The position numbers were made by a program, and so were the translations under genes. From an uncultured Candidatus Saccharibacteria bacterium (GTDB lineage Bacteria > Patescibacteriota > Minisyncoccia > Phycocordibacterales > UBA2100): DNA of 64,000 nucleotides. Shown in pieces: positions 1-64,000 of the stretch. The stretch covers positions 284,784 through 348,783 of the forward strand of contig CAZUVH010000001.1 of NCBI GenBank assembly GCA_964623775.1. The letters run 5' to 3'. Under the pieces are notes generated by a model that saw only the letters and a list, made by a program, of their open reading frames with translations, was not told the origin of the DNA and searched no databases. Position 1 is the first letter of the stretch. The number at the start of each line of letters is the position of its first letter.

Positions 1-995
1 GCGTCGGCAACACACCCAAGCATTTCCAGGATTATGCCGCCGAGTTGAAATCAAGATTCCTCAAAAAGGGTGATTTTGTTGTCGAAGTCGGCGGGAATGA
101 CGGCGTACTTCTCGTGGAGCTTAAGGATGATATGAAAGTGCTCAACATTGAGCCGGCGAAAAACATCGCACCAATCGCGCGATCTCGCGGCGTGGATACG
201 CTCAACGAATTTTTCAATGAGGATATTGCAATAAAAGTTACGGAGAAATACGGTAAGGCAAAAGTCGTACTTGGTAACAACTCGATACCCCATATTTCCG
301 ATCAAGAGAGCGTTATGAAAGGTTTTAAGGAGTTACTTGCCCCTGATGGCGTCGGTGTCATCCAGGCCCACTATCTCGGGTATATACTCGAGGATCTTGG
401 GTATGGTGATATTTACCACGAGCACATGGCGTATTACGCGATGCTGCCGCTCGTGCCTTTTTACAAACGGCTCGGGCTTGAGATATTCGATTACGCGATG
501 AACGATTTTCACGGAGCTTCGATTCGTATCTATTTCGGACACGAGGGTAAGCACCCCGTTTCGCCAAAAGTCGCAGCACTCGTAGAAGAAGAAAAGAAGA
601 AGGGATGGGACAAGCTGGAAACGTATCAGAAGTTTGCGGAGGAAGTAGAGAAATCTAAAAATAAATTGGTCAAAACGCTCGCTGATCTCAAAAAGCAGGG
701 CAAGCATATCGCTGCGTATGGTGCGGCAGCAAAAGCGGTGCCAATTCTCAACTACGCCGGAATTACAGAAAAAGATGTCGAATTTTGCGTAGATGGCTTG
801 CCATCCAAACAAGGCCTTTGCATGCCAATGTCGCACATACCAATCATTTCGCCGGAGGAAGCATCGAAGCGCCAGGTGGATTACTATCTACTACTTGCGT
901 GGACGTTCCGTGATCACATTGCTGAGAAAGAAAAAGACTTCGTCGCGAAGGGCGGCAAATTCATCATGCCGATTGGCAACATCGAAATCTTCTAG
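1..995 (+). CDS. NDP-hexose C-methyltransferase family protein (TylCIII-like), 5'-truncated at window edge
   Basis: The frame is open from position 3 (…VGNTPKHFQDYAAELKSRFLKKGDFVVEVGGNDG…). VVEVGGNDG matches the C-methyltransferase motif I. The C-terminal Rossmann-like 'C-methyltransferase' domain is present (HIAAYGAAAKAVPILNYAGI…VDGLPSKQG…YYLLLAWTF). The N-terminus lies upstream of the window. Confidence 0.75.
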   Translation, partial: VGNTPKHFQDYAAELKSRFLKKGDFVVEVGGNDGVLLVELKDDMKVLNIEPAKNIAPIARSRGVDTLNEFFNEDIAIKVTEKYGKAKVVLGNNSIPHISDQESVMKGFKELLAPDGVGVIQAHYLGYILEDLGYGDIYHEHMAYYAMLPLVPFYKRLGLEIFDYAMNDFHGASIRIYFGHEGKHPVSPKVAALVEEEKKKGWDKLETYQKFAEEVEKSKNKLVKTLADLKKQGKHIAAYGAAAKAVPILNYAGITEKDVEFCVDGLPSKQGLCMPMSHIPIISPEEASKRQVDYYLLLAWTFRDHIAEKEKDFVAKGGKFIMPIGNIEIF

Positions 996-1040
996 TTGGA
1001 TTTCGTTTGCTCAGTTTGGTTAAACCATTATAGTTACTCA

Positions 1041-2198
1041 ATGAGAAGTGAGTTTCTTAGATTTGGGGCCCCGAAATTCGATAAAAAGGAAATCGCCGAG
1101 GTCGTGGATACGCTCAAAAGCGGGTGGGTGACGACGGGTCCCAAGACGCGGAAATTTGAAGAAGATTTTGGAACATACGTTGGGGTTTCGCATGCACTCG
1201 CGCTCAATTCTGGTACAGCCGCACTACATCTGGGACTTTTGGCTGCAGGTGTTGGGCCAGGGGATGAGGTCATCGTACCGGCGATGACATTTGGCGCATC
1301 GGCCAACACGGTCGTCCATTGCGGTGCCAAGCCCGTGTTTGTCGATTGCGAGCGCGACACGATGAATATCGACCCCACGAAAATTGAGGCCGCGATTACG
1401 GGCAAGACGAAGGTGATAATGCCTGTGCATATGGCCGGGCGTGCATGCGACATGGATGCGATATTCGCGATCGCCAAAAAACACAATTTGAAAGTCGTAC
1501 AGGATGCGGCACATGCCGTTGAGACCGAATACAAAGGGAAAAAAGTCGGGGCGTATGGAGATTTCGCCTGCTACAGCTTCCATGCGATCAAGAATCTCAC
1601 CACGGCTGAAGGCGGCATGCTCACGATGGAGGATGGGGCGACGTACAAAAAATGCAAGACGTTATCGCTGCATGGCATGAGTGTCGACGCACATGACAGG
1701 TATGGCACGTCAGGGTACAAGCACTATGAGCATGTGGAAGCAGGTTTTAAATACAACATGATGGACATCCAGGCCTCTCTTGGAATCCACCAGCTCGGGA
1801 AAATCGAGAAGAATTGGAAAAAGCGTCGGAAGATTTGGAACGCATACATGAAAGATTTGAGAGGTTTGCCAATCATTCTCCCCGCTCCCATCCGGAAAGA
1901 TGAGCGTCATGCATACCATATGTTTACGATACTTATCGATACCGATAAGACGGCCGTGACACGCGACCAGTTCTTGAATGAAATGGCGAAGCGAAATATT
2001 GGTACCGGCGTGCACTTTCGCGCCGTTCATTTACACCCGTATTATCGAAAGACGTACGGGTATAAAGAGGGAGATTTTCCCAACGCCGAATGGATCGGCG
2101 ATCGCACCGCATCAATCCCGATAATGCCGTATCTTTCGAAGCAAGATGTGACCGACGTCGTAGAGGCGATCAAGGATATTTTCTCCAAGAACACATGA
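1041..2198 (+). CDS. DegT/DnrJ/EryC1/StrS family PLP-dependent sugar aminotransferase
   Basis: Family motifs are clear (GWVTTGPKTRKFEEDF…ALNSGTAALHLGL…VIVPAMTFGASAN…FSFHAIKNLTTAEGGML). The start is taken at MRSEFLRF (1041), not the upstream ATG at 996 that overlaps the previous gene. Confidence 0.9.
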   Translation: MRSEFLRFGAPKFDKKEIAEVVDTLKSGWVTTGPKTRKFEEDFGTYVGVSHALALNSGTAALHLGLLAAGVGPGDEVIVPAMTFGASANTVVHCGAKPVFVDCERDTMNIDPTKIEAAITGKTKVIMPVHMAGRACDMDAIFAIAKKHNLKVVQDAAHAVETEYKGKKVGAYGDFACYSFHAIKNLTTAEGGMLTMEDGATYKKCKTLSLHGMSVDAHDRYGTSGYKHYEHVEAGFKYNMMDIQASLGIHQLGKIEKNWKKRRKIWNAYMKDLRGLPIILPAPIRKDERHAYHMFTILIDTDKTAVTRDQFLNEMAKRNIGTGVHFRAVHLHPYYRKTYGYKEGDFPNAEWIGDRTASIPIMPYLSKQDVTDVVEAIKDIFSKNT

Positions 2199-3349
2199 GT
2201 CCGGAACCCAGGAAAATAAAAGTCGCCTTGATGAGCTATGCGATGGATGGTCGTCAGGCAAAGGGGAGTGCACTCTCGACCCATAGGCTTGTCGAGAGAC
2301 TCGTTAAGAATCCTGAGCTTGAAGTGACACTCGTCCATTTCGACCCGAGCGACGACCCGCTCTACAAGCAGGCGAGAGAAATTATAATGCCCCAATTCAA
2401 ACTCCCGGCAGGCACCCGTTTTTTTCGTACACTCGCTTTTTTTTGGAAATATCGACACGAAGATTTCGATGTCATCCACTGGTTCCAGTCACGCGTATAT
2501 CCTTTCTTCTGGATGGCACCAGCTCGTAAAATCATCGTGACCGCGCATGCGGGCGGGGATATTACGTCCCCGGGCAAATTCCCGTTTTCTCGCAGAATGT
2601 TCAACTTCGTACTCAAACATTTCAACAATCGTGTCGATGCGCTTGTCGGGGTCTCGAATTTCGGCAGGGAGGAAATCATAGAGGCATATGGGGCAAATCC
2701 GGACAAAGTACACGCACTCATTCACTACAATGGCGGAGCGGAAGAATATAAGCCAATGGACAAAAAACAGGCGCTTGAACACATGCGAGAGAAACACAAT
2801 ATTAGTGGCCCATACATTCTCGATGTCTCGCGGCTCAGTCTTCACAAGAATGTAACGACGCTCATAAAAGCATATATATTGTTGCGAGATCAGTATCCCG
2901 ACCGAAGGGAGTTACTCGTCGTCGCGGGTGGGCCTGATAACGACGCAGAGGCAGTGTATGCACTCGCGCGTGACTCAAAATATGCGGCCGACATCCGCTT
3001 TATCGATTATGTCGCGCAGGAAGACATGAACGCACTTTATTCCGGCGCAGAAGTGTTCGCATTCCCGTCCCTGAGTGAAGGTTTTGGCATGCCGCTCATC
3101 GAGGCATTCGCCTCCGGTACGCCCATCGTGACATCCAATGTTGCTTCGCTGCCGGAAGTGGGCGGAGACGCCGTATTGCTGGTAGATCCAAAAAAATCTG
3201 AGGAACTCGCCAACGCGATACACAGGCTTTTAACAGATGACGATCTCCGAAAGTCATTGATCGAAAAAGGACTTGAGCGCTGTCGTGTATTTACATGGGA
3301 TTTGGCCGCTAAAGAAGTGAGTGATCTCTACAGGCACGTCGCCGGATGA
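2195..3349 (+). CDS. glycosyltransferase family 4 (GT-B, GT1 clan)
   Basis: The C-terminal GT4 signature is present (EGFGMPLIEAFASGTPIVTSNVASLPEVGGDAVLLVDP). The start at MSPEPRKIKV forms an ATGA overlap with the upstream stop. The 2090–2194 extension in the ORF track is not supported. Confidence 0.85.
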   Translation: MSPEPRKIKVALMSYAMDGRQAKGSALSTHRLVERLVKNPELEVTLVHFDPSDDPLYKQAREIIMPQFKLPAGTRFFRTLAFFWKYRHEDFDVIHWFQSRVYPFFWMAPARKIIVTAHAGGDITSPGKFPFSRRMFNFVLKHFNNRVDALVGVSNFGREEIIEAYGANPDKVHALIHYNGGAEEYKPMDKKQALEHMREKHNISGPYILDVSRLSLHKNVTTLIKAYILLRDQYPDRRELLVVAGGPDNDAEAVYALARDSKYAADIRFIDYVAQEDMNALYSGAEVFAFPSLSEGFGMPLIEAFASGTPIVTSNVASLPEVGGDAVLLVDPKKSEELANAIHRLLTDDDLRKSLIEKGLERCRVFTWDLAAKEVSDLYRHVAG

Positions 3350-3380
3350 AGATGTCTGTGAATTGCTATATACTCACTCC

Positions 3381-3746
3381 ATGGAAATGCCGATATCGGA
3401 AATAATCGACCGGTGTAGTATTTTGCAGTTGAAGCGCGAGCGCTTGCCACTACACGATGCTTTGCAGAAAGAGTGTGAGCGTTTCGAGGCACATATTACC
3501 TCGCACCCCCTCCATCAAAGGATTAATGAACACTTGAAGACACTCAAAGAGGTGAATGGGAAAATTTGGGACCTTGAATCGGATATTCGTAAGGGAAAAG
3601 AGGGCGAATTGGGATTAGAGGAGGTCGGCCGCCGGGCACTTGCAATCCGTGATCTGAACGGTGAACGTATTCGACTAAAGAACGCGATTGCAGAAGAAAT
3701 GGGGGAATTTGGAGACGTCAAAGTCGACCACGCGAGTGATTCGTAG
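3381..3746 (+). CDS. hypothetical protein (small, predicted helical/coiled-coil)
   Basis: This 121-aa ORF sits in a tight array between the GT4 and a methyltransferase. It is charged and helical (…GKIWDLESDIRKGKEGELGLEEV…). I recognise no family. Confidence 0.45.
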   Translation: MEMPISEIIDRCSILQLKRERLPLHDALQKECERFEAHITSHPLHQRINEHLKTLKEVNGKIWDLESDIRKGKEGELGLEEVGRRALAIRDLNGERIRLKNAIAEEMGEFGDVKVDHASDS

Positions 3747-3757
3747 ATGCGCTTCAT

Positions 3758-4708
3758 ATGACTCCCACCCCAGCCTCCTGTCCTCTGTGTAATGCGGAAG
3801 CGCCGAAAACTACTGGGCGCACGCACACCGATGGAGCGACAACGTACGCCCAATACGGCTGTGATGCCTGTCTTGTCCAATTTTGGTGGCCTCTTAAGAA
3901 TCCGGGAGCGGAATGGTATCGTACACACGAAAAATACGGCAATCGCAATGCAGATCCCGTGTGGAACGCAACGACGAACCACAAAAAAACGATGACGGTA
4001 CTTTCGAGACCCGGGGCCGTTCTTGATATCGGATGCGGTATCGGCAATTTCCTTTCTCTCGCGAAGGAGAAGGGGTGGCAGATAGCTGGTATCGACTTTG
4101 ATACGGATGCAATCGCATCTGCGAAAAAAGTGACAGAAGTCGACGATTTTGAGGCAGCAGATGTTGTTACATATGCCGCACGTCATCCAGATAGAAAATT
4201 CGACCTTGTGACATTTTTCGATGTTCTCGAACATGTCGATAATCACAATGAATTCATAGGATCGGTAAAATTACTTCTCAAGCCGGGCGGGCATATCGCC
4301 ATGAGCATGCCGTACCGCAAGCACGCACTGTGGCTCATGAGGGCAGATGTGCCGCCGATGCACCTTACGTGCTGGGATCGCGAATCACTGGAGCGCTTCC
4401 TCGATGCGCGGGGTTTTGATGTTGTGTATATGCGCCGTAGTTCCGAAGGTATATGGCCGATCATCATGAAGCTGCGCTTCAGGTACGGGAACTGGTCATC
4501 GCTCGGCGCGGTGAATGTGGCTCGCAAAGCATCAGGCAACTCGTCAGCCGGTCCACGTAATCGCCCACTGCTCGTCCGACTCGTACACATAGCCGCGAAA
4601 GCCAAAGACATTATCCTCTTTGGACTTCCTGCGCTTATTATCTGGCTTGTCATGCTGCCGAGTCCGAAGCGTTACATCGATCTTTTCGCGATTGCCAAGA
4701 TGCGTTGA
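3758..4708 (+). CDS. class I SAM-dependent methyltransferase with N-terminal Cys4 zinc ribbon and C-terminal membrane anchor
   Basis: The N-terminus has CPLCN…GCDAC. Motif I is VLDIGCGIGNF, followed by …LLKPGGHIAM. The C-terminal hydrophobic segment is LFGLPALIIWLVMLP. Confidence 0.8.
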   Translation: MTPTPASCPLCNAEAPKTTGRTHTDGATTYAQYGCDACLVQFWWPLKNPGAEWYRTHEKYGNRNADPVWNATTNHKKTMTVLSRPGAVLDIGCGIGNFLSLAKEKGWQIAGIDFDTDAIASAKKVTEVDDFEAADVVTYAARHPDRKFDLVTFFDVLEHVDNHNEFIGSVKLLLKPGGHIAMSMPYRKHALWLMRADVPPMHLTCWDRESLERFLDARGFDVVYMRRSSEGIWPIIMKLRFRYGNWSSLGAVNVARKASGNSSAGPRNRPLLVRLVHIAAKAKDIILFGLPALIIWLVMLPSPKRYIDLFAIAKMR

Positions 4709-4739
4709 TTGAGCAGTTGTTGTACAGTGACCATACTTT

Positions 4740-5990
4740 ATGCGGTACACCGGAAAAATTCGGTTTGTCGATAGGTACATCGGCTCTATTGTGCTTTTTT
4801 TGTTTACGATCCTGCATTTTTTCCGTCGCGTCCCGAAAGATAGGAAGGTGCAAAATGTTCTCATAATCGAGCTGGTTGAGATGGCGGCAGCAGTCATGGG
4901 ATACGCTTCGGTATTACACATCAAGAAGCAGATACCCGATGCGCGTATATTCGTACTGTGCACTGAAAGTACAAAGGAGGCGTGGATGCTGCTCGACGGA
5001 ATCGATAAAGATGATGTCGTGACACTCGACAATAAAAGCACCCTGACACTTCTCGCATCTATCTGGCGAGCGACACATGCACTATCCAAAAAGAACATCG
5101 ATCTGATACTCGATTTCGAGCTCTTTACACGAATCTCGGCGATTCTCTCGCTGCTCATCAGGACGAAGCTGCGCGCGGGATTCTACGGCTATACGACAGG
5201 TGGGCTCTATCGCGGTAATTTCCTCGATGTGAAATGCAATTTCAACCAGAACATGCATATCAGTAAAAATCTGCTCGCACTCACAAAATCCGCGCTCGAT
5301 CCAAATCCGCAACACTACAATTGGGATGGTCCGATTTTAAATAGTGAAATTGTTGTTCCAGAATATGTATCCGATCCGGTGATGCGCGCAGAAGTAAAGA
5401 AGAAGGTCTATGAGGCAATAGGCGGCAATTCTGAGCACCTCATCGTACTCGCTCCTACTGTCGGTCAGATGCTCCCCATGCGCGATTATCCGAAGGAGAT
5501 GTATGTCGAAGTGATCAAGAAATTACTCGTCGTATATCCGATGCATCACATACTTCTCGTCGGTACCCCGTCCCATAGCGGAGTCGGTAGATTCATAGAA
5601 AAGGCGGTCAGTGCGAAGAAGTGTGTAAATTTCTGTGGCAAGACAGCTACTCTGCGTGAACTCCTAGAGCTCTTTTCCATGGCTGAGCTCCTCATCACCA
5701 ATGACAGTGGTAATCCGCATTTTGCGGCGATGGTCGGACTCAAAAACGTAGCGCTCTTCGGACCGGAGACACCTTTTATGTACGGACCTTTGGGCAAATC
5801 GGTCTGCCTTTTCGATTTTTTCCACTCGAGCCCGAGCATTACCTCATACAATCACAAGAATCCTCCGAGTGATTCCAATGCCTCATTGCGAAGCATCTCG
5901 CCTGAGCGCGTTGTGAAGACGGTGCAACTCCTGATGGAGGGTAATGCGAGATACGGGACGGTCAATAACGAGGTACCATATCTGCTTTAG
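4740..5990 (+). CDS. glycosyltransferase family 9 (ADP-heptose:acceptor heptosyltransferase-like)
   Basis: The GT9 C-terminal motif is present (LLITNDSGNPHFAAMVGLKNVALFGPETP). The N-terminus is VLIIELVEM…GYASVL. The exact start is uncertain (4740 or a downstream ATG). Confidence 0.8.
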   Translation: MRYTGKIRFVDRYIGSIVLFLFTILHFFRRVPKDRKVQNVLIIELVEMAAAVMGYASVLHIKKQIPDARIFVLCTESTKEAWMLLDGIDKDDVVTLDNKSTLTLLASIWRATHALSKKNIDLILDFELFTRISAILSLLIRTKLRAGFYGYTTGGLYRGNFLDVKCNFNQNMHISKNLLALTKSALDPNPQHYNWDGPILNSEIVVPEYVSDPVMRAEVKKKVYEAIGGNSEHLIVLAPTVGQMLPMRDYPKEMYVEVIKKLLVVYPMHHILLVGTPSHSGVGRFIEKAVSAKKCVNFCGKTATLRELLELFSMAELLITNDSGNPHFAAMVGLKNVALFGPETPFMYGPLGKSVCLFDFFHSSPSITSYNHKNPPSDSNASLRSISPERVVKTVQLLMEGNARYGTVNNEVPYLL

Positions 5991-5993
5991 GCA

Positions 5994-6451
5994 GGAATTT
6001 TCAATTTACAATTCTCAATTTCCAATCAATTTACAATGAAGGAAATTTCAAACAAAAAGACTTATGATCTTGAAGAGCGAACGGCCGTTTTTGGCGAGTC
6101 AGTCATTTTGCTTTGCAGGGAAGTAAAGCAGGACGCAATTACTAAGCCGCTAGTAAATCAGCTCGTTCGCTCCGCCACAAGTATTGGTGCAAATTACATG
6201 GAAGCGAACGGCGCTAGTTCGAAGAAAGATTTTGCCAACAAGATCTTTATCTGCAAAAAGGAGACTCAAGAGACGAAACATTGGCTACGAATGCTTGCAA
6301 CAAGTGTTCCAGTGTTGCGCGACGAGATTCGAAAGCTCTGGCAGGAATGTCAAGAATTAACCCTCATATTTCAGAAAATCGCATCTTCAAGCCGGTTGAA
6401 AAATTGAACATTTGACCTTCAATGAAAATTGAAAATTAAGAATTGAAAATT
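5994..6451 (+). mobile_element. putative insertion cassette carrying a four-helix-bundle (23S-IVS-type) gene, bounded by AT-rich 'caatt/gaaaatt' repeat termini
   Basis: The left terminus is aattttcaatttacaattctcaatttccaatcaatttacaATG. The right terminus is caatgaaaattgaaaattaagaattgaaaatt. Both termini recur at 8456–8600 with the gene interior missing. Confidence 0.45.
6036..6407 (+). CDS. four helix bundle protein (TIGR02436-like, '23S rRNA intervening sequence protein' family)
   Basis: The family hallmark is present (…VRSATSIGANYMEANGASSKKDFANKIFICKKETQETKHWLRM…). It is a 123-aa protein, as is typical. Confidence 0.85.
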   Translation: MKEISNKKTYDLEERTAVFGESVILLCREVKQDAITKPLVNQLVRSATSIGANYMEANGASSKKDFANKIFICKKETQETKHWLRMLATSVPVLRDEIRKLWQECQELTLIFQKIASSSRLKN

Positions 6452-6478
6452 CCTCATGTTTTGAGGTACTATTAAAAC

Positions 6479-7372
6479 ATGAGGATTTTAGTCACGGGCG
6501 GTACAGGATTTATTGGCTCAAATATCGTCGAGGCGCTTATTGCGCGCGGCGATGAGGTATTGATCACGGGACACGACGCAGAGCAGCAACCAAAGGGATT
6601 TACCGGAAAATTCTTGCAACCGTCGCTCATCGGTATAGATTGGGATTCGATAGGATCCCTTGACGCCGTCATCCATGAGGCTGCGATCAACGAGACGCAA
6701 TCGAAGGACGAAAAGGAAATGATGCGTGCCAACGTGGATTCCTCACTCGCACTTTTTGAATATACTGTAAAAAATGGCTGCAAGCGAATTGTGTACGCAT
6801 CGTCGACAGCCGTATATGGTGACGGGCCGACACCATACAAGGAAGACCAAGAACTGCAGCCACTTACACCCTATGCCAAATCGAAGGCCAAACTTGACGC
6901 TGAAGTGAAGAAATTTGCCACAAATAATCCGTCCATAACAATCGTCGGTCTGCGGTATTGCAACGTCTATGGACCGGGCGAGTCACATAAAGGTAATCGC
7001 GCGAGCATGATCTACCAGCTGGCGCAGCAGATGAAAAAAGGAAATCCGCGACTTTTCAAATCTGGTGAACAAAAACGCGACTTTATTTATGTAAAGGATG
7101 TTGTCGTTGCAAACCTCCTGGCGCTCGAATCAAAAGAAAATGCCCTTGTAAATTGCGGCTCGGGCACTGCGTCATCGTTTAATGAGATTGTCGCGATTCT
7201 GAATACGGAAATGAATTTGAGTCGCGTTCCCGAATACTTTGACAATCCTATCGCTGCTACCTACCAAAACCACACCGAGTGTGACATGTCGCTTGCGGAA
7301 CAAAAGCTCGGCTTTATTCCCGCTTTCGATATTAAAAAGGGAATCAAGGATTACGTGGCCTCCGGTCTCTAG
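6479..7372 (+). CDS. hldD: ADP-L-glycero-D-manno-heptose 6-epimerase
   Basis: The N-terminus is MRILVTGGTGFIGSNIV. There is a strong match to E. coli HldD/RfaD across VGLRYCNVYGPGESHKGNRASMIYQLAQQMKKGNPRLFKSGEQKRDFIYVKDV. The gene is 297 aa. Confidence 0.85.
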   Translation: MRILVTGGTGFIGSNIVEALIARGDEVLITGHDAEQQPKGFTGKFLQPSLIGIDWDSIGSLDAVIHEAAINETQSKDEKEMMRANVDSSLALFEYTVKNGCKRIVYASSTAVYGDGPTPYKEDQELQPLTPYAKSKAKLDAEVKKFATNNPSITIVGLRYCNVYGPGESHKGNRASMIYQLAQQMKKGNPRLFKSGEQKRDFIYVKDVVVANLLALESKENALVNCGSGTASSFNEIVAILNTEMNLSRVPEYFDNPIAATYQNHTECDMSLAEQKLGFIPAFDIKKGIKDYVASGL

Positions 7373-7776
7373 TTGTTGAGGATCTTCTTGAGCACGTTGG
7401 TGGTTGATCGGCCCGGTACGACCTTCGCGAGGACGATCTTGCCGCCGGTTTTTTCGACAGCGTCTTTTTCAATAATTTGATCGATAGTGCGATCGCCGCC
7501 TTTTACATGCACATGAGGCTGAAGTTTGCCGAGCCATTCGATCGGCGTCGTTTCATCAAAAATGAAGACCGCGTCAACACACTTAAGAGAGGTAATGATT
7601 TCAGCACGCTCAAGCTCGGTGTTGATGGGGCGAGAGTCGCCTTTGTTGCGTTTGACCGATGCGTCAGAATTGACCCCGACGATCAGGATGTCACCATGGC
7701 GTTTGGCCTCTTCGAGGTAGCGGACGTGGCCGACATGGAGGATGTCGAAGCAGCCGTTGGTGGTCACGACGGTCAT
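7369..7776 (-). CDS. hldC: D-glycero-beta-D-manno-heptose 1-phosphate adenylyltransferase (stand-alone HldE domain II)
   Basis: The sequence is MTVVTTNGCFDILHVGHVRYLEEAK…ILIVGVNSDASVKRNKG…RPIN (HxGH cytidylyltransferase-like fold, RfaE-II pattern). The start is at 7776. The longer ORF extending to 7962 has an unsupported 62-aa extension. Confidence 0.8.
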   Translation of the reverse strand: MTVVTTNGCFDILHVGHVRYLEEAKRHGDILIVGVNSDASVKRNKGDSRPINTELERAEIITSLKCVDAVFIFDETTPIEWLGKLQPHVHVKGGDRTIDQIIEKDAVEKTGGKIVLAKVVPGRSTTNVLKKILNN

Positions 7777-7953
7777 TTTATGGGCTTTTGCAGCCCTGGA
7801 GAGCGCCAATGCCGCCCTAAACGGCAATACTTTCGCTCCAGACGATTTTGCGATACGCTTCGGGAATCGCGGCCTTCCCGCGCTCTTATGGGCTCCAAAA
7901 GCACTATTTTTAACTCTGCGTTTCAACGTCATACAGATGTGGTGGCTCAAAGT

Positions 7954-8475
7954 ATGCAACACATCATGTCGGATGTCGAGAAGTCCGGAAAGTTGCTTGT
8001 GACAGCGCTAAAGAGCGGAAAAAAGGTTTTGGTATGTGGCAATGGAGGCTCCGCTGCCGATAGCCAGCATCTCGCAGCCGAACTATCAGGCCGCTACAAG
8101 AAAGAACGAAAGGCATTAGCCGGAATCGCGCTCACGACTGATACGTCAGCACTTACGGCGATCGGAAACGACTATGGTTTTGAAAATATCTTTAAGCGTC
8201 AGATTGCAGCACTTGGTATGAAAGGCGATGTTCTTGTAGCTTTTTCGACGAGTGGTTCATCGCCCAATATACTCGCGGCGATTGCAGAGGCTCGCGCGTG
8301 CAAAATGAAAGTGATTGTACTCACGGGCATAAAAGGGAGGGGGCTACGCAAAAGTGTCGACGCTCTTATTTGCGTCCCTACCGAAGAAACTGCTCGTATC
8401 CAGGAGATACATGAACTTGTGTATCACTCATGGTGCGAATACATCGATTCAAAATTTCCAATTCCCAATTCCTAA
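7954..8475 (+). CDS. gmhA: D-sedoheptulose 7-phosphate isomerase (SIS domain)
   Basis: There is a near-collinear match to E. coli GmhA (KVLVCGNGGSAADSQHLAAELSGRY…GNDYGFENIFKRQIAALGMKGDVLVAFSTSGSSPNILAAIAEAR…KVIVLTG…ARIQEIHELV). The start could be ATG 7954 or GTG 7942. The last ~8 codons (SKFPIPNS*) are encoded by repeat-element sequence. Confidence 0.9.
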   Translation: MQHIMSDVEKSGKLLVTALKSGKKVLVCGNGGSAADSQHLAAELSGRYKKERKALAGIALTTDTSALTAIGNDYGFENIFKRQIAALGMKGDVLVAFSTSGSSPNILAAIAEARACKMKVIVLTGIKGRGLRKSVDALICVPTEETARIQEIHELVYHSWCEYIDSKFPIPNS

Positions 8476-8600
8476 TTTTCAATCAATTTACAATGAATCA
8501 AGCCTCAAACACATACCACTTAGGTCTAGTTGACGGACTCCTTGAGACATTAAAAATTGATAATTCAATGAAAATTGGAAATTAAAAAATTGAAAATTCT
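8456..8600 (+). mobile_element. decayed second copy of the four-helix-bundle cassette termini (interior deleted; 30-codon remnant ORF 8493–8585)
   Basis: Positions 8456–8492 (aaaatttccaattcccaattcctaattttcaatcaatttacaATG) match 5996–6038. Positions 8562–8600 (aattcaatgaaaattggaaattaaaaaattgaaaattct) match 6415–6451. The remnant ORF reads MNQASNTYHLGLVDGLLETLKIDNSMKIGN. Confidence 0.45.
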
Positions 8601-8606
8601 GAACCT

Positions 8607-9578
8607 ATGAAAAACGATCTCTCAAAACATTTCTCGCAATTTCCCAAGAAGAGGGTACTCGTCATCGGTGATGTAATGCTCGATGAATACATCGGGGGTA
8701 CGGCGGATCGTATCTCACCGGAAGCGCCGATACCGGTGCTTTTGCAGAAAACTGTACGCTACATCCTCGGCGGTGCTGGCAATGTGGCCGCCAATGTCGC
8801 ATCGCTTGGCGGAAAGGTCACTTTGCTCGGCATTGTCGGTAATGACGCGCGGAGTAAGAAACTCAGAGAGCTCTCGCGCGAAAAAAAGATCCAGCCGAAG
8901 TTTGTGAATGACGCAAAACGACCGACCACCACCAAGATCCGCTTTGTGGTCGGTCATCATCAGCTCGTGCGCATGGACATTGAGGAGACCCGATCAATCA
9001 GCGGGGACCTTGAAAACCGCGTCATCAAGGCAATTCGAGCTCTGCCGAAGCACGACATTGTTATCGTCTCGGATTACGCAAAAGGATGTATCACGAAGAA
9101 AGTAATGGATGAATTGCGAAAGAAATTTGGGGCGTCGTCGATTCTCGCCGATATGAAACCCGCGAACGCGCATTTTTTCAAGAATATTCTTGCGATCACA
9201 CCTAATCTAAAAGAGGCAGCCGAACTCACGGGTATTCACGCCACGAATAATGCGCTTGCCGATCGCACCGCAAAATTACTGCAGGAAAGTTTCAATACAT
9301 CCATTATCCTCACGCGCGGTGAGCATGGAGTGACAGTTCTTGAGAAGACCGCAGACAAGCCAGTGCATTTTGGCGCGGAACTCCTCACGGTACGCGATGT
9401 GACTGGCGCGGGCGATACACTCGTCGCTGCGTTTGCGCTCATGTATTCGACAGGAGTTCCATTTGTCGAAGCGGCGGAAGCGGCCAATTTTGCAGCGGGG
9501 ATCGTGGTAGGTGTCGGCGGTACGCACGCGCTCACGAGAAAGGAGTTTCAAAAAAGTTATGATAACTTTACATCATAA
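8607..9578 (+). CDS. hldA: D-glycero-beta-D-manno-heptose 7-phosphate kinase (stand-alone HldE domain I, PfkB family)
   Basis: The N-terminal half is VLVIGDVMLDEYIGGTADRISPEAPIPVL…LGGAGNVAANVASLGGKVTLLGIVGND. The C-terminal PfkB motif is VTGAGDTLVAAFA. Confidence 0.85.
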   Translation: MKNDLSKHFSQFPKKRVLVIGDVMLDEYIGGTADRISPEAPIPVLLQKTVRYILGGAGNVAANVASLGGKVTLLGIVGNDARSKKLRELSREKKIQPKFVNDAKRPTTTKIRFVVGHHQLVRMDIEETRSISGDLENRVIKAIRALPKHDIVIVSDYAKGCITKKVMDELRKKFGASSILADMKPANAHFFKNILAITPNLKEAAELTGIHATNNALADRTAKLLQESFNTSIILTRGEHGVTVLEKTADKPVHFGAELLTVRDVTGAGDTLVAAFALMYSTGVPFVEAAEAANFAAGIVVGVGGTHALTRKEFQKSYDNFTS

Positions 9579-11380
9579 TGGAAGCGATACTCACCAAGCA
9601 TTTTTTTAAGCAGTTCAGTGCTCTTCTGCGCCTCGGCAAGAAGGCGTACGGCCCGTACAAGAAGCAGATTCTCATACTAACCGCACTCGGATTCATAGGA
9701 GGTATTTTCGAGAGTGTCGGTATCAGTGCTGCAATCCCGCTTCTCACATCCGTACTCGCGCTTCACAGTCCTGCATCCGACGTGCTCTCTGTTGCAATGC
9801 AGGGAGTATTTACGTTTCTTGGTGTGCCATTCGTTCCGAGAAATCTTCTCATATTCATCGTGCTGCTCTTCATTGCAAAATCACTGACCTCGCTCTATTT
9901 CAGCTACGTGCAGATCAAGATTACGACGGAATATGATCGCGAGATGCGTGCGCGCACTTTTAGCAGGGTACTGCGGGCGTCGTGGCCGTATTTGATAAAG
10001 CAAAAACTCGGCAATCTCGAGACGCTTCTCATGCTTGATGTTCCGATAAGTACGAGTCTTCTCGTTAAAGTCAGCGCGATGATCACGTTGATTTCAAGTG
10101 TCATCGTGTATTTCATTTTTGCATTCTCAATCTCAGGACTGATCACTGTCATTACATTTGTGATCGGCATTCTCATTTTCTTCTTCATGCGACCGATCAA
10201 TGATCGTGTCCATACGATGGCCAAAGATCGTGCGACCACATACCGAGATACGGTACACCACGTGTCAGAACACGTGAGCGGATTGAAGACCGTAAAGGCA
10301 ATGTACGTAGAGAATGCTGCGATACGTCATGGCGATACTTTGTTTGAGGCGATCAAAGATTACAACCAGCGAATTCAATTCCTCCAGCAGATTGCGGCTC
10401 AGGCAATCCCGCCGATCGGAGTCATCTATATAGGTCTGATTTTGTCACTCGCATTCAAGACACCGTTTATTTCCATCGCCGCATTGCCTGCGGTCCTCTA
10501 TCTCATCTATCGTATTTTCGCCTACATCCAGCAGATGCAAAATAACTTCCAATCGATAAGCGAATACATTCCACACCTTGAACGAGTTATTTACTACGAC
10601 AGTATGGCAGATGATACGCGAGAGGTCGTCTCTGGCTCGTCGCCCTTCTCGTTCTCGAAGGAGATATCTTTTGAGAATGTTTCTTTTTCGTACGATGGTG
10701 CAAAAAATGTTCTCGATAATGTGACTCTCTCAATCCCCAAGGGATCCATGGTCGGAATTGTGGGACCTTCCGGTGCCGGTAAGACCACGTGCGTCGACCT
10801 CATGCTTCGACTCCTCGAGCCCTCAAGTGGTTCAATAAAATTGGACGGTGTGCACAGTAGTGATATCGCTCTCAAGGACTGGCGCCGACACATCGCGTTC
10901 GTATCGCAAGATCTCTTTCTTATTCACGGCACCATAAGGGACAATATCCGCTTTTATGACGACACCATTACCGATGATGGTATCTGGAAGGCGGCGGAAA
11001 TGGCACGAATTGCTGATTTTATCCGCGAGTGTCCGGAAGGACTTGATACAGCTGTTGGCGATCGGGGCATCATGCTCTCCGCTGGCCAGCGTCAAAGAAT
11101 CGTCATCGCTCGGGCACTCGCGCGTCAACCTGAAGTCCTTATTCTCGACGAGGCGACGAGTGCGCTCGACAATGAATCTGAGGCGCACATCAAGCGTGTC
11201 ATTCAGGAATTGAAGGGCCAGCTTACCATCGTCGCGATCGCCCACAGGCTCTCGACGATCATGGATTCAGATCAGCTCATAGTCTTGCAGGATGGTCGTG
11301 TCGTCGAGACTGGCGCGCCAAAAGAGCTCCTTGGAAATACGAATTCGTATTTCTACAAGGTCTATACGATCGGCCAGTAG
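9578..11380 (+). CDS. ABC transporter, fused permease/ATP-binding exporter (MsbA/PglK-like)
   Basis: The N-terminal half has ~6 TM helices. The C-terminal half has Walker A GPSGAGKTT, the signature LSAGQRQRIVIARAL and Walker B ILILDEATSALD. Its ATG overlaps the hldA stop (TAATGG). Confidence 0.9.
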   Translation: MEAILTKHFFKQFSALLRLGKKAYGPYKKQILILTALGFIGGIFESVGISAAIPLLTSVLALHSPASDVLSVAMQGVFTFLGVPFVPRNLLIFIVLLFIAKSLTSLYFSYVQIKITTEYDREMRARTFSRVLRASWPYLIKQKLGNLETLLMLDVPISTSLLVKVSAMITLISSVIVYFIFAFSISGLITVITFVIGILIFFFMRPINDRVHTMAKDRATTYRDTVHHVSEHVSGLKTVKAMYVENAAIRHGDTLFEAIKDYNQRIQFLQQIAAQAIPPIGVIYIGLILSLAFKTPFISIAALPAVLYLIYRIFAYIQQMQNNFQSISEYIPHLERVIYYDSMADDTREVVSGSSPFSFSKEISFENVSFSYDGAKNVLDNVTLSIPKGSMVGIVGPSGAGKTTCVDLMLRLLEPSSGSIKLDGVHSSDIALKDWRRHIAFVSQDLFLIHGTIRDNIRFYDDTITDDGIWKAAEMARIADFIRECPEGLDTAVGDRGIMLSAGQRQRIVIARALARQPEVLILDEATSALDNESEAHIKRVIQELKGQLTIVAIAHRLSTIMDSDQLIVLQDGRVVETGAPKELLGNTNSYFYKVYTIGQ

Positions 11381-11404
11381 CTCGCTAGGGGAGGATGCTA
11401 TACT

Positions 11405-12049
11405 ATGACCCTCATGAGGTCTCCTTTTGTGACTATCATCGACTACGGCATGGGTAACGTCGGATCAGTACGCAATGCCCTCGAAGCGCTCGGGGCCAAG
11501 GTAAAAATATCGTCCACTCGGGAGGATATTGAGGGCGCGACGCATCTCGTCTTGCCCGGCGTCGGCTCCTTCACGGAAGGAATGAAAAACTTGGAAAAGA
11601 GCGGCGCAATCCAACCATTAACGGAAGCTGTTATCCGGGATAAAAAACCGATTCTTGGCCTTTGTCTTGGGATGCAGATGCTTGCTGAGACGGGTCAGGA
11701 AGGTGGCACCACAAAAGGCTTGGGGTGGGTCAAGGGTGTTGTGAAGCGTCTTGATGTGGATGAAGCCAGATTCCATGTACCACACATCGGGTGGAATGAC
11801 GTCGAGGCGAAATCAACATCTGTCTTGCTCGCAGGTATTAAGCGCACGATCTTTTATTTTGTGCATAGCTATTGTTTCTTTGCTGCAAGCGACACTGTTG
11901 TTGCTGGCACGACGGAGTACGGAGAAAAATTTGCCACAGTCGTCGAGCAAGGCAATATTTTTGGTGTCCAGTTTCATCCTGAGAAGAGCCAGGAGGATGG
12001 ACTGTCGCTCCTGAAGAATTTTTTACGGGTTAGCAACGCTGTGGTATGA
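11405..12049 (+). CDS. HisH-like glutamine amidotransferase (imidazole glycerol phosphate synthase subunit H homolog, WbuY/PseA-partner type)
   Basis: The sequence is IIDYGMGNVGSVRNALEALGA…LPGVGSF…LGLCLGMQML…VQFHPEKS. The 3' end overlaps the next gene. Confidence 0.85.
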   Translation: MTLMRSPFVTIIDYGMGNVGSVRNALEALGAKVKISSTREDIEGATHLVLPGVGSFTEGMKNLEKSGAIQPLTEAVIRDKKPILGLCLGMQMLAETGQEGGTTKGLGWVKGVVKRLDVDEARFHVPHIGWNDVEAKSTSVLLAGIKRTIFYFVHSYCFFAASDTVVAGTTEYGEKFATVVEQGNIFGVQFHPEKSQEDGLSLLKNFLRVSNAVV

Positions 12050-13224
12050 AAAAAAATTTCGATCACACGCGCATTCTCAATAATCTCAGGCGCTGCACGC
12101 GCTGTACGCTTCCCGAAACGCACGAGACTATTCAGTTCGATGAAGAGGGTGTGTGCAACATTTGTCACAATGCTACGTACAAGAAGGAGAAGGTGGACTG
12201 GAAGCATCGTCGGAATGAACTCGAGAAATTGGTTGAGCAACACCGAGGTAAAGGCGATTATGACTGCCTCGTCCCTTTCAGTGGTGGCAAGGATTCTACA
12301 TTCACACTCTGGTATATCGTGCGGGAGCTCGGATTGAAGCCGCTTGTCGCCAGCTTCGATCACGGTTTCTATAGGCCTGGCACACTCGAGAACAATGAGC
12401 GGACGATGCGCAAACTCGGTGTTGATTTCATAAAATTTCGCACCGATTGGCGCATAGTGCGCAAACTCATGCTCGAGTCACTTCGACGAAAGGGTGATTT
12501 TGATTGGCACGCTCATGTGGGCACTTTCGTATTTCCCTTACAGGTGGCCGTAAAGTACCAGATCCCCCTTATTTTCAAGGGAGAGCCGACCTCGGAATAT
12601 ACGGCGTATTCTTCTTACGAGGAGATTGAAGAACAGGATGTGAAGAAACACCACCAGATCAATGATCTAGGTATCGCCGCAGAAGATATGGCGGGGTTCT
12701 TGAAAAAAGACGGCGTTACGCTTCGAGATCTAAAGGCGTACATCTACCCTGGGGCACGCGAAGTGCGGGCGCTCGGAGTACGTCAGGTGCCTCTCGGCTC
12801 GTTCATTCCATGGGATGTGCAATCAAATTACGAGATTATTCATCGCGAACTTGACTGGCAAGGGGCGCGGGTTGAAGGCGTGCCGCCGCAATATCCTTAC
12901 GAGAAGGTCGAATACCAGCTGCAAGGACAGCGCGACTACATCAAATTCATCAAGCGCGGATACGCCCGCACGACGCACCTCACGAGCATCGATATCCGCA
13001 ATGGTCGCATGACCCGCGAAGAAGCGGTGAAGCTCATAGAAAAGTACGAGGGTAAGCGGCCGCAGAGTCTGCCGTATCTCCTAAAAATACTTGGGATCGA
13101 CGAGAAGGAATGGCGGGAGATCGCCGTGACGCAAGCCATCCCTCCGTATGTGCACGATTTCTCAAAAGAACAGGATGACGAAGTGCTTCCGGATATGGCG
13201 CAGTGGGAGCAAAATCCGGACTAA
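12046..13224 (+). CDS. N-acetyl sugar amidotransferase (WbuX/PseA-like, PP-loop ATPase; TIGR03573-type)
   Basis: A Cys-rich N-terminus (CTRCTLPETHE…GVCNICHN) is followed by the PP-loop FSGGKDST. It is paired with HisH/HisF homologs. Confidence 0.8.
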   Translation: MKKNFDHTRILNNLRRCTRCTLPETHETIQFDEEGVCNICHNATYKKEKVDWKHRRNELEKLVEQHRGKGDYDCLVPFSGGKDSTFTLWYIVRELGLKPLVASFDHGFYRPGTLENNERTMRKLGVDFIKFRTDWRIVRKLMLESLRRKGDFDWHAHVGTFVFPLQVAVKYQIPLIFKGEPTSEYTAYSSYEEIEEQDVKKHHQINDLGIAAEDMAGFLKKDGVTLRDLKAYIYPGAREVRALGVRQVPLGSFIPWDVQSNYEIIHRELDWQGARVEGVPPQYPYEKVEYQLQGQRDYIKFIKRGYARTTHLTSIDIRNGRMTREEAVKLIEKYEGKRPQSLPYLLKILGIDEKEWREIAVTQAIPPYVHDFSKEQDDEVLPDMAQWEQNPD

Positions 13225-13254
13225 ATATGCCCCAACACACGAAATGACCTTGTT

Positions 13255-13524
13255 ATGTTCTACGTATACATATTGAAAAGCCGCAAAGATGAAAAATTGT
13301 ACATTGGATACACCAGTGATTTGAAGCGGCGTGTTTCCGAACATAACGAAGGTCAGAACATCTCCACAAAACCCAGACGACCGCTCGATTTGCTATATTA
13401 CGAGGCATACATGTCTCAGGCAGATGCAAAAAAGCGCGAATTTAATCTGAAGAATTCTGCCGGTGCCAAAACTGCACTTAAACGTCGATTACCAGCAAGC
13501 CTGAGACTAGGTCATTTCGTGTGA
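13255..13524 (+). CDS. GIY-YIG nuclease family small protein
   Basis: The sequence MFYVYILKSRKDEKLYIGYTSDLKRRVSEHNEG is a canonical GIY-YIG motif. The 89-aa ORF is wedged between the amidotransferase and the HisF-like gene. Its stop overlaps the next start region. Confidence 0.8.
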   Translation: MFYVYILKSRKDEKLYIGYTSDLKRRVSEHNEGQNISTKPRRPLDLLYYEAYMSQADAKKREFNLKNSAGAKTALKRRLPASLRLGHFV

Positions 13525-13529
13525 GGGGT

Positions 13530-14300
13530 ATGCTCAAAGTGCGCGTCATTCCCGTGCTACTTCTCAAAGACGAGCGCCTGGTCAAGCCGATTAAGTTCGG
13601 CGAAGGTGGCGAGCGCGATGTCGGATGGCCCGTTACCACTGCCCGTATCTACAACTCCCAGGATGCTGACGAGCTCATTTTTCTTGATGTCGAGGCATCT
13701 ATGCACGGCCGAGAATTTCTCGCGTCGACATTGCGAGAGATCGCCTCGGATTGCTTCGTGCCAATTACCGCAGGTGGCGGTATTCGATCCTTGAAGGCGA
13801 TTCAGGACGTGCTTTCGCTTGGGGCGGACAAGGTATCAATAAATGCCTATGCCGTCGAGAACCCCGCTTTCATTACGGAAGCTTCAGAGCGTTTCGGCGC
13901 GCAATGTATCGTGGTCTCAATTGACGTACGAAAAAAAGTGGATGGTTCTTGCGAGGTTTTCACGCATCGCGGCACTGTCCCGACAGGTCTCGAGCCCGTC
14001 GAGTGGGCAAAGCGTGTCGCTGAGCTCGGTGCAGGGGAGATATTATTAACGTCGATCGATCGAGAGGGCACTCTATCGGGGTACGATCTTGAGCTTACTC
14101 GCCTCGTATCGGAATCGGTGCGCATCCCTGTCATAGCGCACGGTGGTGCCGGGACCAGACAGCATTTTGTCGATGCTGTGCAGCAGGCAGGGGTTTCAGC
14201 TGTAGCCGGGGCGTCCATTTTCCACTTCTCGGATTCGAATCTTTCACAGGTAAAGTCGTTTATGTATAATGCCGGCCTTCCTGTACGGCCCGTTGTATGA
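13530..14300 (+). CDS. HisF-like cyclase subunit homolog (WbuZ type)
   Basis: The sequence is MLKVRVIPVLLLKDERLVK…DELIFLDV…ITAGGGIRS…SIDREGTLSGYDLEL…IAHGGAG. ATG 13530 is preferred over GTG 13521. Confidence 0.85.
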   Translation: MLKVRVIPVLLLKDERLVKPIKFGEGGERDVGWPVTTARIYNSQDADELIFLDVEASMHGREFLASTLREIASDCFVPITAGGGIRSLKAIQDVLSLGADKVSINAYAVENPAFITEASERFGAQCIVVSIDVRKKVDGSCEVFTHRGTVPTGLEPVEWAKRVAELGAGEILLTSIDREGTLSGYDLELTRLVSESVRIPVIAHGGAGTRQHFVDAVQQAGVSAVAGASIFHFSDSNLSQVKSFMYNAGLPVRPVV

Positions 14301-14848
14301 CAAAAAAGATTCCTGCAAAAATACTTAGAGGCGAAAAGTGTTCGATTCGTCCTATCGCTTTGTCTGATGTCACCTCAAAGTATGTGCGGTGGCTGAACGA
14401 CAAAGAGGTCAATCAGTATCTTGAAAGCCGATTTTCTCGCGCGACGCTTCCTGGAGTGCGTGCGTACATCAAAAAGGCGATCAAGGATTCGGACACGTAC
14501 TTATTTGCGATTATCGATTCAAAAACAGGTGAACATATAGGCAACATCAAACTTGGCCCAGTCAATCTGCACCACCAATGCGCAGAGATCGGTTTTTTCA
14601 TCGGTGAGAAAAGCTTCTGGGGGAAGGGCTATGCGAGTGAGGCGATCCGACTTATTGAGCAATTTGCCTTTAACGATTTGAAGCTGCATAAACTTACCGC
14701 TGGTGCATATGCCAACAATATCGGGTCAGTGAAACTTCTTGAGAAATGTGGATTTAAAAAGGAGGGTGTCATGAAAGACAACTGTTTCTTTGAGGGCGGA
14801 TTTGTCGATGGTATTCGATTCGGTAAACTTAGTGGACGTAAGATATGA
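14297..14848 (+). CDS. GNAT family N-acetyltransferase (RimJ/RimL-like)
   Basis: The GNAT core is IDSKTGEHIGNIKLGPV…GFFIGEKSFWGKGYASEAIRLIEQFAFNDLKLHKL. Confidence 0.75.
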   Translation: MTKKIPAKILRGEKCSIRPIALSDVTSKYVRWLNDKEVNQYLESRFSRATLPGVRAYIKKAIKDSDTYLFAIIDSKTGEHIGNIKLGPVNLHHQCAEIGFFIGEKSFWGKGYASEAIRLIEQFAFNDLKLHKLTAGAYANNIGSVKLLEKCGFKKEGVMKDNCFFEGGFVDGIRFGKLSGRKI

Positions 14849-16272
14849 AAATAGCGCTATTGTGGACTACACCGGATGAAAAAATAAAAGTGGTACTTGA
14901 CGCGTTCAAAGATGCGGGTCATGAAGTAGTCTACTGGGTTGCTTTCGATGAAAACAAACATCTCATCCCAAATGGCGCAATATTTCATAATCATTTTGAT
15001 GCACTCTCTGCACTTCCTGCAGACAGTTTCAAGAATACAAAGTTCGACCCGCCTTCGGCGGGGTTGATTAAAAAAATGTATCGCACTGAGTCCCTCACGC
15101 TCTCCATGATGAATAAGCATTACAAAGATGCGCCAGTTGACGAGCGACGGCATGTGTACTACACAATGCTTTCGTATTGGAATCGCGTTCTCGACGAGAC
15201 CAAACCCGACGTGGTTATCTTTGGGATCATCCCGCACACGATTTACAATTTTGTTCTTCACGAACTCGCGCTCGAAAAGGGAATCAAGACCGTAAGTTTT
15301 GAGGATATCTGGGTAATTCACAGGACTCTCGTATTTCGTAATTTTTGGAAGGGCAGTGAGGAGTTGCAGGAGGTAATAAAAAGAACGGCAAATAAGCCTA
15401 TTTCTGAAAAAGATTTGAGCGAAGAAATGCGCGAGTATTGGGGCAGCCTGGTCGGTAAAACGCCATATGTCGAGCAGCCGTTCATTGCATTACAGCGCAG
15501 GATGGGCGCTGGCTTGGGCTTATTAGCGCATCGCCTTAAAGTCGCTTTGAGAACTCTTGCTAACGGCACTTTTTTTAAATTTGTGTGGGGTTTTGTTTTG
15601 CGAGTCGGGAAACCAAATCTCATTAGGGAATATGCGCACCATATTACAGAAGTTGATTGGGATACTCCTTTTGTATATTTTCCGCTGCACTATCAGCCGG
15701 AGCGCACGACAATGCCGCAAGGAGACATGTATCACGACCAGTTGCTCGTCATTGAAACTCTCTCCGCTTCGCTGCCGGATGGATGGAAAATCTATGTGAA
15801 AGAGCATCCGATGCAATGGTTGATCAGCAACAAGGAACGATATTCTTCATCGCGTTATCGCGGGTATTACGAGAGAATTGCGGCGATACCTAATGTGCTG
15901 CTCGCACCACTTTCTACAGATTCTTTTACACTCATCGAACGCTCAAAAACTGTTGCGGCAATCACCGGAACTGCTGGCTGGGAGGCACTCTCCAAAGGCA
16001 AGTGCACACTCCTTTTTGGTATGCCATGGTATCGCGATTGTCCGGGCGTGTATCGTATCGACTCAGTAGAGTCGTGCAAAAAAGCTCTCGGGGCCATCAA
16101 GGGTGGCGCTCAAGCCGCAAAAGGAGATCTGTTGCGATTTTTGAAGGCATACGATGAGGTTAGTGTACGTGCCTACATCGAACCACCTCTCGAAGATAAG
16201 CCCCTCATCGATGCTGACGAAAACATCCGGATTCTGGCGAAGTACGCGTGCGATTTTCTTAAGAAACTCTGA
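14845..16272 (+). CDS. KpsS/KpsC-like capsule-polysaccharide-synthesis family protein (Capsule_synth/GT107-like), putative CMP-nonulosonate transferase
   Basis: Motifs align to E. coli KpsS: FVYFPLHYQPERT (cf. LAVLQVYNDSQ), IYVKEHPMQ (cf. VIKHHPMD) and VAAITGTAGWEAL (cf. VVTINSTAGISAL). The start uses an ATGA overlap. Confidence 0.6.
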   Translation: MKIALLWTTPDEKIKVVLDAFKDAGHEVVYWVAFDENKHLIPNGAIFHNHFDALSALPADSFKNTKFDPPSAGLIKKMYRTESLTLSMMNKHYKDAPVDERRHVYYTMLSYWNRVLDETKPDVVIFGIIPHTIYNFVLHELALEKGIKTVSFEDIWVIHRTLVFRNFWKGSEELQEVIKRTANKPISEKDLSEEMREYWGSLVGKTPYVEQPFIALQRRMGAGLGLLAHRLKVALRTLANGTFFKFVWGFVLRVGKPNLIREYAHHITEVDWDTPFVYFPLHYQPERTTMPQGDMYHDQLLVIETLSASLPDGWKIYVKEHPMQWLISNKERYSSSRYRGYYERIAAIPNVLLAPLSTDSFTLIERSKTVAAITGTAGWEALSKGKCTLLFGMPWYRDCPGVYRIDSVESCKKALGAIKGGAQAAKGDLLRFLKAYDEVSVRAYIEPPLEDKPLIDADENIRILAKYACDFLKKL

Positions 16273-16292
16273 TCGTTTGTTAAGATGCAGCA

Positions 16293-17438
16293 ATGATCCT
16301 TTACGAATTCGAGGGAAAGGGAATATTAGAAAAAGCGGGGGTCAGTGTACCTCGGTCGCAGCTTCTTACTTCGTCCGATGAGCGAATCACACTACTATTC
16401 CCGGCCGTTCTAAAGGCGCAGGTACTCTCGGGGAAAAGAGCTGTTGCGGGGGGGATTGTGATCGTCGCCAACGCAGCTGACGCGAAGAAATCTCTTGCAG
16501 AAATGTTTGGCAAGACAATTAATAATGAGAAAGTCGAAAAGATTCTTGTCGAGGAGAGGGTGGATATCGATAAGGAATTCTACGTTTCAATTTCCTACGA
16601 CACTGACACAAGGTCGCCGATACTTTCGATATCAGAATCCGGCGGGACGGGAATCGAGGAAAGGGGTGTTACCGTTGCCCCTATTGATATTCTCGAGAGG
16701 AGTGTCAAATCCGACATCATTGACGGTAAGGTACTAGAGGCTCTTATCGAGACCTTTTTTTCGTCGGACTGCACACTTCTTGAAGTCAATCCGCTCGTGC
16801 GCACCAAAAGTGGTGCTTGGGTTGCGCTTGATGCGAAAATTAAACTTGATGACGAAGCAAAAGCTCGTCATAAGGATTGGACCTATCCACTGAGATTTCC
16901 CTCGGGGAGGACACCGACTCCGCGTGAGATCGATGCAAAAAAAATTGACGATGGCGATTATCGCGGTACAGCAGGGTCCGCGTATTTTGATTTAGATGGC
17001 GACATTGCCATCTTGTCGTCGGGGGGTGGAGTATCACTGACGGCCATGGACGCTCTCATTGCTGTAGGAGGTAAGCCTGCCAACTTTACGGAGTACTCCG
17101 GGAATCCGCCCAAGGAAAAAGTAGTGAAGCTTACGAAAATCGTGCTCTCAAAACCGAATATACGAGGTTTGTGGGTAGTCGGGACTGTCGCTGCAAATTT
17201 CACCGACATTTTCGAGACGCTGTCGGGATTAATCGAAGGATTGCGCGAAGCAGAAAAGGAATTGGGAAAAAAATTCGATTTCCCGATCGTCATCAGACGC
17301 GGCGGACCGCGGGATAAAGAAGCGTTTGAAATGCTACGACAGGTGAAGGATTTCAATCTGATACTTCAGGGGGAAGAAGTTTCCATCGCACAATCAGCGA
17401 GCGTCGTTTACCGTTTAACGAGATCGAGCACGGTATGA
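16293..17438 (+). CDS. succinyl-CoA synthetase beta-subunit-like ATP-grasp protein (ATP-citrate lyase/citryl-CoA synthetase large-subunit type)
   Basis: Conserved motifs are EVNPLV and SGGGVSLTAMD. GGKPANFTEYSG parallels E. coli SucC GGEPANFLDVGG. Confidence 0.8.
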   Translation: MILYEFEGKGILEKAGVSVPRSQLLTSSDERITLLFPAVLKAQVLSGKRAVAGGIVIVANAADAKKSLAEMFGKTINNEKVEKILVEERVDIDKEFYVSISYDTDTRSPILSISESGGTGIEERGVTVAPIDILERSVKSDIIDGKVLEALIETFFSSDCTLLEVNPLVRTKSGAWVALDAKIKLDDEAKARHKDWTYPLRFPSGRTPTPREIDAKKIDDGDYRGTAGSAYFDLDGDIAILSSGGGVSLTAMDALIAVGGKPANFTEYSGNPPKEKVVKLTKIVLSKPNIRGLWVVGTVAANFTDIFETLSGLIEGLREAEKELGKKFDFPIVIRRGGPRDKEAFEMLRQVKDFNLILQGEEVSIAQSASVVYRLTRSSTV

Positions 17439-18328
17439 ATCTAAACAAAGGCGTGAAAATAATTGGACAGGGCATAACGGGCAGCGAGGGTTCGCGTGCA
17501 GCTCAGTGGATGCTCGAGTACGGTACGAATCTTGTAGCTGGCGTCACCCCGGGCAAAGGCGGACAGACGGTATGCGGTACGATTCCTGTGTTCAACACGG
17601 TCAAAGAGGCGCAGGATGCAGTAGGACCGATTGACGCCACGGTGGTGTTTGCACCGCCCATGCGGTCCAAAGACGCTGTTGTTGAGGCGATTGATGCGGG
17701 CGTAAAATTGCTAATCGTGATTGCGGAAAAAATCCCGACCCACGACGGCGCCTACATGTATGCGTACGCAAAAAAGCACGGAGCGCAAATCATAGGTCCC
17801 AATACGACTGGCATTGTCAATCCATCAAAAAAGATAAAAGTGGGATTGATGGGCGGCGGTGAGCCGCTCCGGATGTTCCAGCCCGGAGATGTTGCTATCG
17901 TCTCGAAATCAGGAAGCGTGGCTGCCGAAATCGGCGGGATGCTCAAGCGAGCGGGCAGAGGTGTTTCTTGGGCGGTGGGGATCGGCGGAGACAGGATCAT
18001 TGGCTCAACGTACGTGGATATTTTGACCGAGCTTGAAAAGGATGATGATACAAAAATCTCAGTAATTTTTGGAGAGTTGGGCGGTACCTATGAGGAACAG
18101 CTTGCGGTAGCGATAAAGGACGGCAGGATCAAGAAACCGGTCGTTGCATTTATTGCAGGGGAATTTACCGCCTCACTCCCGAGTGAGGTGCAATTTGGAC
18201 ACGCCGGTGCCATAATCGAAGGCGAGCGCGGGAAACCAGAGCATAAAAGAAAAGTGCTTCGCGACTCTGGAGCCCATGTCGCAAATACGATCGATGAGAT
18301 CGTGTCGCTGGTTAAAAAACACATCTAA
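17435..18328 (+). CDS. succinyl-CoA synthetase alpha-subunit-like CoA-binding protein
   Basis: It is collinear with E. coli SucD (KIIGQGITGSEGS…GVTPGKGGQTV…PVFNTVKEA…GPNTTGIVNP…VGIGGD…). The phospho-histidine motif GHAGAII is present. Confidence 0.85.
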   Translation: MNLNKGVKIIGQGITGSEGSRAAQWMLEYGTNLVAGVTPGKGGQTVCGTIPVFNTVKEAQDAVGPIDATVVFAPPMRSKDAVVEAIDAGVKLLIVIAEKIPTHDGAYMYAYAKKHGAQIIGPNTTGIVNPSKKIKVGLMGGGEPLRMFQPGDVAIVSKSGSVAAEIGGMLKRAGRGVSWAVGIGGDRIIGSTYVDILTELEKDDDTKISVIFGELGGTYEEQLAVAIKDGRIKKPVVAFIAGEFTASLPSEVQFGHAGAIIEGERGKPEHKRKVLRDSGAHVANTIDEIVSLVKKHI

Positions 18329-18330
18329 CC

Positions 18331-19014
18331 ATGGCAATCACCATAACGCACAAAGACCCGAACGATGAGACCTCTCCGGCAATGTTTGGAGCACAGGAGC
18401 TGCTTTCGTACGGGAAAACAGCGCGTTTTTCCGAACTCGTGCTGGAGTCGCTCATGGGAGAAAAACCGAGCGACGAGCAGAAACGCATGTTTGATCTCAT
18501 TCTCAATCTTTGTTTTGATCACGGACCAAATTCTCCATCATCTTCGGCAACGATTGCTGCTGCAAAAGAGGGCAAGAGCATGGGGGAAGCGGTTGCTGCG
18601 GGCATTGCACAGATCAACGATAGTCACGGCGGAGCAGGCGAACCGCTCATGAAGATTTTATATTCGATTCAGAGGAGCGAAACGACCGCTCCCGAAATTG
18701 TCGGACAGTATAAAAAAGATGGAAAAAGAATGCCCGGCTATGGCCACAGGGTGTATAAAGACGCTGATCCCAGGGCGCAAGAGCTACTGGCAGAGGTTCG
18801 AAAAATTTCTCACGGCGGCGACTTTGCTGATTATGCCGAAGAAATCCGAAAAGAGATCGAGAATCAGCTCGGAAAAAAATTGCCCATTAATATTGATGGC
18901 GCAATCGCGGTGACACTTTGCGCGCTCGGGATGCCTCCGGAGAGCGGAAAAGCGGTATTCATTGTCGCACGTTCGGCGGGTCTCTGCGCCCACTTCCTCA
19001 ACAACTCGAAATAG
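18331..19014 (+). CDS. citrate-synthase-like domain protein (citryl-CoA lyase / ATP-citrate-lyase C-terminal domain type)
   Basis: It carries citrate synthase signatures (SHGGAGEPLMKIL and PGYGHRVYKDADPRAQ). Only the 227-aa C-terminal CS-like portion is present. Confidence 0.7.
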   Translation: MAITITHKDPNDETSPAMFGAQELLSYGKTARFSELVLESLMGEKPSDEQKRMFDLILNLCFDHGPNSPSSSATIAAAKEGKSMGEAVAAGIAQINDSHGGAGEPLMKILYSIQRSETTAPEIVGQYKKDGKRMPGYGHRVYKDADPRAQELLAEVRKISHGGDFADYAEEIRKEIENQLGKKLPINIDGAIAVTLCALGMPPESGKAVFIVARSAGLCAHFLNNSK

Positions 19015-19074
19015 CGCCCCCGCGTATATTTCCTGGTATTGGCGCACCGCTGTCTCAAGGTGTATTCTCATTAG

Positions 19075-20394
19075 ATGAGAGGAAAGGGAATAAAAAAGTC
19101 TGAGGCCCTCTGGAAAAAGGCACAAAAAGTCGTTCATGGCAGCGTACCGCTCCTGTCTAAAAAGCCGACGCGTTTTTTGCGCGAAGGGTGGCCCGCGTAT
19201 TTCAAAAAGGCAAAAGGAATTCAGGTAACTGATCTTGATGGCAATACATACCTAGATTTTTCTATGATGGGTGTCGGACCAAATCTTCTCGGGTATGCAG
19301 ATGGTGACGTAAATGCTGCGGTCAAAAAAATAGTTGATGCTGGAAATCAGTCGACACTGAATTCACCGGAAGAAGTGGAGCTTGCTGAAGAATTGCTGCG
19401 CCTGCATCCGTGGGCAGGTCAGGTGCGTTATGCGCGTGCAGGCGGTGAAATGGCCGCTGTTGCTATCCGTGTCGCTCGCGCACACACTGGCAAGGATACA
19501 GTCGCTATTTGCGGATACAGCGGCTGGCACGACTGGTATCTCGCCGCAAATCTAGCGAAAGACAAAAATCTTGATGGCCACCTCATGCCGGGGTTACAGC
19601 CAGTGGGAGTGCCTCGCGGATTGCACGGTACTGTGCTCACCTTCAATTACAACCACATCGAAGAGCTCGAAAAAATAGTTGCAGAGCATGAAATCGGCAC
19701 TATTGCTATGGAACCAATGCGTCATCACGAACCGGAAAATGGGTTTCTTCAAAAAGTGCGTGAAATAGCGGATCGGATCGGTGCTGTACTTATCTTCGAC
19801 GAAATATCTTCCGGTTTTCGACTCGGCTTTCCAGGTGCACATACGCGGCTCGGAGTTACTCCCGATATTGTGGTTTACAGTAAGGCGATGGCCAACGGAT
19901 ATCCAATGGCGGCTTTGGTCGGTAAAACTGAGATCATGAAAGAAGCGGAGGCGTCTTTCATCAGCAGTACATTCCACTCCGAGCGATTGGGACCTGCGGC
20001 TGCACTCGCAACAATTAAGAAAATGCGGAAAGTAAAAATAACCCCATACGTCGATACAATGGGCTGGAAGATCGGAAAGATCTGGCAGAGGGTAGGAAAA
20101 AAATACAATTTACCTATTATCGTAGAGGGCCCGGGTGCGCTTATTAATTTCACCTTCGATCACCCCGACGCCACTGCACTTAAGGCCCTCTATACGCAAG
20201 AAATGCTGAAAGAAGGCTATCTCGCCAGCGCAGTCATATACGTAAGTTATGCTCACAAAGAGGCGCATCTTAAGAGTTTTGAAAAGGCGGTTGACCGCGT
20301 GTTCAAATTCCTTACAGAACGCATAGACCAAAAAGACGTCTCCCGGCATCTGAAAGGGGGTTTGCCGGAATCCGGATTTAAGCGACTCACCTAA
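19075..20394 (+). CDS. class III aminotransferase (glutamate-1-semialdehyde 2,1-aminomutase-like)
   Basis: It matches HemL-family aminotransferase III (…VTDLDGNTYLDFSMMGVGPNLLGYADGDV…YARAGGEMAAVAIRVAR…ICGYSGWHDWYL…IFDEISSGFR…VVYSKAMANGYPMAALVG). Confidence 0.8.
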   Translation: MRGKGIKKSEALWKKAQKVVHGSVPLLSKKPTRFLREGWPAYFKKAKGIQVTDLDGNTYLDFSMMGVGPNLLGYADGDVNAAVKKIVDAGNQSTLNSPEEVELAEELLRLHPWAGQVRYARAGGEMAAVAIRVARAHTGKDTVAICGYSGWHDWYLAANLAKDKNLDGHLMPGLQPVGVPRGLHGTVLTFNYNHIEELEKIVAEHEIGTIAMEPMRHHEPENGFLQKVREIADRIGAVLIFDEISSGFRLGFPGAHTRLGVTPDIVVYSKAMANGYPMAALVGKTEIMKEAEASFISSTFHSERLGPAAALATIKKMRKVKITPYVDTMGWKIGKIWQRVGKKYNLPIIVEGPGALINFTFDHPDATALKALYTQEMLKEGYLASAVIYVSYAHKEAHLKSFEKAVDRVFKFLTERIDQKDVSRHLKGGLPESGFKRLT

Positions 20395-20447
20395 GACCCT
20401 TCAGTTACGTTTGAAATGGGGACCCTAATGCTATATAGTGCTTCTCT

Positions 20448-21437
20448 ATGAACTCTAAACACCTCGCAGGGAAGAATATTCTCATAACGGGAGGTACCGG
20501 TACCTTTGGTACTGCGATGACTCGGCACCTTTTGGATACGACCGACGTACGGAGGGTGACTATTTTCAGCAGAGATGAATACAAGCAGAGCGTGATGGCG
20601 GGAAATTTTGGTAACGATCCGAGGCTCAATTTTTTTCTTGGTGATATTCGTGACGCTGCTCGATTGCGTCGCGCTTTCAATCAAATCGATATCGTCATAC
20701 ATGCCGCAGCTCTTAAGCAGGTTCCTGCGCTCGAATATAATCCGACCGAAGCGATTGATACAAACATCACAGGAACGAAAAATGTGATCGATGCCGCGCT
20801 TGATCGAGATGTCGAACGCGTACTCGTTGTTTCCAGCGACAAGGCCGTCCAGCCCGTCAATCTCTATGGCGCTACAAAAATGTGCGCGGAACGCTTGGCA
20901 ATCGCGGCGAACGTATACCGGGGTAAAAAAGGAAAGACGCGTATCAGTGCAGTGCGCTATGGCAACGTGATCGGAAGTCGCGGGTCGCTCATAGAGCTTA
21001 TTGAGAAACAGAGGGCAAGCGGCGTACTGCCACTCACCGATCCGCGTATGACGCGTTTCTGGCTCCATATCGGTGACGTGATGGGACTAGTTACGGAAAT
21101 ACTCGCCATTATGGAAGGTGGCGAGATCTTCGTCCCGAAAATGAAAAGTCTTCGCGTCGAAGATGTGATGCGCGTCGTAGCGCCTGAGTGCAAGATCAAG
21201 GTTGTCGGTATGCGACCCGGAGAAAAGTTGCACGAAACCCTCGTTACAGAGCACGAGGCCACCCGAACCAAAGATATTGGAAATCTCTATGTTGTTTTGC
21301 CGGAATTTCATTCATGGAGCTCGAAAGTTTCAATTTTCGCAAATAAGAGGTCGTTTGACGCAAAGGAGATATACGTGAGCAACAATGAAAAGTATCTGCT
21401 TGGACAAAAGGACGTAAAAAAGATACTCAAACTATAG
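20448..21437 (+). CDS. pseB: UDP-N-acetylglucosamine 4,6-dehydratase (inverting), PseB/FlaA1 type
   Basis: It is collinear with H. pylori PseB (ILITGGTGTFG…FSRDEYKQS…RLNFFLGDIRD…HAAALKQVPALEYNP…DKAVQPVNLYGATKMC…VRYGNVIGSRGS…MTRFW…GGEIFVPKM…GMRPGEKLHE). Confidence 0.85.
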   Translation: MNSKHLAGKNILITGGTGTFGTAMTRHLLDTTDVRRVTIFSRDEYKQSVMAGNFGNDPRLNFFLGDIRDAARLRRAFNQIDIVIHAAALKQVPALEYNPTEAIDTNITGTKNVIDAALDRDVERVLVVSSDKAVQPVNLYGATKMCAERLAIAANVYRGKKGKTRISAVRYGNVIGSRGSLIELIEKQRASGVLPLTDPRMTRFWLHIGDVMGLVTEILAIMEGGEIFVPKMKSLRVEDVMRVVAPECKIKVVGMRPGEKLHETLVTEHEATRTKDIGNLYVVLPEFHSWSSKVSIFANKRSFDAKEIYVSNNEKYLLGQKDVKKILKL

Positions 21438-21475
21438 TTGTTTCGTGATAAGTGGTAGTGCGATACTATCCTGAT

Positions 21476-22396
21476 ATGGCGGATCGGAAATCAAAGCTCG
21501 TACTCGGTACGGTGCAGCTCGGGATGCCGTACGGCGTCAACAACGCTACGGGCCAGCCGTCGATAGACGAAGCCTTTTCAATACTTGATATGGCTTTTGA
21601 CGCGGGGATCGATACTTTCGATACCGCATATGCATACGGGAACTCCGAAGAGGTGATCGGAAAGTGGCTTGTAAACCGGGGTAAAAGAGGTGTGCGCGTC
21701 ATTACGAAATTCATGCCGACCGCGCTCGCTGAAAATCAGCAGGCCTCGCCAGCCGACATCATCGAAGGACAGCTACATACATCTTTGAAACGACTCGGAG
21801 TAGAAAGCGTGGAGGGTTACTTACTCCCCACGCCTCAGTATCTCTATTCGGCTGGCGTAATCGAAGGTCTGCGACACGTAAAAGCCCGGGGCCTTACGCG
21901 CAATATTGGTGTGTCGATTTACGATGAAGAGGACGCTCTCAAGGTTGTTGATATGGGAATCGATTACATTCAAATTTCTTACAATGCGCTTGATCAACGT
22001 CTTGATAAAACAGATTTCTTCCAAAGGGCAGAGCGCAGGGGTGTTACCGTTTTTGCGCGAGGGCCATTTCTTCAGGGACTCCTCCTGATGGACCCTGAAC
22101 AAATCCCTCAGCATCTACTCTACACAAAGGAATACGTAGTTCGTTTTCGAGCGATCGCCCAGAGTCATGCACTTACTCCACACCAGGCAGCACTCATGTT
22201 CGTCTACCGCCAACCAGGTATTGCCCGGATTGTTTTTGGTGTGGAGAAGTTGACGCAACTCGAGGAGGGTCTTGAGTCGGTCAAAATGGCTGAGAAAAGT
22301 TCAGACGACAATCTCGTAGCGGAAATTAGAAACGCGTTTAAGAACATTGACCGCTCAGTGGTCAATCCAACTTTATGGAACAAAAAAAAGAATTAA
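21476..22396 (+). CDS. aldo/keto reductase
   Basis: AKR motifs are present (LGTVQLGMPYG…DTAYAYGNSEEVIGKWL). The start is at MADRKSK. Confidence 0.8.
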   Translation: MADRKSKLVLGTVQLGMPYGVNNATGQPSIDEAFSILDMAFDAGIDTFDTAYAYGNSEEVIGKWLVNRGKRGVRVITKFMPTALAENQQASPADIIEGQLHTSLKRLGVESVEGYLLPTPQYLYSAGVIEGLRHVKARGLTRNIGVSIYDEEDALKVVDMGIDYIQISYNALDQRLDKTDFFQRAERRGVTVFARGPFLQGLLLMDPEQIPQHLLYTKEYVVRFRAIAQSHALTPHQAALMFVYRQPGIARIVFGVEKLTQLEEGLESVKMAEKSSDDNLVAEIRNAFKNIDRSVVNPTLWNKKKN

Positions 22397-22401
22397 GATC
22401 C

Positions 22402-22956
22402 ATGATCGTCGTGCTCGCCTCTGATATTAAAAAAGAGGGTAATTTGTGGGCGCTCGACGAATGGTCGCTCATAAGAGTAGCGGCGGGCGAATGCTTCTAT
22501 AAGAAAGACCCATCGGACCGCGTGATTGTCGTAGGGGGCGGCAGCCCAGGCGACGACCGACCGACGGTGGCCTCTCTCATGAGCCGATATCTCATTGATA
22601 AGGGAGTACCTGAGTCGGCAATAGTGTCTGAAGATACCTCTCTCTCGACGTTGCAGGAGTTGCTGCAAGTGCAAGGTTTTACTGAGGAGACGGGGCCGAA
22701 AGACATCAGTATAATCTCAAGTGAGTGGCATTTAGAGAGAGTTAGAGCCATACTTGAGTACTTTCCAAAGCTCTCAACGCTGAATAAGTCTGCGCCAAGT
22801 TTTCTTGCCGCCGAAGATATACTTTTGCGCGAAAACCCAGTCGAATGGGAAAACTTTATCGAAAAATCACGTAAAAATCCAGAGACGGAAACTCGGCGAG
22901 CCAATGAAAAAAAGGGCGTCGCTCAAATTATCGACGGGACCTATCACTACCGATAG
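22402..22956 (+). CDS. DUF218 (YdcF/SanA/ElyC-like) domain protein
   Basis: The pattern VIVVGGGS…SLMSRYLIDKGVPESAIVSEDTSLST…ISSEWHLERV is typical of DUF218. Confidence 0.55.
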   Translation: MIVVLASDIKKEGNLWALDEWSLIRVAAGECFYKKDPSDRVIVVGGGSPGDDRPTVASLMSRYLIDKGVPESAIVSEDTSLSTLQELLQVQGFTEETGPKDISIISSEWHLERVRAILEYFPKLSTLNKSAPSFLAAEDILLRENPVEWENFIEKSRKNPETETRRANEKKGVAQIIDGTYHYR

Positions 22957-22985
22957 CGCCAATTTACCGGACTCGCAATCAAGTT

Positions 22986-23744
22986 CTATTTCCGGATACC
23001 TTGTCGCGGATATTCTTTTTCATGCAGCGTATTGAGCGCAGCAACATTGGGATTTTGGTCGAGAAATTCTATTACGTCAGGGACGCTGATGATGCGATTT
23101 GACGTAGAGAATCGATCATAGAGCTTCGAAATAAGTTCATAATCTTCCTGATAGTCGAGGGTGAGCCGATATTGTGGACGCGCAAAAATTCCGCGTGCTT
23201 CTACCATCTTCCCGATGCGGAATTCACCCGTTTTGTTTTCATGAATATAAGGGGTCACATGTTCTCGTTCATAGATCTCCCGAGCCTCGGTACACGCCTT
23301 CTCAAGCGCCTTGAATGAAAAGACCTCACAGTCCAATCCGCGCGGAAACGTACGTTCTCCGGGGAGGGCGTTGCTTACGTAATCACATTTCCCATGTTTG
23401 TACACGTCTATGACCTCGGTGATGATACTGGGGTCGAGAAGGGGGCAGTCGCTAGTGATCCGTACGATAGTTTCAATTTTAAATTGCTGTGCAGCGTCGA
23501 AATAGCGCGAAAGAACGTCGTCTCGCGATCCGCGAAAACAAGAATATCTGTTTCGCGAGCAAAAATCGGCAATCGCGTCATCTTCTGTCTCAGTGGTCGT
23601 CGCTACAATGACGGAGTCGATGCCGCGTACCTGTTTGACGCGTTCAATGACATGCTGGAGTACCGGCTTGCCTGCAAGTGATAAAAGCACTTTGCCTGGA
23701 AGACGCGTGGAACTCATGCGAGCTTGGATGATGACTCCGATCAT
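22986..23744 (-). CDS. acylneuraminate cytidylyltransferase family protein (PseF/SpsF-like CMP-sugar synthetase)
   Basis: The N-terminus is MIGVIIQARMSSTRLPGKVL. Further motifs are …VIVATT…FRGS..DVLSRY and …RITSDCPLLD. The start is at M32 of the listed ORF (23744). Confidence 0.75.
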   Translation of the reverse strand: MIGVIIQARMSSTRLPGKVLLSLAGKPVLQHVIERVKQVRGIDSVIVATTTETEDDAIADFCSRNRYSCFRGSRDDVLSRYFDAAQQFKIETIVRITSDCPLLDPSIITEVIDVYKHGKCDYVSNALPGERTFPRGLDCEVFSFKALEKACTEAREIYEREHVTPYIHENKTGEFRIGKMVEARGIFARPQYRLTLDYQEDYELISKLYDRFSTSNRIISVPDVIEFLDQNPNVAALNTLHEKEYPRQGIRK

Positions 23745-23805
23745 GTTGTCACTATATATCCCGAAGCACCTTAGCAAAAGTACACTTGCAAGAGCGGTTA
23801 AATTA

Positions 23806-23834
23806 TTGACAGCATCTACACTGTCCGCTAACGT
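23806..23834 (+). promoter_or_regulatory. candidate sigma70-like promoter (TTGACA-17-TAACGT) for the downstream cytidylyltransferase gene
   Basis: TTGACA lies at 23806–23811. A 17-nt spacer follows, then TAACGT at 23829–23834, 6 nt before ATG 23841. The -10 element is weak. Confidence 0.3.
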
Positions 23835-23840
23835 CACCCT

Positions 23841-24584
23841 ATGTTGACCGCTATAGTGCAGGCGAGGATGTCCTCGACAAGACTCCCCGGGAAAGTTCTA
23901 AAAGAAGTCCACAATAGGCCACTACTTTCCTACCTCATTGAGCGTTTACAGAGGGTGTCTGAAATAGAGAAGATCGTCGTAGCAACCACTGATAGTGTCG
24001 CTGATGATGCGATCGCCGAGTACTGCAAAAAAAATGGAATTTCTGTTTTCCGTGGATCGGAAAACGATGTACTCGATCGTTACATGAAGGCTGCCATGGA
24101 ATACAGCGCAAATCCCATAGTCCGCATCACAGGTGATTGCCCACTACTTGATGTTGATACGGTGCAAAAGCTGATCGAAGTGTATAAAAAAGGTGGGGTC
24201 GATTATGTGGTGACGGGGCAGTCTTTTACTGAGGGATTTGATTGTGAAATTTTTTCCCAAAAAATGCTCGAACTCTCTCATGTAAATGCCACAAAGTCGT
24301 CCGAGCGCGAACATGCAACACTGTATATGTACACTCATCCCGAGGTGTGTAGAAAATTCATCCTTGAAAATTCAACAGACGACAGTAGTTACCGCGTGAC
24401 AGTCGACGAACCGGAGGACTTTGCTGTGGTGAAAACTATCATTGAAGGTATCTATCCGAATAATTCAGAATTCACCGCAGGCGACATTAAAAATTTTTTA
24501 GACTCCCACCCTGAGATCAGAGACCTTAATAAGGGCATTGTTCGGAATGAAGGTCTCCTTAAATCGCTAGCAGATGAGAAGTAA
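23841..24584 (+). CDS. acylneuraminate cytidylyltransferase family protein (PseF/SpsF-like), paralog of 22986–23744, divergently transcribed
   Basis: The N-terminus is MLTAIVQARMSSTRLPGKVL. Further motifs are …VVATT…FRGSENDVLDRY and …RITGDCPLLD. Confidence 0.75.
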   Translation: MLTAIVQARMSSTRLPGKVLKEVHNRPLLSYLIERLQRVSEIEKIVVATTDSVADDAIAEYCKKNGISVFRGSENDVLDRYMKAAMEYSANPIVRITGDCPLLDVDTVQKLIEVYKKGGVDYVVTGQSFTEGFDCEIFSQKMLELSHVNATKSSEREHATLYMYTHPEVCRKFILENSTDDSSYRVTVDEPEDFAVVKTIIEGIYPNNSEFTAGDIKNFLDSHPEIRDLNKGIVRNEGLLKSLADEK

Positions 24585-24594
24585 TTGAAATTTC

Positions 24595-25749
24595 ATGAGT
24601 ATGAAAGAAATCCAATATCGAGATCGCTCTTGTGATTGCTGTGGAAGCGTAGATCTGGAAAAGGTGTGGGACTATACTTACAATGCAAGAACAAAAAATG
24701 AGACGTACTTATGGCAAGTCACGAATGTCATTTGCCAGCATTGTGGTTTCGCGTTCGTCTCTCCGGTCCCTAAGCAGGAGAGCCTTGCTGATTATTACGC
24801 CAACTCCTTTGTTTCGCAGCAGGCGGAATTTTATTATTCCATCTCAAAAAGAGTCCAGCTCATCCGTAAATACACACCCTTGAGAAGGAGATCGCTTTTT
24901 GTCGAGGTGGGAAGCAACAATGACACGAAATTCCAAGAGGAATTAACAAAAGTAGTTGAGTATCACAATGTGGAGATCAATAAAAGCGCAGAAGCAGACT
25001 CTCGATCACTCACTGAGATATTGCCAAATAGCGTTGATATTGCAGCATTGTATTTTGTACTTGAACATATTCCCGACCTGAAAAATTTTCTCGTACAGTG
25101 CAGTGTAGTGTTGAAAGAACACGGAATATTGATCATTGAAGTGCCAGACGCATCCTTGTATGACGAGAGAAATGAAGGCCTTGTATTATGGGAGCACACA
25201 AATCATTTCACACCAAAGACGCTTGAGTATGTAGCCAGTCTCAACGGATTGCAGCTCCTCGAAGCGGGGCATGAGGCGTGCTCAAGAGATTTCGGATTTG
25301 CAGCCGTTTTTGAAAAAAAGACCGGGCCTATCGAGGTTCAAAAACCAGGTGCAGAAGAATACAGAAACACGTTATCGAAAATGCGCGCGGGCGTTAAGAA
25401 ATATGAAATTCGAAACGAAAAACTCAACGAGGTGAGACGCAAGATTGCCGCCACCGCAATCGCGGGAAAAAAAGTAACTTTGTGGGGCGCAACGAGTGTG
25501 TGCCAGGATCTTTTGAGCGGTTATGAATTACCGGAGTCCGTTTCCGTCGTGGACTCTGCTTTGCAAAAGAAGGATTTTTTGTCCGATAAGGGTGTTCAGG
25601 TGCGTTTACCGCAAGACGCATTTGCGCATATCGCGGAGACGGATCTTTTCGTAATAAACACGCAAGATTATAAAGAGGATATCCTTAATGACATCAAAAA
25701 AATGACAGGCAGGACATTAAATGAAAGTGAGTATATAGTGGTCAAATAA
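24595..25749 (+). CDS. C-methyltransferase family protein (TylCIII-like architecture: Zn-ribbon + MTase-like + C-methyltransferase C-terminal domain)
   Basis: The N-terminus has CDCCGS…CQHCG. Motif I is degenerate (LFVEVGSNND). The C-terminal domain (KKVTLWGATSVCQDLL…) resembles the C-terminal domains of the ORFs at 1–995 and 44761–46035. Confidence 0.6.
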   Translation: MSMKEIQYRDRSCDCCGSVDLEKVWDYTYNARTKNETYLWQVTNVICQHCGFAFVSPVPKQESLADYYANSFVSQQAEFYYSISKRVQLIRKYTPLRRRSLFVEVGSNNDTKFQEELTKVVEYHNVEINKSAEADSRSLTEILPNSVDIAALYFVLEHIPDLKNFLVQCSVVLKEHGILIIEVPDASLYDERNEGLVLWEHTNHFTPKTLEYVASLNGLQLLEAGHEACSRDFGFAAVFEKKTGPIEVQKPGAEEYRNTLSKMRAGVKKYEIRNEKLNEVRRKIAATAIAGKKVTLWGATSVCQDLLSGYELPESVSVVDSALQKKDFLSDKGVQVRLPQDAFAHIAETDLFVINTQDYKEDILNDIKKMTGRTLNESEYIVVK

Positions 25750-25769
25750 GGCTGAAATTTCGCTACCAT

Positions 25770-26984
25770 ATGCCCAAAAAGCGCCAAAAAAGAATACTGT
25801 TTATTGGGGCCGGTCCCTACCAAAAAAAGGGGATCGAGACTGCCAAGAAAATGGGTCTGTACGTAATCGCGGCGGATGGCAATCCCAACGCTCCAGGACT
25901 TCCCCTGGCTGATAAGGAATACGATGTCAACGTGACGGATGTAAATGCGAATTTGGAAATCGCGCGAAAGGAAAAGATCGATGGCGTATGTGCCGTAGCA
26001 TCTGATATAAGCATGCGAAGTGTCGCGACCATCAGCGAGATCCTCGGACTTCCCGGGATTTCGCGCGACGTAGCAGAAAGATGTCTTGATAAAGAGCTGA
26101 TGAGAAAGGCATTTGTCGCCGCTGGCGTCCCCTCGCCGAAGTCGTTTGCGGTCTATACAGTGCCCGAATTACTCAAAATCTCCAAACAACTTTCGTTCCC
26201 TGTTGTAATCAAGCCCTCTGACAGTGCCGGAAGCAGGGGAGTGAGAAGGGTGGATAGTCAAAAGGGTCTCAAAGACGCTTTTGAGAATGCAGTCGGACTC
26301 TCCTCGCAAAAAAAGGTGATTATCGAAGAGTTCATGGAAGGTGTTGAATGTTCAGTAGAAGCGTTTGTGGTGGGAGGAGAGATCCACATAATTACACTTT
26401 CCGATAAAGTGCGGACCAAGCCGCCAATCCTCACCGACATTGAGGTCTCTTTCCCCTCGGCCTATCCTGAAAAAATTCAGAAAGAAATTATCGATGTTGC
26501 AAAGCGCGCAATACGAGCAGTGGGCGTCAAGGATGCGCCGATTCACATGGAGCTGATGATGACAAAAAGCGGTCCAGTACCTGTAGAGCTTGCAGCACGC
26601 GGCCCCGGTTTTAAATTGTTTACCGATATCATTCCGGAGGTGACCGGTATAAATGTACTGAAAGCATTGATTGACCTCTCGGTCGGAAAGAAACCTGTCC
26701 TTCGTCGTGCAAAACATAAAGCATCCGTGATCAGATTCTTCTCGACAGAGGTCGCTGGTACGGTGAAGTCAATCGAGGGCGTGGAAGAAATACGGAAAAT
26801 GCGAGGCGTATACGAAATAATCATGTATGTAAATCCAGGTGATCGGGCCCGTGCACTCACGAGCGGACAGGATCGGCTCGGACACATCATTTCTATGGCG
26901 CCGTCTCTCGCGGAAGCTCATACGGTCGTAGAGAGGGCCCTTGCGAGATTATCGATCGAGATTACACCCGATGCTAAAAAATAA
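25770..26984 (+). CDS. ATP-grasp domain protein (carboxylate–amine ligase type)
   Basis: The sequence is RILFIGAGPYQ…LMRKAFVAAGVPSPKSF…SFPVVIKPSDSAGSRGV…IIEEFMEGVECSVEAFVV (pre-ATP-grasp plus ATP-grasp). Confidence 0.75.
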   Translation: MPKKRQKRILFIGAGPYQKKGIETAKKMGLYVIAADGNPNAPGLPLADKEYDVNVTDVNANLEIARKEKIDGVCAVASDISMRSVATISEILGLPGISRDVAERCLDKELMRKAFVAAGVPSPKSFAVYTVPELLKISKQLSFPVVIKPSDSAGSRGVRRVDSQKGLKDAFENAVGLSSQKKVIIEEFMEGVECSVEAFVVGGEIHIITLSDKVRTKPPILTDIEVSFPSAYPEKIQKEIIDVAKRAIRAVGVKDAPIHMELMMTKSGPVPVELAARGPGFKLFTDIIPEVTGINVLKALIDLSVGKKPVLRRAKHKASVIRFFSTEVAGTVKSIEGVEEIRKMRGVYEIIMYVNPGDRARALTSGQDRLGHIISMAPSLAEAHTVVERALARLSIEITPDAKK

Positions 26985-28164
26985 CAGCAATAAGAATTTT
27001 TTCTCCGAGCGCATCCTTCGCGTGCCGCCTTCCGGTACGATCGTATTAACCGATCGGGTACGAGAAATGAAAAAGGCTGGTGAAGATGTTGTTGATCTTA
27101 CGGTAGGGGAACCCAATTTTGATACACCCGTAGCAATAAAAGAAGCCGCTATCAGCGCGTTGAAAAAAGGCGAGACGAAATATGGCCCGAGTGCAGGGCT
27201 TTCTGAGCTGCGAAAGCTTATTGCAAAAAAGCTGCAATCAGAAAATAAAATAAATGTTGAAGAAAAAAATATATTAGTCACGCCGGGCGGCAAACAAGGA
27301 CTCGTGTATGCCTTCATGTCACTACTCAATGAGGGCGACGAAGTTGTCATCCCGGAGCCGACATGGGTAAGTTATTCTGCGATGGTCACGATCGCCGGTG
27401 GCGTACCTGTTGCGGTCGCGACTACTGAAGAGAATGGTTTTAAGGCGGACATACGAGATATTGAGTCGGCTATTACTAAACGGACGAAGCTCCTTGTCCT
27501 GGTAAATCCGGGTAATCCGACCGGAGTTCTTTATACAAAAAAGGATCTTGAGCGGATCGCAGAAGTGGTTGCCAAGCATGACCTTATTGTCGTTGCTGAT
27601 GAAATCTACGAAAAGATAGTTTTTGACAGTGTGCAATTTGTCAGTTTTGCCTCGCTTCCTGGTATGTTCCAAAGAACCGTCACCATCAATGGTTTCTCAA
27701 AGTCTCATGCGATGACTGGGTGGCGGCTCGGGTATGCGGCTGCGCCGGCGCCGATAATTGAAAAGATGCTCATCCTCCAGCAACAAATGGCGACGTGTCC
27801 GAATTCGTTCTCGCAATACGGAGCCGTGTATGCCTATTCGCACGAAATGCCTGAAGTAAAAAATATGGCCAGAGAATATGAGCGGCGTAGAAATACTTTC
27901 TACGAAGAAATAGAAAAAATACCGATGTATTCTGCATTACGACCCGAGGGATCGTTCTATTTATTTCTTAATGTTAAGAAATTCAAAAAAAATTCCCTCA
28001 GGGTAGCAGAAGAACTGCTGAAGACGGTAAAGCTTGCGACGGTGCCGGGGTCGTCATTTGGCGAGGCTGGCGAAGGGTACTTGCGACTCTCGTTCGCGAC
28101 GTCGGATAAAAACCTGAAAGAGGCAGTTTTGCGTCTGAAAAAATTCGCAGAACTCGCACATTAA
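26971..28164 (+). CDS. class I/II (aspartate-aminotransferase family) PLP-dependent aminotransferase
   Basis: The AAT-I lysine motif is present (TINGFSKSHAMTGWRLGYAAAP). The N-terminus is …FSERILRVPPSGTIVLTDRVREMKKAGEDVVDLTVGEPNFDTP. The start at 26971 overlaps the upstream gene by 14 nt. Confidence 0.85.
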   Translation: MLKNNSNKNFFSERILRVPPSGTIVLTDRVREMKKAGEDVVDLTVGEPNFDTPVAIKEAAISALKKGETKYGPSAGLSELRKLIAKKLQSENKINVEEKNILVTPGGKQGLVYAFMSLLNEGDEVVIPEPTWVSYSAMVTIAGGVPVAVATTEENGFKADIRDIESAITKRTKLLVLVNPGNPTGVLYTKKDLERIAEVVAKHDLIVVADEIYEKIVFDSVQFVSFASLPGMFQRTVTINGFSKSHAMTGWRLGYAAAPAPIIEKMLILQQQMATCPNSFSQYGAVYAYSHEMPEVKNMAREYERRRNTFYEEIEKIPMYSALRPEGSFYLFLNVKKFKKNSLRVAEELLKTVKLATVPGSSFGEAGEGYLRLSFATSDKNLKEAVLRLKKFAELAH

Positions 28165-28204
28165 CTGGCTTTGAATATCGTCCAGACTGGACTATATTCC
28201 TTAT

Positions 28205-29209
28205 ATGGAGGCTTTTCAGAAAGTGAACATTTTGGACTGCACGCTCCGTGATGGGAGCTATGCTGTTGACTATACATTTACCGCAGAAGACACGGCTAAA
28301 ATATGCACTGCCCTAGAGGGCGCGGGTGTTGAATATATAGAAATCGGTCACGGGGTCGGATTCAATGGCTCCGAAAAACACGGCAAGGCTGTCGCGACAG
28401 ACGAGGAGTATATAAGAGCGGCGGCAAGCGTTCTTAAAAAATCGAAATTCGGGATGTTCTGTATCCCCGGCATAGCCCGTCTCGAAGATCTTGATATGGC
28501 AGTAAGGTATGGAATGGGGTTTGTCCGCGTCGGCACCAATGTCAGTGAGGCCGAACAGTCAGAGCCTTTTATACGCAAGGCAAAGCAGCTCGGTATGCAT
28601 GTCAGCTTTAATATGATGAAGTCGTATGCCTTGCCTATAGATGAAGTCGTAAAAAAGGCGACGCTCGCGCGCAACTACGGTGCCGATGTCGTATCCGTTA
28701 TTGATTCAGCGGGTGGTATGTTGCCTGACGAGGTCTATGAATATGTCTCCAAGATCAAAAAAGAAGTCACGGGTATTGAGGTGGGTTTCCATGGGCACAA
28801 CAATTTGATGCTTGCGATGGCCAATTCTTTGGCGGCCGTCAAGGCAGGGGCGACATTCATAGACGCAACACTTCAGGGCATTGGAAGGAGTGTCGGTAAT
28901 ACACAGGCGGAGATACTGGTGCTTTTGCTCAATAAACTAGGATACAGGACGGGTATTGATGCGATAAAAATGATGGATGCGGGAGATTCGATCGTACGCC
29001 CGCTCATGCCGCAAGCGACAGGAATAGATTCGCTCAGTGCCACACTCGGAGCTGCTCAGTTCCATTCGAGCTTTCTTCCGATCGTCCAAAAGGTCGCAAA
29101 GGAACAAAGTATCGACGTCCGAAAACTGATCGGCGAAATTAGTAAGATCGATCGAATTACAGTGACTGAGGATCTCGCGAATAAAGTCGCGTCACAACTA
29201 AAAAAGTAA
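28205..29209 (+). CDS. HMGL-like (DRE-TIM) aldolase, 4-hydroxy-2-oxovalerate aldolase (DmpG/MhpE)-type
   Basis: The N-terminus ILDCTLRDGSYAVDYTF and the motifs …VEYIEIGHG…GFHGHNNLMLAMANSLAAVKAGA match DmpG/MhpE. At 334 aa it has no LeuA-type C-terminal domain. Confidence 0.75.
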   Translation: MEAFQKVNILDCTLRDGSYAVDYTFTAEDTAKICTALEGAGVEYIEIGHGVGFNGSEKHGKAVATDEEYIRAAASVLKKSKFGMFCIPGIARLEDLDMAVRYGMGFVRVGTNVSEAEQSEPFIRKAKQLGMHVSFNMMKSYALPIDEVVKKATLARNYGADVVSVIDSAGGMLPDEVYEYVSKIKKEVTGIEVGFHGHNNLMLAMANSLAAVKAGATFIDATLQGIGRSVGNTQAEILVLLLNKLGYRTGIDAIKMMDAGDSIVRPLMPQATGIDSLSATLGAAQFHSSFLPIVQKVAKEQSIDVRKLIGEISKIDRITVTEDLANKVASQLKK

Positions 29210-29214
29210 TAATC

Positions 29215-30378
29215 ATGAGCGCAAAGAAAGGTAAAAAGGATTTGATCCCGTACTCTCGTCAAACTGTCGATGCGGACGACATACGTGAAGTTGTTAAGAC
29301 CCTGAAGGCGCCGTTTCTTACGCAAGGGCCAAAAATCAAAGAATTTGAAGCGTTGGTTGCAAAATTTACAGGTACACGATTCGCCGTTGCGTTCTCAAAT
29401 GGCACGACCGCTCTTCATGCGGCCTATTCTGCTGCAGGCATCCGCGCGAATGACGAGGTCATCGTTCCCGCCCTGACGTTTGCTGCCACAAGCAATGCCG
29501 CTTTGTATCTCGGTGCGAAACCAGTCTTTGCAGATAGTGATATTCATACGGGCAATGTTGATCCGGCTGCGGTAGAGAGAAATGTAACGGGAAAAACGAA
29601 GGCGATTGTGGCGGTGGATTATGCGGGCAATCCCGCTGATCTTGCCGGGATGCGCAATATTGCCAAGAAACATAACCTTGTATTTATCGAAGATGGCGCC
29701 CAGAGCCTTGGCGCGACCTATCAGAAGCGATCCGTTGGTACGCAGGCAGACATGACGATGTTTAGCTTCCATCCGGTCAAATCAATTACCACGGCGGAGG
29801 GCGGGATAATCGTCACAGATAATGAGCGATACTACGAACATCTCATGATGTTTCGTACGCACGGAATGACTGCGGATTCAAAAAAAATGAATAACAAAAC
29901 GTATGCCAAATGGCACCGAGAGATGCATGTTCTCGGCAATAACTACCGTCTGAGTGATGTTCATGCTGCACTTGGTGTATCGCAGATGCGCAAACTACGA
30001 GGATTTATCGTTAAGCGGCGCGCGGCGGCGAAACGATATTTTTCGCTACTCAAAAATTTCGAGGGAATAAAGTTGCCGCCAATAGAGATTCTCGAATCGT
30101 CCGCGTGGCACCTTTTTCCAGTGCATGTGAATCCCCGTCACCGCGACGCGATTTTCAATGGACTTTTGGCAGCGGGCATCGGTGTGCAAGTTCATTATCT
30201 ACCGGTCTATATGCATCCGTACTACCAAGGTCTCGGATACCAAGAAGGGATTTGTCCAAATGCGGAGAAGTACGCCTTCTCAGAAATCTCGATACCGTTG
30301 TTTCCCGGTATTACACAGCGAGAGCAAGTTTACATCGCCAAGACCCTGATCAGGCTCGTGAAGGACCTCGATCGCTAG
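29215..30378 (+). CDS. pseC: UDP-4-amino-4,6-dideoxy-N-acetyl-beta-L-altrosamine transaminase-like DegT aminotransferase
   Basis: It is collinear with H. pylori PseC (…KTKAIVAVDYAGNPADL…FSFHPVKSITTAEGGIIVTDNERYYEHLMMFRTHGM…NYRLSDVHAALGVSQ…GIGVQVHYLPVY…). Confidence 0.85.
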   Translation: MSAKKGKKDLIPYSRQTVDADDIREVVKTLKAPFLTQGPKIKEFEALVAKFTGTRFAVAFSNGTTALHAAYSAAGIRANDEVIVPALTFAATSNAALYLGAKPVFADSDIHTGNVDPAAVERNVTGKTKAIVAVDYAGNPADLAGMRNIAKKHNLVFIEDGAQSLGATYQKRSVGTQADMTMFSFHPVKSITTAEGGIIVTDNERYYEHLMMFRTHGMTADSKKMNNKTYAKWHREMHVLGNNYRLSDVHAALGVSQMRKLRGFIVKRRAAAKRYFSLLKNFEGIKLPPIEILESSAWHLFPVHVNPRHRDAIFNGLLAAGIGVQVHYLPVYMHPYYQGLGYQEGICPNAEKYAFSEISIPLFPGITQREQVYIAKTLIRLVKDLDR

Positions 30379-30418
30379 AGAGCTCGAAACACGCCGTTTT
30401 ACGGGCTATAGTGAGAAT

Positions 30419-31027
30419 ATGATCGCCATCGTTGATTATGGAATGGGGAACGTTAGATCAATGGTAAACGCGCTTGCGCGTATCGGCGCAGAAGGCATCG
30501 TTACATCAAAAGACAAAGATTTTGCACGTGCCACGCATATTATTTTCCCAGGTGTCGGAGCATTCAGTGATGGAATGCGTGAATTACATACGAGGGGAAT
30601 CATCCCGCTCCTTGAGCGTGAGGTATTGAAGCGAAAAAAGCCGTTTCTCGGAGTGTGTTTGGGCATGCAGTTGCTCATGGAAAAAGGTGAAGAAGGTGGC
30701 GAGATAGATGGTCTCGGATGGATATCTGGGAGGACGCGACGTCTTAGGGTCGACGAGCTCAAATTTCGTTTACCGCATATAGGGTGGAATGACGTACGCG
30801 TCAATGACTCAAAATTATTCACCGAAGTGAGTGCGCTCGATTTCTACTTCGTGCACAGCTTCGTGGTCGATCCCGAAGACGCGACGCTTGTCACAGGGAC
30901 TTGTGATTACGGTGAATCGTTCGTTGCGAGTGTGCAAAAGAACAACATATACGGCGTCCAGTTTCATCCGGAAAAAAGTCAGAAGAGTGGTTCACGGGTA
31001 CTCAAGAATTTTGTAAGCCTATGCTGA
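30419..31027 (+). CDS. HisH-like glutamine amidotransferase (second copy)
   Basis: The sequence is MIAIVDYGMGNVRSMVNAL…FPGVGAFSDGM…LGVCLGMQLLM…VQFHPEKS. Confidence 0.85.
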   Translation: MIAIVDYGMGNVRSMVNALARIGAEGIVTSKDKDFARATHIIFPGVGAFSDGMRELHTRGIIPLLEREVLKRKKPFLGVCLGMQLLMEKGEEGGEIDGLGWISGRTRRLRVDELKFRLPHIGWNDVRVNDSKLFTEVSALDFYFVHSFVVDPEDATLVTGTCDYGESFVASVQKNNIYGVQFHPEKSQKSGSRVLKNFVSLC

Positions 31028-31770
31028 AGATTCGTATAATTCCCACGCTCACAGTCAAGGCGGAGCGATTGGTAAAAAGTGTTAAATTCGAGAACCACCG
31101 AAATATTGGGAGCTCAATTGCGGCGGTACGAGTTTTCAATGCGCGCGACGTTGACGAGCTCGTCTTTCTGGATATCGATGCGCGTATGCGGGGTATTGAT
31201 ACGAGGTTACTCGAAGATGTGACAAAAGAATGCTGCATGCCGGTGACACTTGGTGGCGGCGTGAAAACCCTCGAAGACTTCAAAAAGATGCTCGCGATCG
31301 GGGCAGATAAGGTTGCAATAAATACTGTCGCTCTCGATGATCCCGATCTTATCGATGCGGCATCAAAAAGGTATGGAGCTCAATGCGTCGTCGTCTCGAT
31401 TGATGTCCGAAAAATCAATAGTGCGTACGAAGTATTTGGATGTGGTGGCAAGCAGGCAAGCGGAAAGGATCCGGTCGCCTGGGCAAAGGAAGTTGAGAAA
31501 CGAGGTGCTGGGGAGATTTTACTCACCTCGATTGATAACGATGGAGTTATGGAGGGATATGATCTCGAATTGATCAAAAAGGTCTCCTCTGCTGTGAGGA
31601 TACCCATCATTGCTTCGGGCGGAGCGGGGATACCAGCGCATTGTGTCGAGGCTGTTACCGCAGGCGCTTCTGCCGTCGCGGCAGCGAGCATCTTTCAGTA
31701 CACACAAACGACGCCGTCATCGATAAAGGAAGCGTTGAGGAATGCCGGTTTCCCCACGCGGGCCTCATAG
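31021..31770 (+). CDS. HisF-like cyclase subunit homolog (second copy)
   Basis: The sequence is MLKIRIIPTLTVKAERLVK…DELVFLDIDA…TLGGGVKT…SIDNDGVMEGYDLEL…IASGGAG. The start overlaps the upstream stop. Confidence 0.85.
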   Translation: MLKIRIIPTLTVKAERLVKSVKFENHRNIGSSIAAVRVFNARDVDELVFLDIDARMRGIDTRLLEDVTKECCMPVTLGGGVKTLEDFKKMLAIGADKVAINTVALDDPDLIDAASKRYGAQCVVVSIDVRKINSAYEVFGCGGKQASGKDPVAWAKEVEKRGAGEILLTSIDNDGVMEGYDLELIKKVSSAVRIPIIASGGAGIPAHCVEAVTAGASAVAAASIFQYTQTTPSSIKEALRNAGFPTRAS

Positions 31771-31819
31771 GCGCTTAAATTGGCATTCACGTGTTATTTC
31801 TGTAAGATGGTGAGCAACT

Positions 31820-32473
31820 ATGGGACGTACGAAGAAAACGAAGCAAATATCGCATTGGGCGGGTAAAAACGGTAATGCGTATGTAGACCGTAATCCGCAG
31901 ACCACAAAACAAATGGAGAGCCTCTACGCGAAAGATTATGGTGTAAGCCGAAGTTCGATGGATAAAGAATTTTTAAAATCGTTCAACAAGAAGAGTGCGT
32001 CCATTCTCGAAGTGGGGGCGAACGTTGGTACGCAGCTGCAATTTTTGCACGAGCACGGGTTTGCAAAACTTCTTGGCATCGATGTGAATCGCCACGCCAT
32101 AAAAGAAGCAAAGCGTCTTCGCCCGGACGTGGATATTATCGAGGCGTCGGGTTTTGACCTGCCGTTTAAAGACGGAGCGTTTGACCTCGTCTATACTTCA
32201 GGCGTTCTCATTCATATCTCACCAAAAGATATTAAAGACATCATTCGTGAGATGTATCGCGTGTCCCGAAAATATATTTGGGGATTCGAATACTATGCGC
32301 CGAAATATACAGCGGTGACCTACCGCGGAAAAAAGGATCTTTTATGGAAGACGGATTTTGCGGCGCTTTTCCAAAAAGAATTTCCGGATCTAAAAGTCGT
32401 GAAGGAAAAGATCTATAAAATGTCAGACGGTGTAAACGCGACCAAGATGTATTTATTGAAAAAAAGTAACTAA
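31820..32473 (+). CDS. class I SAM-dependent methyltransferase (pseudaminic-acid-biosynthesis-associated methylase-like)
   Basis: Motif I is SILEVGANVGTQL, followed by …LLGIDVN…LVYTSGVLIHISP. The 217-aa gene is embedded between HisF-like and PseA-like genes. That placement matches the ~210-aa methyltransferase family described next to Pse genes. Confidence 0.7.
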   Translation: MGRTKKTKQISHWAGKNGNAYVDRNPQTTKQMESLYAKDYGVSRSSMDKEFLKSFNKKSASILEVGANVGTQLQFLHEHGFAKLLGIDVNRHAIKEAKRLRPDVDIIEASGFDLPFKDGAFDLVYTSGVLIHISPKDIKDIIREMYRVSRKYIWGFEYYAPKYTAVTYRGKKDLLWKTDFAALFQKEFPDLKVVKEKIYKMSDGVNATKMYLLKKSN

Positions 32474-32474
32474 C

Positions 32475-33632
32475 ATGCTCCGGTATTGTACGAAATGCGT
32501 AATGCCCGATACAAAACCTGATCTTTCATTTGACGAAGACGGGGTGTGCGACGCGTGTCGCTCGGCTTCGCATAAGGGTGAAATAGACTGGAGTGCGCGC
32601 GAGGAAGAATTTAAGGACCTGGTGGCAAGGTTCAAAAATAGCGATGGTACGAAGTATGACTGTATTATTCCGATATCGGGCGGGAAGGATAGTCACTACC
32701 AGGCGTTTATGGCCCGAAAATACGGACTCAATCCGCTCATGGTTCATTTCGAGCCCACGATGCGCACCGATCTCGGTCTGAAAAATCTCGAAAATATTCG
32801 CCAATTCGGAGACGTGATCGAGCTCAGGAAAAATCCGTCAGTATACAGAAAAATGGCCGTCGAAGGGTTTCGTCGTGTCGGCGACAATGAGTGGCCGAAT
32901 CACGTGGGTATTTTCACGTTTCCGATAAGAATTGCGGTTGCCTATAAAATACCACTCATTATTTGGGGCGAGAATTCTCAGCTCGAATATGGCGGCCCGA
33001 AGGCGGCCCGAATGAAGAATGTACTCGATCGTCGGTGGCTCGAAGAATTTGGCGGGCTCCTCGGACTACGCATTGAGGACATGATTGGCGTAGACGGTAT
33101 CAAGCATGAAGACCTCATCTCGTTTTTCTATCCGAGTGAGACAGAATTGAAAGATGCGGGAATCACAGGGGTCTTTTTGGGGTATTACTTCAAATGGGAT
33201 GCTCGGTCGCAGGTCAAGCTCATGCAGGAGCATGGTTTTTCTCTGAAAAAAGGGAAGCCAGTCGAGGGCACATATACGCATTATGAAAATTTGGATGAAG
33301 CGACCGTTGCCGTTCACGACTATCTCAAGTTCGTAAAATTTGGATTTGGAAGGACCACTGACCACGTGTGTCTTGATATAAGAAATGGCCGGATGACCAG
33401 GGATGAGGGCGTGAGACTCGTAAAAAAATACGACGGCAAATTGCCAAAAATCTCCATCACTGATTTTCTGAAGTTTTCCGGCATGTCTCGAAAAGAGTTT
33501 GATGGCGTGGTGGATTCATTTACCAATAAGGCGCTTTTCAAGACCGATGCAAAAGGGAGGTTACTTCGAGACAAGAGCGGCAGCTTGATTAAAAAGTATT
33601 CAGATTACGCGATTGAGGCTCAGCGTGGCTGA
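32475..33632 (+). CDS. N-acetyl sugar amidotransferase (WbuX/PseA-like, second copy)
   Basis: The N-terminus is CTKCVMPDTKPDLSFDEDGVCDACRS. The PP-loop is ISGGKDSHY. Its overall collinearity with 12046–13224 makes it a paralog. Confidence 0.8.
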   Translation: MLRYCTKCVMPDTKPDLSFDEDGVCDACRSASHKGEIDWSAREEEFKDLVARFKNSDGTKYDCIIPISGGKDSHYQAFMARKYGLNPLMVHFEPTMRTDLGLKNLENIRQFGDVIELRKNPSVYRKMAVEGFRRVGDNEWPNHVGIFTFPIRIAVAYKIPLIIWGENSQLEYGGPKAARMKNVLDRRWLEEFGGLLGLRIEDMIGVDGIKHEDLISFFYPSETELKDAGITGVFLGYYFKWDARSQVKLMQEHGFSLKKGKPVEGTYTHYENLDEATVAVHDYLKFVKFGFGRTTDHVCLDIRNGRMTRDEGVRLVKKYDGKLPKISITDFLKFSGMSRKEFDGVVDSFTNKALFKTDAKGRLLRDKSGSLIKKYSDYAIEAQRG

Positions 33633-33647
33633 AGTGACATACGTAAT

Positions 33648-34112
33648 ATGGACCAACCCCTTACGTTGCGACGAGTTACGAAAGACGATGCGAAACTTCT
33701 TTATGAGTGGCGTAACGACGAGGAGACCCGGAAACAGTCTCAAAGTATCACACCTGTTGAGTGGGATGAGCATGCGCACTGGATCGAAAACTCACTAAAA
33801 AATCCTGATCGAATTCTTGTCATTGCCGAACGCGGGGGCACGCCCGTTGGCACATGCCGGGCTGATGTGCGAGCCGACGGTTTTACGGAGATATCATACA
33901 CAATTGCTCCGCAGGAGAGAGGCAGGGGACTGAGTAAGCCAATGGTCCAACAGTTCGTAAAAGAATATTTAGAGGGGCGGCGCTTGGCCGCACACATAAA
34001 AAAGGGACACAAGCAGTCAGAGTCGGTTGTAATTGCTCTCGGGATGAAGCCTTTTTTGGAGATACCATCAAAAGACCAAAATGACACCAGGCTGATCGTC
34101 GAGTGGCGATGA
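33648..34112 (+). CDS. small GNAT acetyltransferase, PseH-like (UDP-4-amino-sugar N-acetyltransferase candidate)
   Basis: The 154-aa sequence is LRRVTKDDAKLLYEWRNDEETRKQS…ILVIAERGGTPVGTCR. It lies between PseA-like and NeuB-family genes. Its size and pattern resemble PseH. Confidence 0.55.
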   Translation: MDQPLTLRRVTKDDAKLLYEWRNDEETRKQSQSITPVEWDEHAHWIENSLKNPDRILVIAERGGTPVGTCRADVRADGFTEISYTIAPQERGRGLSKPMVQQFVKEYLEGRRLAAHIKKGHKQSESVVIALGMKPFLEIPSKDQNDTRLIVEWR

Positions 34113-34140
34113 AACCTCGAAGCGTGTACTATTCTGCCAT

Positions 34141-35181
34141 ATGCAGATAGGTAAGCGGAAGATTGGTAAGGGGCAACCTGTTTTCGTTATTGCCGAGATA
34201 TCGGGCAACCACAATCAGGACATTAATCGCGCCTACGCGATTATTGATGCCGCTGCTGAAGCGGGTGCAGATGCCGTAAAACTTCAAACCTATACGCCGG
34301 ATACCATTACTATCGATTCAGACCAGGAGTATTTTGTAGTTAGGTACAAGAATCCAGATTGGAAGGGCAAAACGTTGTTTCAGTTGTATGGAGAAGCATA
34401 TACACCTTGGGATTGGCAGCCTAAATTAAAGGAATACGCTGAAAAAAAGGGCCTCATTTGTTTCTCATCGCCATTTGATACCACATCCGTTGATTTTTTG
34501 GAGAAAATGCACGTTCCGGCGTATAAAGTCGCCTCTCCCGAGGTTGTTGATGTGCCACTTCTCGAGAGAATAGGTAAGACAAAAAAACCCGTCATTATGT
34601 CGCGCGGGATGGCGAAGCCCGACGAATTACGTTTTGCTATCAAGACCCTAAAAGGGAGCGGTACTAAAGAGGTGGCGATTCTACACTGCGTGAGCGCATA
34701 TCCCGCAATACCTGAGGAGATGAATCTTGCGACCATTCCAGATATCTCAAAACGTTTTAATGTGGTCGCGGGCCTTTCTGATCATACGCTCGGGATCGAG
34801 GTGCCTGTGGCCGCCGTTGCATTAGGGGCATTGATAATCGAGAAACATCTTACGATGAAACGATTTGATGGAGGTCCTGATGCATCCTTCTCTCTTGAGC
34901 CATCCGAATTCAAAGCGATGGTTTCGGCGATTCGAATTACTGAAAAGTCTGTCGGTAAGCCGATGTATACGTTGCTCGCAGAAGAGAATATCCTCGGTAG
35001 AAAATCTTTATTTATTGTGAAAGATGTAAAAAAGGGAGATTTGTTTACTCCGGAGAACGTTAGATCGATTCGCCCCGGCCATGGACTTGCGCCAAAGTAT
35101 TACAAAAAAGTAATAGGTAAGCGTGCAAAGATGGATGCAAAGAGGGGCACACCACTTTCTCGGGGCCACGTGAGCATATAA
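34141..35181 (+). CDS. pseI: NeuB-family nonulosonic acid synthase (pseudaminic acid synthase candidate) with C-terminal SAF domain
   Basis: The sequence is PVFVIAEISGNHNQDINRAYAIIDAAAEAGADAVKLQTY…GLSDHTLGIEVPVAAVALGA. The C-terminal SAF domain is LFIVKDVKKGDLFTPENVRSIRPG. The assignment as pseI, as opposed to neuB or legI, rests on the co-located pseB/pseC. Confidence 0.8.
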   Translation: MQIGKRKIGKGQPVFVIAEISGNHNQDINRAYAIIDAAAEAGADAVKLQTYTPDTITIDSDQEYFVVRYKNPDWKGKTLFQLYGEAYTPWDWQPKLKEYAEKKGLICFSSPFDTTSVDFLEKMHVPAYKVASPEVVDVPLLERIGKTKKPVIMSRGMAKPDELRFAIKTLKGSGTKEVAILHCVSAYPAIPEEMNLATIPDISKRFNVVAGLSDHTLGIEVPVAAVALGALIIEKHLTMKRFDGGPDASFSLEPSEFKAMVSAIRITEKSVGKPMYTLLAEENILGRKSLFIVKDVKKGDLFTPENVRSIRPGHGLAPKYYKKVIGKRAKMDAKRGTPLSRGHVSI

Positions 35182-35189
35182 TACAAGGT

Positions 35190-35969
35190 ATGGTCATTGA
35201 CGGGCACGTCCATATCTGGGATTCCTCGGACAAAGGATACACAAAAGGCGACGGGTCACTGGAGACGCTTCTAAAAAAAATGGATGAAAATCCAGAGATA
35301 GGGAAGGTCGTGCTCCTGCCCATATCGCCTTTTGTAAGCAATAGTTATATCGGTAAAGTTTGCGCCGAACATCCCGATAAGCTTATCGGTTTTGCGTCAG
35401 TCGATCCGAAGAGTGATACGGCGGTTGAGACGTTTGGGCGTGATGTGCGCCAATATGGTCTTCGAGGTCTCAAATTGCATCCTCGCGTCCAACAGATGGC
35501 AGCATCCGATGAAAGGATTGTAAAGCTGGTAAAAAAAGCAGCTGAGCTGAATGTGCCCGTGCTCATTGATTGTTTCCCGCAAGACACTGCTGCGTTCCCT
35601 GTCGAGAATTTGTTCCCAGAAAGAATCGGTGAACTTGCGCAAAAAGTGCCGGAGGCAAAAATTATTATGGCGCACGTGGGTGGGTACAAAATTATGGATG
35701 CCTTCGCCGTCGCGAAGGCGCGCCAGAACATATACTTCGACTTCTCTTTTTCGCCGCATTATTACAAAGGCTCTTCCATAGAACAGGATCTGGTCTTTGT
35801 ATTGAAAAAGATTGGCTCGAAGCGTTGCATATACGGATCCGATTATCCGGAGGTGTCCATGAAAGAGTCGCTTGAAATCGCGAAGGAGATGGTTGAGAAA
35901 GCGGGCTTTAGCGCTGAGGATAAAGAGTATTTTTTTGGCAAAACACTATTGTCGTTGCTCCCTGCTTAA
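35190..35969 (+). CDS. amidohydrolase-2 family metal-dependent hydrolase (TIM barrel)
   Basis: The N-terminus is MVIDGHVHIWD. Further motifs are …GLRGLKLHP and …IMAHVGG…GSDYP. Confidence 0.65.
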   Translation: MVIDGHVHIWDSSDKGYTKGDGSLETLLKKMDENPEIGKVVLLPISPFVSNSYIGKVCAEHPDKLIGFASVDPKSDTAVETFGRDVRQYGLRGLKLHPRVQQMAASDERIVKLVKKAAELNVPVLIDCFPQDTAAFPVENLFPERIGELAQKVPEAKIIMAHVGGYKIMDAFAVAKARQNIYFDFSFSPHYYKGSSIEQDLVFVLKKIGSKRCIYGSDYPEVSMKESLEIAKEMVEKAGFSAEDKEYFFGKTLLSLLPA

Positions 35970-35973
35970 ATTC

Positions 35974-36591
35974 ATGGATAAAAAAGATAAAGAAGAGGCG
36001 ATACGGCGCTACGAAAGCAGGCTCGAAGAATTTGGCGAGTCGATGAAAGCACTGGGGTGGAGAAATGAGGAGCAGCAAAAGCTGCGTTTCAAGATTCTTG
36101 CTGAGATCGGCGATTTGCGCGGAAAAAAAATTCTCGATGTGGGCTGCGGCTTCGGGGATTTTTACGGCTATTTGAAAGAGCGGGGCATCGAGACAGATTT
36201 CACAGGTTATGATGTTACCCCGAAGTTTATTGATGTAGCGAAAAAGAAATACCCGGAGGCAAAGTTTAAGGTCATGGACATACAGTCTGACAAAGTCGGG
36301 GAGTCGTTCGATTACGTTTTTTCATCAGGCGTTTTTAATCACGCGATCACTGATAATATGAAATTTACCGAAGATATGATAAAAAAGATGTTCGACCTCG
36401 CGAAGATCGGTGTGGCGACGAATATGATGACCGATAAAGTTGATTTTAAAGACGAGCATCTCTTCTATTATTCACCTGAAGAAATGCTCGCGTATGCAAA
36501 GAAAATCTCGGGCAACGCGGAATTGCGAGAAAATTATGGATTGTATGAATTCAGCTTGTATATAAGGCATCAAGCGGAGCCAGCCAGCTAA
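35974..36591 (+). CDS. class I SAM-dependent methyltransferase
   Basis: Motif I is KILDVGCGFGDF, followed by …FDYVFSSGVFNH. The start is at MDKKDKEE. The 35872–35973 extension overlaps the amidohydrolase and is not supported. Confidence 0.75.
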   Translation: MDKKDKEEAIRRYESRLEEFGESMKALGWRNEEQQKLRFKILAEIGDLRGKKILDVGCGFGDFYGYLKERGIETDFTGYDVTPKFIDVAKKKYPEAKFKVMDIQSDKVGESFDYVFSSGVFNHAITDNMKFTEDMIKKMFDLAKIGVATNMMTDKVDFKDEHLFYYSPEEMLAYAKKISGNAELRENYGLYEFSLYIRHQAEPAS

Positions 36592-36598
36592 CTCTTTT

Positions 36599-38134
36599 AT
36601 GCATTCACTTCGTGGAAAACGCGTCCTTATGATCCAGCAGCGAAGCTGGGGCGTGAATGTCGGTCACCATATTGCAAAAGAGCTTCAAAACGAGGGATGT
36701 CTTCTTGCTGCCGTCACGTATAAGAAAAGCATGCACGCGTTCCATGCATCCCAGAAAGACGTTCGTTATGAAATGTTGATCAGCAACGATGCGGTGTACG
36801 AAAATCCGGAGATGTATATAAAGGAGTCTCCCAAGAGTCTTTCGGAGATCACTGAGGCTCTTGGTATCGAAAGCATATGGCCACTCGTCGCGGGCTCGAG
36901 GGAAGTCACCCGGTCATATGGCGAAAAGTATTTTTTTGCCGGAAGGCAGCAGATGTCTGACGATGAGATCATCCACTATATTCAAGGCGCTTTTGCGTAT
37001 GCCACAGAAATATTTGACACTTTTAAGCCGGATGTAATCGTGGCGCCGCTCATAGCAGAGCCATCACATATGATCTTGTATCACCTCGGGCGGATGCGCG
37101 GGATCTATCCCGTCATCGCTACGGATTCAAAAGTTCGCGGAGTATTTATCGTGGTCACGAGTCCTTGGGAAGATTCCGGGCCCTTCTTCGATCGAATCAA
37201 GGAGCTCAATGATGGAATTGAAAGTAAGAATGCGGCTCGAGCACAGGAATACATTCGACGCTTCAGGGAGAAATTTATGCCGCCCCTTTGGGCGGACCGT
37301 TTTCTTCAAGTAGGGTCACTCTGGAAGAGGATTCGTTCAGAGCTTGCGCCATACCGGCTTATATTTCAGTGGTATGTAAACCCTAATTCGAACTGTGATT
37401 GTGTAAAGCCACTTGGCCCCACGCTCGATTGTAGACCCCCGCGAATCATCCTGCGCGACCACTACACAAAGCTAATGCGGACCAGGGCAGCGAAGAAATT
37501 CCCATATTTCCCGCCTGATCGCGTGAAGGAATACGCGTATTATCCTTTGCAGGTCGAGCCGGAAACCACGCTCGATATTATGGCGCTGAATTTTAGCGAT
37601 CAACGTGAGCTAATCCGCAACATCGCACTTTCCCTTCCAGGGGGGATGACGCTCGTCGTCAAAGATCATCCCGCGATGCTTGGGCTGCGCACAGCGGAGT
37701 ACCTTGAAGATATATCTCGCATGCCTAATGTAAAATTGGTGGACTATCGAATACCCAATGAAAGATTGATTCGTTCGGCGTCGCTTGTATTGGCACCGAA
37801 TGCGACGGCTCATGCTGAGGCGACTATGTACGGTATCCCGGGCGTTCAATTCGGACGTCAGGGGACGACACTCAAGCTCCCGAACGTCATCCGGCACACG
37901 GACTACACGACGCTTCCCGCACGCATTGCGGAGCACCTGAGGAAGAAATTCGATACCGCCGAATATGAGCAGTTATTGAACAATTTTGTAGCCTCAGCCT
38001 ATGATGTGGGGGTAGAGACTGACTATTCCAAGGCGTGGGACTACGGAAAAAAAGAGGAACTCGATGCCATGTGGCGACTCTACAGAGGTGGAATCGAGCA
38101 CGTCTTGCAAAAGAGTGCGCGTGACACAGGCTGA
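36599..38134 (+). CDS. KpsS/KpsC-like capsule-polysaccharide-synthesis family protein (second paralog), putative CMP-nonulosonate transferase
   Basis: The motifs YAYYPLQVEPETT, TLVVKDHPAM and VLAPNATAHAEAT match the same family as 14845–16272. Confidence 0.6.
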   Translation: MHSLRGKRVLMIQQRSWGVNVGHHIAKELQNEGCLLAAVTYKKSMHAFHASQKDVRYEMLISNDAVYENPEMYIKESPKSLSEITEALGIESIWPLVAGSREVTRSYGEKYFFAGRQQMSDDEIIHYIQGAFAYATEIFDTFKPDVIVAPLIAEPSHMILYHLGRMRGIYPVIATDSKVRGVFIVVTSPWEDSGPFFDRIKELNDGIESKNAARAQEYIRRFREKFMPPLWADRFLQVGSLWKRIRSELAPYRLIFQWYVNPNSNCDCVKPLGPTLDCRPPRIILRDHYTKLMRTRAAKKFPYFPPDRVKEYAYYPLQVEPETTLDIMALNFSDQRELIRNIALSLPGGMTLVVKDHPAMLGLRTAEYLEDISRMPNVKLVDYRIPNERLIRSASLVLAPNATAHAEATMYGIPGVQFGRQGTTLKLPNVIRHTDYTTLPARIAEHLRKKFDTAEYEQLLNNFVASAYDVGVETDYSKAWDYGKKEELDAMWRLYRGGIEHVLQKSARDTG

Positions 38135-38161
38135 CCAAACTCAAGCGATACTCGTTGTGGT

Positions 38162-39199
38162 TTATCGGCTTTCCTTCCTCAGCCTCTCGTAGTCCGATTT
38201 TGCCATCATTTGTACGAGCTCCTCAAAAGAGGTTTTTGGCTTCCATCCCAATTTTTTCGCAGCTTTTGAAGGGTCACCACGGAGCCAATTAACTTCACGC
38301 GGACGGTAGAATTTTTTATCTATTGAGAGAATCGTGCTGCCTTTCTCGTCGACGCCGATCTCCTTGAGCCCCGACCCCTTCCATGTAATTTTCATATCAA
38401 GCGCCCGTGCTGTGGCTTCGACGAACTCCCTGACCGTGTGCGAAACTCCGGTAGCGATCACAAAATCATCCGGCTTTTTTTGCTGCAGCATCAGGTGCAT
38501 CATCTGCACATAGTCGCCGGCAAAACCCCAGTCCCGCTTCGCTTCGAGATTGCCAAGGGCAAAACTTTTTTGAAGCCCTAACTTTATTTTTGCGAGCGAA
38601 ATAGTGATTTTACGAGTCACAAAATGCTCTCCGCGTCGGGGAGACTCGTGATTGAAAAGAATGCCCGAGCAAATGTAGAGCCCGTGCTTTTCCCGGTACG
38701 AGACGACAAAGTCTTCATGTGCCTTTAGCTTCGCCTCACCGTATGGTGATACGGGTACAAATGGTGATTTTTCATTTTGTGGAGGTGGGGTCGATCCGTA
38801 CATTTCACTCGTCGAAGCTTGGTATATACGTGCTCTCGGCACAATTTTCATCGCTTCATGCACGAGACGTCCAAGTCCGAAATAATCTATCTCGAGCGTT
38901 TCCTCCGGACAAAGAAAGGAAATACCGACATCAGACTGAGCGGCCAGATTGTAGATCTCATCAGGCTTCGATGTCTCCAATGCTCTCGCCAAAGATGCGC
39001 TATCGCGTAAGTTGCCATAGCAAAGATGAAATTTTTTTGACGGTATCAGGGTGCGAAGCCGGGAAGTCGGATCCGAACTCGATCGCCGGAGCAATCCCCA
39101 GACCTCGTACCCGAGCGAAAGCAAGTGCTCAGCAAGATACGAACCATCTTGACCGGTAATACCGGTAATCAGCGCCCGTTTCTGCTTTTTAGACCTCAT
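38162..39199 (-). CDS. gmd: GDP-mannose 4,6-dehydratase
   Basis: The sequence is ALITGITGQDGSYLAEHLL…YEVWGLLRRSSS…IYNLAAQSDVGISF…QASTSEMYG…NHESPRRGE. The start is at MRSKKQK (39199). Confidence 0.9.
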   Translation of the reverse strand: MRSKKQKRALITGITGQDGSYLAEHLLSLGYEVWGLLRRSSSDPTSRLRTLIPSKKFHLCYGNLRDSASLARALETSKPDEIYNLAAQSDVGISFLCPEETLEIDYFGLGRLVHEAMKIVPRARIYQASTSEMYGSTPPPQNEKSPFVPVSPYGEAKLKAHEDFVVSYREKHGLYICSGILFNHESPRRGEHFVTRKITISLAKIKLGLQKSFALGNLEAKRDWGFAGDYVQMMHLMLQQKKPDDFVIATGVSHTVREFVEATARALDMKITWKGSGLKEIGVDEKGSTILSIDKKFYRPREVNWLRGDPSKAAKKLGWKPKTSFEELVQMMAKSDYERLRKESR

Positions 39200-39207
39200 G
39201 ACTGCGG

Positions 39208-39236
39208 ATTTTATCTTGCGCGACCCTATTTCGCAA
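39208..39236 (-). promoter_or_regulatory. candidate promoter for gmd (minus strand TTGCGA-17-TAAAAT, ~8 nt before ATG)
   Basis: The reverse complement of 39231–39236 is TTGCGA. A 17-nt spacer follows. The reverse complement of 39208–39213 is TAAAAT. Confidence 0.35.
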
Positions 39237-39353
39237 CGACCAATTTTTCTTGCCCGTACTCGGGCATAGAAACAATGGAAGTACTCTTGTGGTGCGACCA
39301 ATTTTTCTTAGGGCTTTGCCCTTAGAAACAATGGAAGTGCCCTTGTGGCGCGA
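39236..39353. repeat. two tandem ~58-bp direct repeats, each containing a short hairpin (gcccgTACTcgggc / agggcTTTgccct)
   Basis: Unit 1 is cgaccaatttttctt[gcccgtactcgggcat]agaaacaatggaagtactcttgtggtgcg. Unit 2 is cgaccaatttttctt[agggctttgcccttag]aaacaatggaagtgcccttgtggcgcg. They lie between the GT4 stop and the gmd start. Confidence 0.8.
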
Positions 39354-40541
39354 CTACTCCTTGATCAGATTTTGGTAAAAACTGAGCCACTCCGCACTTC
39401 GTTCAGCACCTCTCATTGTGGCGAGTGTTGCCTTGCCGCCATTTTGCAGCCGTTGGCATAGATCTGGATCTCGCATCACGTCTTCGATTCCCCCCGCAAG
39501 TGCGTGTGGGTCCTCTGGTCTTACAAGATACGCATTCTCGCCATGAGTCAGAAAATCTGTGAGCGCGTCCACGCGAGAGGCGATCACGGGCTTATTCATC
39601 TCAAACGCTTCGAGCGGGACGAGTCCGTACCCTTCGTATCTCGAAGGCACTATGATAAGTGAGCTTTTCTCAAATACGCTTTTTAGATCCGTATTCGAAG
39701 GAACTCTGCCGAGAAAGACGACACGATCGCGTATATCAAGTGAATCGACAAGATGCGCGAACTCGTCTGTTTCGATGAGTGAAGATGAGCTTACAAAAAC
39801 GAATTTCGGGAGCACCTCGCGTGAGACATGTGGTATCGCGCGAAGAAGTATGTCCCACCCCTTACGCGGTTTCATCTGGCCGACGAAAAGCCCGTATGAT
39901 TCCTGCGGAAGTCGTCCGACAATCCCGCTGGGTACCTCGGTTGTTTCCCAGCGTTGCTCGTCAGCCACCAAGGGGATATAGCGGGCATTTTTGATCCCGA
40001 GTTCTTGAGCGATTGGTATGTTGTGTTTGGAATAAAAAACCACCGCGTCGGCATGCATGAGCGGCCAGTGGAAAAAATAACTACGCCACGCCTTAAAAGC
40101 GAATCGTTTCGGGACGCGCTCGTATGCGATGGGCTTTCCGAGCGGATCGTCACGATCCTCGACAAGGTAGTGGTCGTGAAGAAGCCCAGCTTCGGTGAAA
40201 GCGACCGGAATTCCAAAAATTTTTGCAAGCATTGCCGCAACGACACCGACCCTGTTGTTACGCAGCATGTGGACGTGAACAGCATCCGGGCGCTCCGTAA
40301 TCATGAGCACTACCACACGCAGCACGCCAGAAAGAAAACTGCGATATTTATGTACATGTACGCCTGACACTGTAGAGTTGGGCATCTCACCTTTTTCCAT
40401 CCGAGCGATTCCCAGCACCCGCCAGCCGTTCTTGGCCAGCATCCTGCTCAGGATGAATTCCGGAAACATCGTGAGGCGATCGTTGAAACCATAGGGGATC
40501 ACGACGAGGATGGTTGGTTGTTTCGTCATGGTTTTACACAA
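39354..40541 (-). CDS. glycosyltransferase family 4
   Basis: The C-terminal GT4 motif is present (FVSSSSLIETDEF…LIIVPSRYEGYGLVPLEAFEMNKPVIASRVDALTDFL…GENAYLV). Confidence 0.85.
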   Translation of the reverse strand: MCKTMTKQPTILVVIPYGFNDRLTMFPEFILSRMLAKNGWRVLGIARMEKGEMPNSTVSGVHVHKYRSFLSGVLRVVVLMITERPDAVHVHMLRNNRVGVVAAMLAKIFGIPVAFTEAGLLHDHYLVEDRDDPLGKPIAYERVPKRFAFKAWRSYFFHWPLMHADAVVFYSKHNIPIAQELGIKNARYIPLVADEQRWETTEVPSGIVGRLPQESYGLFVGQMKPRKGWDILLRAIPHVSREVLPKFVFVSSSSLIETDEFAHLVDSLDIRDRVVFLGRVPSNTDLKSVFEKSSLIIVPSRYEGYGLVPLEAFEMNKPVIASRVDALTDFLTHGENAYLVRPEDPHALAGGIEDVMRDPDLCQRLQNGGKATLATMRGAERSAEWLSFYQNLIKE

Positions 40542-41338
40542 AACACATTAACAGACCCCTCTTTTTCAGGATACTTTCGTATCGAGTCCGCGTAGGGCTT
40601 TTTCAAGACGATCGGTCCCGTGTCCGTGATGACGTGGAGCTGATAGCCATATCTGTCAAAAATATCCAAAAATGCCTCGGGCGTTTTGCCCGAGCGCGAA
40701 AGCGCCGACGGATTATACTCACACACAATACTGGGCGAATCGGTGCGCAATGTCTCTTGCATGCCTTCAAGCGCGCTCCACTCGCCACCCTCTATATCCA
40801 TCTTTATGAGGTGTATTCTTCGGATGCCGTGTTTCCTTTTGAAGATATCAAGCGTTGTGCCCCTCACTGTCGTATGGGTCGCATTATCGGCGCCGACTGT
40901 GGTATGGCAGCCAGTTGACCCCACGACGTGAAAAAAGGAAATCGGCCCCTCTTTTGAAGTGAGCGCCTCGGGAATGGTTTCAACAGTACTAAATCGCGCT
41001 GTATTTTTACGCAGAAGAGCGAGATTTTCCGTGTCGGGTTCAAAGGCATATACTCGACCTTTTGAGCCGACTCGAGTCGCCATGAGCCGAGTGAAGTAGC
41101 CAATGTGCGCCCCCGCATCGACAACCACCATACCTTCTTTGGTAATGCGACGTAAAAGTCGCGATGTCCCGCGTTCGTATGAACCACTGAGCATCTCCCA
41201 CTTCCATCGCCAGCTGAATTTTTTTGGAAACGAAAAGCCTGCGAATGTCGCCAAGAGTGAGACAACGCCCGATATGAAAAGTTTCGCGACGAAGCGCATC
41301 ATGGTCATCTTACACGCGAAAACGGTATTTGACATCAC
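40526..41338 (-). CDS. FkbM-family SAM-dependent methyltransferase with N-terminal TM anchor
   Basis: The Methyltransf_21 pattern is present (VVDAGAHIGYFTRLMATRVGSKGRVYAFEPDTENLALLRKN…IKMDIEGGEWSAL). The N-terminus is hydrophobic (FISGVVSLLATFAGF). Confidence 0.75.
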   Translation of the reverse strand: MMSNTVFACKMTMMRFVAKLFISGVVSLLATFAGFSFPKKFSWRWKWEMLSGSYERGTSRLLRRITKEGMVVVDAGAHIGYFTRLMATRVGSKGRVYAFEPDTENLALLRKNTARFSTVETIPEALTSKEGPISFFHVVGSTGCHTTVGADNATHTTVRGTTLDIFKRKHGIRRIHLIKMDIEGGEWSALEGMQETLRTDSPSIVCEYNPSALSRSGKTPEAFLDIFDRYGYQLHVITDTGPIVLKKPYADSIRKYPEKEGSVNVFCVKP

Positions 41339-41379
41339 TGGCGTTTCTTGGTTTTAAGTGATATTTTGCCCTCTATACC

Positions 41380-42183
41380 ATGGCAAAATCTGACTCAAAA
41401 GGGAGCATCAGCTGGGTAGCGGTATCCGGCGGTTTTGATCCGATCCATATCGGACATGTACGAATGTTAGAGGAGGCCAAAAAATTGGCGGATAAGCTCG
41501 TAGTCATAGTCAATAACGACAATTGGCTTCGCGACAAGAAAGGATACGTGTTCATGCCTCAAAAGGAGCGAGCCGAACTCATCAAATCGTTTCCGTTTGT
41601 AGATAAAGTGGTCGTAACCGATCACAAGAAAAACGATCCGGACAGGAGTGTGGTTCGCGCTCTCGCAAAAATAAAACCAGCGATATTTGCGAACGGGGGA
41701 GATCGAAAAGGTGTACAAGACATTCCTGAAGCACTCCTATGTAAAAAAATGGGCATCAAAATGGTTTTCAATGTCGGATATGGAGGCAAGGTGCAGTCGT
41801 CTTCTTGGATGATTAAAGACGTGAGTCGTAATTTCCTACGGAGCGTTCGTCCATGGGGAGAATTTTATAGCTGGGACAAAGGTGAGCAGTGGAATCTAAA
41901 AACGATCTACATACAGGCCGGCAAGCGACTCTCTCTCCAGTATCACAATCACCGCTCGGAGCTCTGGACACTCGTGCAGGGGGACGCGACTGCCACGATC
42001 GAAGCAAATGGTGAGCTCAAACGCATTCCGCTTATGGTCGGGCAGACCTTTGTCGTACCGAGTCGTGCCCATCATCGTCTCGAATCAAAAAAAGGCGGCA
42101 TACTTGTGGAAGTCGCGCTCGGAAATTTTGATGAAAACGATATTGTGCGCCTCCACGACGATCATGGTCGCACTGGAGCGTGA
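41380..42183 (+). CDS. fusion protein: HIGH-motif cytidylyl/adenylyl-transferase-like domain + type-II phosphomannose-isomerase (ManC C-terminal) cupin domain
   Basis: The N-terminal ~150 aa are WVAVSGGFDPIHIGHVRMLEEAKKLADKLVVIVNNDNWL (HldE-II/TagD-like). The C-terminal ~110 aa are RPWGEFYSWDKGEQWNLKTIYIQAGKRLSLQYHNHRSELWTLVQG…HRLES…VEVALGNFDENDIVRLHDDHGR (ManC PMI cupin signature). Confidence 0.7.
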   Translation: MAKSDSKGSISWVAVSGGFDPIHIGHVRMLEEAKKLADKLVVIVNNDNWLRDKKGYVFMPQKERAELIKSFPFVDKVVVTDHKKNDPDRSVVRALAKIKPAIFANGGDRKGVQDIPEALLCKKMGIKMVFNVGYGGKVQSSSWMIKDVSRNFLRSVRPWGEFYSWDKGEQWNLKTIYIQAGKRLSLQYHNHRSELWTLVQGDATATIEANGELKRIPLMVGQTFVVPSRAHHRLESKKGGILVEVALGNFDENDIVRLHDDHGRTGA

Positions 42184-42274
42184 ACACCGTTTTGCCCCTT
42201 GATTTACGTTACGTTTGTGCCCTATTGACCCCGCGCATTTTTTGAACCAAGATGCACGTGTCAGGCCATATTTC

Positions 42275-43084
42275 ATGAAAAAAAGCGCTAAAATACCAGC
42301 CATTAAGGACATACCCGTAGTCATTTTCTGCGGAGGTAAGGGGACGCGCCTCCGAGAGGAGACTGAGATCATTCCAAAACCAATGGTGCGCATCGGTGAT
42401 AAACCGATCCTGTGGCACATTATGAAGATTTACTACACACAGGGATTTCGCAATTTTATTCTCTTGCTTGGATATAAAGGTGAAAAGATCAAGGATTATT
42501 TTTCAAACTACATGCTCTATGCGAGCGACCTGACGCTTTCGCGCGACGCATGGGGCATGGAAACGAGCTATCATAAAAAGCCGGCCGAAGACTGGCGCAT
42601 TACTTTTGTAGAAACCGGACCCGACACCATGACGGGGGGTCGATTGAAAAGAATAGAGTCTTTCATTCGGGCACCTTTTTTTATGCTCACATATGGTGAT
42701 GGTGTCGCCAACGTCAATTTGAAGGAGCTTATTAAAACGCATTCCGAAAAAGAAGCTCTGGTCACGATCACGGGAGTACATCCACCAGCGCGATTTGGAG
42801 AATTGCATATCGATGACGGGCACGTGGTTGCTTTCAATGAAAAACCAAAAACGGACGCGCTCATCAACGGAGGTTTTTTTGCTGTGGACCGCAAAGTCTT
42901 CAAGCACATACCAAAAGGAGATGAAATCAATTTTGAGATGGATGTACTGCCAGGCATCGCAAAGGATTCAAGAATGGCCGCGCATCGTCATGAAGACTAT
43001 TGGCAATGTATGGATACGATTCGTGACATGGAAGTGCTCAATGAGAAGTGGGCAAGTGGGAAGGCGCCCTGGAAAATATGGTAA
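42275..43084 (+). CDS. rfbF: glucose-1-phosphate cytidylyltransferase
   Basis: It is collinear with Salmonella RfbF/DdhA (VVIFCGGKGTRLREETEIIPKPMVRIGDKPILWHIMKIY…TGPDTMTGGRLKR…TYGDGVANVN…INGGFF…WQCMDTIRD…GKAPWKIW). Confidence 0.9.
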   Translation: MKKSAKIPAIKDIPVVIFCGGKGTRLREETEIIPKPMVRIGDKPILWHIMKIYYTQGFRNFILLLGYKGEKIKDYFSNYMLYASDLTLSRDAWGMETSYHKKPAEDWRITFVETGPDTMTGGRLKRIESFIRAPFFMLTYGDGVANVNLKELIKTHSEKEALVTITGVHPPARFGELHIDDGHVVAFNEKPKTDALINGGFFAVDRKVFKHIPKGDEINFEMDVLPGIAKDSRMAAHRHEDYWQCMDTIRDMEVLNEKWASGKAPWKIW

Positions 43085-44043
43085 AAGATTTTTGGGCCGG
43101 TCGACGCGTGCTCGTGACCGGGGGCGCGGGATTCATCGGATACGCGCTCGCACGCAAACTCCTGGCATCGGGTGCCAAGGTCTCGATTCTTGATATACGA
43201 CCACTTCCTCCGTATGCGACCAAAGAAGAGAAAAAGAAATTCCACTTTGTACGCGGGAGCGTGACTTCGGAAAAGACGGTCGGCGCCATTCTAAAGAGCA
43301 AGAAGATACAGACCGTATTTCATTTGGCCGCGGAGGCGATCGTAGATCGAGCGCTCCACGACCCTGAAAACGCACTTGACTCAAATATTCGCGGGACATG
43401 GGTGCTTCTTGAGAGCGTCCGACAATCGAGGGGTGTGGAAGATATTGTTATCGCGTCCTCTGATCACGTGTACGGAACTGATGCAAAGCCCCCGTTCCAC
43501 GAGAGCTCTCCGCTCGGGGGGAGTAGTCCATACGATATATCAAAAAGTTGCACAGATTTGATCGCAAAGATGTATGCGAAGACGTTCGGGCTACCCATTG
43601 TGATTGCACGCTGCGGCAACGTTTTTGGGCCCGGGGACATGAATTGGACGAGGCTCATACCCGATGCACTGCGCTCACTCTCAAGTGGTAAGCCGCTACA
43701 ACTCCGCAGCAATGGGAAGTTTTCCCGCGACTATGTGTATATCGATGATGTTGTCGATGCGTATATCGCGCTTGCGCGAAATCTTCGGAAGAAGAATTTA
43801 CATGGCGAAGCATTCAACTTTGCCTTTGGAAAACCACTTTCGGTAAAAGCCGTCCTACGGCACATCAAAGAGGGCGCAGGACGATCGGTCCCTTTTACGA
43901 TTGCGAATACCGCACGGCACGAAATCAAGTCGTTGCATTTGGATTCCACAAAAGCAAAACGCATCCTTTCGTGGGCACCTTCCGTATCACGAGAAGAGGG
44001 CTTTAGACGGACTATTGCGTGGTATGCTGATTTCTTCAGTTAG
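43078..44043 (+). CDS. rfbG: CDP-glucose 4,6-dehydratase
   Basis: The N-terminus MVKDFWAGRRVLVTGGAGFIG is collinear with RfbG/DdhB. There is a 7-nt overlap with rfbF. Confidence 0.85.
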   Translation: MVKDFWAGRRVLVTGGAGFIGYALARKLLASGAKVSILDIRPLPPYATKEEKKKFHFVRGSVTSEKTVGAILKSKKIQTVFHLAAEAIVDRALHDPENALDSNIRGTWVLLESVRQSRGVEDIVIASSDHVYGTDAKPPFHESSPLGGSSPYDISKSCTDLIAKMYAKTFGLPIVIARCGNVFGPGDMNWTRLIPDALRSLSSGKPLQLRSNGKFSRDYVYIDDVVDAYIALARNLRKKNLHGEAFNFAFGKPLSVKAVLRHIKEGAGRSVPFTIANTARHEIKSLHLDSTKAKRILSWAPSVSREEGFRRTIAWYADFFS

Positions 44044-44046
44044 ACC

Positions 44047-44742
44047 ATGAGCAGAACGGAACTATCCATCGTCCTCCCCGCATACAACGAATCCGAGCAT
44101 CTTCTGAATGTCGTCAGCGAAATGGCGAGTGTGTTCAATGCGTCAGGGATCTCGTATGAAATTCGTGTCGTGGATAATGGCTCGACTGATTCCACCGAAG
44201 AAGTCATCAAGAAAATCGAAGCAGAAAACCCACACGTCTCCCATCTTCATTTGGAAAAGAATCGCCACTACGGCGGCGGGATCCTTGCGGGACTTGAGGG
44301 CGCAAAAGGTGAGGTGGTTGGGTGGGCGGATGCGGATGGGCAGGTAGACCCAAGGACTATTGTGCAGCTATACAAGGAGATGCGTGAAAAGGGGCTTGAA
44401 TTGGGAAAAGCCGTGCGCGTCGTGCGGCCCGAGGCGCTCGGTAGACGCATCCAGACGAAAGTCTACAACATACTTTTTCGAATTTTTTTCCTCACTTCGT
44501 ATACCGATATGAATGCAAAGCCAAAATTACTTACTCGCAGAGCTGTAGACATCTTGCAGTTACAATCGCACGATTTCTTTCTCGATCCCGAATTCGTGAT
44601 AAAAGCTCTCAGGAATCATGTGCCGATATGCGAGGTTCCCACTGTATGGCGAGAGCGTCAGAGCGGGCGGACCCGTATCCACGTATTGGCCGCACTTCAA
44701 TTTTTGAAATCAATGGTGGTGTATCGGCTCGGATTGAAGTAA
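44047..44742 (+). CDS. glycosyltransferase family 2, polyprenol-phosphate sugar transferase type (DPM1/ArnC-like)
   Basis: The sequence is LSIVLPAYNESEHL…RVVDNGSTDST…GGGILAGLEGAKGEVVGWADADGQ. Confidence 0.8.
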   Translation: MSRTELSIVLPAYNESEHLLNVVSEMASVFNASGISYEIRVVDNGSTDSTEEVIKKIEAENPHVSHLHLEKNRHYGGGILAGLEGAKGEVVGWADADGQVDPRTIVQLYKEMREKGLELGKAVRVVRPEALGRRIQTKVYNILFRIFFLTSYTDMNAKPKLLTRRAVDILQLQSHDFFLDPEFVIKALRNHVPICEVPTVWRERQSGRTRIHVLAALQFLKSMVVYRLGLK

Positions 44743-44760
44743 TATAGTGATCCAATACAT

Positions 44761-46035
44761 ATGAAATATCCAGCGCACCACTTCGTAAAAACCGGACACA
44801 TCACGCATTGCCAGGTATGCAATGGCAAAAAGCTTCACACCATTTTGGATCTCGGTCACCAGCCACTGTGCGACACGCTTCTTACGGAAAAGACGCTCCA
44901 TGAGCCCGAAAAGACATATCCGCTCCGCATGATCTGGTGCGAGAGCTGCACCAACGTCCAGATTGATTACTGCGTCGACGGAAAAGAGGTCTACCACCCG
45001 AAGTATCCTTATAAAAGCGGTGTCACCAAAGAGCTCGTCGCATACCAAGTCAAAATAGCGGAAGGTCTCATCAAAAAATTCGGGTTGAAAAAAGGCGACC
45101 TCGTCGTTGATGTCGGATCCAATGACGGGACGCTTCTCAGTGGTTTCAGGGGCACGGGCGTCAAATTTCTCGGTGTTGAGCCTACTGATATCGCAAAAAT
45201 TGCACGAAAGAACGGTATTCCGACGGTGCAAGCCTTTTTCGACATTAAAACTGCGCGTGAAATAAAGAAAAAGCATGGGCCCGCGTCGGTTGTCGTGACG
45301 ACAAACACGTTTGCTCACATGCAGACACTCGGCGAATTTATCATGGGTGCCCACACGCTCCTTAAGAACGATGGCGTGTTCGTCGCCGAGACACATTATC
45401 TTCTCAACGTCATTGAAGGCGGACAGTTCGATACGATCTATCACGAACACTTGCGCACCTATTGCCTGCGCTCCCTCGTGAGGCTTTTTGATCAATACGA
45501 TTTCACCGTGATCGACGTCGAGCGGGGAGACAGATATGGCGGCAATATCCGCGTGTACGTGCAGAAGGGTAAGGGAAGAAAGGTCTCAAAGGCAGTCGAA
45601 GATTTGCTTGCTCTTGAGAAAAAGTCCGGTCTAGACAAGCTTTCCACCTACACCGTTTTCGCCGATCGCGTGAAAAAGGCGCGGCTGCATTTCATGGACT
45701 TTCTGATTCAGACAAAAGGGGCTGGGAAATCAATTGTAGGCAACTCATGTCCTGGCCGGTGCGCGACACTCCTTAATTATTACGGTGTCGACCGCGAAAT
45801 GATCCCGTATCTCGCGGAACAGCCTGCCTCGCTGAAGCTCGGGCACTATGCCCCCGGCACACACATACCAGTCGTTAATAATCAACGTCTTATCGACGAG
45901 CAACCTGATTACGTAGTGCTCATGGCATGGCACTATGCGCAGCCGATCATGGAACAATTGAAGGCACGCGGACTCCGGTCAGATTTTGTCATCCCACTGC
46001 CTGATTTTCGCATTGTGAAAAATTCGGAAGTATAG
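44761..46035 (+). CDS. NDP-hexose C-methyltransferase (TylCIII-like)
   Basis: The N-terminal zinc ribbon is CQVCNG…CESC. Motif I is LVVDVGSNDGTLL. The C-terminal C-methyltransferase domain is GKSIVGNSCPGRCATLLNYYGV…YVVLMAWHY. Confidence 0.8.
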   Translation: MKYPAHHFVKTGHITHCQVCNGKKLHTILDLGHQPLCDTLLTEKTLHEPEKTYPLRMIWCESCTNVQIDYCVDGKEVYHPKYPYKSGVTKELVAYQVKIAEGLIKKFGLKKGDLVVDVGSNDGTLLSGFRGTGVKFLGVEPTDIAKIARKNGIPTVQAFFDIKTAREIKKKHGPASVVVTTNTFAHMQTLGEFIMGAHTLLKNDGVFVAETHYLLNVIEGGQFDTIYHEHLRTYCLRSLVRLFDQYDFTVIDVERGDRYGGNIRVYVQKGKGRKVSKAVEDLLALEKKSGLDKLSTYTVFADRVKKARLHFMDFLIQTKGAGKSIVGNSCPGRCATLLNYYGVDREMIPYLAEQPASLKLGHYAPGTHIPVVNNQRLIDEQPDYVVLMAWHYAQPIMEQLKARGLRSDFVIPLPDFRIVKNSEV

Positions 46036-46042
46036 TGTCAGT

Positions 46043-46966
46043 ATGGCGAGTATCCGTGTTGCCGTGCTCGGCGCGAGCGGTATCGGAAGATTCCATGTCA
46101 GGGAATTTTTGCGCGCAGGCACCGATGTTGTTTCTATTCTCGGGAGTTCCTCCGAGAGCGCGCAAAATACTGCTACTGCGATTGCGAAGGAATTTGGTAC
46201 GCACCCTCGCGCGTATTCAGATCTCGACACGCTTCTCGAAGAGGAGAAACTCGATGCGGTTTCGATTTGTACTCCGCCACGCCTACATTTTGAGCAGATT
46301 AAACAGTGTCTAAATGCGAAGCTGCATGTTCTTTGCGAGAAGCCCCTTGTGTACGATGGATCGTCCGATACGGGTCCGCAGATCGAAAAACTCTTTCGTC
46401 TCGCGCAGAATCAAGACCGTATTCTTTCCGTAAACACCCAATGGCCCTCGGTTCTCCCGGTGGTATCGCAGTTTGTTGATCTTTCGGATGTGAAAAGTTT
46501 TTCATTTTCATCGCAGCCTGGTGAAGCGGGCGTTGAAATGCTTTTCGATCATCTGCCCCATGCGAATAGCATGCTTGTAAAAATGATTCCAAGAGGTCGA
46601 GTTGCCGATATCTCTTTCGAGATGAAATCATCTAAGGCTATATCGGTTTCGTTCGACTACCATGCAGACGGTTCGGTGTGTCATGTGAGCTATTTATTCC
46701 AGTTCAAAAAAGAGAGACCACGTGATCTTGCGTTTGCTATCAACGACGTGACGTTTGAGCGAGAAATCAAGGGAGGGTATTCGCAGGCGCTCGTAGTAAA
46801 CGGGGAAGCAGTCGCGATAGAAGATCCGTTCAAAACGTCCATCAGTAAATTCGTGAGCGCGATACAAGGAGAAGGAGCGCCCCTCGTTAGCGAGAGGGAA
46901 ATTATTGAGAATGCACACCTACAAGATGCCCTTGTGGCTGCATTCATGACACAATTTGACCAATAG
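46043..46966 (+). CDS. Gfo/Idh/MocA family NAD(P)-dependent oxidoreductase
   Basis: The sequence is IRVAVLGASGIGRFHVREF…AVSICTPPRLHFEQIKQCLNAKLHVLCEKPL. Confidence 0.8.
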   Translation: MASIRVAVLGASGIGRFHVREFLRAGTDVVSILGSSSESAQNTATAIAKEFGTHPRAYSDLDTLLEEEKLDAVSICTPPRLHFEQIKQCLNAKLHVLCEKPLVYDGSSDTGPQIEKLFRLAQNQDRILSVNTQWPSVLPVVSQFVDLSDVKSFSFSSQPGEAGVEMLFDHLPHANSMLVKMIPRGRVADISFEMKSSKAISVSFDYHADGSVCHVSYLFQFKKERPRDLAFAINDVTFEREIKGGYSQALVVNGEAVAIEDPFKTSISKFVSAIQGEGAPLVSEREIIENAHLQDALVAAFMTQFDQ

Positions 46967-47005
46967 TGAATCGGCGATGATACTATTCGGACTTCACGCA
47001 TTTTT

Positions 47006-47863
47006 ATGACCATCACACCCGAGTTGGAAAAAATCCTTGCATGTCCGCACTGCCGTGCCCGCCTACAGACATCCGCAGCAAGTTATATATGCAACACGTG
47101 CGGCAAGGAATATCGAAAGGCGGCGAGTCAGGCCATTTTTGAGACAATAAAATCGAGCGAAAGTAAGGAAGCGGGCGATACACTTTTTTTTACGGTCAAA
47201 AATTTCTTCAAGGCACACGTACCTTGGATTTTTCGGATGGTGTACGAGATCGTGGCGATCGACGTGGGGCCGAAGGCACGCAAACTCGTAGAAAAACTTC
47301 CGGAGAATGCCGTCATTGTAAATGTGGGTTCCGGCGTGAGACATGTCCATCCTCGCGTCATTAATCTCGACCTCAATATGGAGCAAGGCGTCGATCTCGT
47401 CGCAAGTGCGTACCAACTCCCATTCCAAAATGAAAGTGTGGATCTCGTGATCTCTGAGTCCATGCTTGAGCACCTCGAACATCCGGAAATTGCTGTTCAG
47501 GAAATGCATCGCGTTTTAAAGAAAAGTGGCAGAGTGTATATCCTGACACCCTTTATGGTCGGATTTCATTCCTCCCCGAACGATTTTTATCGGTGGACAA
47601 TTCCGGGTATGAAGATCTTTTTGAAGGACTTTGAGGTCACTGAGACGGGGGTTGCCGTGGGGCCGACGTGTGCCCTTACATGGATGATGCGTGAGTGGCT
47701 CGCGATCCTTCTCTCATTTGGTATCAGACCCCTCTACCAAGTATGGTCGCTCTTATTTTTGATACTTTTACTGCCTCTAAACGTCCTCGACCTAGTCCTT
47801 TCTCGGTACAGTTTTAGCTCCCAGATCGCAATGTCCTACTTTTGGATCGCGAGGAAGAAGTAG
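47006..47863 (+). CDS. class I SAM-dependent methyltransferase with N-terminal Trm112-like zinc ribbon and C-terminal TM helices
   Basis: The N-terminus has CPHCRARL…CNTCG. The MTase core is VNVGSGVRH…VDLVISESMLEHLEHP…LKKSGRVYI. The C-terminus is hydrophobic (SLLFLILLLPLNVLDLVL). Confidence 0.75.
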   Translation: MTITPELEKILACPHCRARLQTSAASYICNTCGKEYRKAASQAIFETIKSSESKEAGDTLFFTVKNFFKAHVPWIFRMVYEIVAIDVGPKARKLVEKLPENAVIVNVGSGVRHVHPRVINLDLNMEQGVDLVASAYQLPFQNESVDLVISESMLEHLEHPEIAVQEMHRVLKKSGRVYILTPFMVGFHSSPNDFYRWTIPGMKIFLKDFEVTETGVAVGPTCALTWMMREWLAILLSFGIRPLYQVWSLLFLILLLPLNVLDLVLSRYSFSSQIAMSYFWIARKK

Positions 47864-47880
47864 GGGTATAATGCGACATC

Positions 47881-48732
47881 ATGAATTCGTGCACCATCTG
47901 TGGCTCACAAGACTTTGTACCGTTTAGTACGAAAAATGGCCACAGCATTATTCGCTGCACCGCTTGCGATCTCATATTCGTGTATCCAATACTCGCAGCT
48001 CCGCGAGAAATATATGACCGCAATTATTTCGATGGAGCGGCGAACGGATTTGGCTATACAAATTACGACGAGGACAAGGAGCCAATGCGGCCTGTTTTTT
48101 CAAAATATATTGAAATAATTGATGAGGAGCTTGCGGGGGAAAAGGGCAGGCTGCTTGATGTGGGTGCAGCGACAGGTTTTTTTGTAGCGATGGCTCAAGA
48201 AGCGGGGTATGAGGCGGAGGGGGTCGACATTTCCGAGCACGCTGCCGGAGTGGGCCGGGCAAAAGGCCGCAAAGTGCATGCGGGCACAATCGAGGACATA
48301 CATGGCGTGTACGACTGCATTACAATGCTTGATCTCATCGAGCACGTACCTGATCCGCGATCTGTCATAAAAAAAGCGGCTGCACTTTTGAGAAGCGGGG
48401 GAGTGCTTGTGATTAATGCACCAGACGCGGGAAGTCTGTTGGCCCGAATGCTCGGTAAGCGTTGGCACTTGATTTCCCCACCTGAGCATCTCCATTATTT
48501 CAATCGAAATAACATGCGAAGACTTCTTGAGGAAGAGGGTTTCGAGGTCGTCCGTATCACCACGATCGGAAAATGGTTCACGCTCAAGTACATTTTCAAG
48601 GTGCTTGGTCGGAGCACGCATATCGGGCTGTTTCAGAAAATGAGTGCACTTTTTTCCCATTGGACGCTTGCACGATTTTCGATACCTCTCAATTTGCGCG
48701 ACAATATGTTTGTGATAGCTAAACGATCATGA
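47881..48732 (+). CDS. class I SAM-dependent methyltransferase with N-terminal zinc ribbon
   Basis: The N-terminus has CTICGS…CTACD. Motif I is LLDVGAATGFF, followed by …CITMLDLIEHVPDP…LLRSGGVLVI. Confidence 0.75.
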   Translation: MNSCTICGSQDFVPFSTKNGHSIIRCTACDLIFVYPILAAPREIYDRNYFDGAANGFGYTNYDEDKEPMRPVFSKYIEIIDEELAGEKGRLLDVGAATGFFVAMAQEAGYEAEGVDISEHAAGVGRAKGRKVHAGTIEDIHGVYDCITMLDLIEHVPDPRSVIKKAAALLRSGGVLVINAPDAGSLLARMLGKRWHLISPPEHLHYFNRNNMRRLLEEEGFEVVRITTIGKWFTLKYIFKVLGRSTHIGLFQKMSALFSHWTLARFSIPLNLRDNMFVIAKRS

Positions 48733-50486
48733 TCCGAATCTTGCGAGACCGCATACTTCTCATCACTGTTTTTGTAACGGTGCTGCTTTCGCTTGTGCCC
48801 CTCGTCCAATATCCTTCGTCGGGGAGCAGTTTTGAAGGATTTGTGTATGGGCGCTACATGGACTATTACTACACATCAGTGGCGCGAGAAGTGTATGACG
48901 GGTATCCGCTTCTAGGGAACCCGTTTTTTTATGAGCATAGGGAGTCAATAGCGCCTGCAATGATCCTCCCTTTTCAGATATATGCACTGCCATTGTTTGC
49001 GGGCTTCTCGCTTGCCGCGACCTCCATTTTCAATTTCAGTCTCTGGAGCGTGATTTTCGTGGCCGCCCTCTATCTTATCTTGAGACGACTCACCATTCCT
49101 TCAATATGGGCCGCTGTTGGGAGCGTGTTTGTGTATCTCATCATGTATGGACAGCTTATCCGGGTGGTCTCCATGGAAATGGTGCACCCCGTGTTTCTGC
49201 TTTTCATACTACTTTTCTTTTATTGGTGGGATAAGCCCGGAAAGTATCGCGACACAATCCTCTCACTCGTCATCGCATTCAGTATTTATATATACCCCTA
49301 CTTGCTGCACGTAATTTTCTGGTTCCTAATTATCGTCTTCGGCCAGCTGCTCTATGTGCGTGACAGTGAACGGACCAGGCGTGCGCTCATGGTTGGATTA
49401 ATTACTACGGCGCTCTGCATACCATTCCTGGTGATCACCTGGATCCAGGTGAATAATCCGTATTACGTCGAGTCACTGCTCCGTATCGGCTTAGGGTACA
49501 CACATATACCCTCAGGAGAGGTTGTGCGCGGTGCTATGCGTATATTCCCGATGATCGCGCTTGCGCTCTTGAGCTGGGTGTGGATCTTTCGCAAGAAAAA
49601 TCTCTCAAGTGCCCCGCACCTTTTTCATCTCCTTATTCTTGGAATCGCGATATGGATATCATCCACTGAGAATGTGATCACGGGTCTCGATCTGGAGACG
49701 GCGTCGCATGTCGAGAGGTTCGTCATGCTCTGGTTTTCGATCATGTCGGTCGTTGCTTTGTATTTTCTGTATAGTGCGCGACGCGACATCGCATTCATGA
49801 GTAGTGGTAAAAAGATCACACTCGGACTTCTTGCGGCACTCGTTTTTCTACTTGCGATACCGTATGTAAAAAAAATTGATCCGGCCATACGAGACGCTGA
49901 TGCGAATCGCCTGAAAGCCCAGAAGGCCACGGCAGTGCTACCTGCCTTGCGGTGGCTTGATGCCAGCGCGAAAGGCGCTGTAGTCTGGACGAACCCAGAG
50001 ACCGACCTCAATGCTCATGTGTCGGTGCTCACGACGCAATATACTCTTTTCGGCACCGGTCATTTACATCTCATGCCCACGAGGGACGTTGAAGATCGGT
50101 ATCTCATCGCGCACTCGGCGGGGGAAGTTACACTCGAAAGTATTACAGCTGACGTGTGGGATCACAGTGGTGTAGGTGCCGCGATTGATACACCAAATAC
50201 ACTCAATCGCAGTGTAAAGTTGTGCCGACTTCTCCGACTTCACTATTTTGGTCGCGAGTGTGGCAATCTCACGAATGCGCGGATACTCTATGCAGAGAAT
50301 TATGCGGCCATGTATAACAGGTTTACGAATGAGATTCGGCCACATCTTGCAGAGCAACTTAAAAAATACCACGTCGACTATGTCATTCGAGATACACAAA
50401 CCGACAACGACTTTCATCCCGAGCGTATGGTAAAAATGGAGCTTGTGTATTCAGACGACCGTTTTGAAATCTACAAGACAATATAG
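48729..50486 (+). CDS. polytopic membrane protein with C-terminal soluble domain (candidate GT-C-fold glycosyltransferase)
   Basis: The 585-aa protein has ~10–12 TM segments. Its first extracytoplasmic loop carries the acidic/aromatic motif AREVYDGYPLLGNPFFYEH. The C-terminal ~200 aa are hydrophilic. It is a paralog of the next gene. Confidence 0.4.
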   Translation: MIRILRDRILLITVFVTVLLSLVPLVQYPSSGSSFEGFVYGRYMDYYYTSVAREVYDGYPLLGNPFFYEHRESIAPAMILPFQIYALPLFAGFSLAATSIFNFSLWSVIFVAALYLILRRLTIPSIWAAVGSVFVYLIMYGQLIRVVSMEMVHPVFLLFILLFFYWWDKPGKYRDTILSLVIAFSIYIYPYLLHVIFWFLIIVFGQLLYVRDSERTRRALMVGLITTALCIPFLVITWIQVNNPYYVESLLRIGLGYTHIPSGEVVRGAMRIFPMIALALLSWVWIFRKKNLSSAPHLFHLLILGIAIWISSTENVITGLDLETASHVERFVMLWFSIMSVVALYFLYSARRDIAFMSSGKKITLGLLAALVFLLAIPYVKKIDPAIRDADANRLKAQKATAVLPALRWLDASAKGAVVWTNPETDLNAHVSVLTTQYTLFGTGHLHLMPTRDVEDRYLIAHSAGEVTLESITADVWDHSGVGAAIDTPNTLNRSVKLCRLLRLHYFGRECGNLTNARILYAENYAAMYNRFTNEIRPHLAEQLKKYHVDYVIRDTQTDNDFHPERMVKMELVYSDDRFEIYKTI

Positions 50487-50490
50487 GCCT

Positions 50491-52251
50491 ATGAAGGAAT
50501 TTCTAAAAACGCACAGGATCGCGATGCTCCTCACGCTATTTGTCGGAACTGTCATAGGATTACCCTCGATTCTCGCTCCGCTTGCGATCGGAAGTGCCTA
50601 TCTAGGCATCCCGTTTCTCCCCCTCAGTGATGAATATTTTTACATGTCTCGCATTCGCGAAGTGCTCGACGGTCACCTGTGGACAAATGCGCCGTACGTC
50701 TACGAGTACAAAAGCCTTCTCTCGCCTACATTTCCGGTCAATGAGTGGCTCTATGCAATCCCCGCACTCGTGTTTGGCCTGATCCCCGTCGTAGTAGCGA
50801 GCAAGTTTGTTCTGCCCGCGCTTTTATTTGTATTTTCGTATTTTCTTTTCCTCAGCGTATTCAGACGGGACGATGAGACTACCAGGTGGAGCGCGATTGC
50901 CGGCTCTCTCGTTATTGTATTGGGAACAGAATTTGTTAATTACAGTTATGTTTTCGGCATCTTGGATGGAACGAAGTATCCGATTGAAAATGGATGGACA
51001 CGACTGGTTAACCCGGTAATGGGCGGCGTGCAATTGCTTGCCTTTTTGTTTCTCATTGCAGAAGTGTGGAACCGAGGATGGCGCTATGCGCATATTGCAG
51101 CGGGCATAGTGCTTGCGGGCATGGTCGGGTATTTCTTCAGTTTTGGTCTGGCCCTGTCCATGCTTGCGACACTTTTCCTTTTTGCGCTTGCGAGAAAAGA
51201 ATACAATGTCGCTCGTGCCCTTTTCACGACGGGGGCACTCTCCATTTTTCTCGACGCGTGGTGGTGGTACAAGATGCTCTTTTCGCTCGGTGGGGAAGAG
51301 GGGGCGGCACTGGCCATGCGCAACGGCATGTTTTTCACGCATGAGCCCGTTCTCAACAAAGCACTACTTGCATCCACTGTCGTTGTCGGCGCACTCTTTT
51401 GCTATGTGTACTTTTTCTTGCGCAGGCGCGAGTACATTCGAGAGTATCTCTTTGCTTTCGCCCTCGTCGTGGCTGGCTGGATTGCGTTTAATGAGCAGGT
51501 AATAACGGGGCGACAGGTCTGGCACCATCACTTTATGCAATACACAGTGCCAATGGGGGTTGCGGCAATAATAATAGCGGGATACTACACATTCAGGCAT
51601 CTGAGGTATCTATGGATCTTCGGTACCGGAAGTCTTGCGACCGTTTGCATCGCCTACGGTCTTTATGCCGTCACTGCATACACAGCACCATGGGATATAG
51701 ATCGTCATATCCATGTTCAACGTGCAGCACTTTATACGACATGGTTCCAGCAGAATGCACCCAAAGATTGTGTGGTCCTCGCGAACCCAAACGATATCGA
51801 TGTGTTCGATGAGGAGCGTCTCATCCCCACGTTCTCGCATTGCAATACGTATACCGTTGATTTCGTCCCATTCGGAATTACGCGAGAACGTATCGAGCAC
51901 AATTATTTATTACAACTGCGTATGCGTGGGGTAAGCGCAGCGGGCGTCCGTGAACATCTTTTGGGGCAAGGTGTATGGATTCGTCAGTATTTTTCTTCAG
52001 ATTGGCACCAGGTCTTTGGCTATGAGCGTGGCATGGAGCCGTGGATTCTTGATCGTATTGATCGACTTACGGAGGCATATCAGCATTTCATGAAAGTACC
52101 GCTCGAAACTCAGATCAAGAAATATCGTGTCGACTACATCCTTTCGGAAGGACCACTTCCGAGAAAATTGCTTGCCGAACTACCAGATCTCAAGCTCGTT
52201 GCTTCTCCCGGCATGTACCGCATCTATCAATTTACAGAGTCCGGAGAGTAG
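50491..52251 (+). CDS. polytopic membrane protein, paralog of 48729–50486 (candidate GT-C-fold glycosyltransferase)
   Basis: It shares the loop motif IREVLDGHLWTNAPYVYEY and a related C-terminal tail (KYRVDYILSEG…YRIYQF vs KYHVDYVIRDT…FEIYKT). The start is at MKEFLK. Confidence 0.4.
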   Translation: MKEFLKTHRIAMLLTLFVGTVIGLPSILAPLAIGSAYLGIPFLPLSDEYFYMSRIREVLDGHLWTNAPYVYEYKSLLSPTFPVNEWLYAIPALVFGLIPVVVASKFVLPALLFVFSYFLFLSVFRRDDETTRWSAIAGSLVIVLGTEFVNYSYVFGILDGTKYPIENGWTRLVNPVMGGVQLLAFLFLIAEVWNRGWRYAHIAAGIVLAGMVGYFFSFGLALSMLATLFLFALARKEYNVARALFTTGALSIFLDAWWWYKMLFSLGGEEGAALAMRNGMFFTHEPVLNKALLASTVVVGALFCYVYFFLRRREYIREYLFAFALVVAGWIAFNEQVITGRQVWHHHFMQYTVPMGVAAIIIAGYYTFRHLRYLWIFGTGSLATVCIAYGLYAVTAYTAPWDIDRHIHVQRAALYTTWFQQNAPKDCVVLANPNDIDVFDEERLIPTFSHCNTYTVDFVPFGITRERIEHNYLLQLRMRGVSAAGVREHLLGQGVWIRQYFSSDWHQVFGYERGMEPWILDRIDRLTEAYQHFMKVPLETQIKKYRVDYILSEGPLPRKLLAELPDLKLVASPGMYRIYQFTESGE

Positions 52252-52289
52252 TTGGACGCTTTCAGGGGGCGGGGTACAATGTCGCCCAT

Positions 52290-54500
52290 ATGCTCGAAAA
52301 AATTCTGCGTGGGATAGTCATTACCGGAGTTTTCAGTTTGCCGTTCGTTTGCCTCATTGTCGCGTCATCGATGTTCTTCCCTTTCATTACGGGTAAGAAT
52401 TTCGCGTTCCGCATCATTGTAGACATTATCGTCGGCGCGTGGCTTGCCCTTGCACTTGTCAACGAAAAATATCGTCCCCGTCGATCCTGGATCCTGGGGA
52501 CATTCGCTCTATTTGTACTCATAATGGCGATAGCAAATGCGCAGGGCGTCTATCCCTTCAAGAGCTTCTGGAGCAACTACGAACGCATGGACGGGTGGGT
52601 CACGATTGCCCACACACTGGCATACCTCGTCGTGGCCGCATCAGTGATCGCAAGTGAGAGAATGTGGCGATCCCTGTTTCAGGTCAATCTCGGCGTATCA
52701 GTGTTCTTGAGTGCGTATGGGTTAATGCAGTTGGCGGGGCTCTCTGCACTGGGTCAGGGGGGGAAAGCTGGACTTGCTACAGCTCGTATCGATGCGACTT
52801 TTGGAAACCCGATCTATTTGGCGGTGTACATGCTTTTCAATATCGCGTTCGCCGCACTCCTGTGGGTCCAGATGTCACAGGTACGGCCGGCAGGTAAGCG
52901 CTTGATGCCGTCGCTCTTTTACGGCGGAGTCATTTTATTCGATACATTGGCACTCCTTCTCACTGCGACACGCGGTGCGATGTTCGGGCTCATTGGAGGA
53001 GCGCTGCTCGCCTTGCTGCTCGTGGCCTTTTTCCAAGGGACTCGACGAATACGGACTATCGCAGTCGCATCTCTTGTGGCCGTCGTTGTCTTTGGCGTTG
53101 CCATCAAGCTCGGTAAAGATACGCCACTCGTAAAGAGCATAGGATTCATTGATCGTCTCGCGCAGACAAATCTGGGGGGTACCGTAGAGACCCGATTTCT
53201 CAATGCGGGTATGGCGTGGCAGGGAGTGAAAGAGCGTCCACTCCTTGGTTGGGGGCAGGAAAATTACGCCATTGTTTTCGATAAATATTTCGATCCTCGC
53301 ATGTACCGTGCGGAACCGTGGTTTGACCGAACGCACAACGTCATATTTGACTGGTTCGTTACGGGCGGCATCCTCGGACTTCTCTCGTATCTCTCAATTC
53401 TCGCAGCTGCACTGTGGCTGATTTGGATGCGGGGGATACTTTCGATTCCTGAACGAGCGATATTCACCGGGCTTCTCGCGGGCTATACATTTCAAAACCT
53501 CACGGTTTTTGACAATGTGACCAGTTATATACTTTTTGCGACTGTGCTCGCATACATTGTCTGGCGCGAGCGCGAGGCGGGGAAAAATGCGCCGCTCTTC
53601 ACGAAAAAGCTTCTGCCCGAAAATAGTCTGCCGTTTGTCGCTGTAATCGCAGGTATCGTCACGTTTGCTGCCGTATGGTGGATCAATATTCCCGCGTTGC
53701 AGGCCAATTGGACGCTTCTCAAGGCAGTAGCGCCGCAGCAGGCCGGTGTCACAAAGAATCTCGAATACTTCAAGCAGGCGATCGCATACGGCACGATGGG
53801 CACACAGGAGGCTCGTGAGCAGATCGCGCAGATCTCCGTGCAGGTGCAGGGCTCGAAGCTCGACAATTCGATCAAGCAGGAGTTCTTCAACCTGGCAACT
53901 TCCGAGATGAAAAAGCAAAGCGCAGAGTCGCCGCTTGATGCGCGATTCCCACTCTTCCTCGGGTCTGTCCTCGACGCGTATGGTCAGCATGACGCAGCTG
54001 CAGCCGCTTTCCAGCGGGCACATGAGCTCTCGCCGGCCAAACAAAGCATTCTGTACCTCATGGCGCAAAACGCGATGACGCGTGGTGACAGTGCAGCCGC
54101 ACTGCAACATTTGAAGACAGCGTATGAGGTCCTTCCGGCAAACATAGAAGCACGACTCAACTATGCCGCGATGGCGATCCAGCTGAAGCAGGACGCGCTC
54201 GCCGATGAGTTGCTTGCGCCAGTCATGGCGACAGGGGAGGCGGCCAACAATAAAGTCGCATCCGCGTATCTCGCACGTGGCCGCTACGACAAGATTGCGC
54301 AGATCTGGGAATCGCACATCGTGGCAGTACCGACCGATCTGCAAGGATACTTCACGCTCGCCGCCGCCTATTACGCACTCGGCAACAAGGAAAAATCGAT
54401 CGAAGCTTTACAAAAGGCAAAGGCCGCTATCCCAGCTTCGGCACAACAGGTTGATTCACTCATCATTGAGATTCAAAACGGCACGGTGAAGTTGCAGTAG
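52290..54500 (+). CDS. O-antigen ligase family (Wzy_C) membrane protein fused to C-terminal TPR repeats
   Basis: The N-terminal ~430 aa are multi-TM with Wzy_C-like loop regions (…TFGNPIYLAVYMLFNIAF…LLLTATRGAMFGL…). The C-terminal ~280 aa are helical repeats (…AAAAFQRAHELSPAKQSILYLMAQNAMTRGDSAAALQHLKTAYEVLPANIEARLNYAAM…). Confidence 0.7.
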   Translation: MLEKILRGIVITGVFSLPFVCLIVASSMFFPFITGKNFAFRIIVDIIVGAWLALALVNEKYRPRRSWILGTFALFVLIMAIANAQGVYPFKSFWSNYERMDGWVTIAHTLAYLVVAASVIASERMWRSLFQVNLGVSVFLSAYGLMQLAGLSALGQGGKAGLATARIDATFGNPIYLAVYMLFNIAFAALLWVQMSQVRPAGKRLMPSLFYGGVILFDTLALLLTATRGAMFGLIGGALLALLLVAFFQGTRRIRTIAVASLVAVVVFGVAIKLGKDTPLVKSIGFIDRLAQTNLGGTVETRFLNAGMAWQGVKERPLLGWGQENYAIVFDKYFDPRMYRAEPWFDRTHNVIFDWFVTGGILGLLSYLSILAAALWLIWMRGILSIPERAIFTGLLAGYTFQNLTVFDNVTSYILFATVLAYIVWREREAGKNAPLFTKKLLPENSLPFVAVIAGIVTFAAVWWINIPALQANWTLLKAVAPQQAGVTKNLEYFKQAIAYGTMGTQEAREQIAQISVQVQGSKLDNSIKQEFFNLATSEMKKQSAESPLDARFPLFLGSVLDAYGQHDAAAAAFQRAHELSPAKQSILYLMAQNAMTRGDSAAALQHLKTAYEVLPANIEARLNYAAMAIQLKQDALADELLAPVMATGEAANNKVASAYLARGRYDKIAQIWESHIVAVPTDLQGYFTLAAAYYALGNKEKSIEALQKAKAAIPASAQQVDSLIIEIQNGTVKLQ

Positions 54501-54639
54501 AGAATTTTTTCCCCGGACAATCTCGTCATTTGCACTTCTCTCGGTGCAGTTGAAATGATATTTTAAGAGATCAAAAAGAGATAAAGAAAAGATAAAGTGA
54601 TTGTTTGCACAGCGGCGGGCACGTATGTATAGTGCCGCC

Positions 54640-57471
54640 ATGAATTTGCGCAGGGTCGCGTTGATGGTACTTATATTGGCAGCCACTTCCTCTGCGACGC
54701 CCGCTTTCGCCTCCACTCTCCCCGACACCTGTGGCGCCTACGATAGTGGCCAATCGGGAGGCATCTTCGACCCGGCGGGGGATAGCACTGAATATTCTTC
54801 GGATGGGTATCTCATCTACCGTCTCCATCTCAAAAACCCCTCTGCCCCGGGCGATACTTTCAATCTTAGATTCCAATATTTTCTGGACACATGCAGAGAT
54901 GTCACGCTCTTTGCAAGCGGACCGCTCGTCACTTTGCCAGCAGGCGTCAGCGACGTCAGTATTCGCTTCACGTCGAGAACAGAGTACGGTATCTGGGACG
55001 ACACACACGAGACGCTTCTTAATCAGGTCTCGATCGAATCGTACCCCGCGTATATCAGCATCAGACCCACCCTCATCGCTTCGCCGACCTCGTTCTACAT
55101 CGGCCACACGCACAAAATCTATCGTGATGGCGTGCCCCCGATTGTCGAGAGTGCCGTGGAGAAGCCTGCCGCTTGTCCGCCACTCCAGGTACAGACGGAT
55201 GGCCTGTGGTTTGACCATGGATACGAACGTGCCGAATACGTGGACGGCCTCTTGCGCGTCCACTTGCGCTTCCTCGACAGAGTAGTCCCTGCCGACAATT
55301 TCCCACGTTTCAACTTCCGGCAAGGCGTTGTACCGGTGACGAACGAAGATTGCACATTCAGTGCGCCACTCAATTCTTTGCCTTCAATCATCGCTCCGTA
55401 TCACAGCTGGTACTATTCGTACCGTTTTATCGATGCGACGCACTGGGTAATGTGGGACGATGAGAGAAACGTGCCGTTCTCAGACGTGTCGGGACTCTGC
55501 AATAGCTGCTCCGGCACCATTCCCGAAGGTACGAAGTACGTCTACTGGCTCGGCGACCGCAACGGCCGCTTCATGCGCACCACCCCATTCCCGCCGGTGG
55601 AACCGACGACGAGAATTGACCCCGTCATCATGATTCCCGGTATTTTGGGGTCAGATTATAACGAGAACGGGGAATTAGTTATGGACCCGATCTTGCACAA
55701 ATACGATGATCTGATCGCGACGTTGGATGCCAATGTTTACACTCAAGGCACGGACCTCTTCACGTTCCCATACAATTGGCGCTTATCGAATATGCATACG
55801 GCACTGCTGCTTAAGGCGAAGATCGATGAGGTTAAGGCGATTTGCCAGTGCGATAAAGTCGATCTCGTCGCGCACTCGATGGGCGGTCTCGTTGCACGAC
55901 AGTACATTCAATCGAGTAGCTATGAAAACGATGTTGATCAGCTAATCTTCCTCGGAACGCCTCACCGTGGTGCGCCCAACTCTTATTTAATGTGGGAAGG
56001 TGGTGAGGTCGAAGCTGGCTTAAGGGATAGGGCGATGGAGCACATTTTGGGACAAGAGGCGCATGAACAAGGTTATGACGATCTGTTTGATTATGTGCGA
56101 AATGAGCCGATTACCTCAGTTCGCGAACTTTTACCTGTCTATGATTACGTTTTCGATAACGGAGACTTGCGTGACTACCCGGAAAATTATCCGACCAACC
56201 CATTTCTCGAAAACCTCAACGCCAACGTAAACGAGCTTCTTGGTTCAGGAGTTTCGATCAGCAATATTGTCGGAGAAAATGGGAGTAACGAGACAATAAT
56301 CGGCATTAATGCAACAAACGGTATGCAGTATTTGCCAATGTGGGAGCATGGCTACCCGGAGAATTTTTATCTTAATTTTGGAGATCATGGATTAGTGCGC
56401 GGTCAAGGTGACGGAACCGTTCCATTCGCAAGTGCCACGTTCGTTGCAGAAAATGTTTCAACGACCACATTCGAGCACACCGCAATACCTGAAGAGGCTC
56501 AGGCAGAGATTTACGAAATCCTTACGGGTGAATCGGCTACGACACTCGTCGACAACTGGAACCTAGTAAACGCCAAACTACTCTTCTTTAAAATGTTTTC
56601 TCCAGCGGATTTTTATGTCATGGCGCCGGATGGCAAGAAGGTCGGAAAAAATGTGCCCGAATCAGAAAAGATCCCTGGTTCATTCTATAGCGGATTCACC
56701 TCTGGCCCGGAATATGTCACGATTCTCAACCCGCTCGATGGAGAGTACAAAATCGTGACGGAAGGCACAGGCAGCGGATCATATACAGTCGAAGCAGCAC
56801 TCCTGAGTGATGAGGAGGTCGTCGAATCTTCGTTTACGGGCAACACCACCTCTGGTTTACTCACGGAGCTCAATGTCGTTCTTGATAGTAATAATCCGAA
56901 CGAGATCGAGGTCACGCCGACCGACACAGAGTCGCCGATCATAAACATCGTATCTCCTGAGGAACGAGACTACGAGCGCTCGCTGCAGCTGGCAGTTAAC
57001 ATATCAGCACAAGACTCGTCAGGCGTATTTGCGCTCGAAACCATACTTGGCACTACGACGATTCCGAACATCGGAGTCGTTGATCTCTTTTTTCTCAAAC
57101 TCGGGACGCACACACTGGCCGTATCTTCCTCCGATAACGTCGGCAATGCGACGACATCAAATCGCACATTCAAAATCATCGCAACGGCGAGCAGTACGCT
57201 TTCGGACATTGATCGTACGTATGCTCTCGGATGGATGACGGAAAAAATTCACAAAACTGTCAGTAAGAAGTTCAAAGCCATAACCAAAATTTCAAAAAAA
57301 GTCGAGAGACGAACTGACGGAAGACCGAATGGAGAGAAGCTACAGATGGTGGTTGATAAGATCCTTGCGCACGCTATGCTTAATGAGCTGCAGAGATACC
57401 GAAGCAGGGGACTCAGTGAGCAGGCTTACCAATTATTAAGAGAGGATATTCTGTGGCTCATTAATAACTAA
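54640..57471 (+). CDS. large secreted alpha/beta-hydrolase (lipase class 2 / LCAT/PGAP1-like esterase domain) with extended N- and C-terminal regions
   Basis: It has a signal peptide (MNLRRVALMVLILAATSSATPAFA). The central lipase-like core is PVIMIPGILGSDYN…FTFPYNWRLS…VDLVAHSMGGLVARQYI…IFLGTPHRGAP (nucleophile elbow GHSMGG type). The start at 54640 is preferred over 54601. Confidence 0.65.
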   Translation: MNLRRVALMVLILAATSSATPAFASTLPDTCGAYDSGQSGGIFDPAGDSTEYSSDGYLIYRLHLKNPSAPGDTFNLRFQYFLDTCRDVTLFASGPLVTLPAGVSDVSIRFTSRTEYGIWDDTHETLLNQVSIESYPAYISIRPTLIASPTSFYIGHTHKIYRDGVPPIVESAVEKPAACPPLQVQTDGLWFDHGYERAEYVDGLLRVHLRFLDRVVPADNFPRFNFRQGVVPVTNEDCTFSAPLNSLPSIIAPYHSWYYSYRFIDATHWVMWDDERNVPFSDVSGLCNSCSGTIPEGTKYVYWLGDRNGRFMRTTPFPPVEPTTRIDPVIMIPGILGSDYNENGELVMDPILHKYDDLIATLDANVYTQGTDLFTFPYNWRLSNMHTALLLKAKIDEVKAICQCDKVDLVAHSMGGLVARQYIQSSSYENDVDQLIFLGTPHRGAPNSYLMWEGGEVEAGLRDRAMEHILGQEAHEQGYDDLFDYVRNEPITSVRELLPVYDYVFDNGDLRDYPENYPTNPFLENLNANVNELLGSGVSISNIVGENGSNETIIGINATNGMQYLPMWEHGYPENFYLNFGDHGLVRGQGDGTVPFASATFVAENVSTTTFEHTAIPEEAQAEIYEILTGESATTLVDNWNLVNAKLLFFKMFSPADFYVMAPDGKKVGKNVPESEKIPGSFYSGFTSGPEYVTILNPLDGEYKIVTEGTGSGSYTVEAALLSDEEVVESSFTGNTTSGLLTELNVVLDSNNPNEIEVTPTDTESPIINIVSPEERDYERSLQLAVNISAQDSSGVFALETILGTTTIPNIGVVDLFFLKLGTHTLAVSSSDNVGNATTSNRTFKIIATASSTLSDIDRTYALGWMTEKIHKTVSKKFKAITKISKKVERRTDGRPNGEKLQMVVDKILAHAMLNELQRYRSRGLSEQAYQLLREDILWLINN

Positions 57472-57482
57472 AGTTTATTACG

Positions 57483-57869
57483 ATGATTCTAAAAATTGCA
57501 AAAAACATCGTTCTGATAGTGATTGCGGCAGTCGCAGGCCACTTTCTCGCAGTTCCGTTCGGAGCCGCATTATCACAAATACTCTCTATCGGAGGCTCAT
57601 ATGGCGGCGATGTTCTAGAGTATTACATGTTTGGCGTTTGCATTTCCCTTACATTTTTTATCTGTCTTCTCTTTTCGACATTTGGCGACAAATATAAATT
57701 CTGGTGGACAGGTGTCGCGCTGCTACCAGTCTTGTGGCTTGAAATGCAGTTGGCAGCAATCTTAATAATTTTCTCAGCGATTTTTGGGGGTATTGGTTGG
57801 TGGCTCGGCAGATTGTTAAGCGGTTATCTGACAAAGGTTGCGCCATCGTTCATGACGAAACTTTCTTGA
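57483..57869 (+). CDS. small hypothetical membrane protein (3–4 TM)
   Basis: The 128-aa ORF is hydrophobic (IVLIVIAAVAGHFLAVPFGAAL…CISLTFFICLLFSTF…LLPVLWLEMQLAAILIIFSAIFGGIGWWLGRLL). Confidence 0.45.
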   Translation: MILKIAKNIVLIVIAAVAGHFLAVPFGAALSQILSIGGSYGGDVLEYYMFGVCISLTFFICLLFSTFGDKYKFWWTGVALLPVLWLEMQLAAILIIFSAIFGGIGWWLGRLLSGYLTKVAPSFMTKLS

Positions 57870-57981
57870 TACATCCGGGGCCAGGATACTGGGAGACGTT
57901 GCGTTCAGGACGAAAAGAACTATAATCACTGATGTGAGTGCCACACAATACGTGTGAACGTGTAGCACAAAGAAAGTCACC

Positions 57982-58015
57982 AAAAAAGCACCATCCGAAA
58001 GGAAGGTGCTTTTTG
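57982..58015. terminator. bidirectional Rho-independent terminator (A-tract / stem with GNRA loop / T-tract)
   Basis: The sequence is aaaaaagcaccatcc-GAAA-ggaaggtgcttttt. The stem halves are agcacc(a)tcc and gga(a)ggtgct. Confidence 0.7.
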
Positions 58016-58026
58016 GTTGTATATGC

Positions 58027-58237
58027 AGGGCACACTGCGGAGGACGGGGTGAATTACGACTATAAAGGAGTAATTCACGGCCGCAGCGAGAAGGCGAGCG
58101 AGGCGGGGTCGCGCAATTTTTCAGCAGAAAAATATGCGTGACCGAGCAGCTCGCGCACGTACGATTCAGGGCACACTGCGGAGGACGGGTGCGAGCTCCA
58201 AAGTGAAAGTCGATGTGAGTGCCGCCGCCCTCCGCAG
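58027..58237. repeat. two direct copies of GGGCACACTGCGGAGGACGG(G)TG (58027, 58168) plus one inverted partial copy (58222–58235); additional hairpin GAATTAC…GTAATTC (58051–58076)
   Basis: The repeats are verified in the sequence. The second copy and the inverted copy can form a 14/15-bp stem with a ~33-nt loop. Confidence 0.75.
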
Positions 58238-58512
58238 TAAGTCCTGAATACTGCATTCAGAGTAGCATCACCATTTACACGCACAAGTGTGGCTGTGATT
58301 AAGAAAAATTTTCGAGCAAAATAAAGTTTCAAAAAACATTCTGAAAATTTTCTCGAAAAAATATTTTATATAAAAGTTATCCACACAAAAAAATATTTTT
58401 CACTCGTAAACATCACATGAGTGCAATAATTAATAAAACGCTCTTCGCATCATAAATGTGCGAGTGCGGGTCGAGCTTAGCACTCCAAGTAAAAGTGATC
58501 ACTGAAAATACT

Positions 58513-58560
58513 ATGGCAAAGAAGAAGAAGGCAAAGGCGAAGAAAAAGAAGCGCCTCTAA
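58513..58560 (+). CDS. 15-codon lysine-rich mini-ORF (MAKKKKAKAKKKKRL), speculative
   Basis: ATG is at 58513 and TAA at 58558–58560. A strong terminator follows immediately. There is no obvious Shine-Dalgarno sequence. Confidence 0.2.
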   Translation: MAKKKKAKAKKKKRL

Positions 58561-58566
58561 TCTCCT

Positions 58567-58600
58567 GAAGATCCCTCCAACCGGAGGGATCTTCTTTTAT
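58567..58600 (+). terminator. Rho-independent terminator (12-bp GC-rich stem, AACC loop, T-tract)
   Basis: The sequence is gaagatccctcc-aacc-ggagggatcttc-ttttat. Confidence 0.75.
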
Positions 58601-58712
58601 ATCGATGTGAATTGATGTAAATCTTATGATTTCAGAACTCCTCGGTCCGGCAACTTAAAAGAACACATTCCTTTATGTTGCACTCACCCTACGTCGCCTG
58701 TAGGATAACCCA

Positions 58713-61292
58713 ATGGCATTTTGGAGGCGTTTTATAGGTGATGAAAATACGGCCGCGCTTAAGCGTGCTGAGCCGATTGTGGCAAAGGTTAACGCCCTTG
58801 AGGACTCCATAAAGGCACTTTCCGACCTGGAGCTCAGGGATAAAACGACCGAGTTTAAGAACCGTTTTGCGGCTGGCGAGTCGCTTGATGATATGGCACC
58901 CGAAGCCTTTGCGGTTGTCCGAGAAGCCTCGCGGCGCACGCTCGGCCAGCGGCACTTCGATGTGCAGCTCATCGGAGGCATGATCCTGCACAATGGCGAT
59001 ATCGCCGAGATGCGCACCGGAGAAGGCAAGACGCTCGTCGCGACACTCCCTGCATATTTGAATGCACTGACCGGTAAGGGCGTCCACATTGTCACCGTCA
59101 ACGACTACCTGTCGAGGCGCGATGGGGTTTGGATGGGGCAGATATATGATGCGCTCGGCCTTTCTGTTGGCATCATCAACCACGAAGCGTCGTTCCTCTA
59201 CGATCCCTCATTACGCAAGAATCCGGACGACACAGTGGCTGACGACGCCATACGCGATGAGACAGGAAGCTTCAAAGTCGTGCACGAATTCATGCGCCCC
59301 TGCACGAGGCATGAAGCGTATGCCGCCGATATTACATACGGGACCAACAACGAATTCGGCTTTGATTACTTGCGCGACAATTTGGAATACGAGCCCGAGC
59401 GCCTGAGGCAGCGTGTGCCTGATAAGGGAGGCTATCATTTTGCGATCGTAGACGAGATCGACTCCATATTGATCGACGAGGCGCGCACGCCGCTCATTAT
59501 CTCGGCTCCGATCTCTGATGCCGAGTCGCTCTACGGGCGTTTTGCCGAGATCGCGGCAAGCCTATCTCGGGACGAGGATTACGTGGTCGACGAGAAACAT
59601 CGCTCAATCGCACTCACTGATAGCGGTATCGAGAAGGCGCAGGCCAAACTCGGCATCGACAATATATATACGGATGCAGGCATCAAGTACGTGCATCATC
59701 TCGAGACCGCTGTCCGCGCCAAGGCGCTCTACCATCGCGACAAAGACTACGTGATCAATGGCGGGGAAGTCGTTATTGTCGACGAGCTCACCGGCAGAAT
59801 GCAGCCGGGCAGACGTTGGGCCGAGGGTTTGCACCAAGCGATAGAGGCGAAAGAGGGTGTCTCGGTTCAGCAAGAATCGCGTACATTTGCCTCAATTACG
59901 TTCCAAAATTACTTCCGTCTCTACGATAAATTGGCCGGCATGACGGGCACCGCCATCACCTCGTCGGAGGAGTTCTACAAGGTATACGGGCTGAATACTG
60001 TCGTTGTACCGACCAATAAAAAGACTGAGCGAAAGGATTCTGAAGACCTCATCTTTCAGACAGAGTCAGGCAAGATGAAGGCAATCGCAAAGCGCGTGAA
60101 AGAGCTGCACGACAGAGGGCAGCCGGTGCTCATCGGCACCGCATCAGTCGAAAAGAACGAGCTCCTCTCGGTCTACTTCAAGCAGGAGGGGATACCGCAC
60201 GAGATTTTGAATGCAAAGAACCACGAGCGCGAGGGCGAGATCATTGCGCAGGCAGGAAGAAAGGGTGGCGTGACAGTCGCCACCAACATGGCTGGTCGCG
60301 GCGTCGACATCAAGCTTGGCGGGAATCCGGCGACTCCTGAAGAGTACGAGGAGGTCAAGACACGCGGCGGTCTTTTCGTACTCGGTACCGAAAGACATGA
60401 GGCGCGCCGTATCGACAACCAGTTGCGCGGTCGCGCTGGTCGTCAGGGCGATCCTGGCGAGACTCAATTTTACGTGTCACTCGAGGACTCGCTCATGCGT
60501 GTATTTGCGTCCGATGTAATCAAGCGTGTGATGGGCACTTTCAAGATCCCAGAAGATGAGCCGATCTACAATTCCATGATCACGCGTGCACTTGAAAAGG
60601 CGCAGACGCGCATCGAGGAGATCAATTTCGACTCGCGAAAACACGTACTTTCGTACGATGACGTTTTGAATATTCAAAGGCAGAGCATTTATGCCCGTCG
60701 CCGCACTCTTTTGATCGGAGGCGCTGCTGCAGTCGACGAGGAGCTCGCGCGTATTGCCGAAGCGGAGACCGTCCAGTTTGAAGTGAACGCTGAGGGCGAG
60801 CAGGTTGAGGTAAAGACAGAAGCATTCTCTACGGTTATCGAAAGAAAGAAAGGAGAGTTTGGCGAATCATTCCACATGGCAGTACGCCGGTTCCTTCTCC
60901 AGACCATCGATTATCTCTGGGTGGAAAATCTCGAAGCAATGGAATACTTACGCTCGAGCGTAAATCTGCGGGCATACGGACAGCGTGATCCACTTGTCGA
61001 ATACAAGAAAGAGGGCCTGAGACTCTTCCGGGGCATGGAGGATACGTACACGGCTCATGTCAAAAACATACTGCCCAATATCACGCCGCAGGGGGCACCG
61101 GTCGCCCGCGAGAGCCAAGTTATCCACAAAGCGGCAGCGGCTATTACATCGAATTCTGGCAACGCACCGAAGACCGAGTATGGTAGAAACGATCACGTTG
61201 TCATCACGAATGGAGTCGAGCGGAAGGAAATGAAATACAAAAAAGCGGAGCCCCTCTTGGCGAGCGGAGAGTGGAAGATAGTCCGAGAATAA
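58713..61292 (+). CDS. secA: preprotein translocase ATPase SecA
   Basis: The sequence is …MRTGEGKTLVATLPAYLNALTGKGVHIVTVNDYL…MTGTA…NMAGRGVDIKLGG. The 859-aa protein has no C-terminal CxxC zinc finger. Confidence 0.95.
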   Translation: MAFWRRFIGDENTAALKRAEPIVAKVNALEDSIKALSDLELRDKTTEFKNRFAAGESLDDMAPEAFAVVREASRRTLGQRHFDVQLIGGMILHNGDIAEMRTGEGKTLVATLPAYLNALTGKGVHIVTVNDYLSRRDGVWMGQIYDALGLSVGIINHEASFLYDPSLRKNPDDTVADDAIRDETGSFKVVHEFMRPCTRHEAYAADITYGTNNEFGFDYLRDNLEYEPERLRQRVPDKGGYHFAIVDEIDSILIDEARTPLIISAPISDAESLYGRFAEIAASLSRDEDYVVDEKHRSIALTDSGIEKAQAKLGIDNIYTDAGIKYVHHLETAVRAKALYHRDKDYVINGGEVVIVDELTGRMQPGRRWAEGLHQAIEAKEGVSVQQESRTFASITFQNYFRLYDKLAGMTGTAITSSEEFYKVYGLNTVVVPTNKKTERKDSEDLIFQTESGKMKAIAKRVKELHDRGQPVLIGTASVEKNELLSVYFKQEGIPHEILNAKNHEREGEIIAQAGRKGGVTVATNMAGRGVDIKLGGNPATPEEYEEVKTRGGLFVLGTERHEARRIDNQLRGRAGRQGDPGETQFYVSLEDSLMRVFASDVIKRVMGTFKIPEDEPIYNSMITRALEKAQTRIEEINFDSRKHVLSYDDVLNIQRQSIYARRRTLLIGGAAAVDEELARIAEAETVQFEVNAEGEQVEVKTEAFSTVIERKKGEFGESFHMAVRRFLLQTIDYLWVENLEAMEYLRSSVNLRAYGQRDPLVEYKKEGLRLFRGMEDTYTAHVKNILPNITPQGAPVARESQVIHKAAAAITSNSGNAPKTEYGRNDHVVITNGVERKEMKYKKAEPLLASGEWKIVRE

Positions 61293-61400
61293 TTGATCTC
61301 GGCATCCGATATCGTCTTGATCTAGGCGACATCTCGGGGGCTCTCGGTCGCCCCCTATCCACCGCACCGAACACTACGTCAGGGGTAGTCGGTCGATCCC

Positions 61401-61437
61401 CACCACTGCTATTGGCAGTGGTGATTTGTATATTTTT
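61401..61437 (+). terminator. Rho-independent terminator downstream of secA
   Basis: The sequence is caccactgc-tatt-g-gcagtggtg followed by atttgtatattttt. Confidence 0.6.
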
Positions 61438-61553
61438 GCGCGCGATGTTCTCTCGATGGAAAGGGGCGCGACCTCGTTTTATACGTTAGAAACTTGCATG
61501 ACACGGTTTACGAAAATTGGCTTGCAGGGGGAGCGGGTGGTACAGTGTCCGAC

Positions 61554-63008
61554 ATGAGCGAATACGTCCCGACCATAGGTCTTGAGATACACGCCGAGCT
61601 TCGCACCAAGACGAAGATGTTCTGTAATTCAAAGAACGATCCGGACGAGACGCGCCCCAATGTAAACGTGTGCCCCGTGTGCCTAGCGCATCCGGGGACT
61701 CTTCCTGTGGTCAATAAAGAGGCTGTGCGACACGTCCTCAAGGTCGGGCTCGCAATTGGTGCGAAGTTGGCCGACTACACCGAGTTTGATCGCAAGAACT
61801 ATTTCTATCCGGATCTCCCAAAAGGGTATCAGATCAGTCAGTATGAGTACCCGCTCGTTTCAAAAGGGGTACTGAACGGAGTCGAAATTACGCGCATTCA
61901 CCTTGAAGAAGACACGGCGAGTTCGGTGCACGACGAGGCACGCGGGATGACCATGATCGATTACAATCGCGCAGGCGTCCCTTTGATGGAGCTTGTCACC
62001 GAACCAGTCATTCATAGTGCCGAGGAAGCCGGCGCGTTTGCCCGAGAACTCCAGATTCTCCTACGGTATCTCGGCGCAAGCGAAGCGAATATGGAGAAAG
62101 GGGAAATGCGCGTCGAGGCCAATGTATCGGTCAGCAAAACAGGCGAGCTCGGCACGAAGACAGAGATAAAAAATTTAAATTCATTTCGCGCGATGGAGCG
62201 AGCAGTAGCATACGAGATCAAGCGCCAGACCGAGATTTTGGAGCGGGGCGAGAAGGTGGTGCAGCAGACGCTGGGCTGGGACGAGACCAAGCAGCAGACC
62301 TTCCCCCAGCGAATCAAGGAAGGCAGCGCCGACTATCGATATTTCCCTGATCCCGATATACCGTCTTTCAGGCTCAGCGAGGTCGCAGAACTCGCCACGG
62401 AGACACTCCAGTCACGCATGCCCGAGCTACCGTCTCAGCGACGGGAGAGGTATCTCAGTCAGGGCATCAAACCGGGTGATACAGAGCTCTTTGTCAGGGA
62501 GCCATCGCTCGGAGTCTTTTTTGACACCGTTACAAGCGAGATCAGTGACAAAGCACGCATCACACTCGCTGCAAATTACATAGCCAACGACCTCGTAAAC
62601 ATCATACGTACGGATGCAATGACCGGTGCACGAGAAGTCGAAAAACGAGAAACAGACTTACATGCCGAGATCCCCATATCGGCACAGAATTTCAAGAAAA
62701 TTATCGAACTTATAGCGGATGGCAAAATATCATCCCGATCGGCAAAGGATCTTCTAGCGGCGGCAATTTCTGAAAAAAAGGATCCTGAAGTCATAGCGAA
62801 AGAGAGGGATTTATTCCAGAAGAATGACGCAGGTCAGATTGAGATTGTGGTGGACGAAATTTTGGCGAAAAACGGTCCCGTCGTGGCAGACTATAAGGCT
62901 GGTAAGCTGGCAGCGCTCGAATTTCTGGTCGGTCAGGGCATGAAGGCGCTTCGCGGCGCTACAAATCCTCAGGCATTGAGAGAAATGATCCAAAAAAAGC
63001 TCGCGTAA
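61554..63008 (+). CDS. gatB: aspartyl/glutamyl-tRNA(Asn/Gln) amidotransferase subunit B
   Basis: The sequence is MSEYVPTIGLEIHAEL…NVCPVCLAHPGTLPV…NYFYPDLPKGYQISQYEYPL. The C-terminal GatB/YqeY domain is present. The start is at 61554, not 61494. Confidence 0.9.
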   Translation: MSEYVPTIGLEIHAELRTKTKMFCNSKNDPDETRPNVNVCPVCLAHPGTLPVVNKEAVRHVLKVGLAIGAKLADYTEFDRKNYFYPDLPKGYQISQYEYPLVSKGVLNGVEITRIHLEEDTASSVHDEARGMTMIDYNRAGVPLMELVTEPVIHSAEEAGAFARELQILLRYLGASEANMEKGEMRVEANVSVSKTGELGTKTEIKNLNSFRAMERAVAYEIKRQTEILERGEKVVQQTLGWDETKQQTFPQRIKEGSADYRYFPDPDIPSFRLSEVAELATETLQSRMPELPSQRRERYLSQGIKPGDTELFVREPSLGVFFDTVTSEISDKARITLAANYIANDLVNIIRTDAMTGAREVEKRETDLHAEIPISAQNFKKIIELIADGKISSRSAKDLLAAAISEKKDPEVIAKERDLFQKNDAGQIEIVVDEILAKNGPVVADYKAGKLAALEFLVGQGMKALRGATNPQALREMIQKKLA

Positions 63009-63101
63009 ATAGCGGTGAGCAATATCTATCCATAGATAGCGAACGAATACTTCGGCTCGCCGGTCATTGTTAGAGAAAATATCTCGCGGTATACTTCTGG
63101 C

Positions 63102-63980
63102 ATGACAGACGAGCTAACTATTGAAGGAAAGCAGTATATCTCGTCCAAGCGAGCAGCGGATTTAAGCGGTTATGCGCAGGATTATGTCGGCCAACTCGCT
63201 AGAAAGGGGCTTATAGATGCGCAGAGAATCGGTGGACTCTGGTATGTGTTCATGGAATCCCTCGCAAAGTATAAAGAGAAGGCAGATGCGTACGTGCCCA
63301 TACCCCCGCAGGCCATTCATAAGAACGAAAATCCCGACACACTGATCTCATTTGATGGTAAAGACTATGTCTCGGCTGCGAGAGCTGCCGAGATTACCGG
63401 GTATCACCAGGATTATGTGGGGCAACTCGCGCGATCAGGCAAGATCCTATCTCGGCAGGTAGGCAATCGGTGGTATGTGGACCGGGATGGGATATTGGCA
63501 CACAAGGAGGAAAAAGACAGTCTCCTCGGCGCCGTACAATCACAGGCTGTCGGTATAAAGCCCGTCATGCCGAAAACAGAGCCATACATCGATAAAATTC
63601 AGTCTTGGGAGCCTCTCAACTATCAAAATGATTCAGGCGCACTCATCCCTGAGCTCCCCGCAAGAGCAGAGCCAGTAGAAGAGAAAGAGCCAGAAGAAAG
63701 TTCTCAAGAAGACACAGTGGCGCGTGTACCGATTCGGATAGTCGAGAATACAAGGAGACAGGCCGCGCCCATCAAAAACGACCTAAAGAAAATAGCCACA
63801 AAAAGAGCGGGTATACCCAGAAAGACTATATTTTACAGCGTATTTTTAATTACAGTATTTATCGCTCTGGCAGCATTTCTGGTCAGCAGACCATCAAGCG
63901 TCATCATAAGGTACGCGATCTCAGTGGGTGACGTTCTTGAGCCGGTAGTGACCAAAGAGCTCATATACACCCAAAACTAG
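63102..63980 (+). CDS. membrane-anchored protein with two tandem excisionase-type helix-turn-helix (HTH_17-like) repeats
   Basis: Repeat 1 is KQYISSKRAADLSGYAQDYVGQLARKGLIDAQRIGGLWYV. Repeat 2 is KDYVSAARAAEITGYHQDYVGQLARSGKILSRQVGNRWYV. An acidic linker follows. The C-terminal TM segment is IFYSVFLITVFIALAAFLV. Confidence 0.5.
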   Translation: MTDELTIEGKQYISSKRAADLSGYAQDYVGQLARKGLIDAQRIGGLWYVFMESLAKYKEKADAYVPIPPQAIHKNENPDTLISFDGKDYVSAARAAEITGYHQDYVGQLARSGKILSRQVGNRWYVDRDGILAHKEEKDSLLGAVQSQAVGIKPVMPKTEPYIDKIQSWEPLNYQNDSGALIPELPARAEPVEEKEPEESSQEDTVARVPIRIVENTRRQAAPIKNDLKKIATKRAGIPRKTIFYSVFLITVFIALAAFLVSRPSSVIIRYAISVGDVLEPVVTKELIYTQN

Positions 63981-64000
63981 TCCAGCTTGGCACTAGACTC

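What the first reader, a model, noticed from the sequence alone, without database searches (positions are those of the whole stretch)
57870..58712. ~840-bp structured non-coding region between the island and secA: GNRA-loop bidirectional terminator, repeated 20-mer with inverted partner, multiple hairpins
No ORF ≥60 aa lies in this region.

A textbook bidirectional terminator is present at 57982–58015 (aaaaaagcaccatccGAAAggaaggtgcttttt).

The motif GGGCACACTGCGGAGGACGG occurs twice in direct orientation, at 58027 and 58168. An inverted near-copy, CCGCCCTCCGCAGT, lies at 58222. The second direct copy and the inverted copy can pair into a long stem.

Further palindromes are present (GAATTAC…GTAATTC, CTGAAT…ATTCAG). 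GATGTGAGTGCC occurs twice.

This could be a small structured RNA (riboswitch-like or sRNA), a set of protein-binding sites regulating secA or the island, or the scar of a mobile element.
Basis: seen in the sequence. Interest (0 to 1): 0.55.

Follow-up and report, generated by a model that had tools for sequence, protein, structure and literature searches.

The report
Paired small RNA genes beside secA
The "structured non-coding region" is a cluster of small genes conserved across a class of ultra-small (CPR) bacteria: two small RNAs that evolve to stay complementary to each other, plus a tiny lysine-rich protein gene, none matching a described family.

Summary
The repeats, hairpins and terminators are real. 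The claim "no ORF of 60 aa or more" is mechanically wrong.

The window comes from a Candidatus Kaiserbacteria (Paceibacteria, CPR) genome. The region holds three small transcription units and the secA promoter.

1. RNA-1 lies on the MINUS strand (~58252→58164). It occurs in about 65 related species, with 16 of 29 pairs compensatory and an almost invariant apical domain. In the window it lacks its own U-tail and runs about 271 nt to the shared terminator.

2. sRNA-2 lies on the plus strand (~57933-58015). It has a near-consensus promoter, a 5' seed GUGAGUGCC, a hairpin, a linker box GAAAGUC and the "bidirectional" terminator.

3. A conserved micro-ORF (MAKKKKAKAKKKKRL) has its own promoter and terminator.

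The two sRNA-2 boxes are exact complements of two boxes in the RNA-1 loop, and the second box co-varies between the two genes across species. This explains "GATGTGAGTGCC occurs twice".

There is no Rfam hit, no phage link and no paper. The function is unknown. The most likely reading is a trans-acting sRNA with a dedicated antisense partner.

The parts
57899..57926 (+). Promoter of sRNA-2: -35 TTGCGT (57899-57904), 16-nt spacer, -10 TATAAT (57921-57926).
   Evidence: Read directly from the sequence. The same layout (TTGCnn, 16-17 nt, TAnAAT/TAnACT, then GUGAGUGC 5-7 nt later) is found in about 46 relatives.
57933..58015 (+). sRNA-2, a predicted ~83-nt small RNA. It has a single-stranded 5' seed GUGAGUGCC (57934-57942), hairpin H1 (57940-45 with 57961-66), linker box 2 GAAAGUC (57972-57978) and an intrinsic terminator.
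   Evidence: Alignment A2 of 39 species: 85% of cells are paired versus 39-48% when the partners are slid, and 11 of 15 pairs show changes on both sides. The ends are inferred from the promoter and terminator, not measured.
57978..58019 (.). Shared bidirectional intrinsic terminator. The stem is GCACCAUCC-GAAA-GGAAGGUGC with one mismatch. An A6 run lies on the left and a T5 run on the right, which read as T6 on the minus strand. It ends both sRNA-2 (+) and the extended RNA-1 (-).
   Evidence: (I3). The simple scanner flagged it only on the + strand, in a shifted register.
58020..58163 (-). Lineage-specific 3' extension of RNA-1. It contains two stable hairpins (58049-58079 and about 58094-58150) and ends in a second copy of the RNA-1 3' arm (58048->58023, 25/26 identical to 58189->58164).
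   Evidence: Hairpin 1 has no U-run after it in the window, so transcription should continue to the terminator at 58015->57982. The interior has no homologue in 82 related loci. A duplicated 3' arm 126-227 nt downstream recurs in 14 of 55 loci and tracks each species' own arm.
58164..58252 (-). RNA-1, a conserved ~89-nt hairpin RNA. The 5' arm is 58250->58225 and the 3' arm is 58189->58164. The invariant apical domain is 58224->58190. It contains box 1' GGCACUCAC (58223->58215) and box 2' GACUUUC (58211->58205), followed by UUUGGAGCUCGCACCC.
   Evidence: blastn gives 88-98% nucleotide identity in relatives whose SecA is only 61-76% identical. Alifold on 53 sequences finds 29 pairs, 16 of them with compensatory changes. 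Roughly 150 cells are G.U on this strand versus roughly 20 that are A.C (my tally of the pair types). The covariance model scores 94.6 bits on minus versus 30.9 on plus, with a single copy in the window; the model was built in the minus orientation, so the contrast is partly built in.
58259..58286 (-). Promoter of RNA-1: -35 TTGTGC (58286->58281), 16-nt spacer, extended -10 TGcTACTCT (58267->58259). The predicted start is about 58252.
   Evidence: TGnTAnnnT lies just upstream of the hairpin in 42 of 55 loci.
58290..58430 (+). AT-rich (18-33% GC) control region of the micro-ORF unit. A perfect DnaA-box sequence TTATCCACA lies at 58377-58385, and the extended -10 TGCAATAAT at 58422-58430 starts exactly 45 nt after the start of that box.
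   Evidence: The 44-46-nt spacing (start to start) is conserved in about 45 loci. GC skew does not switch here, so this is not oriC.
58436..58598 (+). Micro-ORF transcript. It has a conserved leader (AACGC...GCGGGUCGA...AGCACUC), the ORF 58513-58560 encoding MAKKKKAKAKKKKRL, and a terminator at 58567-58594 followed by a U-run.
   Evidence: The ORF is conserved in about 50 loci (11-34 aa, MAKKKKAKKAKKRR-like), and the frame is kept despite length changes. It has no Pfam or NCBIfam match. The leader structure is not supported by covariation.
58678..58715 (+). secA's own promoter and leaderless start: -35 TTGCAC (58678-83), 17-nt spacer, -10 TAGGAT (58701-06), 6 nt, then ATG at 58713.
   Evidence: TAGGAT lies 5-7 nt before the ATG in most relatives.

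Best explanation
The region is a conserved cluster of independent small genes, not one element.

**The two RNAs (shown by comparative sequence analysis).**
- RNA-1, on the minus strand, is a long hairpin with a nearly invariant ~40-nt apical domain.
- sRNA-2, on the plus strand, has the build of a classical trans-acting bacterial sRNA: a free 5' seed, a hairpin, a single-stranded linker, and a terminator with a U-tail.
- The two RNAs are made to pair with each other.
 - The sRNA-2 seed GUGAGUGCC is the exact complement of GGCACUCAC in the RNA-1 loop.
 - The sRNA-2 linker box GAAAGUC is the complement of GACUUUC a few bases further on.
 - The second contact changes in step in both genes across species.

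**How binding would work (inferred).**
- The free 5' seed nucleates on the 5' side of the RNA-1 apical domain.
- This opens the weak internal CUC/GAG helix, and the linker box then zips onto the loop.
- The loop becomes sequestered, and the invariant 3' strand UUUGGAGCUCGCAC is released.

**Roles (inferred).**
- The seed box never varies while the second box co-varies freely.
- I therefore read sRNA-2 as a seed-bearing regulator with other targets.
- I read RNA-1 as its dedicated high-affinity partner, either a decoy/sponge or the regulated effector RNA.

**What is specific to the window.**
- RNA-1 is inverted relative to most relatives.
- It is convergent with sRNA-2 and shares its terminator.
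- It carries a lineage-specific 3' extension ending in a second copy of its own 3' arm, which offers an alternative closing helix for the 5' arm.
For: **Taxon and conservation.**
- SecA relatives place the window in Kaiserbacteria/Paceibacteria.
- RNA-1 is 88-98% identical at the nucleotide level in relatives whose SecA is only 61-76% identical.

**RNA-1 structure and strand.**
- 16 of 29 pairs have compensatory changes.
- G.U pairs dominate on the minus-strand reading: GU in 40 sequences at columns 27/77, 32 at 11/93, and UG in 24 at 16/88.
- An extended -10 lies upstream in 42 of 55 loci, and a U-run follows the hairpin in at least 30 of 55.
- The covariance model scores 94.6 bits on minus versus 30.9 on plus. 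The model was built in the minus orientation.
- The model also detects RNA-1 in more distant genomes.

**sRNA-2.**
- A promoter, the 5' box, a hairpin, box 2 and a terminator are present in about 46 species.
- Its structure is supported: 85% of cells paired versus 39-48% when slid.

**Intermolecular covariation.**
- There are 24 distinct RNA-1/sRNA-2 box-2 combinations.
- 166 of 168 cells are paired at positions x1-x7.
- Changes on both sides occur at 6 positions.
- Examples (RNA-1 / sRNA-2): GACUUUCA/UGAAAGUC, GAUUUUCG/CGAAAAUC, GACAUUUG/CGAAUGUC, GAUAUUCG/CGAAUAUC, GUUUUUCA/UGAAAAAC, GAUUUUUG/CAAAAAUC, GAACAU/AUGUUC, GACUUUAU/AUAAAGUC.
- The closest relatives with DNA (SecA 83% and 81% identical) show a further double change to GAUUUUC/GAAAAUC.
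- At the edges of box 1, variation is mostly wobble-compatible (U.G, G.U), and two species have C-G changed to A-U.

**Independent units.**
- Tandem, convergent and divergent arrangements of the two genes all occur.

**Duplex energies in the window.**
- Box 1 is -18.4 kcal/mol and box 2 is -9.8 kcal/mol.

**Duplicated 3' arm.**
- It occurs in 14 of 55 loci.
- The outer 14 nt match the species' own arm at 12.4/14 versus 7.8/14 for other species' arms.
Against: - There are no expression data. The transcript ends are inferred from promoter and terminator motifs only.
- The core of box 1 never varies, so its pairing is not itself proven by covariation.
- The two contacts are "crossed": the 5' box pairs with the 5' box. 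With linkers as short as 9-12 nt in some species, they may not be able to form on one RNA-1 molecule at the same time in a simple coaxial geometry.
- RNA-1 positions that do not pair with sRNA-2 are also invariant. This implies another ligand that is unidentified.
- The only candidate mRNA target is a 7-nt seed match, GCACUCA, in the micro-ORF leader. It is short and only partly conserved.
- The alternative fold that uses the distal arm is about 15 kcal/mol worse than the local hairpin.
- The interior of the extension has no homologue, so it could be a neutral duplication remnant.
Confidence: 0.6

Rival explanations
1. The two RNAs are two halves of one obligate housekeeping ribonucleoprotein. 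This would be a bipartite RNA, assembled through the two boxes in the way U4/U6 or two-piece tmRNA assemble, rather than a regulator and its target.
For: - In the fetched loci I found no clear case of sRNA-2 without RNA-1. About 51 loci carry both, and about 10 show RNA-1 only within the stretch held. The two genes are usually adjacent.
- Both have strong, constitutive-looking promoters.
- RNA-1 has invariant positions beyond the pairing boxes, and box 1 is invariant on both sides. This suggests sequence-specific recognition of the complex.
- The pair is conserved across several candidate lineages of Paceibacteria (Kaiser-, Nomura-, Wolfebacteria).
Against: - No known bipartite RNA matches, and there is no Rfam hit.
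- No associated protein gene was identified.
- sRNA-2 has the canonical look of a regulatory sRNA.
- The internal hairpins and extensions are highly variable, and lineage-specific add-ons (RNA-1b modules) are unusual for a core RNP.
Confidence: 0.2
2. The direct repeat specifically (the distal 26-mer at 58023-48) is a functionless remnant. It would be left by a tandem duplication or by site-specific integration into the 3' end of the RNA-1 gene, as with att duplications at tRNA or tmRNA genes.
For: - The repeat is a copy of the 3' part of an RNA gene, which is the geometry of att duplications.
- The interior (58049-58163) has no homologue in 82 related loci.
- The alternative fold is energetically disfavoured.
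- In several relatives the second copy belongs to a complete paralogous hairpin (RNA-1b). This points to tandem gene duplication.
Against: - Only 115 nt lie between the copies. There is no integrase and no phage match.
- The window's RNA-1 lacks its own U-tail, so the extension must be transcribed.
- The same architecture recurs in 14 of 55 species, with the distal copy kept matched to each species' own arm. The differences are mostly transitions that keep pairing.
Confidence: 0.25
3. RNA-1 is a non-canonical version of a universal hairpin RNA, either SRP (4.5S) RNA given the secA neighbourhood, or a 6S-like RNA.
For: It is a ~90-nt hairpin with a highly conserved apical domain containing internal loops. 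It appears to be single-copy and sits next to secA in most species.
Against: - There is no match to the SRP or 6S models even at E<=10.
- The universal GNAR tetraloop and AGCA motif of SRP domain IV are absent by inspection of alignment A1.
- It is too short and lacks the central bubble of 6S RNA.
- The apical loop is built to pair with another RNA.
Confidence: 0.05
4. The features act at the DNA level, as operator or recombinase sites or as a cruciform, or act as a cis leader or riboswitch controlling secA or the upstream genes.
For: - Inverted and direct repeats lie in an intergenic region.
- A perfect DnaA box is nearby.
- The motif (A/G)TGAGTGC also overlaps the micro-ORF -10 region.
Against: - G.U versus A.C asymmetry and compensatory changes argue for RNA.
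- Each block is framed by a promoter and a terminator.
- Box-2 covariation between two separate genes is not explained by protein binding.
- The orientation of RNA-1 relative to secA flips among species, and secA is leaderless with its own promoter.
- There is no GC-skew switch.
Confidence: 0.05

Closest known systems
Trans-acting base-pairing sRNAs with dedicated decoy or sponge RNAs. Enterobacterial examples, from my own knowledge: GcvB-SroC, ChiX-chbBC spacer, RyhB/RybB-3'ETS(leuZ).
   Same: - One RNA has the build 5' seed, hairpin, linker and Rho-independent terminator.
- A second, separately made RNA carries a perfect seed-complement and can titrate it.
- The seed is more conserved than the auxiliary contacts.
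   Different: - Both partners here are stand-alone genes with their own promoters.
- They are conserved together across several candidate lineages of Paceibacteria.
- The contact is two-site with a crossed topology.
- No Hfq or ProQ context is known for CPR (from my own knowledge).
- No mRNA target is established.
Antisense-RNA control pairs that start with loop contacts (CopA/CopT of plasmid R1, RNAI/RNAII of ColE1, Sok/hok), from my own knowledge.
   Same: A structured hairpin loop is recognised by a complementary RNA. Binding would proceed stepwise, with nucleation followed by extension that opens an internal helix.
   Different: - Those pairs are cis-encoded, overlapping on opposite strands, and are fully complementary.
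- Here the genes are separate and only 7-11 plus 7-15 nt pair.
- The pair is chromosomal, with no replication or toxin gene attached.
SRP (4.5S) RNA, Rfam RF00169/RF01854.
   Same: Size, a long-hairpin shape, a conserved apical domain with internal loops, and a neighbourhood of secretion genes.
   Different: - No covariance-model match.
- It lacks the GNAR tetraloop and the conserved symmetric and asymmetric loop sequences.
- It has a ~20-nt loop complementary to another sRNA.
Duplication of the 3' end of tRNA, tmRNA or small-RNA genes by integrating elements (attL/attR).
   Same: A direct repeat (26 nt) of the 3' portion of an RNA gene lies downstream of the gene.
   Different: - The 'insert' is only about 115 nt, with no integrase.
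- The arrangement recurs with different, partly structured inserts in 14 of 55 species.
- In several species the second copy is part of a complete paralogous hairpin.
Intrinsic (Rho-independent) bidirectional terminators between convergent genes.
   Same: 57978-58019 is a GC-rich hairpin flanked by an A-run and a T-run, placed between two convergent units.
   Different: Nothing unusual, except that both converging units are small RNAs.

Membership tests
Any Rfam 15 family | Covariance-model match at or near the family's gathering score. | tested here: not met
   - The window gave no match at gathering thresholds.
- 57000-59500 at E<=10 gave only terminator-driven or miRNA noise, 14-25 bits against thresholds of 44-110.
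- Six relatives that carry RNA-1, sRNA-2 and the RNA-1b module gave nothing relevant at E<=1.
Bacterial SRP RNA | Domain IV: a GNAR tetraloop closed by a short helix, plus a conserved symmetric loop (…AGCA…) and an asymmetric loop. | tested here: not met
   - No RF00169 or RF01854 hit.
- The invariant apical sequence GGCGGCACUCACAUAAGACUUUCACUUUGGAGCUCGCACCC contains none of these motifs.
- The canonical motif GGAAGGAAGCAGC is absent from all 80 fetched loci. This says nothing about the rest of those genomes.
6S RNA | A ~180-nt rod with a large central bubble that mimics an open promoter. | tested here: not met
   The core RNA-1 is about 90 nt, with 22 bp of near-continuous stem and an apical domain. 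There is no 6S model hit.
Riboswitch or cis-acting leader | Lies in the 5' UTR of the regulated gene, on the same strand, in all members. | tested here: not met
   - RNA-1 is antisense to secA in the window and in 14 of 55 relatives.
- It is followed by terminators.
- secA has its own promoter and a leaderless start.
Trans-acting bacterial sRNA gene | Its own promoter and intrinsic terminator framing a 50-300-nt unit with no conserved ORF. | tested here: met
   - sRNA-2: -35, -10 and terminator are conserved in about 46 species.
- RNA-1: an extended -10 in 42 of 55 loci, and a U-run or downstream terminator.
- Loop indels are not in multiples of three.
Trans-acting bacterial sRNA gene | A detectable discrete transcript. 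| not testable with these tools
   No expression data are available here.
sRNA-RNA pairing partners | Complementarity maintained by compensatory changes in both genes. | tested here: met
   - Box 2: 24 distinct combinations, 166 of 168 core cells paired, and double changes at 6 positions.
- A further double change occurs in the closest relatives.
- The core of box 1 is invariant, so it is untestable. Its edges are mostly wobble-compatible, with two compensatory cases.
Repetitive or mobile element (REP, MITE, IS end) | Multiple dispersed copies in the genome, and presence in unrelated contexts. | tested here: not met
   - The 20-mer occurs only at this locus in the window.
- The covariance model finds a single copy.
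- Viral and metagenome scans gave only chance matches in unrelated DNA.
- Only 64 kb of the genome could be searched.
Integrase att duplication at an RNA gene | Repeats flank an inserted element that carries, or once carried, an integrase or foreign genes. | tested here: not met
   The copies are separated by 115 nt of hairpin-forming sequence with no coding capacity.
Intrinsic terminator | A GC-rich stem-loop followed by a U-run on the transcribed strand. | tested here: met
   57978-58019 has U-runs on both strands. 58567-58594 has 12 bp followed by TTTT.
Type I toxin-antitoxin | A small hydrophobic toxin ORF whose mRNA pairs with an adjacent sRNA. | tested here: not met
   The only small ORF encodes a highly basic, non-hydrophobic peptide, MAKKKKAKAKKKKRL. 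The strong complementarity is between the two RNAs, not with the ORF mRNA.
Chromosomal origin (oriC) | A cluster of DnaA boxes, an AT-rich unwinding element and a GC-skew switch. | tested here: not met
   There is a single perfect box in the intergenic region. Window-wide counts equal chance, 10 observed versus 11.9 expected. Cumulative GC skew rises almost steadily across the window with no switch at this locus.

The most novel reading that the evidence does not exclude
RNA-1 and sRNA-2 form an obligate two-RNA complex that is a previously unrecognised core ribonucleoprotein of Paceibacteria. The family-wide duplication of the RNA-1 3' strand (RNA-1b modules and distal arm copies) would mean that this strand, GGAGCUCGCACCCGUCCUCCGC, is the functional product released when sRNA-2 opens the hairpin. 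That would be an RNA-triggered RNA switch with no described bacterial counterpart.
Probability: 0.15. Interest if true: 0.85.

Novelty: new variant of a known kind. Interest (0 to 1): 0.64.

Why it matters
To my knowledge, almost nothing is known about regulatory or structural small RNAs in the Candidate Phyla Radiation, a large and mostly uncultured part of bacterial diversity with tiny genomes and few known regulators.

This locus yields two sRNA families that are new relative to Rfam, each with a clear promoter and terminator. They are conserved across several candidate lineages of Paceibacteria. Their interaction is supported by covariation between two separate genes, which is rare evidence obtainable without any culture.

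It also flags three further points:
- a conserved lysine-rich micro-protein gene that gene callers miss;
- a conserved DnaA-box-bearing promoter;
- a spurious 146-aa "hypothetical protein" call laid over the RNAs in public annotation.

The alignments can be turned directly into covariance models for annotating CPR genomes and for targeted metatranscriptome checks.

Tried and rejected
**Database and motif searches**
- Rfam at gathering and at permissive thresholds, on the window and on six relatives: nothing.
- tRNA/tmRNA scan: none.
- SRP domain-IV motif in the fetched loci: none, which is uninformative about whole genomes.

**Mobile-element and relatives searches**
- Phage or att hypothesis: the viral-contig scan with TGGAGCTCGCACCCG gave 27 hits, all unrelated coding DNA.
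- Closer relatives through SecA homologues: the two 88%-identical ones have no retrievable DNA. The 83% and 81% ones lack the window-type extension.

**Hypotheses rejected**
- oriC: rejected on GC skew and DnaA-box counts.
- The micro-ORF as a SecM-like leader of secA: rejected because a terminator and a separate leaderless secA promoter intervene.
- The GCACTCAC just upstream of secA as an sRNA-2 target: it is the -35 region and is not conserved.

**Other tests**
- Other GCACTCAC sites in the window lie inside coding regions.
- A target search for the complement of the RNA-1 3' strand in the window found only the locus itself.
- A conserved structure in the micro-ORF leader was not supported.
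- Pfam and NCBIfam for the micro-protein: nothing.
- Literature searches by topic and by exact sequence strings: nothing relevant.
- A whole-set cognate versus non-cognate duplex comparison discriminated poorly, because most species share one loop type and the boxes are A/U-rich. The column-wise table was used instead.
Full report
**Observation**

- The 20-mer GGGCACACTGCGGAGGACGG occurs exactly twice in 64 kb, at 58028 and 58169. No shuffle gave a match.
- The repeat extends to 26 nt (58023-48 and 58164-89, 25/26 identical). Its inverted partner lies at 58225-58250.
- GATGTGAGTGCC is at 57931 and 58212.
- The hairpin with a GAAA loop at 57978-58019 is flanked by A- and T-runs.
- A second strong terminator lies at 58567-94.
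- 58016-58262 folds much better than shuffles on either strand, z = -7.1 and -8.3.
- Two independent public assemblies contain the identical sequence, so the repeats are not an assembly artefact.

One statement is wrong: mechanical ORFs of 146, 61, 67 and 85 aa overlap the region. One public gene call even annotates the 146-aa ORF. Nothing supports them as genes (see below).

**Provenance and relatives**

SecA (58713-61292) finds relatives only in Candidatus Kaiserbacteria and other Paceibacteria (Patescibacteria/CPR), with at best 76% identity among species representatives. I fetched 80 loci around their secA genes. Two closer ones (SecA 83% and 81% identical) were added through protein homologues.

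**RNA-1: the hairpin made of 20-mer copy 2 and the inverted partner**

- *Conservation.* blastn of the finding against the loci shows that 58170-58245 is 88-98% identical at the nucleotide level in about 55 species. This is far more conserved than the neighbouring protein gene. It appears in either orientation relative to secA.
- *Structure.* A 53-sequence alignment folds into one long hairpin of 29 pairs. Sixteen of these have compensatory double changes, mostly in the basal stem. The ~40-nt apical domain GGCGGCACUCACAUAAGACUUUCACUUUGGAGCUCGCACCC is almost invariant.
- *Strand.* The transcribed strand is the window's minus strand, on four lines of evidence.
  - Roughly 150 cells are G.U pairs on that strand, for example 40 sequences at columns 27/77. 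Only about 20 are A.C (my tally of the pair types).
  - An extended -10 box TGnTAnnnT lies just upstream in that orientation in 42 of 55 loci.
  - A U-run follows the hairpin in at least 30 of 55 loci.
  - A covariance model built from the alignment scores 94.6 bits on minus and 30.9 on plus, though it was built in the minus orientation.
- *Copy number and range.* The model finds one copy in the window. It also recovers RNA-1 in more distant genomes that blastn had missed.
- *Coding.* Loop indels of 1-5 nt rule out a coding reading.
- *Window coordinates.* -35 TTGTGC 58286->58281; TGcTACTCT 58267->58259; start about 58252; hairpin to 58164.

**The direct repeat**

In many relatives RNA-1 ends in its own U-tail. 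In the window the hairpin is followed by CCCUGAAUCGUACG with no U-run. Transcription should therefore continue through 58163->58020 to the terminator at 58015->57982, giving a transcript of about 271 nt.

The same architecture recurs in 14 of 55 loci: a hairpin, 126-227 nt of other sequence, then a second copy of the 3' arm and a terminator.
- The species-specific outer 14 nt of the distal copy match the same genome's proximal arm at 12.4/14. They match other species' arms at only 7.8/14.
- The few differences are mostly transitions that keep or improve pairing with the 5' arm.
- In several relatives the extra module is a complete paralogous hairpin, which I call RNA-1b. It has its own 5' partner and a conserved apical part (GGGGGUCGGGGAAACUGUAGUUUCCCC...AAGAACCGAGAGGUUCUU) that also has no Rfam match.

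The interior of the window's extension has no homologue in any fetched locus. The fold that uses the distal arm is about 15 kcal/mol worse than the local hairpin. Whether the window's distal copy is functional or a duplication remnant stays open.

**sRNA-2: the second GATGTGAGTGCC**

On the plus strand the sequence reads, in order:
- TTGCGT (57899-904), a 16-nt spacer, TATAAT (57921-26) and 7 nt;
- GUGAGUGCC;
- a hairpin;
- GAAAGUC (57972-78);
- the terminator.

The same layout is present in about 46 relatives. On a 39-sequence alignment the hairpin and the terminator are supported. 85% of cells are paired versus 39-48% for slid partners, and 11 of 15 pairs show double changes.

The "bidirectional terminator" therefore closes two convergent small RNA genes in this genome. 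In most relatives the two genes are in tandem, and in some they are divergent. They are independent units.

**The two RNAs are complementary and co-evolve**

The 5' box of sRNA-2 (GUGAGUGCC) is the exact complement of GGCACUCAC in the RNA-1 loop. The linker box (GAAAGUC) is the complement of GACUUUC four bases further on. In many species the second contact extends to UUUGGAG/CUCCAAA.

Across species the second contact changes in both genes together.
- There are 24 distinct combinations.
- 166 of 168 cells are paired at seven core positions.
- Double changes occur at six positions.
- Examples (RNA-1/sRNA-2): GAUUUUCG/CGAAAAUC, GACAUUUG/CGAAUGUC, GAUAUUCG/CGAAUAUC, GUUUUUCA/UGAAAAAC, GAUUUUUG/CAAAAAUC, GAACAU/AUGUUC, GACUUUAU/AUAAAGUC.
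- The two closest relatives with DNA carry GAUUUUC/GAAAAUC against the window's GACUUUC/GAAAGUC.

The 7-bp core of box 1 never varies, so covariation cannot test it. Its edges mostly show wobble-compatible variation, and two species show C-G changed to A-U.

Predicted duplex energies in the window are -18.4 kcal/mol for box 1 and -9.8 kcal/mol for box 2.

**Mechanism**

*Shown by comparative analysis:*
- there are two independently framed small RNA genes;
- each has a conserved structure;
- complementarity between them is maintained by selection.

*Inferred:*
- sRNA-2 has the canonical build of a trans-acting sRNA, and its first six bases are unpaired.
- These bases would nucleate on the 5' side of the RNA-1 apical domain and open the weak CUC/GAG helix predicted there.
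- The linker box would then pair with the loop, sequestering it and freeing UUUGGAGCUCGCAC.
- An invariant seed combined with a freely co-varying private contact fits a regulator with further targets. RNA-1 would then be its dedicated partner, as a decoy or as the regulated effector.

*Caveats:*
- The contacts are crossed (5' box with 5' box), and some species have linkers of only 9-12 nt. Simultaneous binding on one molecule is therefore uncertain.
- RNA-1 has invariant positions that sRNA-2 does not touch, which implies another unknown ligand.
- No expression data exist.

The main rival is that the two RNAs form one obligate RNP.

**The rest of the region**

- *AT-rich stretch.* 58290-58430 is AT-rich (18-33% GC). 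It holds a perfect DnaA-box sequence, TTATCCACA (58377-85). The extended -10 TGCAATAAT starts exactly 45 nt after the start of that box, a spacing kept in about 45 loci. It is not oriC. This is the only perfect box in the intergenic region (a second perfect match lies inside secA), window-wide counts equal chance, and there is no skew switch at this locus.
- *Micro-ORF.* The unit encodes MAKKKKAKAKKKKRL (58513-58560), followed by the terminator at 58567-94. The ORF is conserved in about 50 loci as an 11-34-aa Lys/Ala/Arg-rich peptide whose frame survives length changes. It matches no Pfam or NCBIfam family.
- *Leader.* Its leader has invariant blocks (AACGC...GCGGGUCGA). A conserved structure could not be demonstrated.
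- *secA.* secA has its own promoter (TTGCAC, 17 nt, TAGGAT) ending 6 nt before a leaderless ATG, as in relatives. Neither the micro-ORF nor the RNAs act as a cis leader of secA.

**Comparison with known families**

- No Rfam 15 family matches the window or six relatives, even at permissive thresholds. There is no tRNA or tmRNA.
- SRP RNA is the tempting analogue because of its size, hairpin shape, conserved apex and the secA neighbourhood. Its defining domain-IV motifs are absent, and the apex here is built to pair with another RNA.
- 6S RNA, riboswitch, REP/MITE, att duplication, type I toxin-antitoxin and oriC each fail a defining feature (see the membership table).
- Viral and metagenome scans gave only chance matches.
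- Searches of the paper library by topic and by exact sequence found nothing.
- What it works like is an sRNA with a dedicated antisense or decoy partner. It is not a member of any described family.

**Verdict**

The finding is real and more interesting than a generic "structured spacer". It is a conserved three-gene cluster of small genes in CPR bacteria. The cluster contains a pair of small RNAs, new relative to Rfam, whose interaction is supported by intermolecular covariation.

The function is unknown. The window-specific direct repeat is one instance of a recurrent 3'-arm duplication in this RNA family.

Noticed in passing
window 58513-58560 (+), with relatives in about 50 loci: There is a conserved micro-ORF encoding MAKKKKAKAKKKKRL. 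Relatives encode MAKKKKAKKAKKRR-like peptides of 11-34 aa. It has its own promoter, a ~80-nt conserved leader and a terminator. It matches no Pfam or NCBIfam family and is too short for normal gene calling. It could be a ribosome- or RNA-associated micro-protein.
   Followed up: partly
window 58377-58385 and 58422-58430: A perfect DnaA-box sequence, TTATCCACA, starts exactly 44-46 nt before the start of the extended -10 (TGyAATAAT) of the micro-ORF promoter in about 45 species. This places the box at about -60 to -52. It suggests a DnaA-dependent or similarly regulated promoter. It is not an origin, because there is no GC-skew switch.
   Followed up: partly
window 58678-58715; relatives just upstream of secA (for example L001 3980-4003): secA appears to be leaderless. 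A -10 TAGGAT lies 5-7 nt before the ATG in most Kaiserbacteria loci, and neither secA nor the micro-ORF has a Shine-Dalgarno sequence.
   Followed up: partly
L003 ~2600-2780, L006, L013, L015, L022, L043, L048, L112 1895-2040: "RNA-1b" is a second long hairpin directly downstream of RNA-1 in several species. It shares the RNA-1 3' strand but has a different, conserved and co-varying apical part (GGGGGUCGGGGAAACUGUAGUUUCCCC ... AAGAACCGAGAGGUUCUU). It has no Rfam match. Its 5' strand, GCGAGCUCCAAAGU, is complementary to the invariant ACUUUGGAGCUCGC of RNA-1.
   Followed up: partly
window 57816-58256 (-); L113 604-1044: A 146-aa ORF is called as a protein gene in a public (Logan) annotation of the identical contig. 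It runs antisense through sRNA-2 and the terminator and in sense through the RNA-1 extension and RNA-1. It is almost certainly a spurious call.
   Followed up: partly
window 5277, 26853, 30827(-), 59610: The 8-mer GCACTCAC, the complement of the sRNA-2 seed, occurs 7 times in the window against 1.45 expected; no shuffle out of 100 reached 7. Two copies belong to sRNA-2 and RNA-1 and one is the secA -35 region. The four sites listed here lie inside coding regions and are not near start codons.
   Followed up: partly
L112 ~2790-2990 (upstream of secA in a relative with 81% SecA identity): There are about three tandem copies of a ~57-nt unit (GGTCGCACCACAAGGGCACTTCCATTGTTTCTAAGGGCTAAAGCCCTAAGAAAAATT), each containing a small hairpin. 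They lie between a methyltransferase gene and secA.
   Followed up: no
L111 271-440 (relative with 83% SecA identity): A GC-rich, hairpin-dense ~170-nt stretch lies between sRNA-2 and RNA-1. It ends in a terminator-like GGGGTTTTGCGTTTTT and may be a further small RNA in that lineage.
   Followed up: no
L111 4106-4777: A Y1_Tnp (IS200/IS605-type transposase) gene lies between secA and gatB in one relative. It has no counterpart in the window.
   Followed up: no
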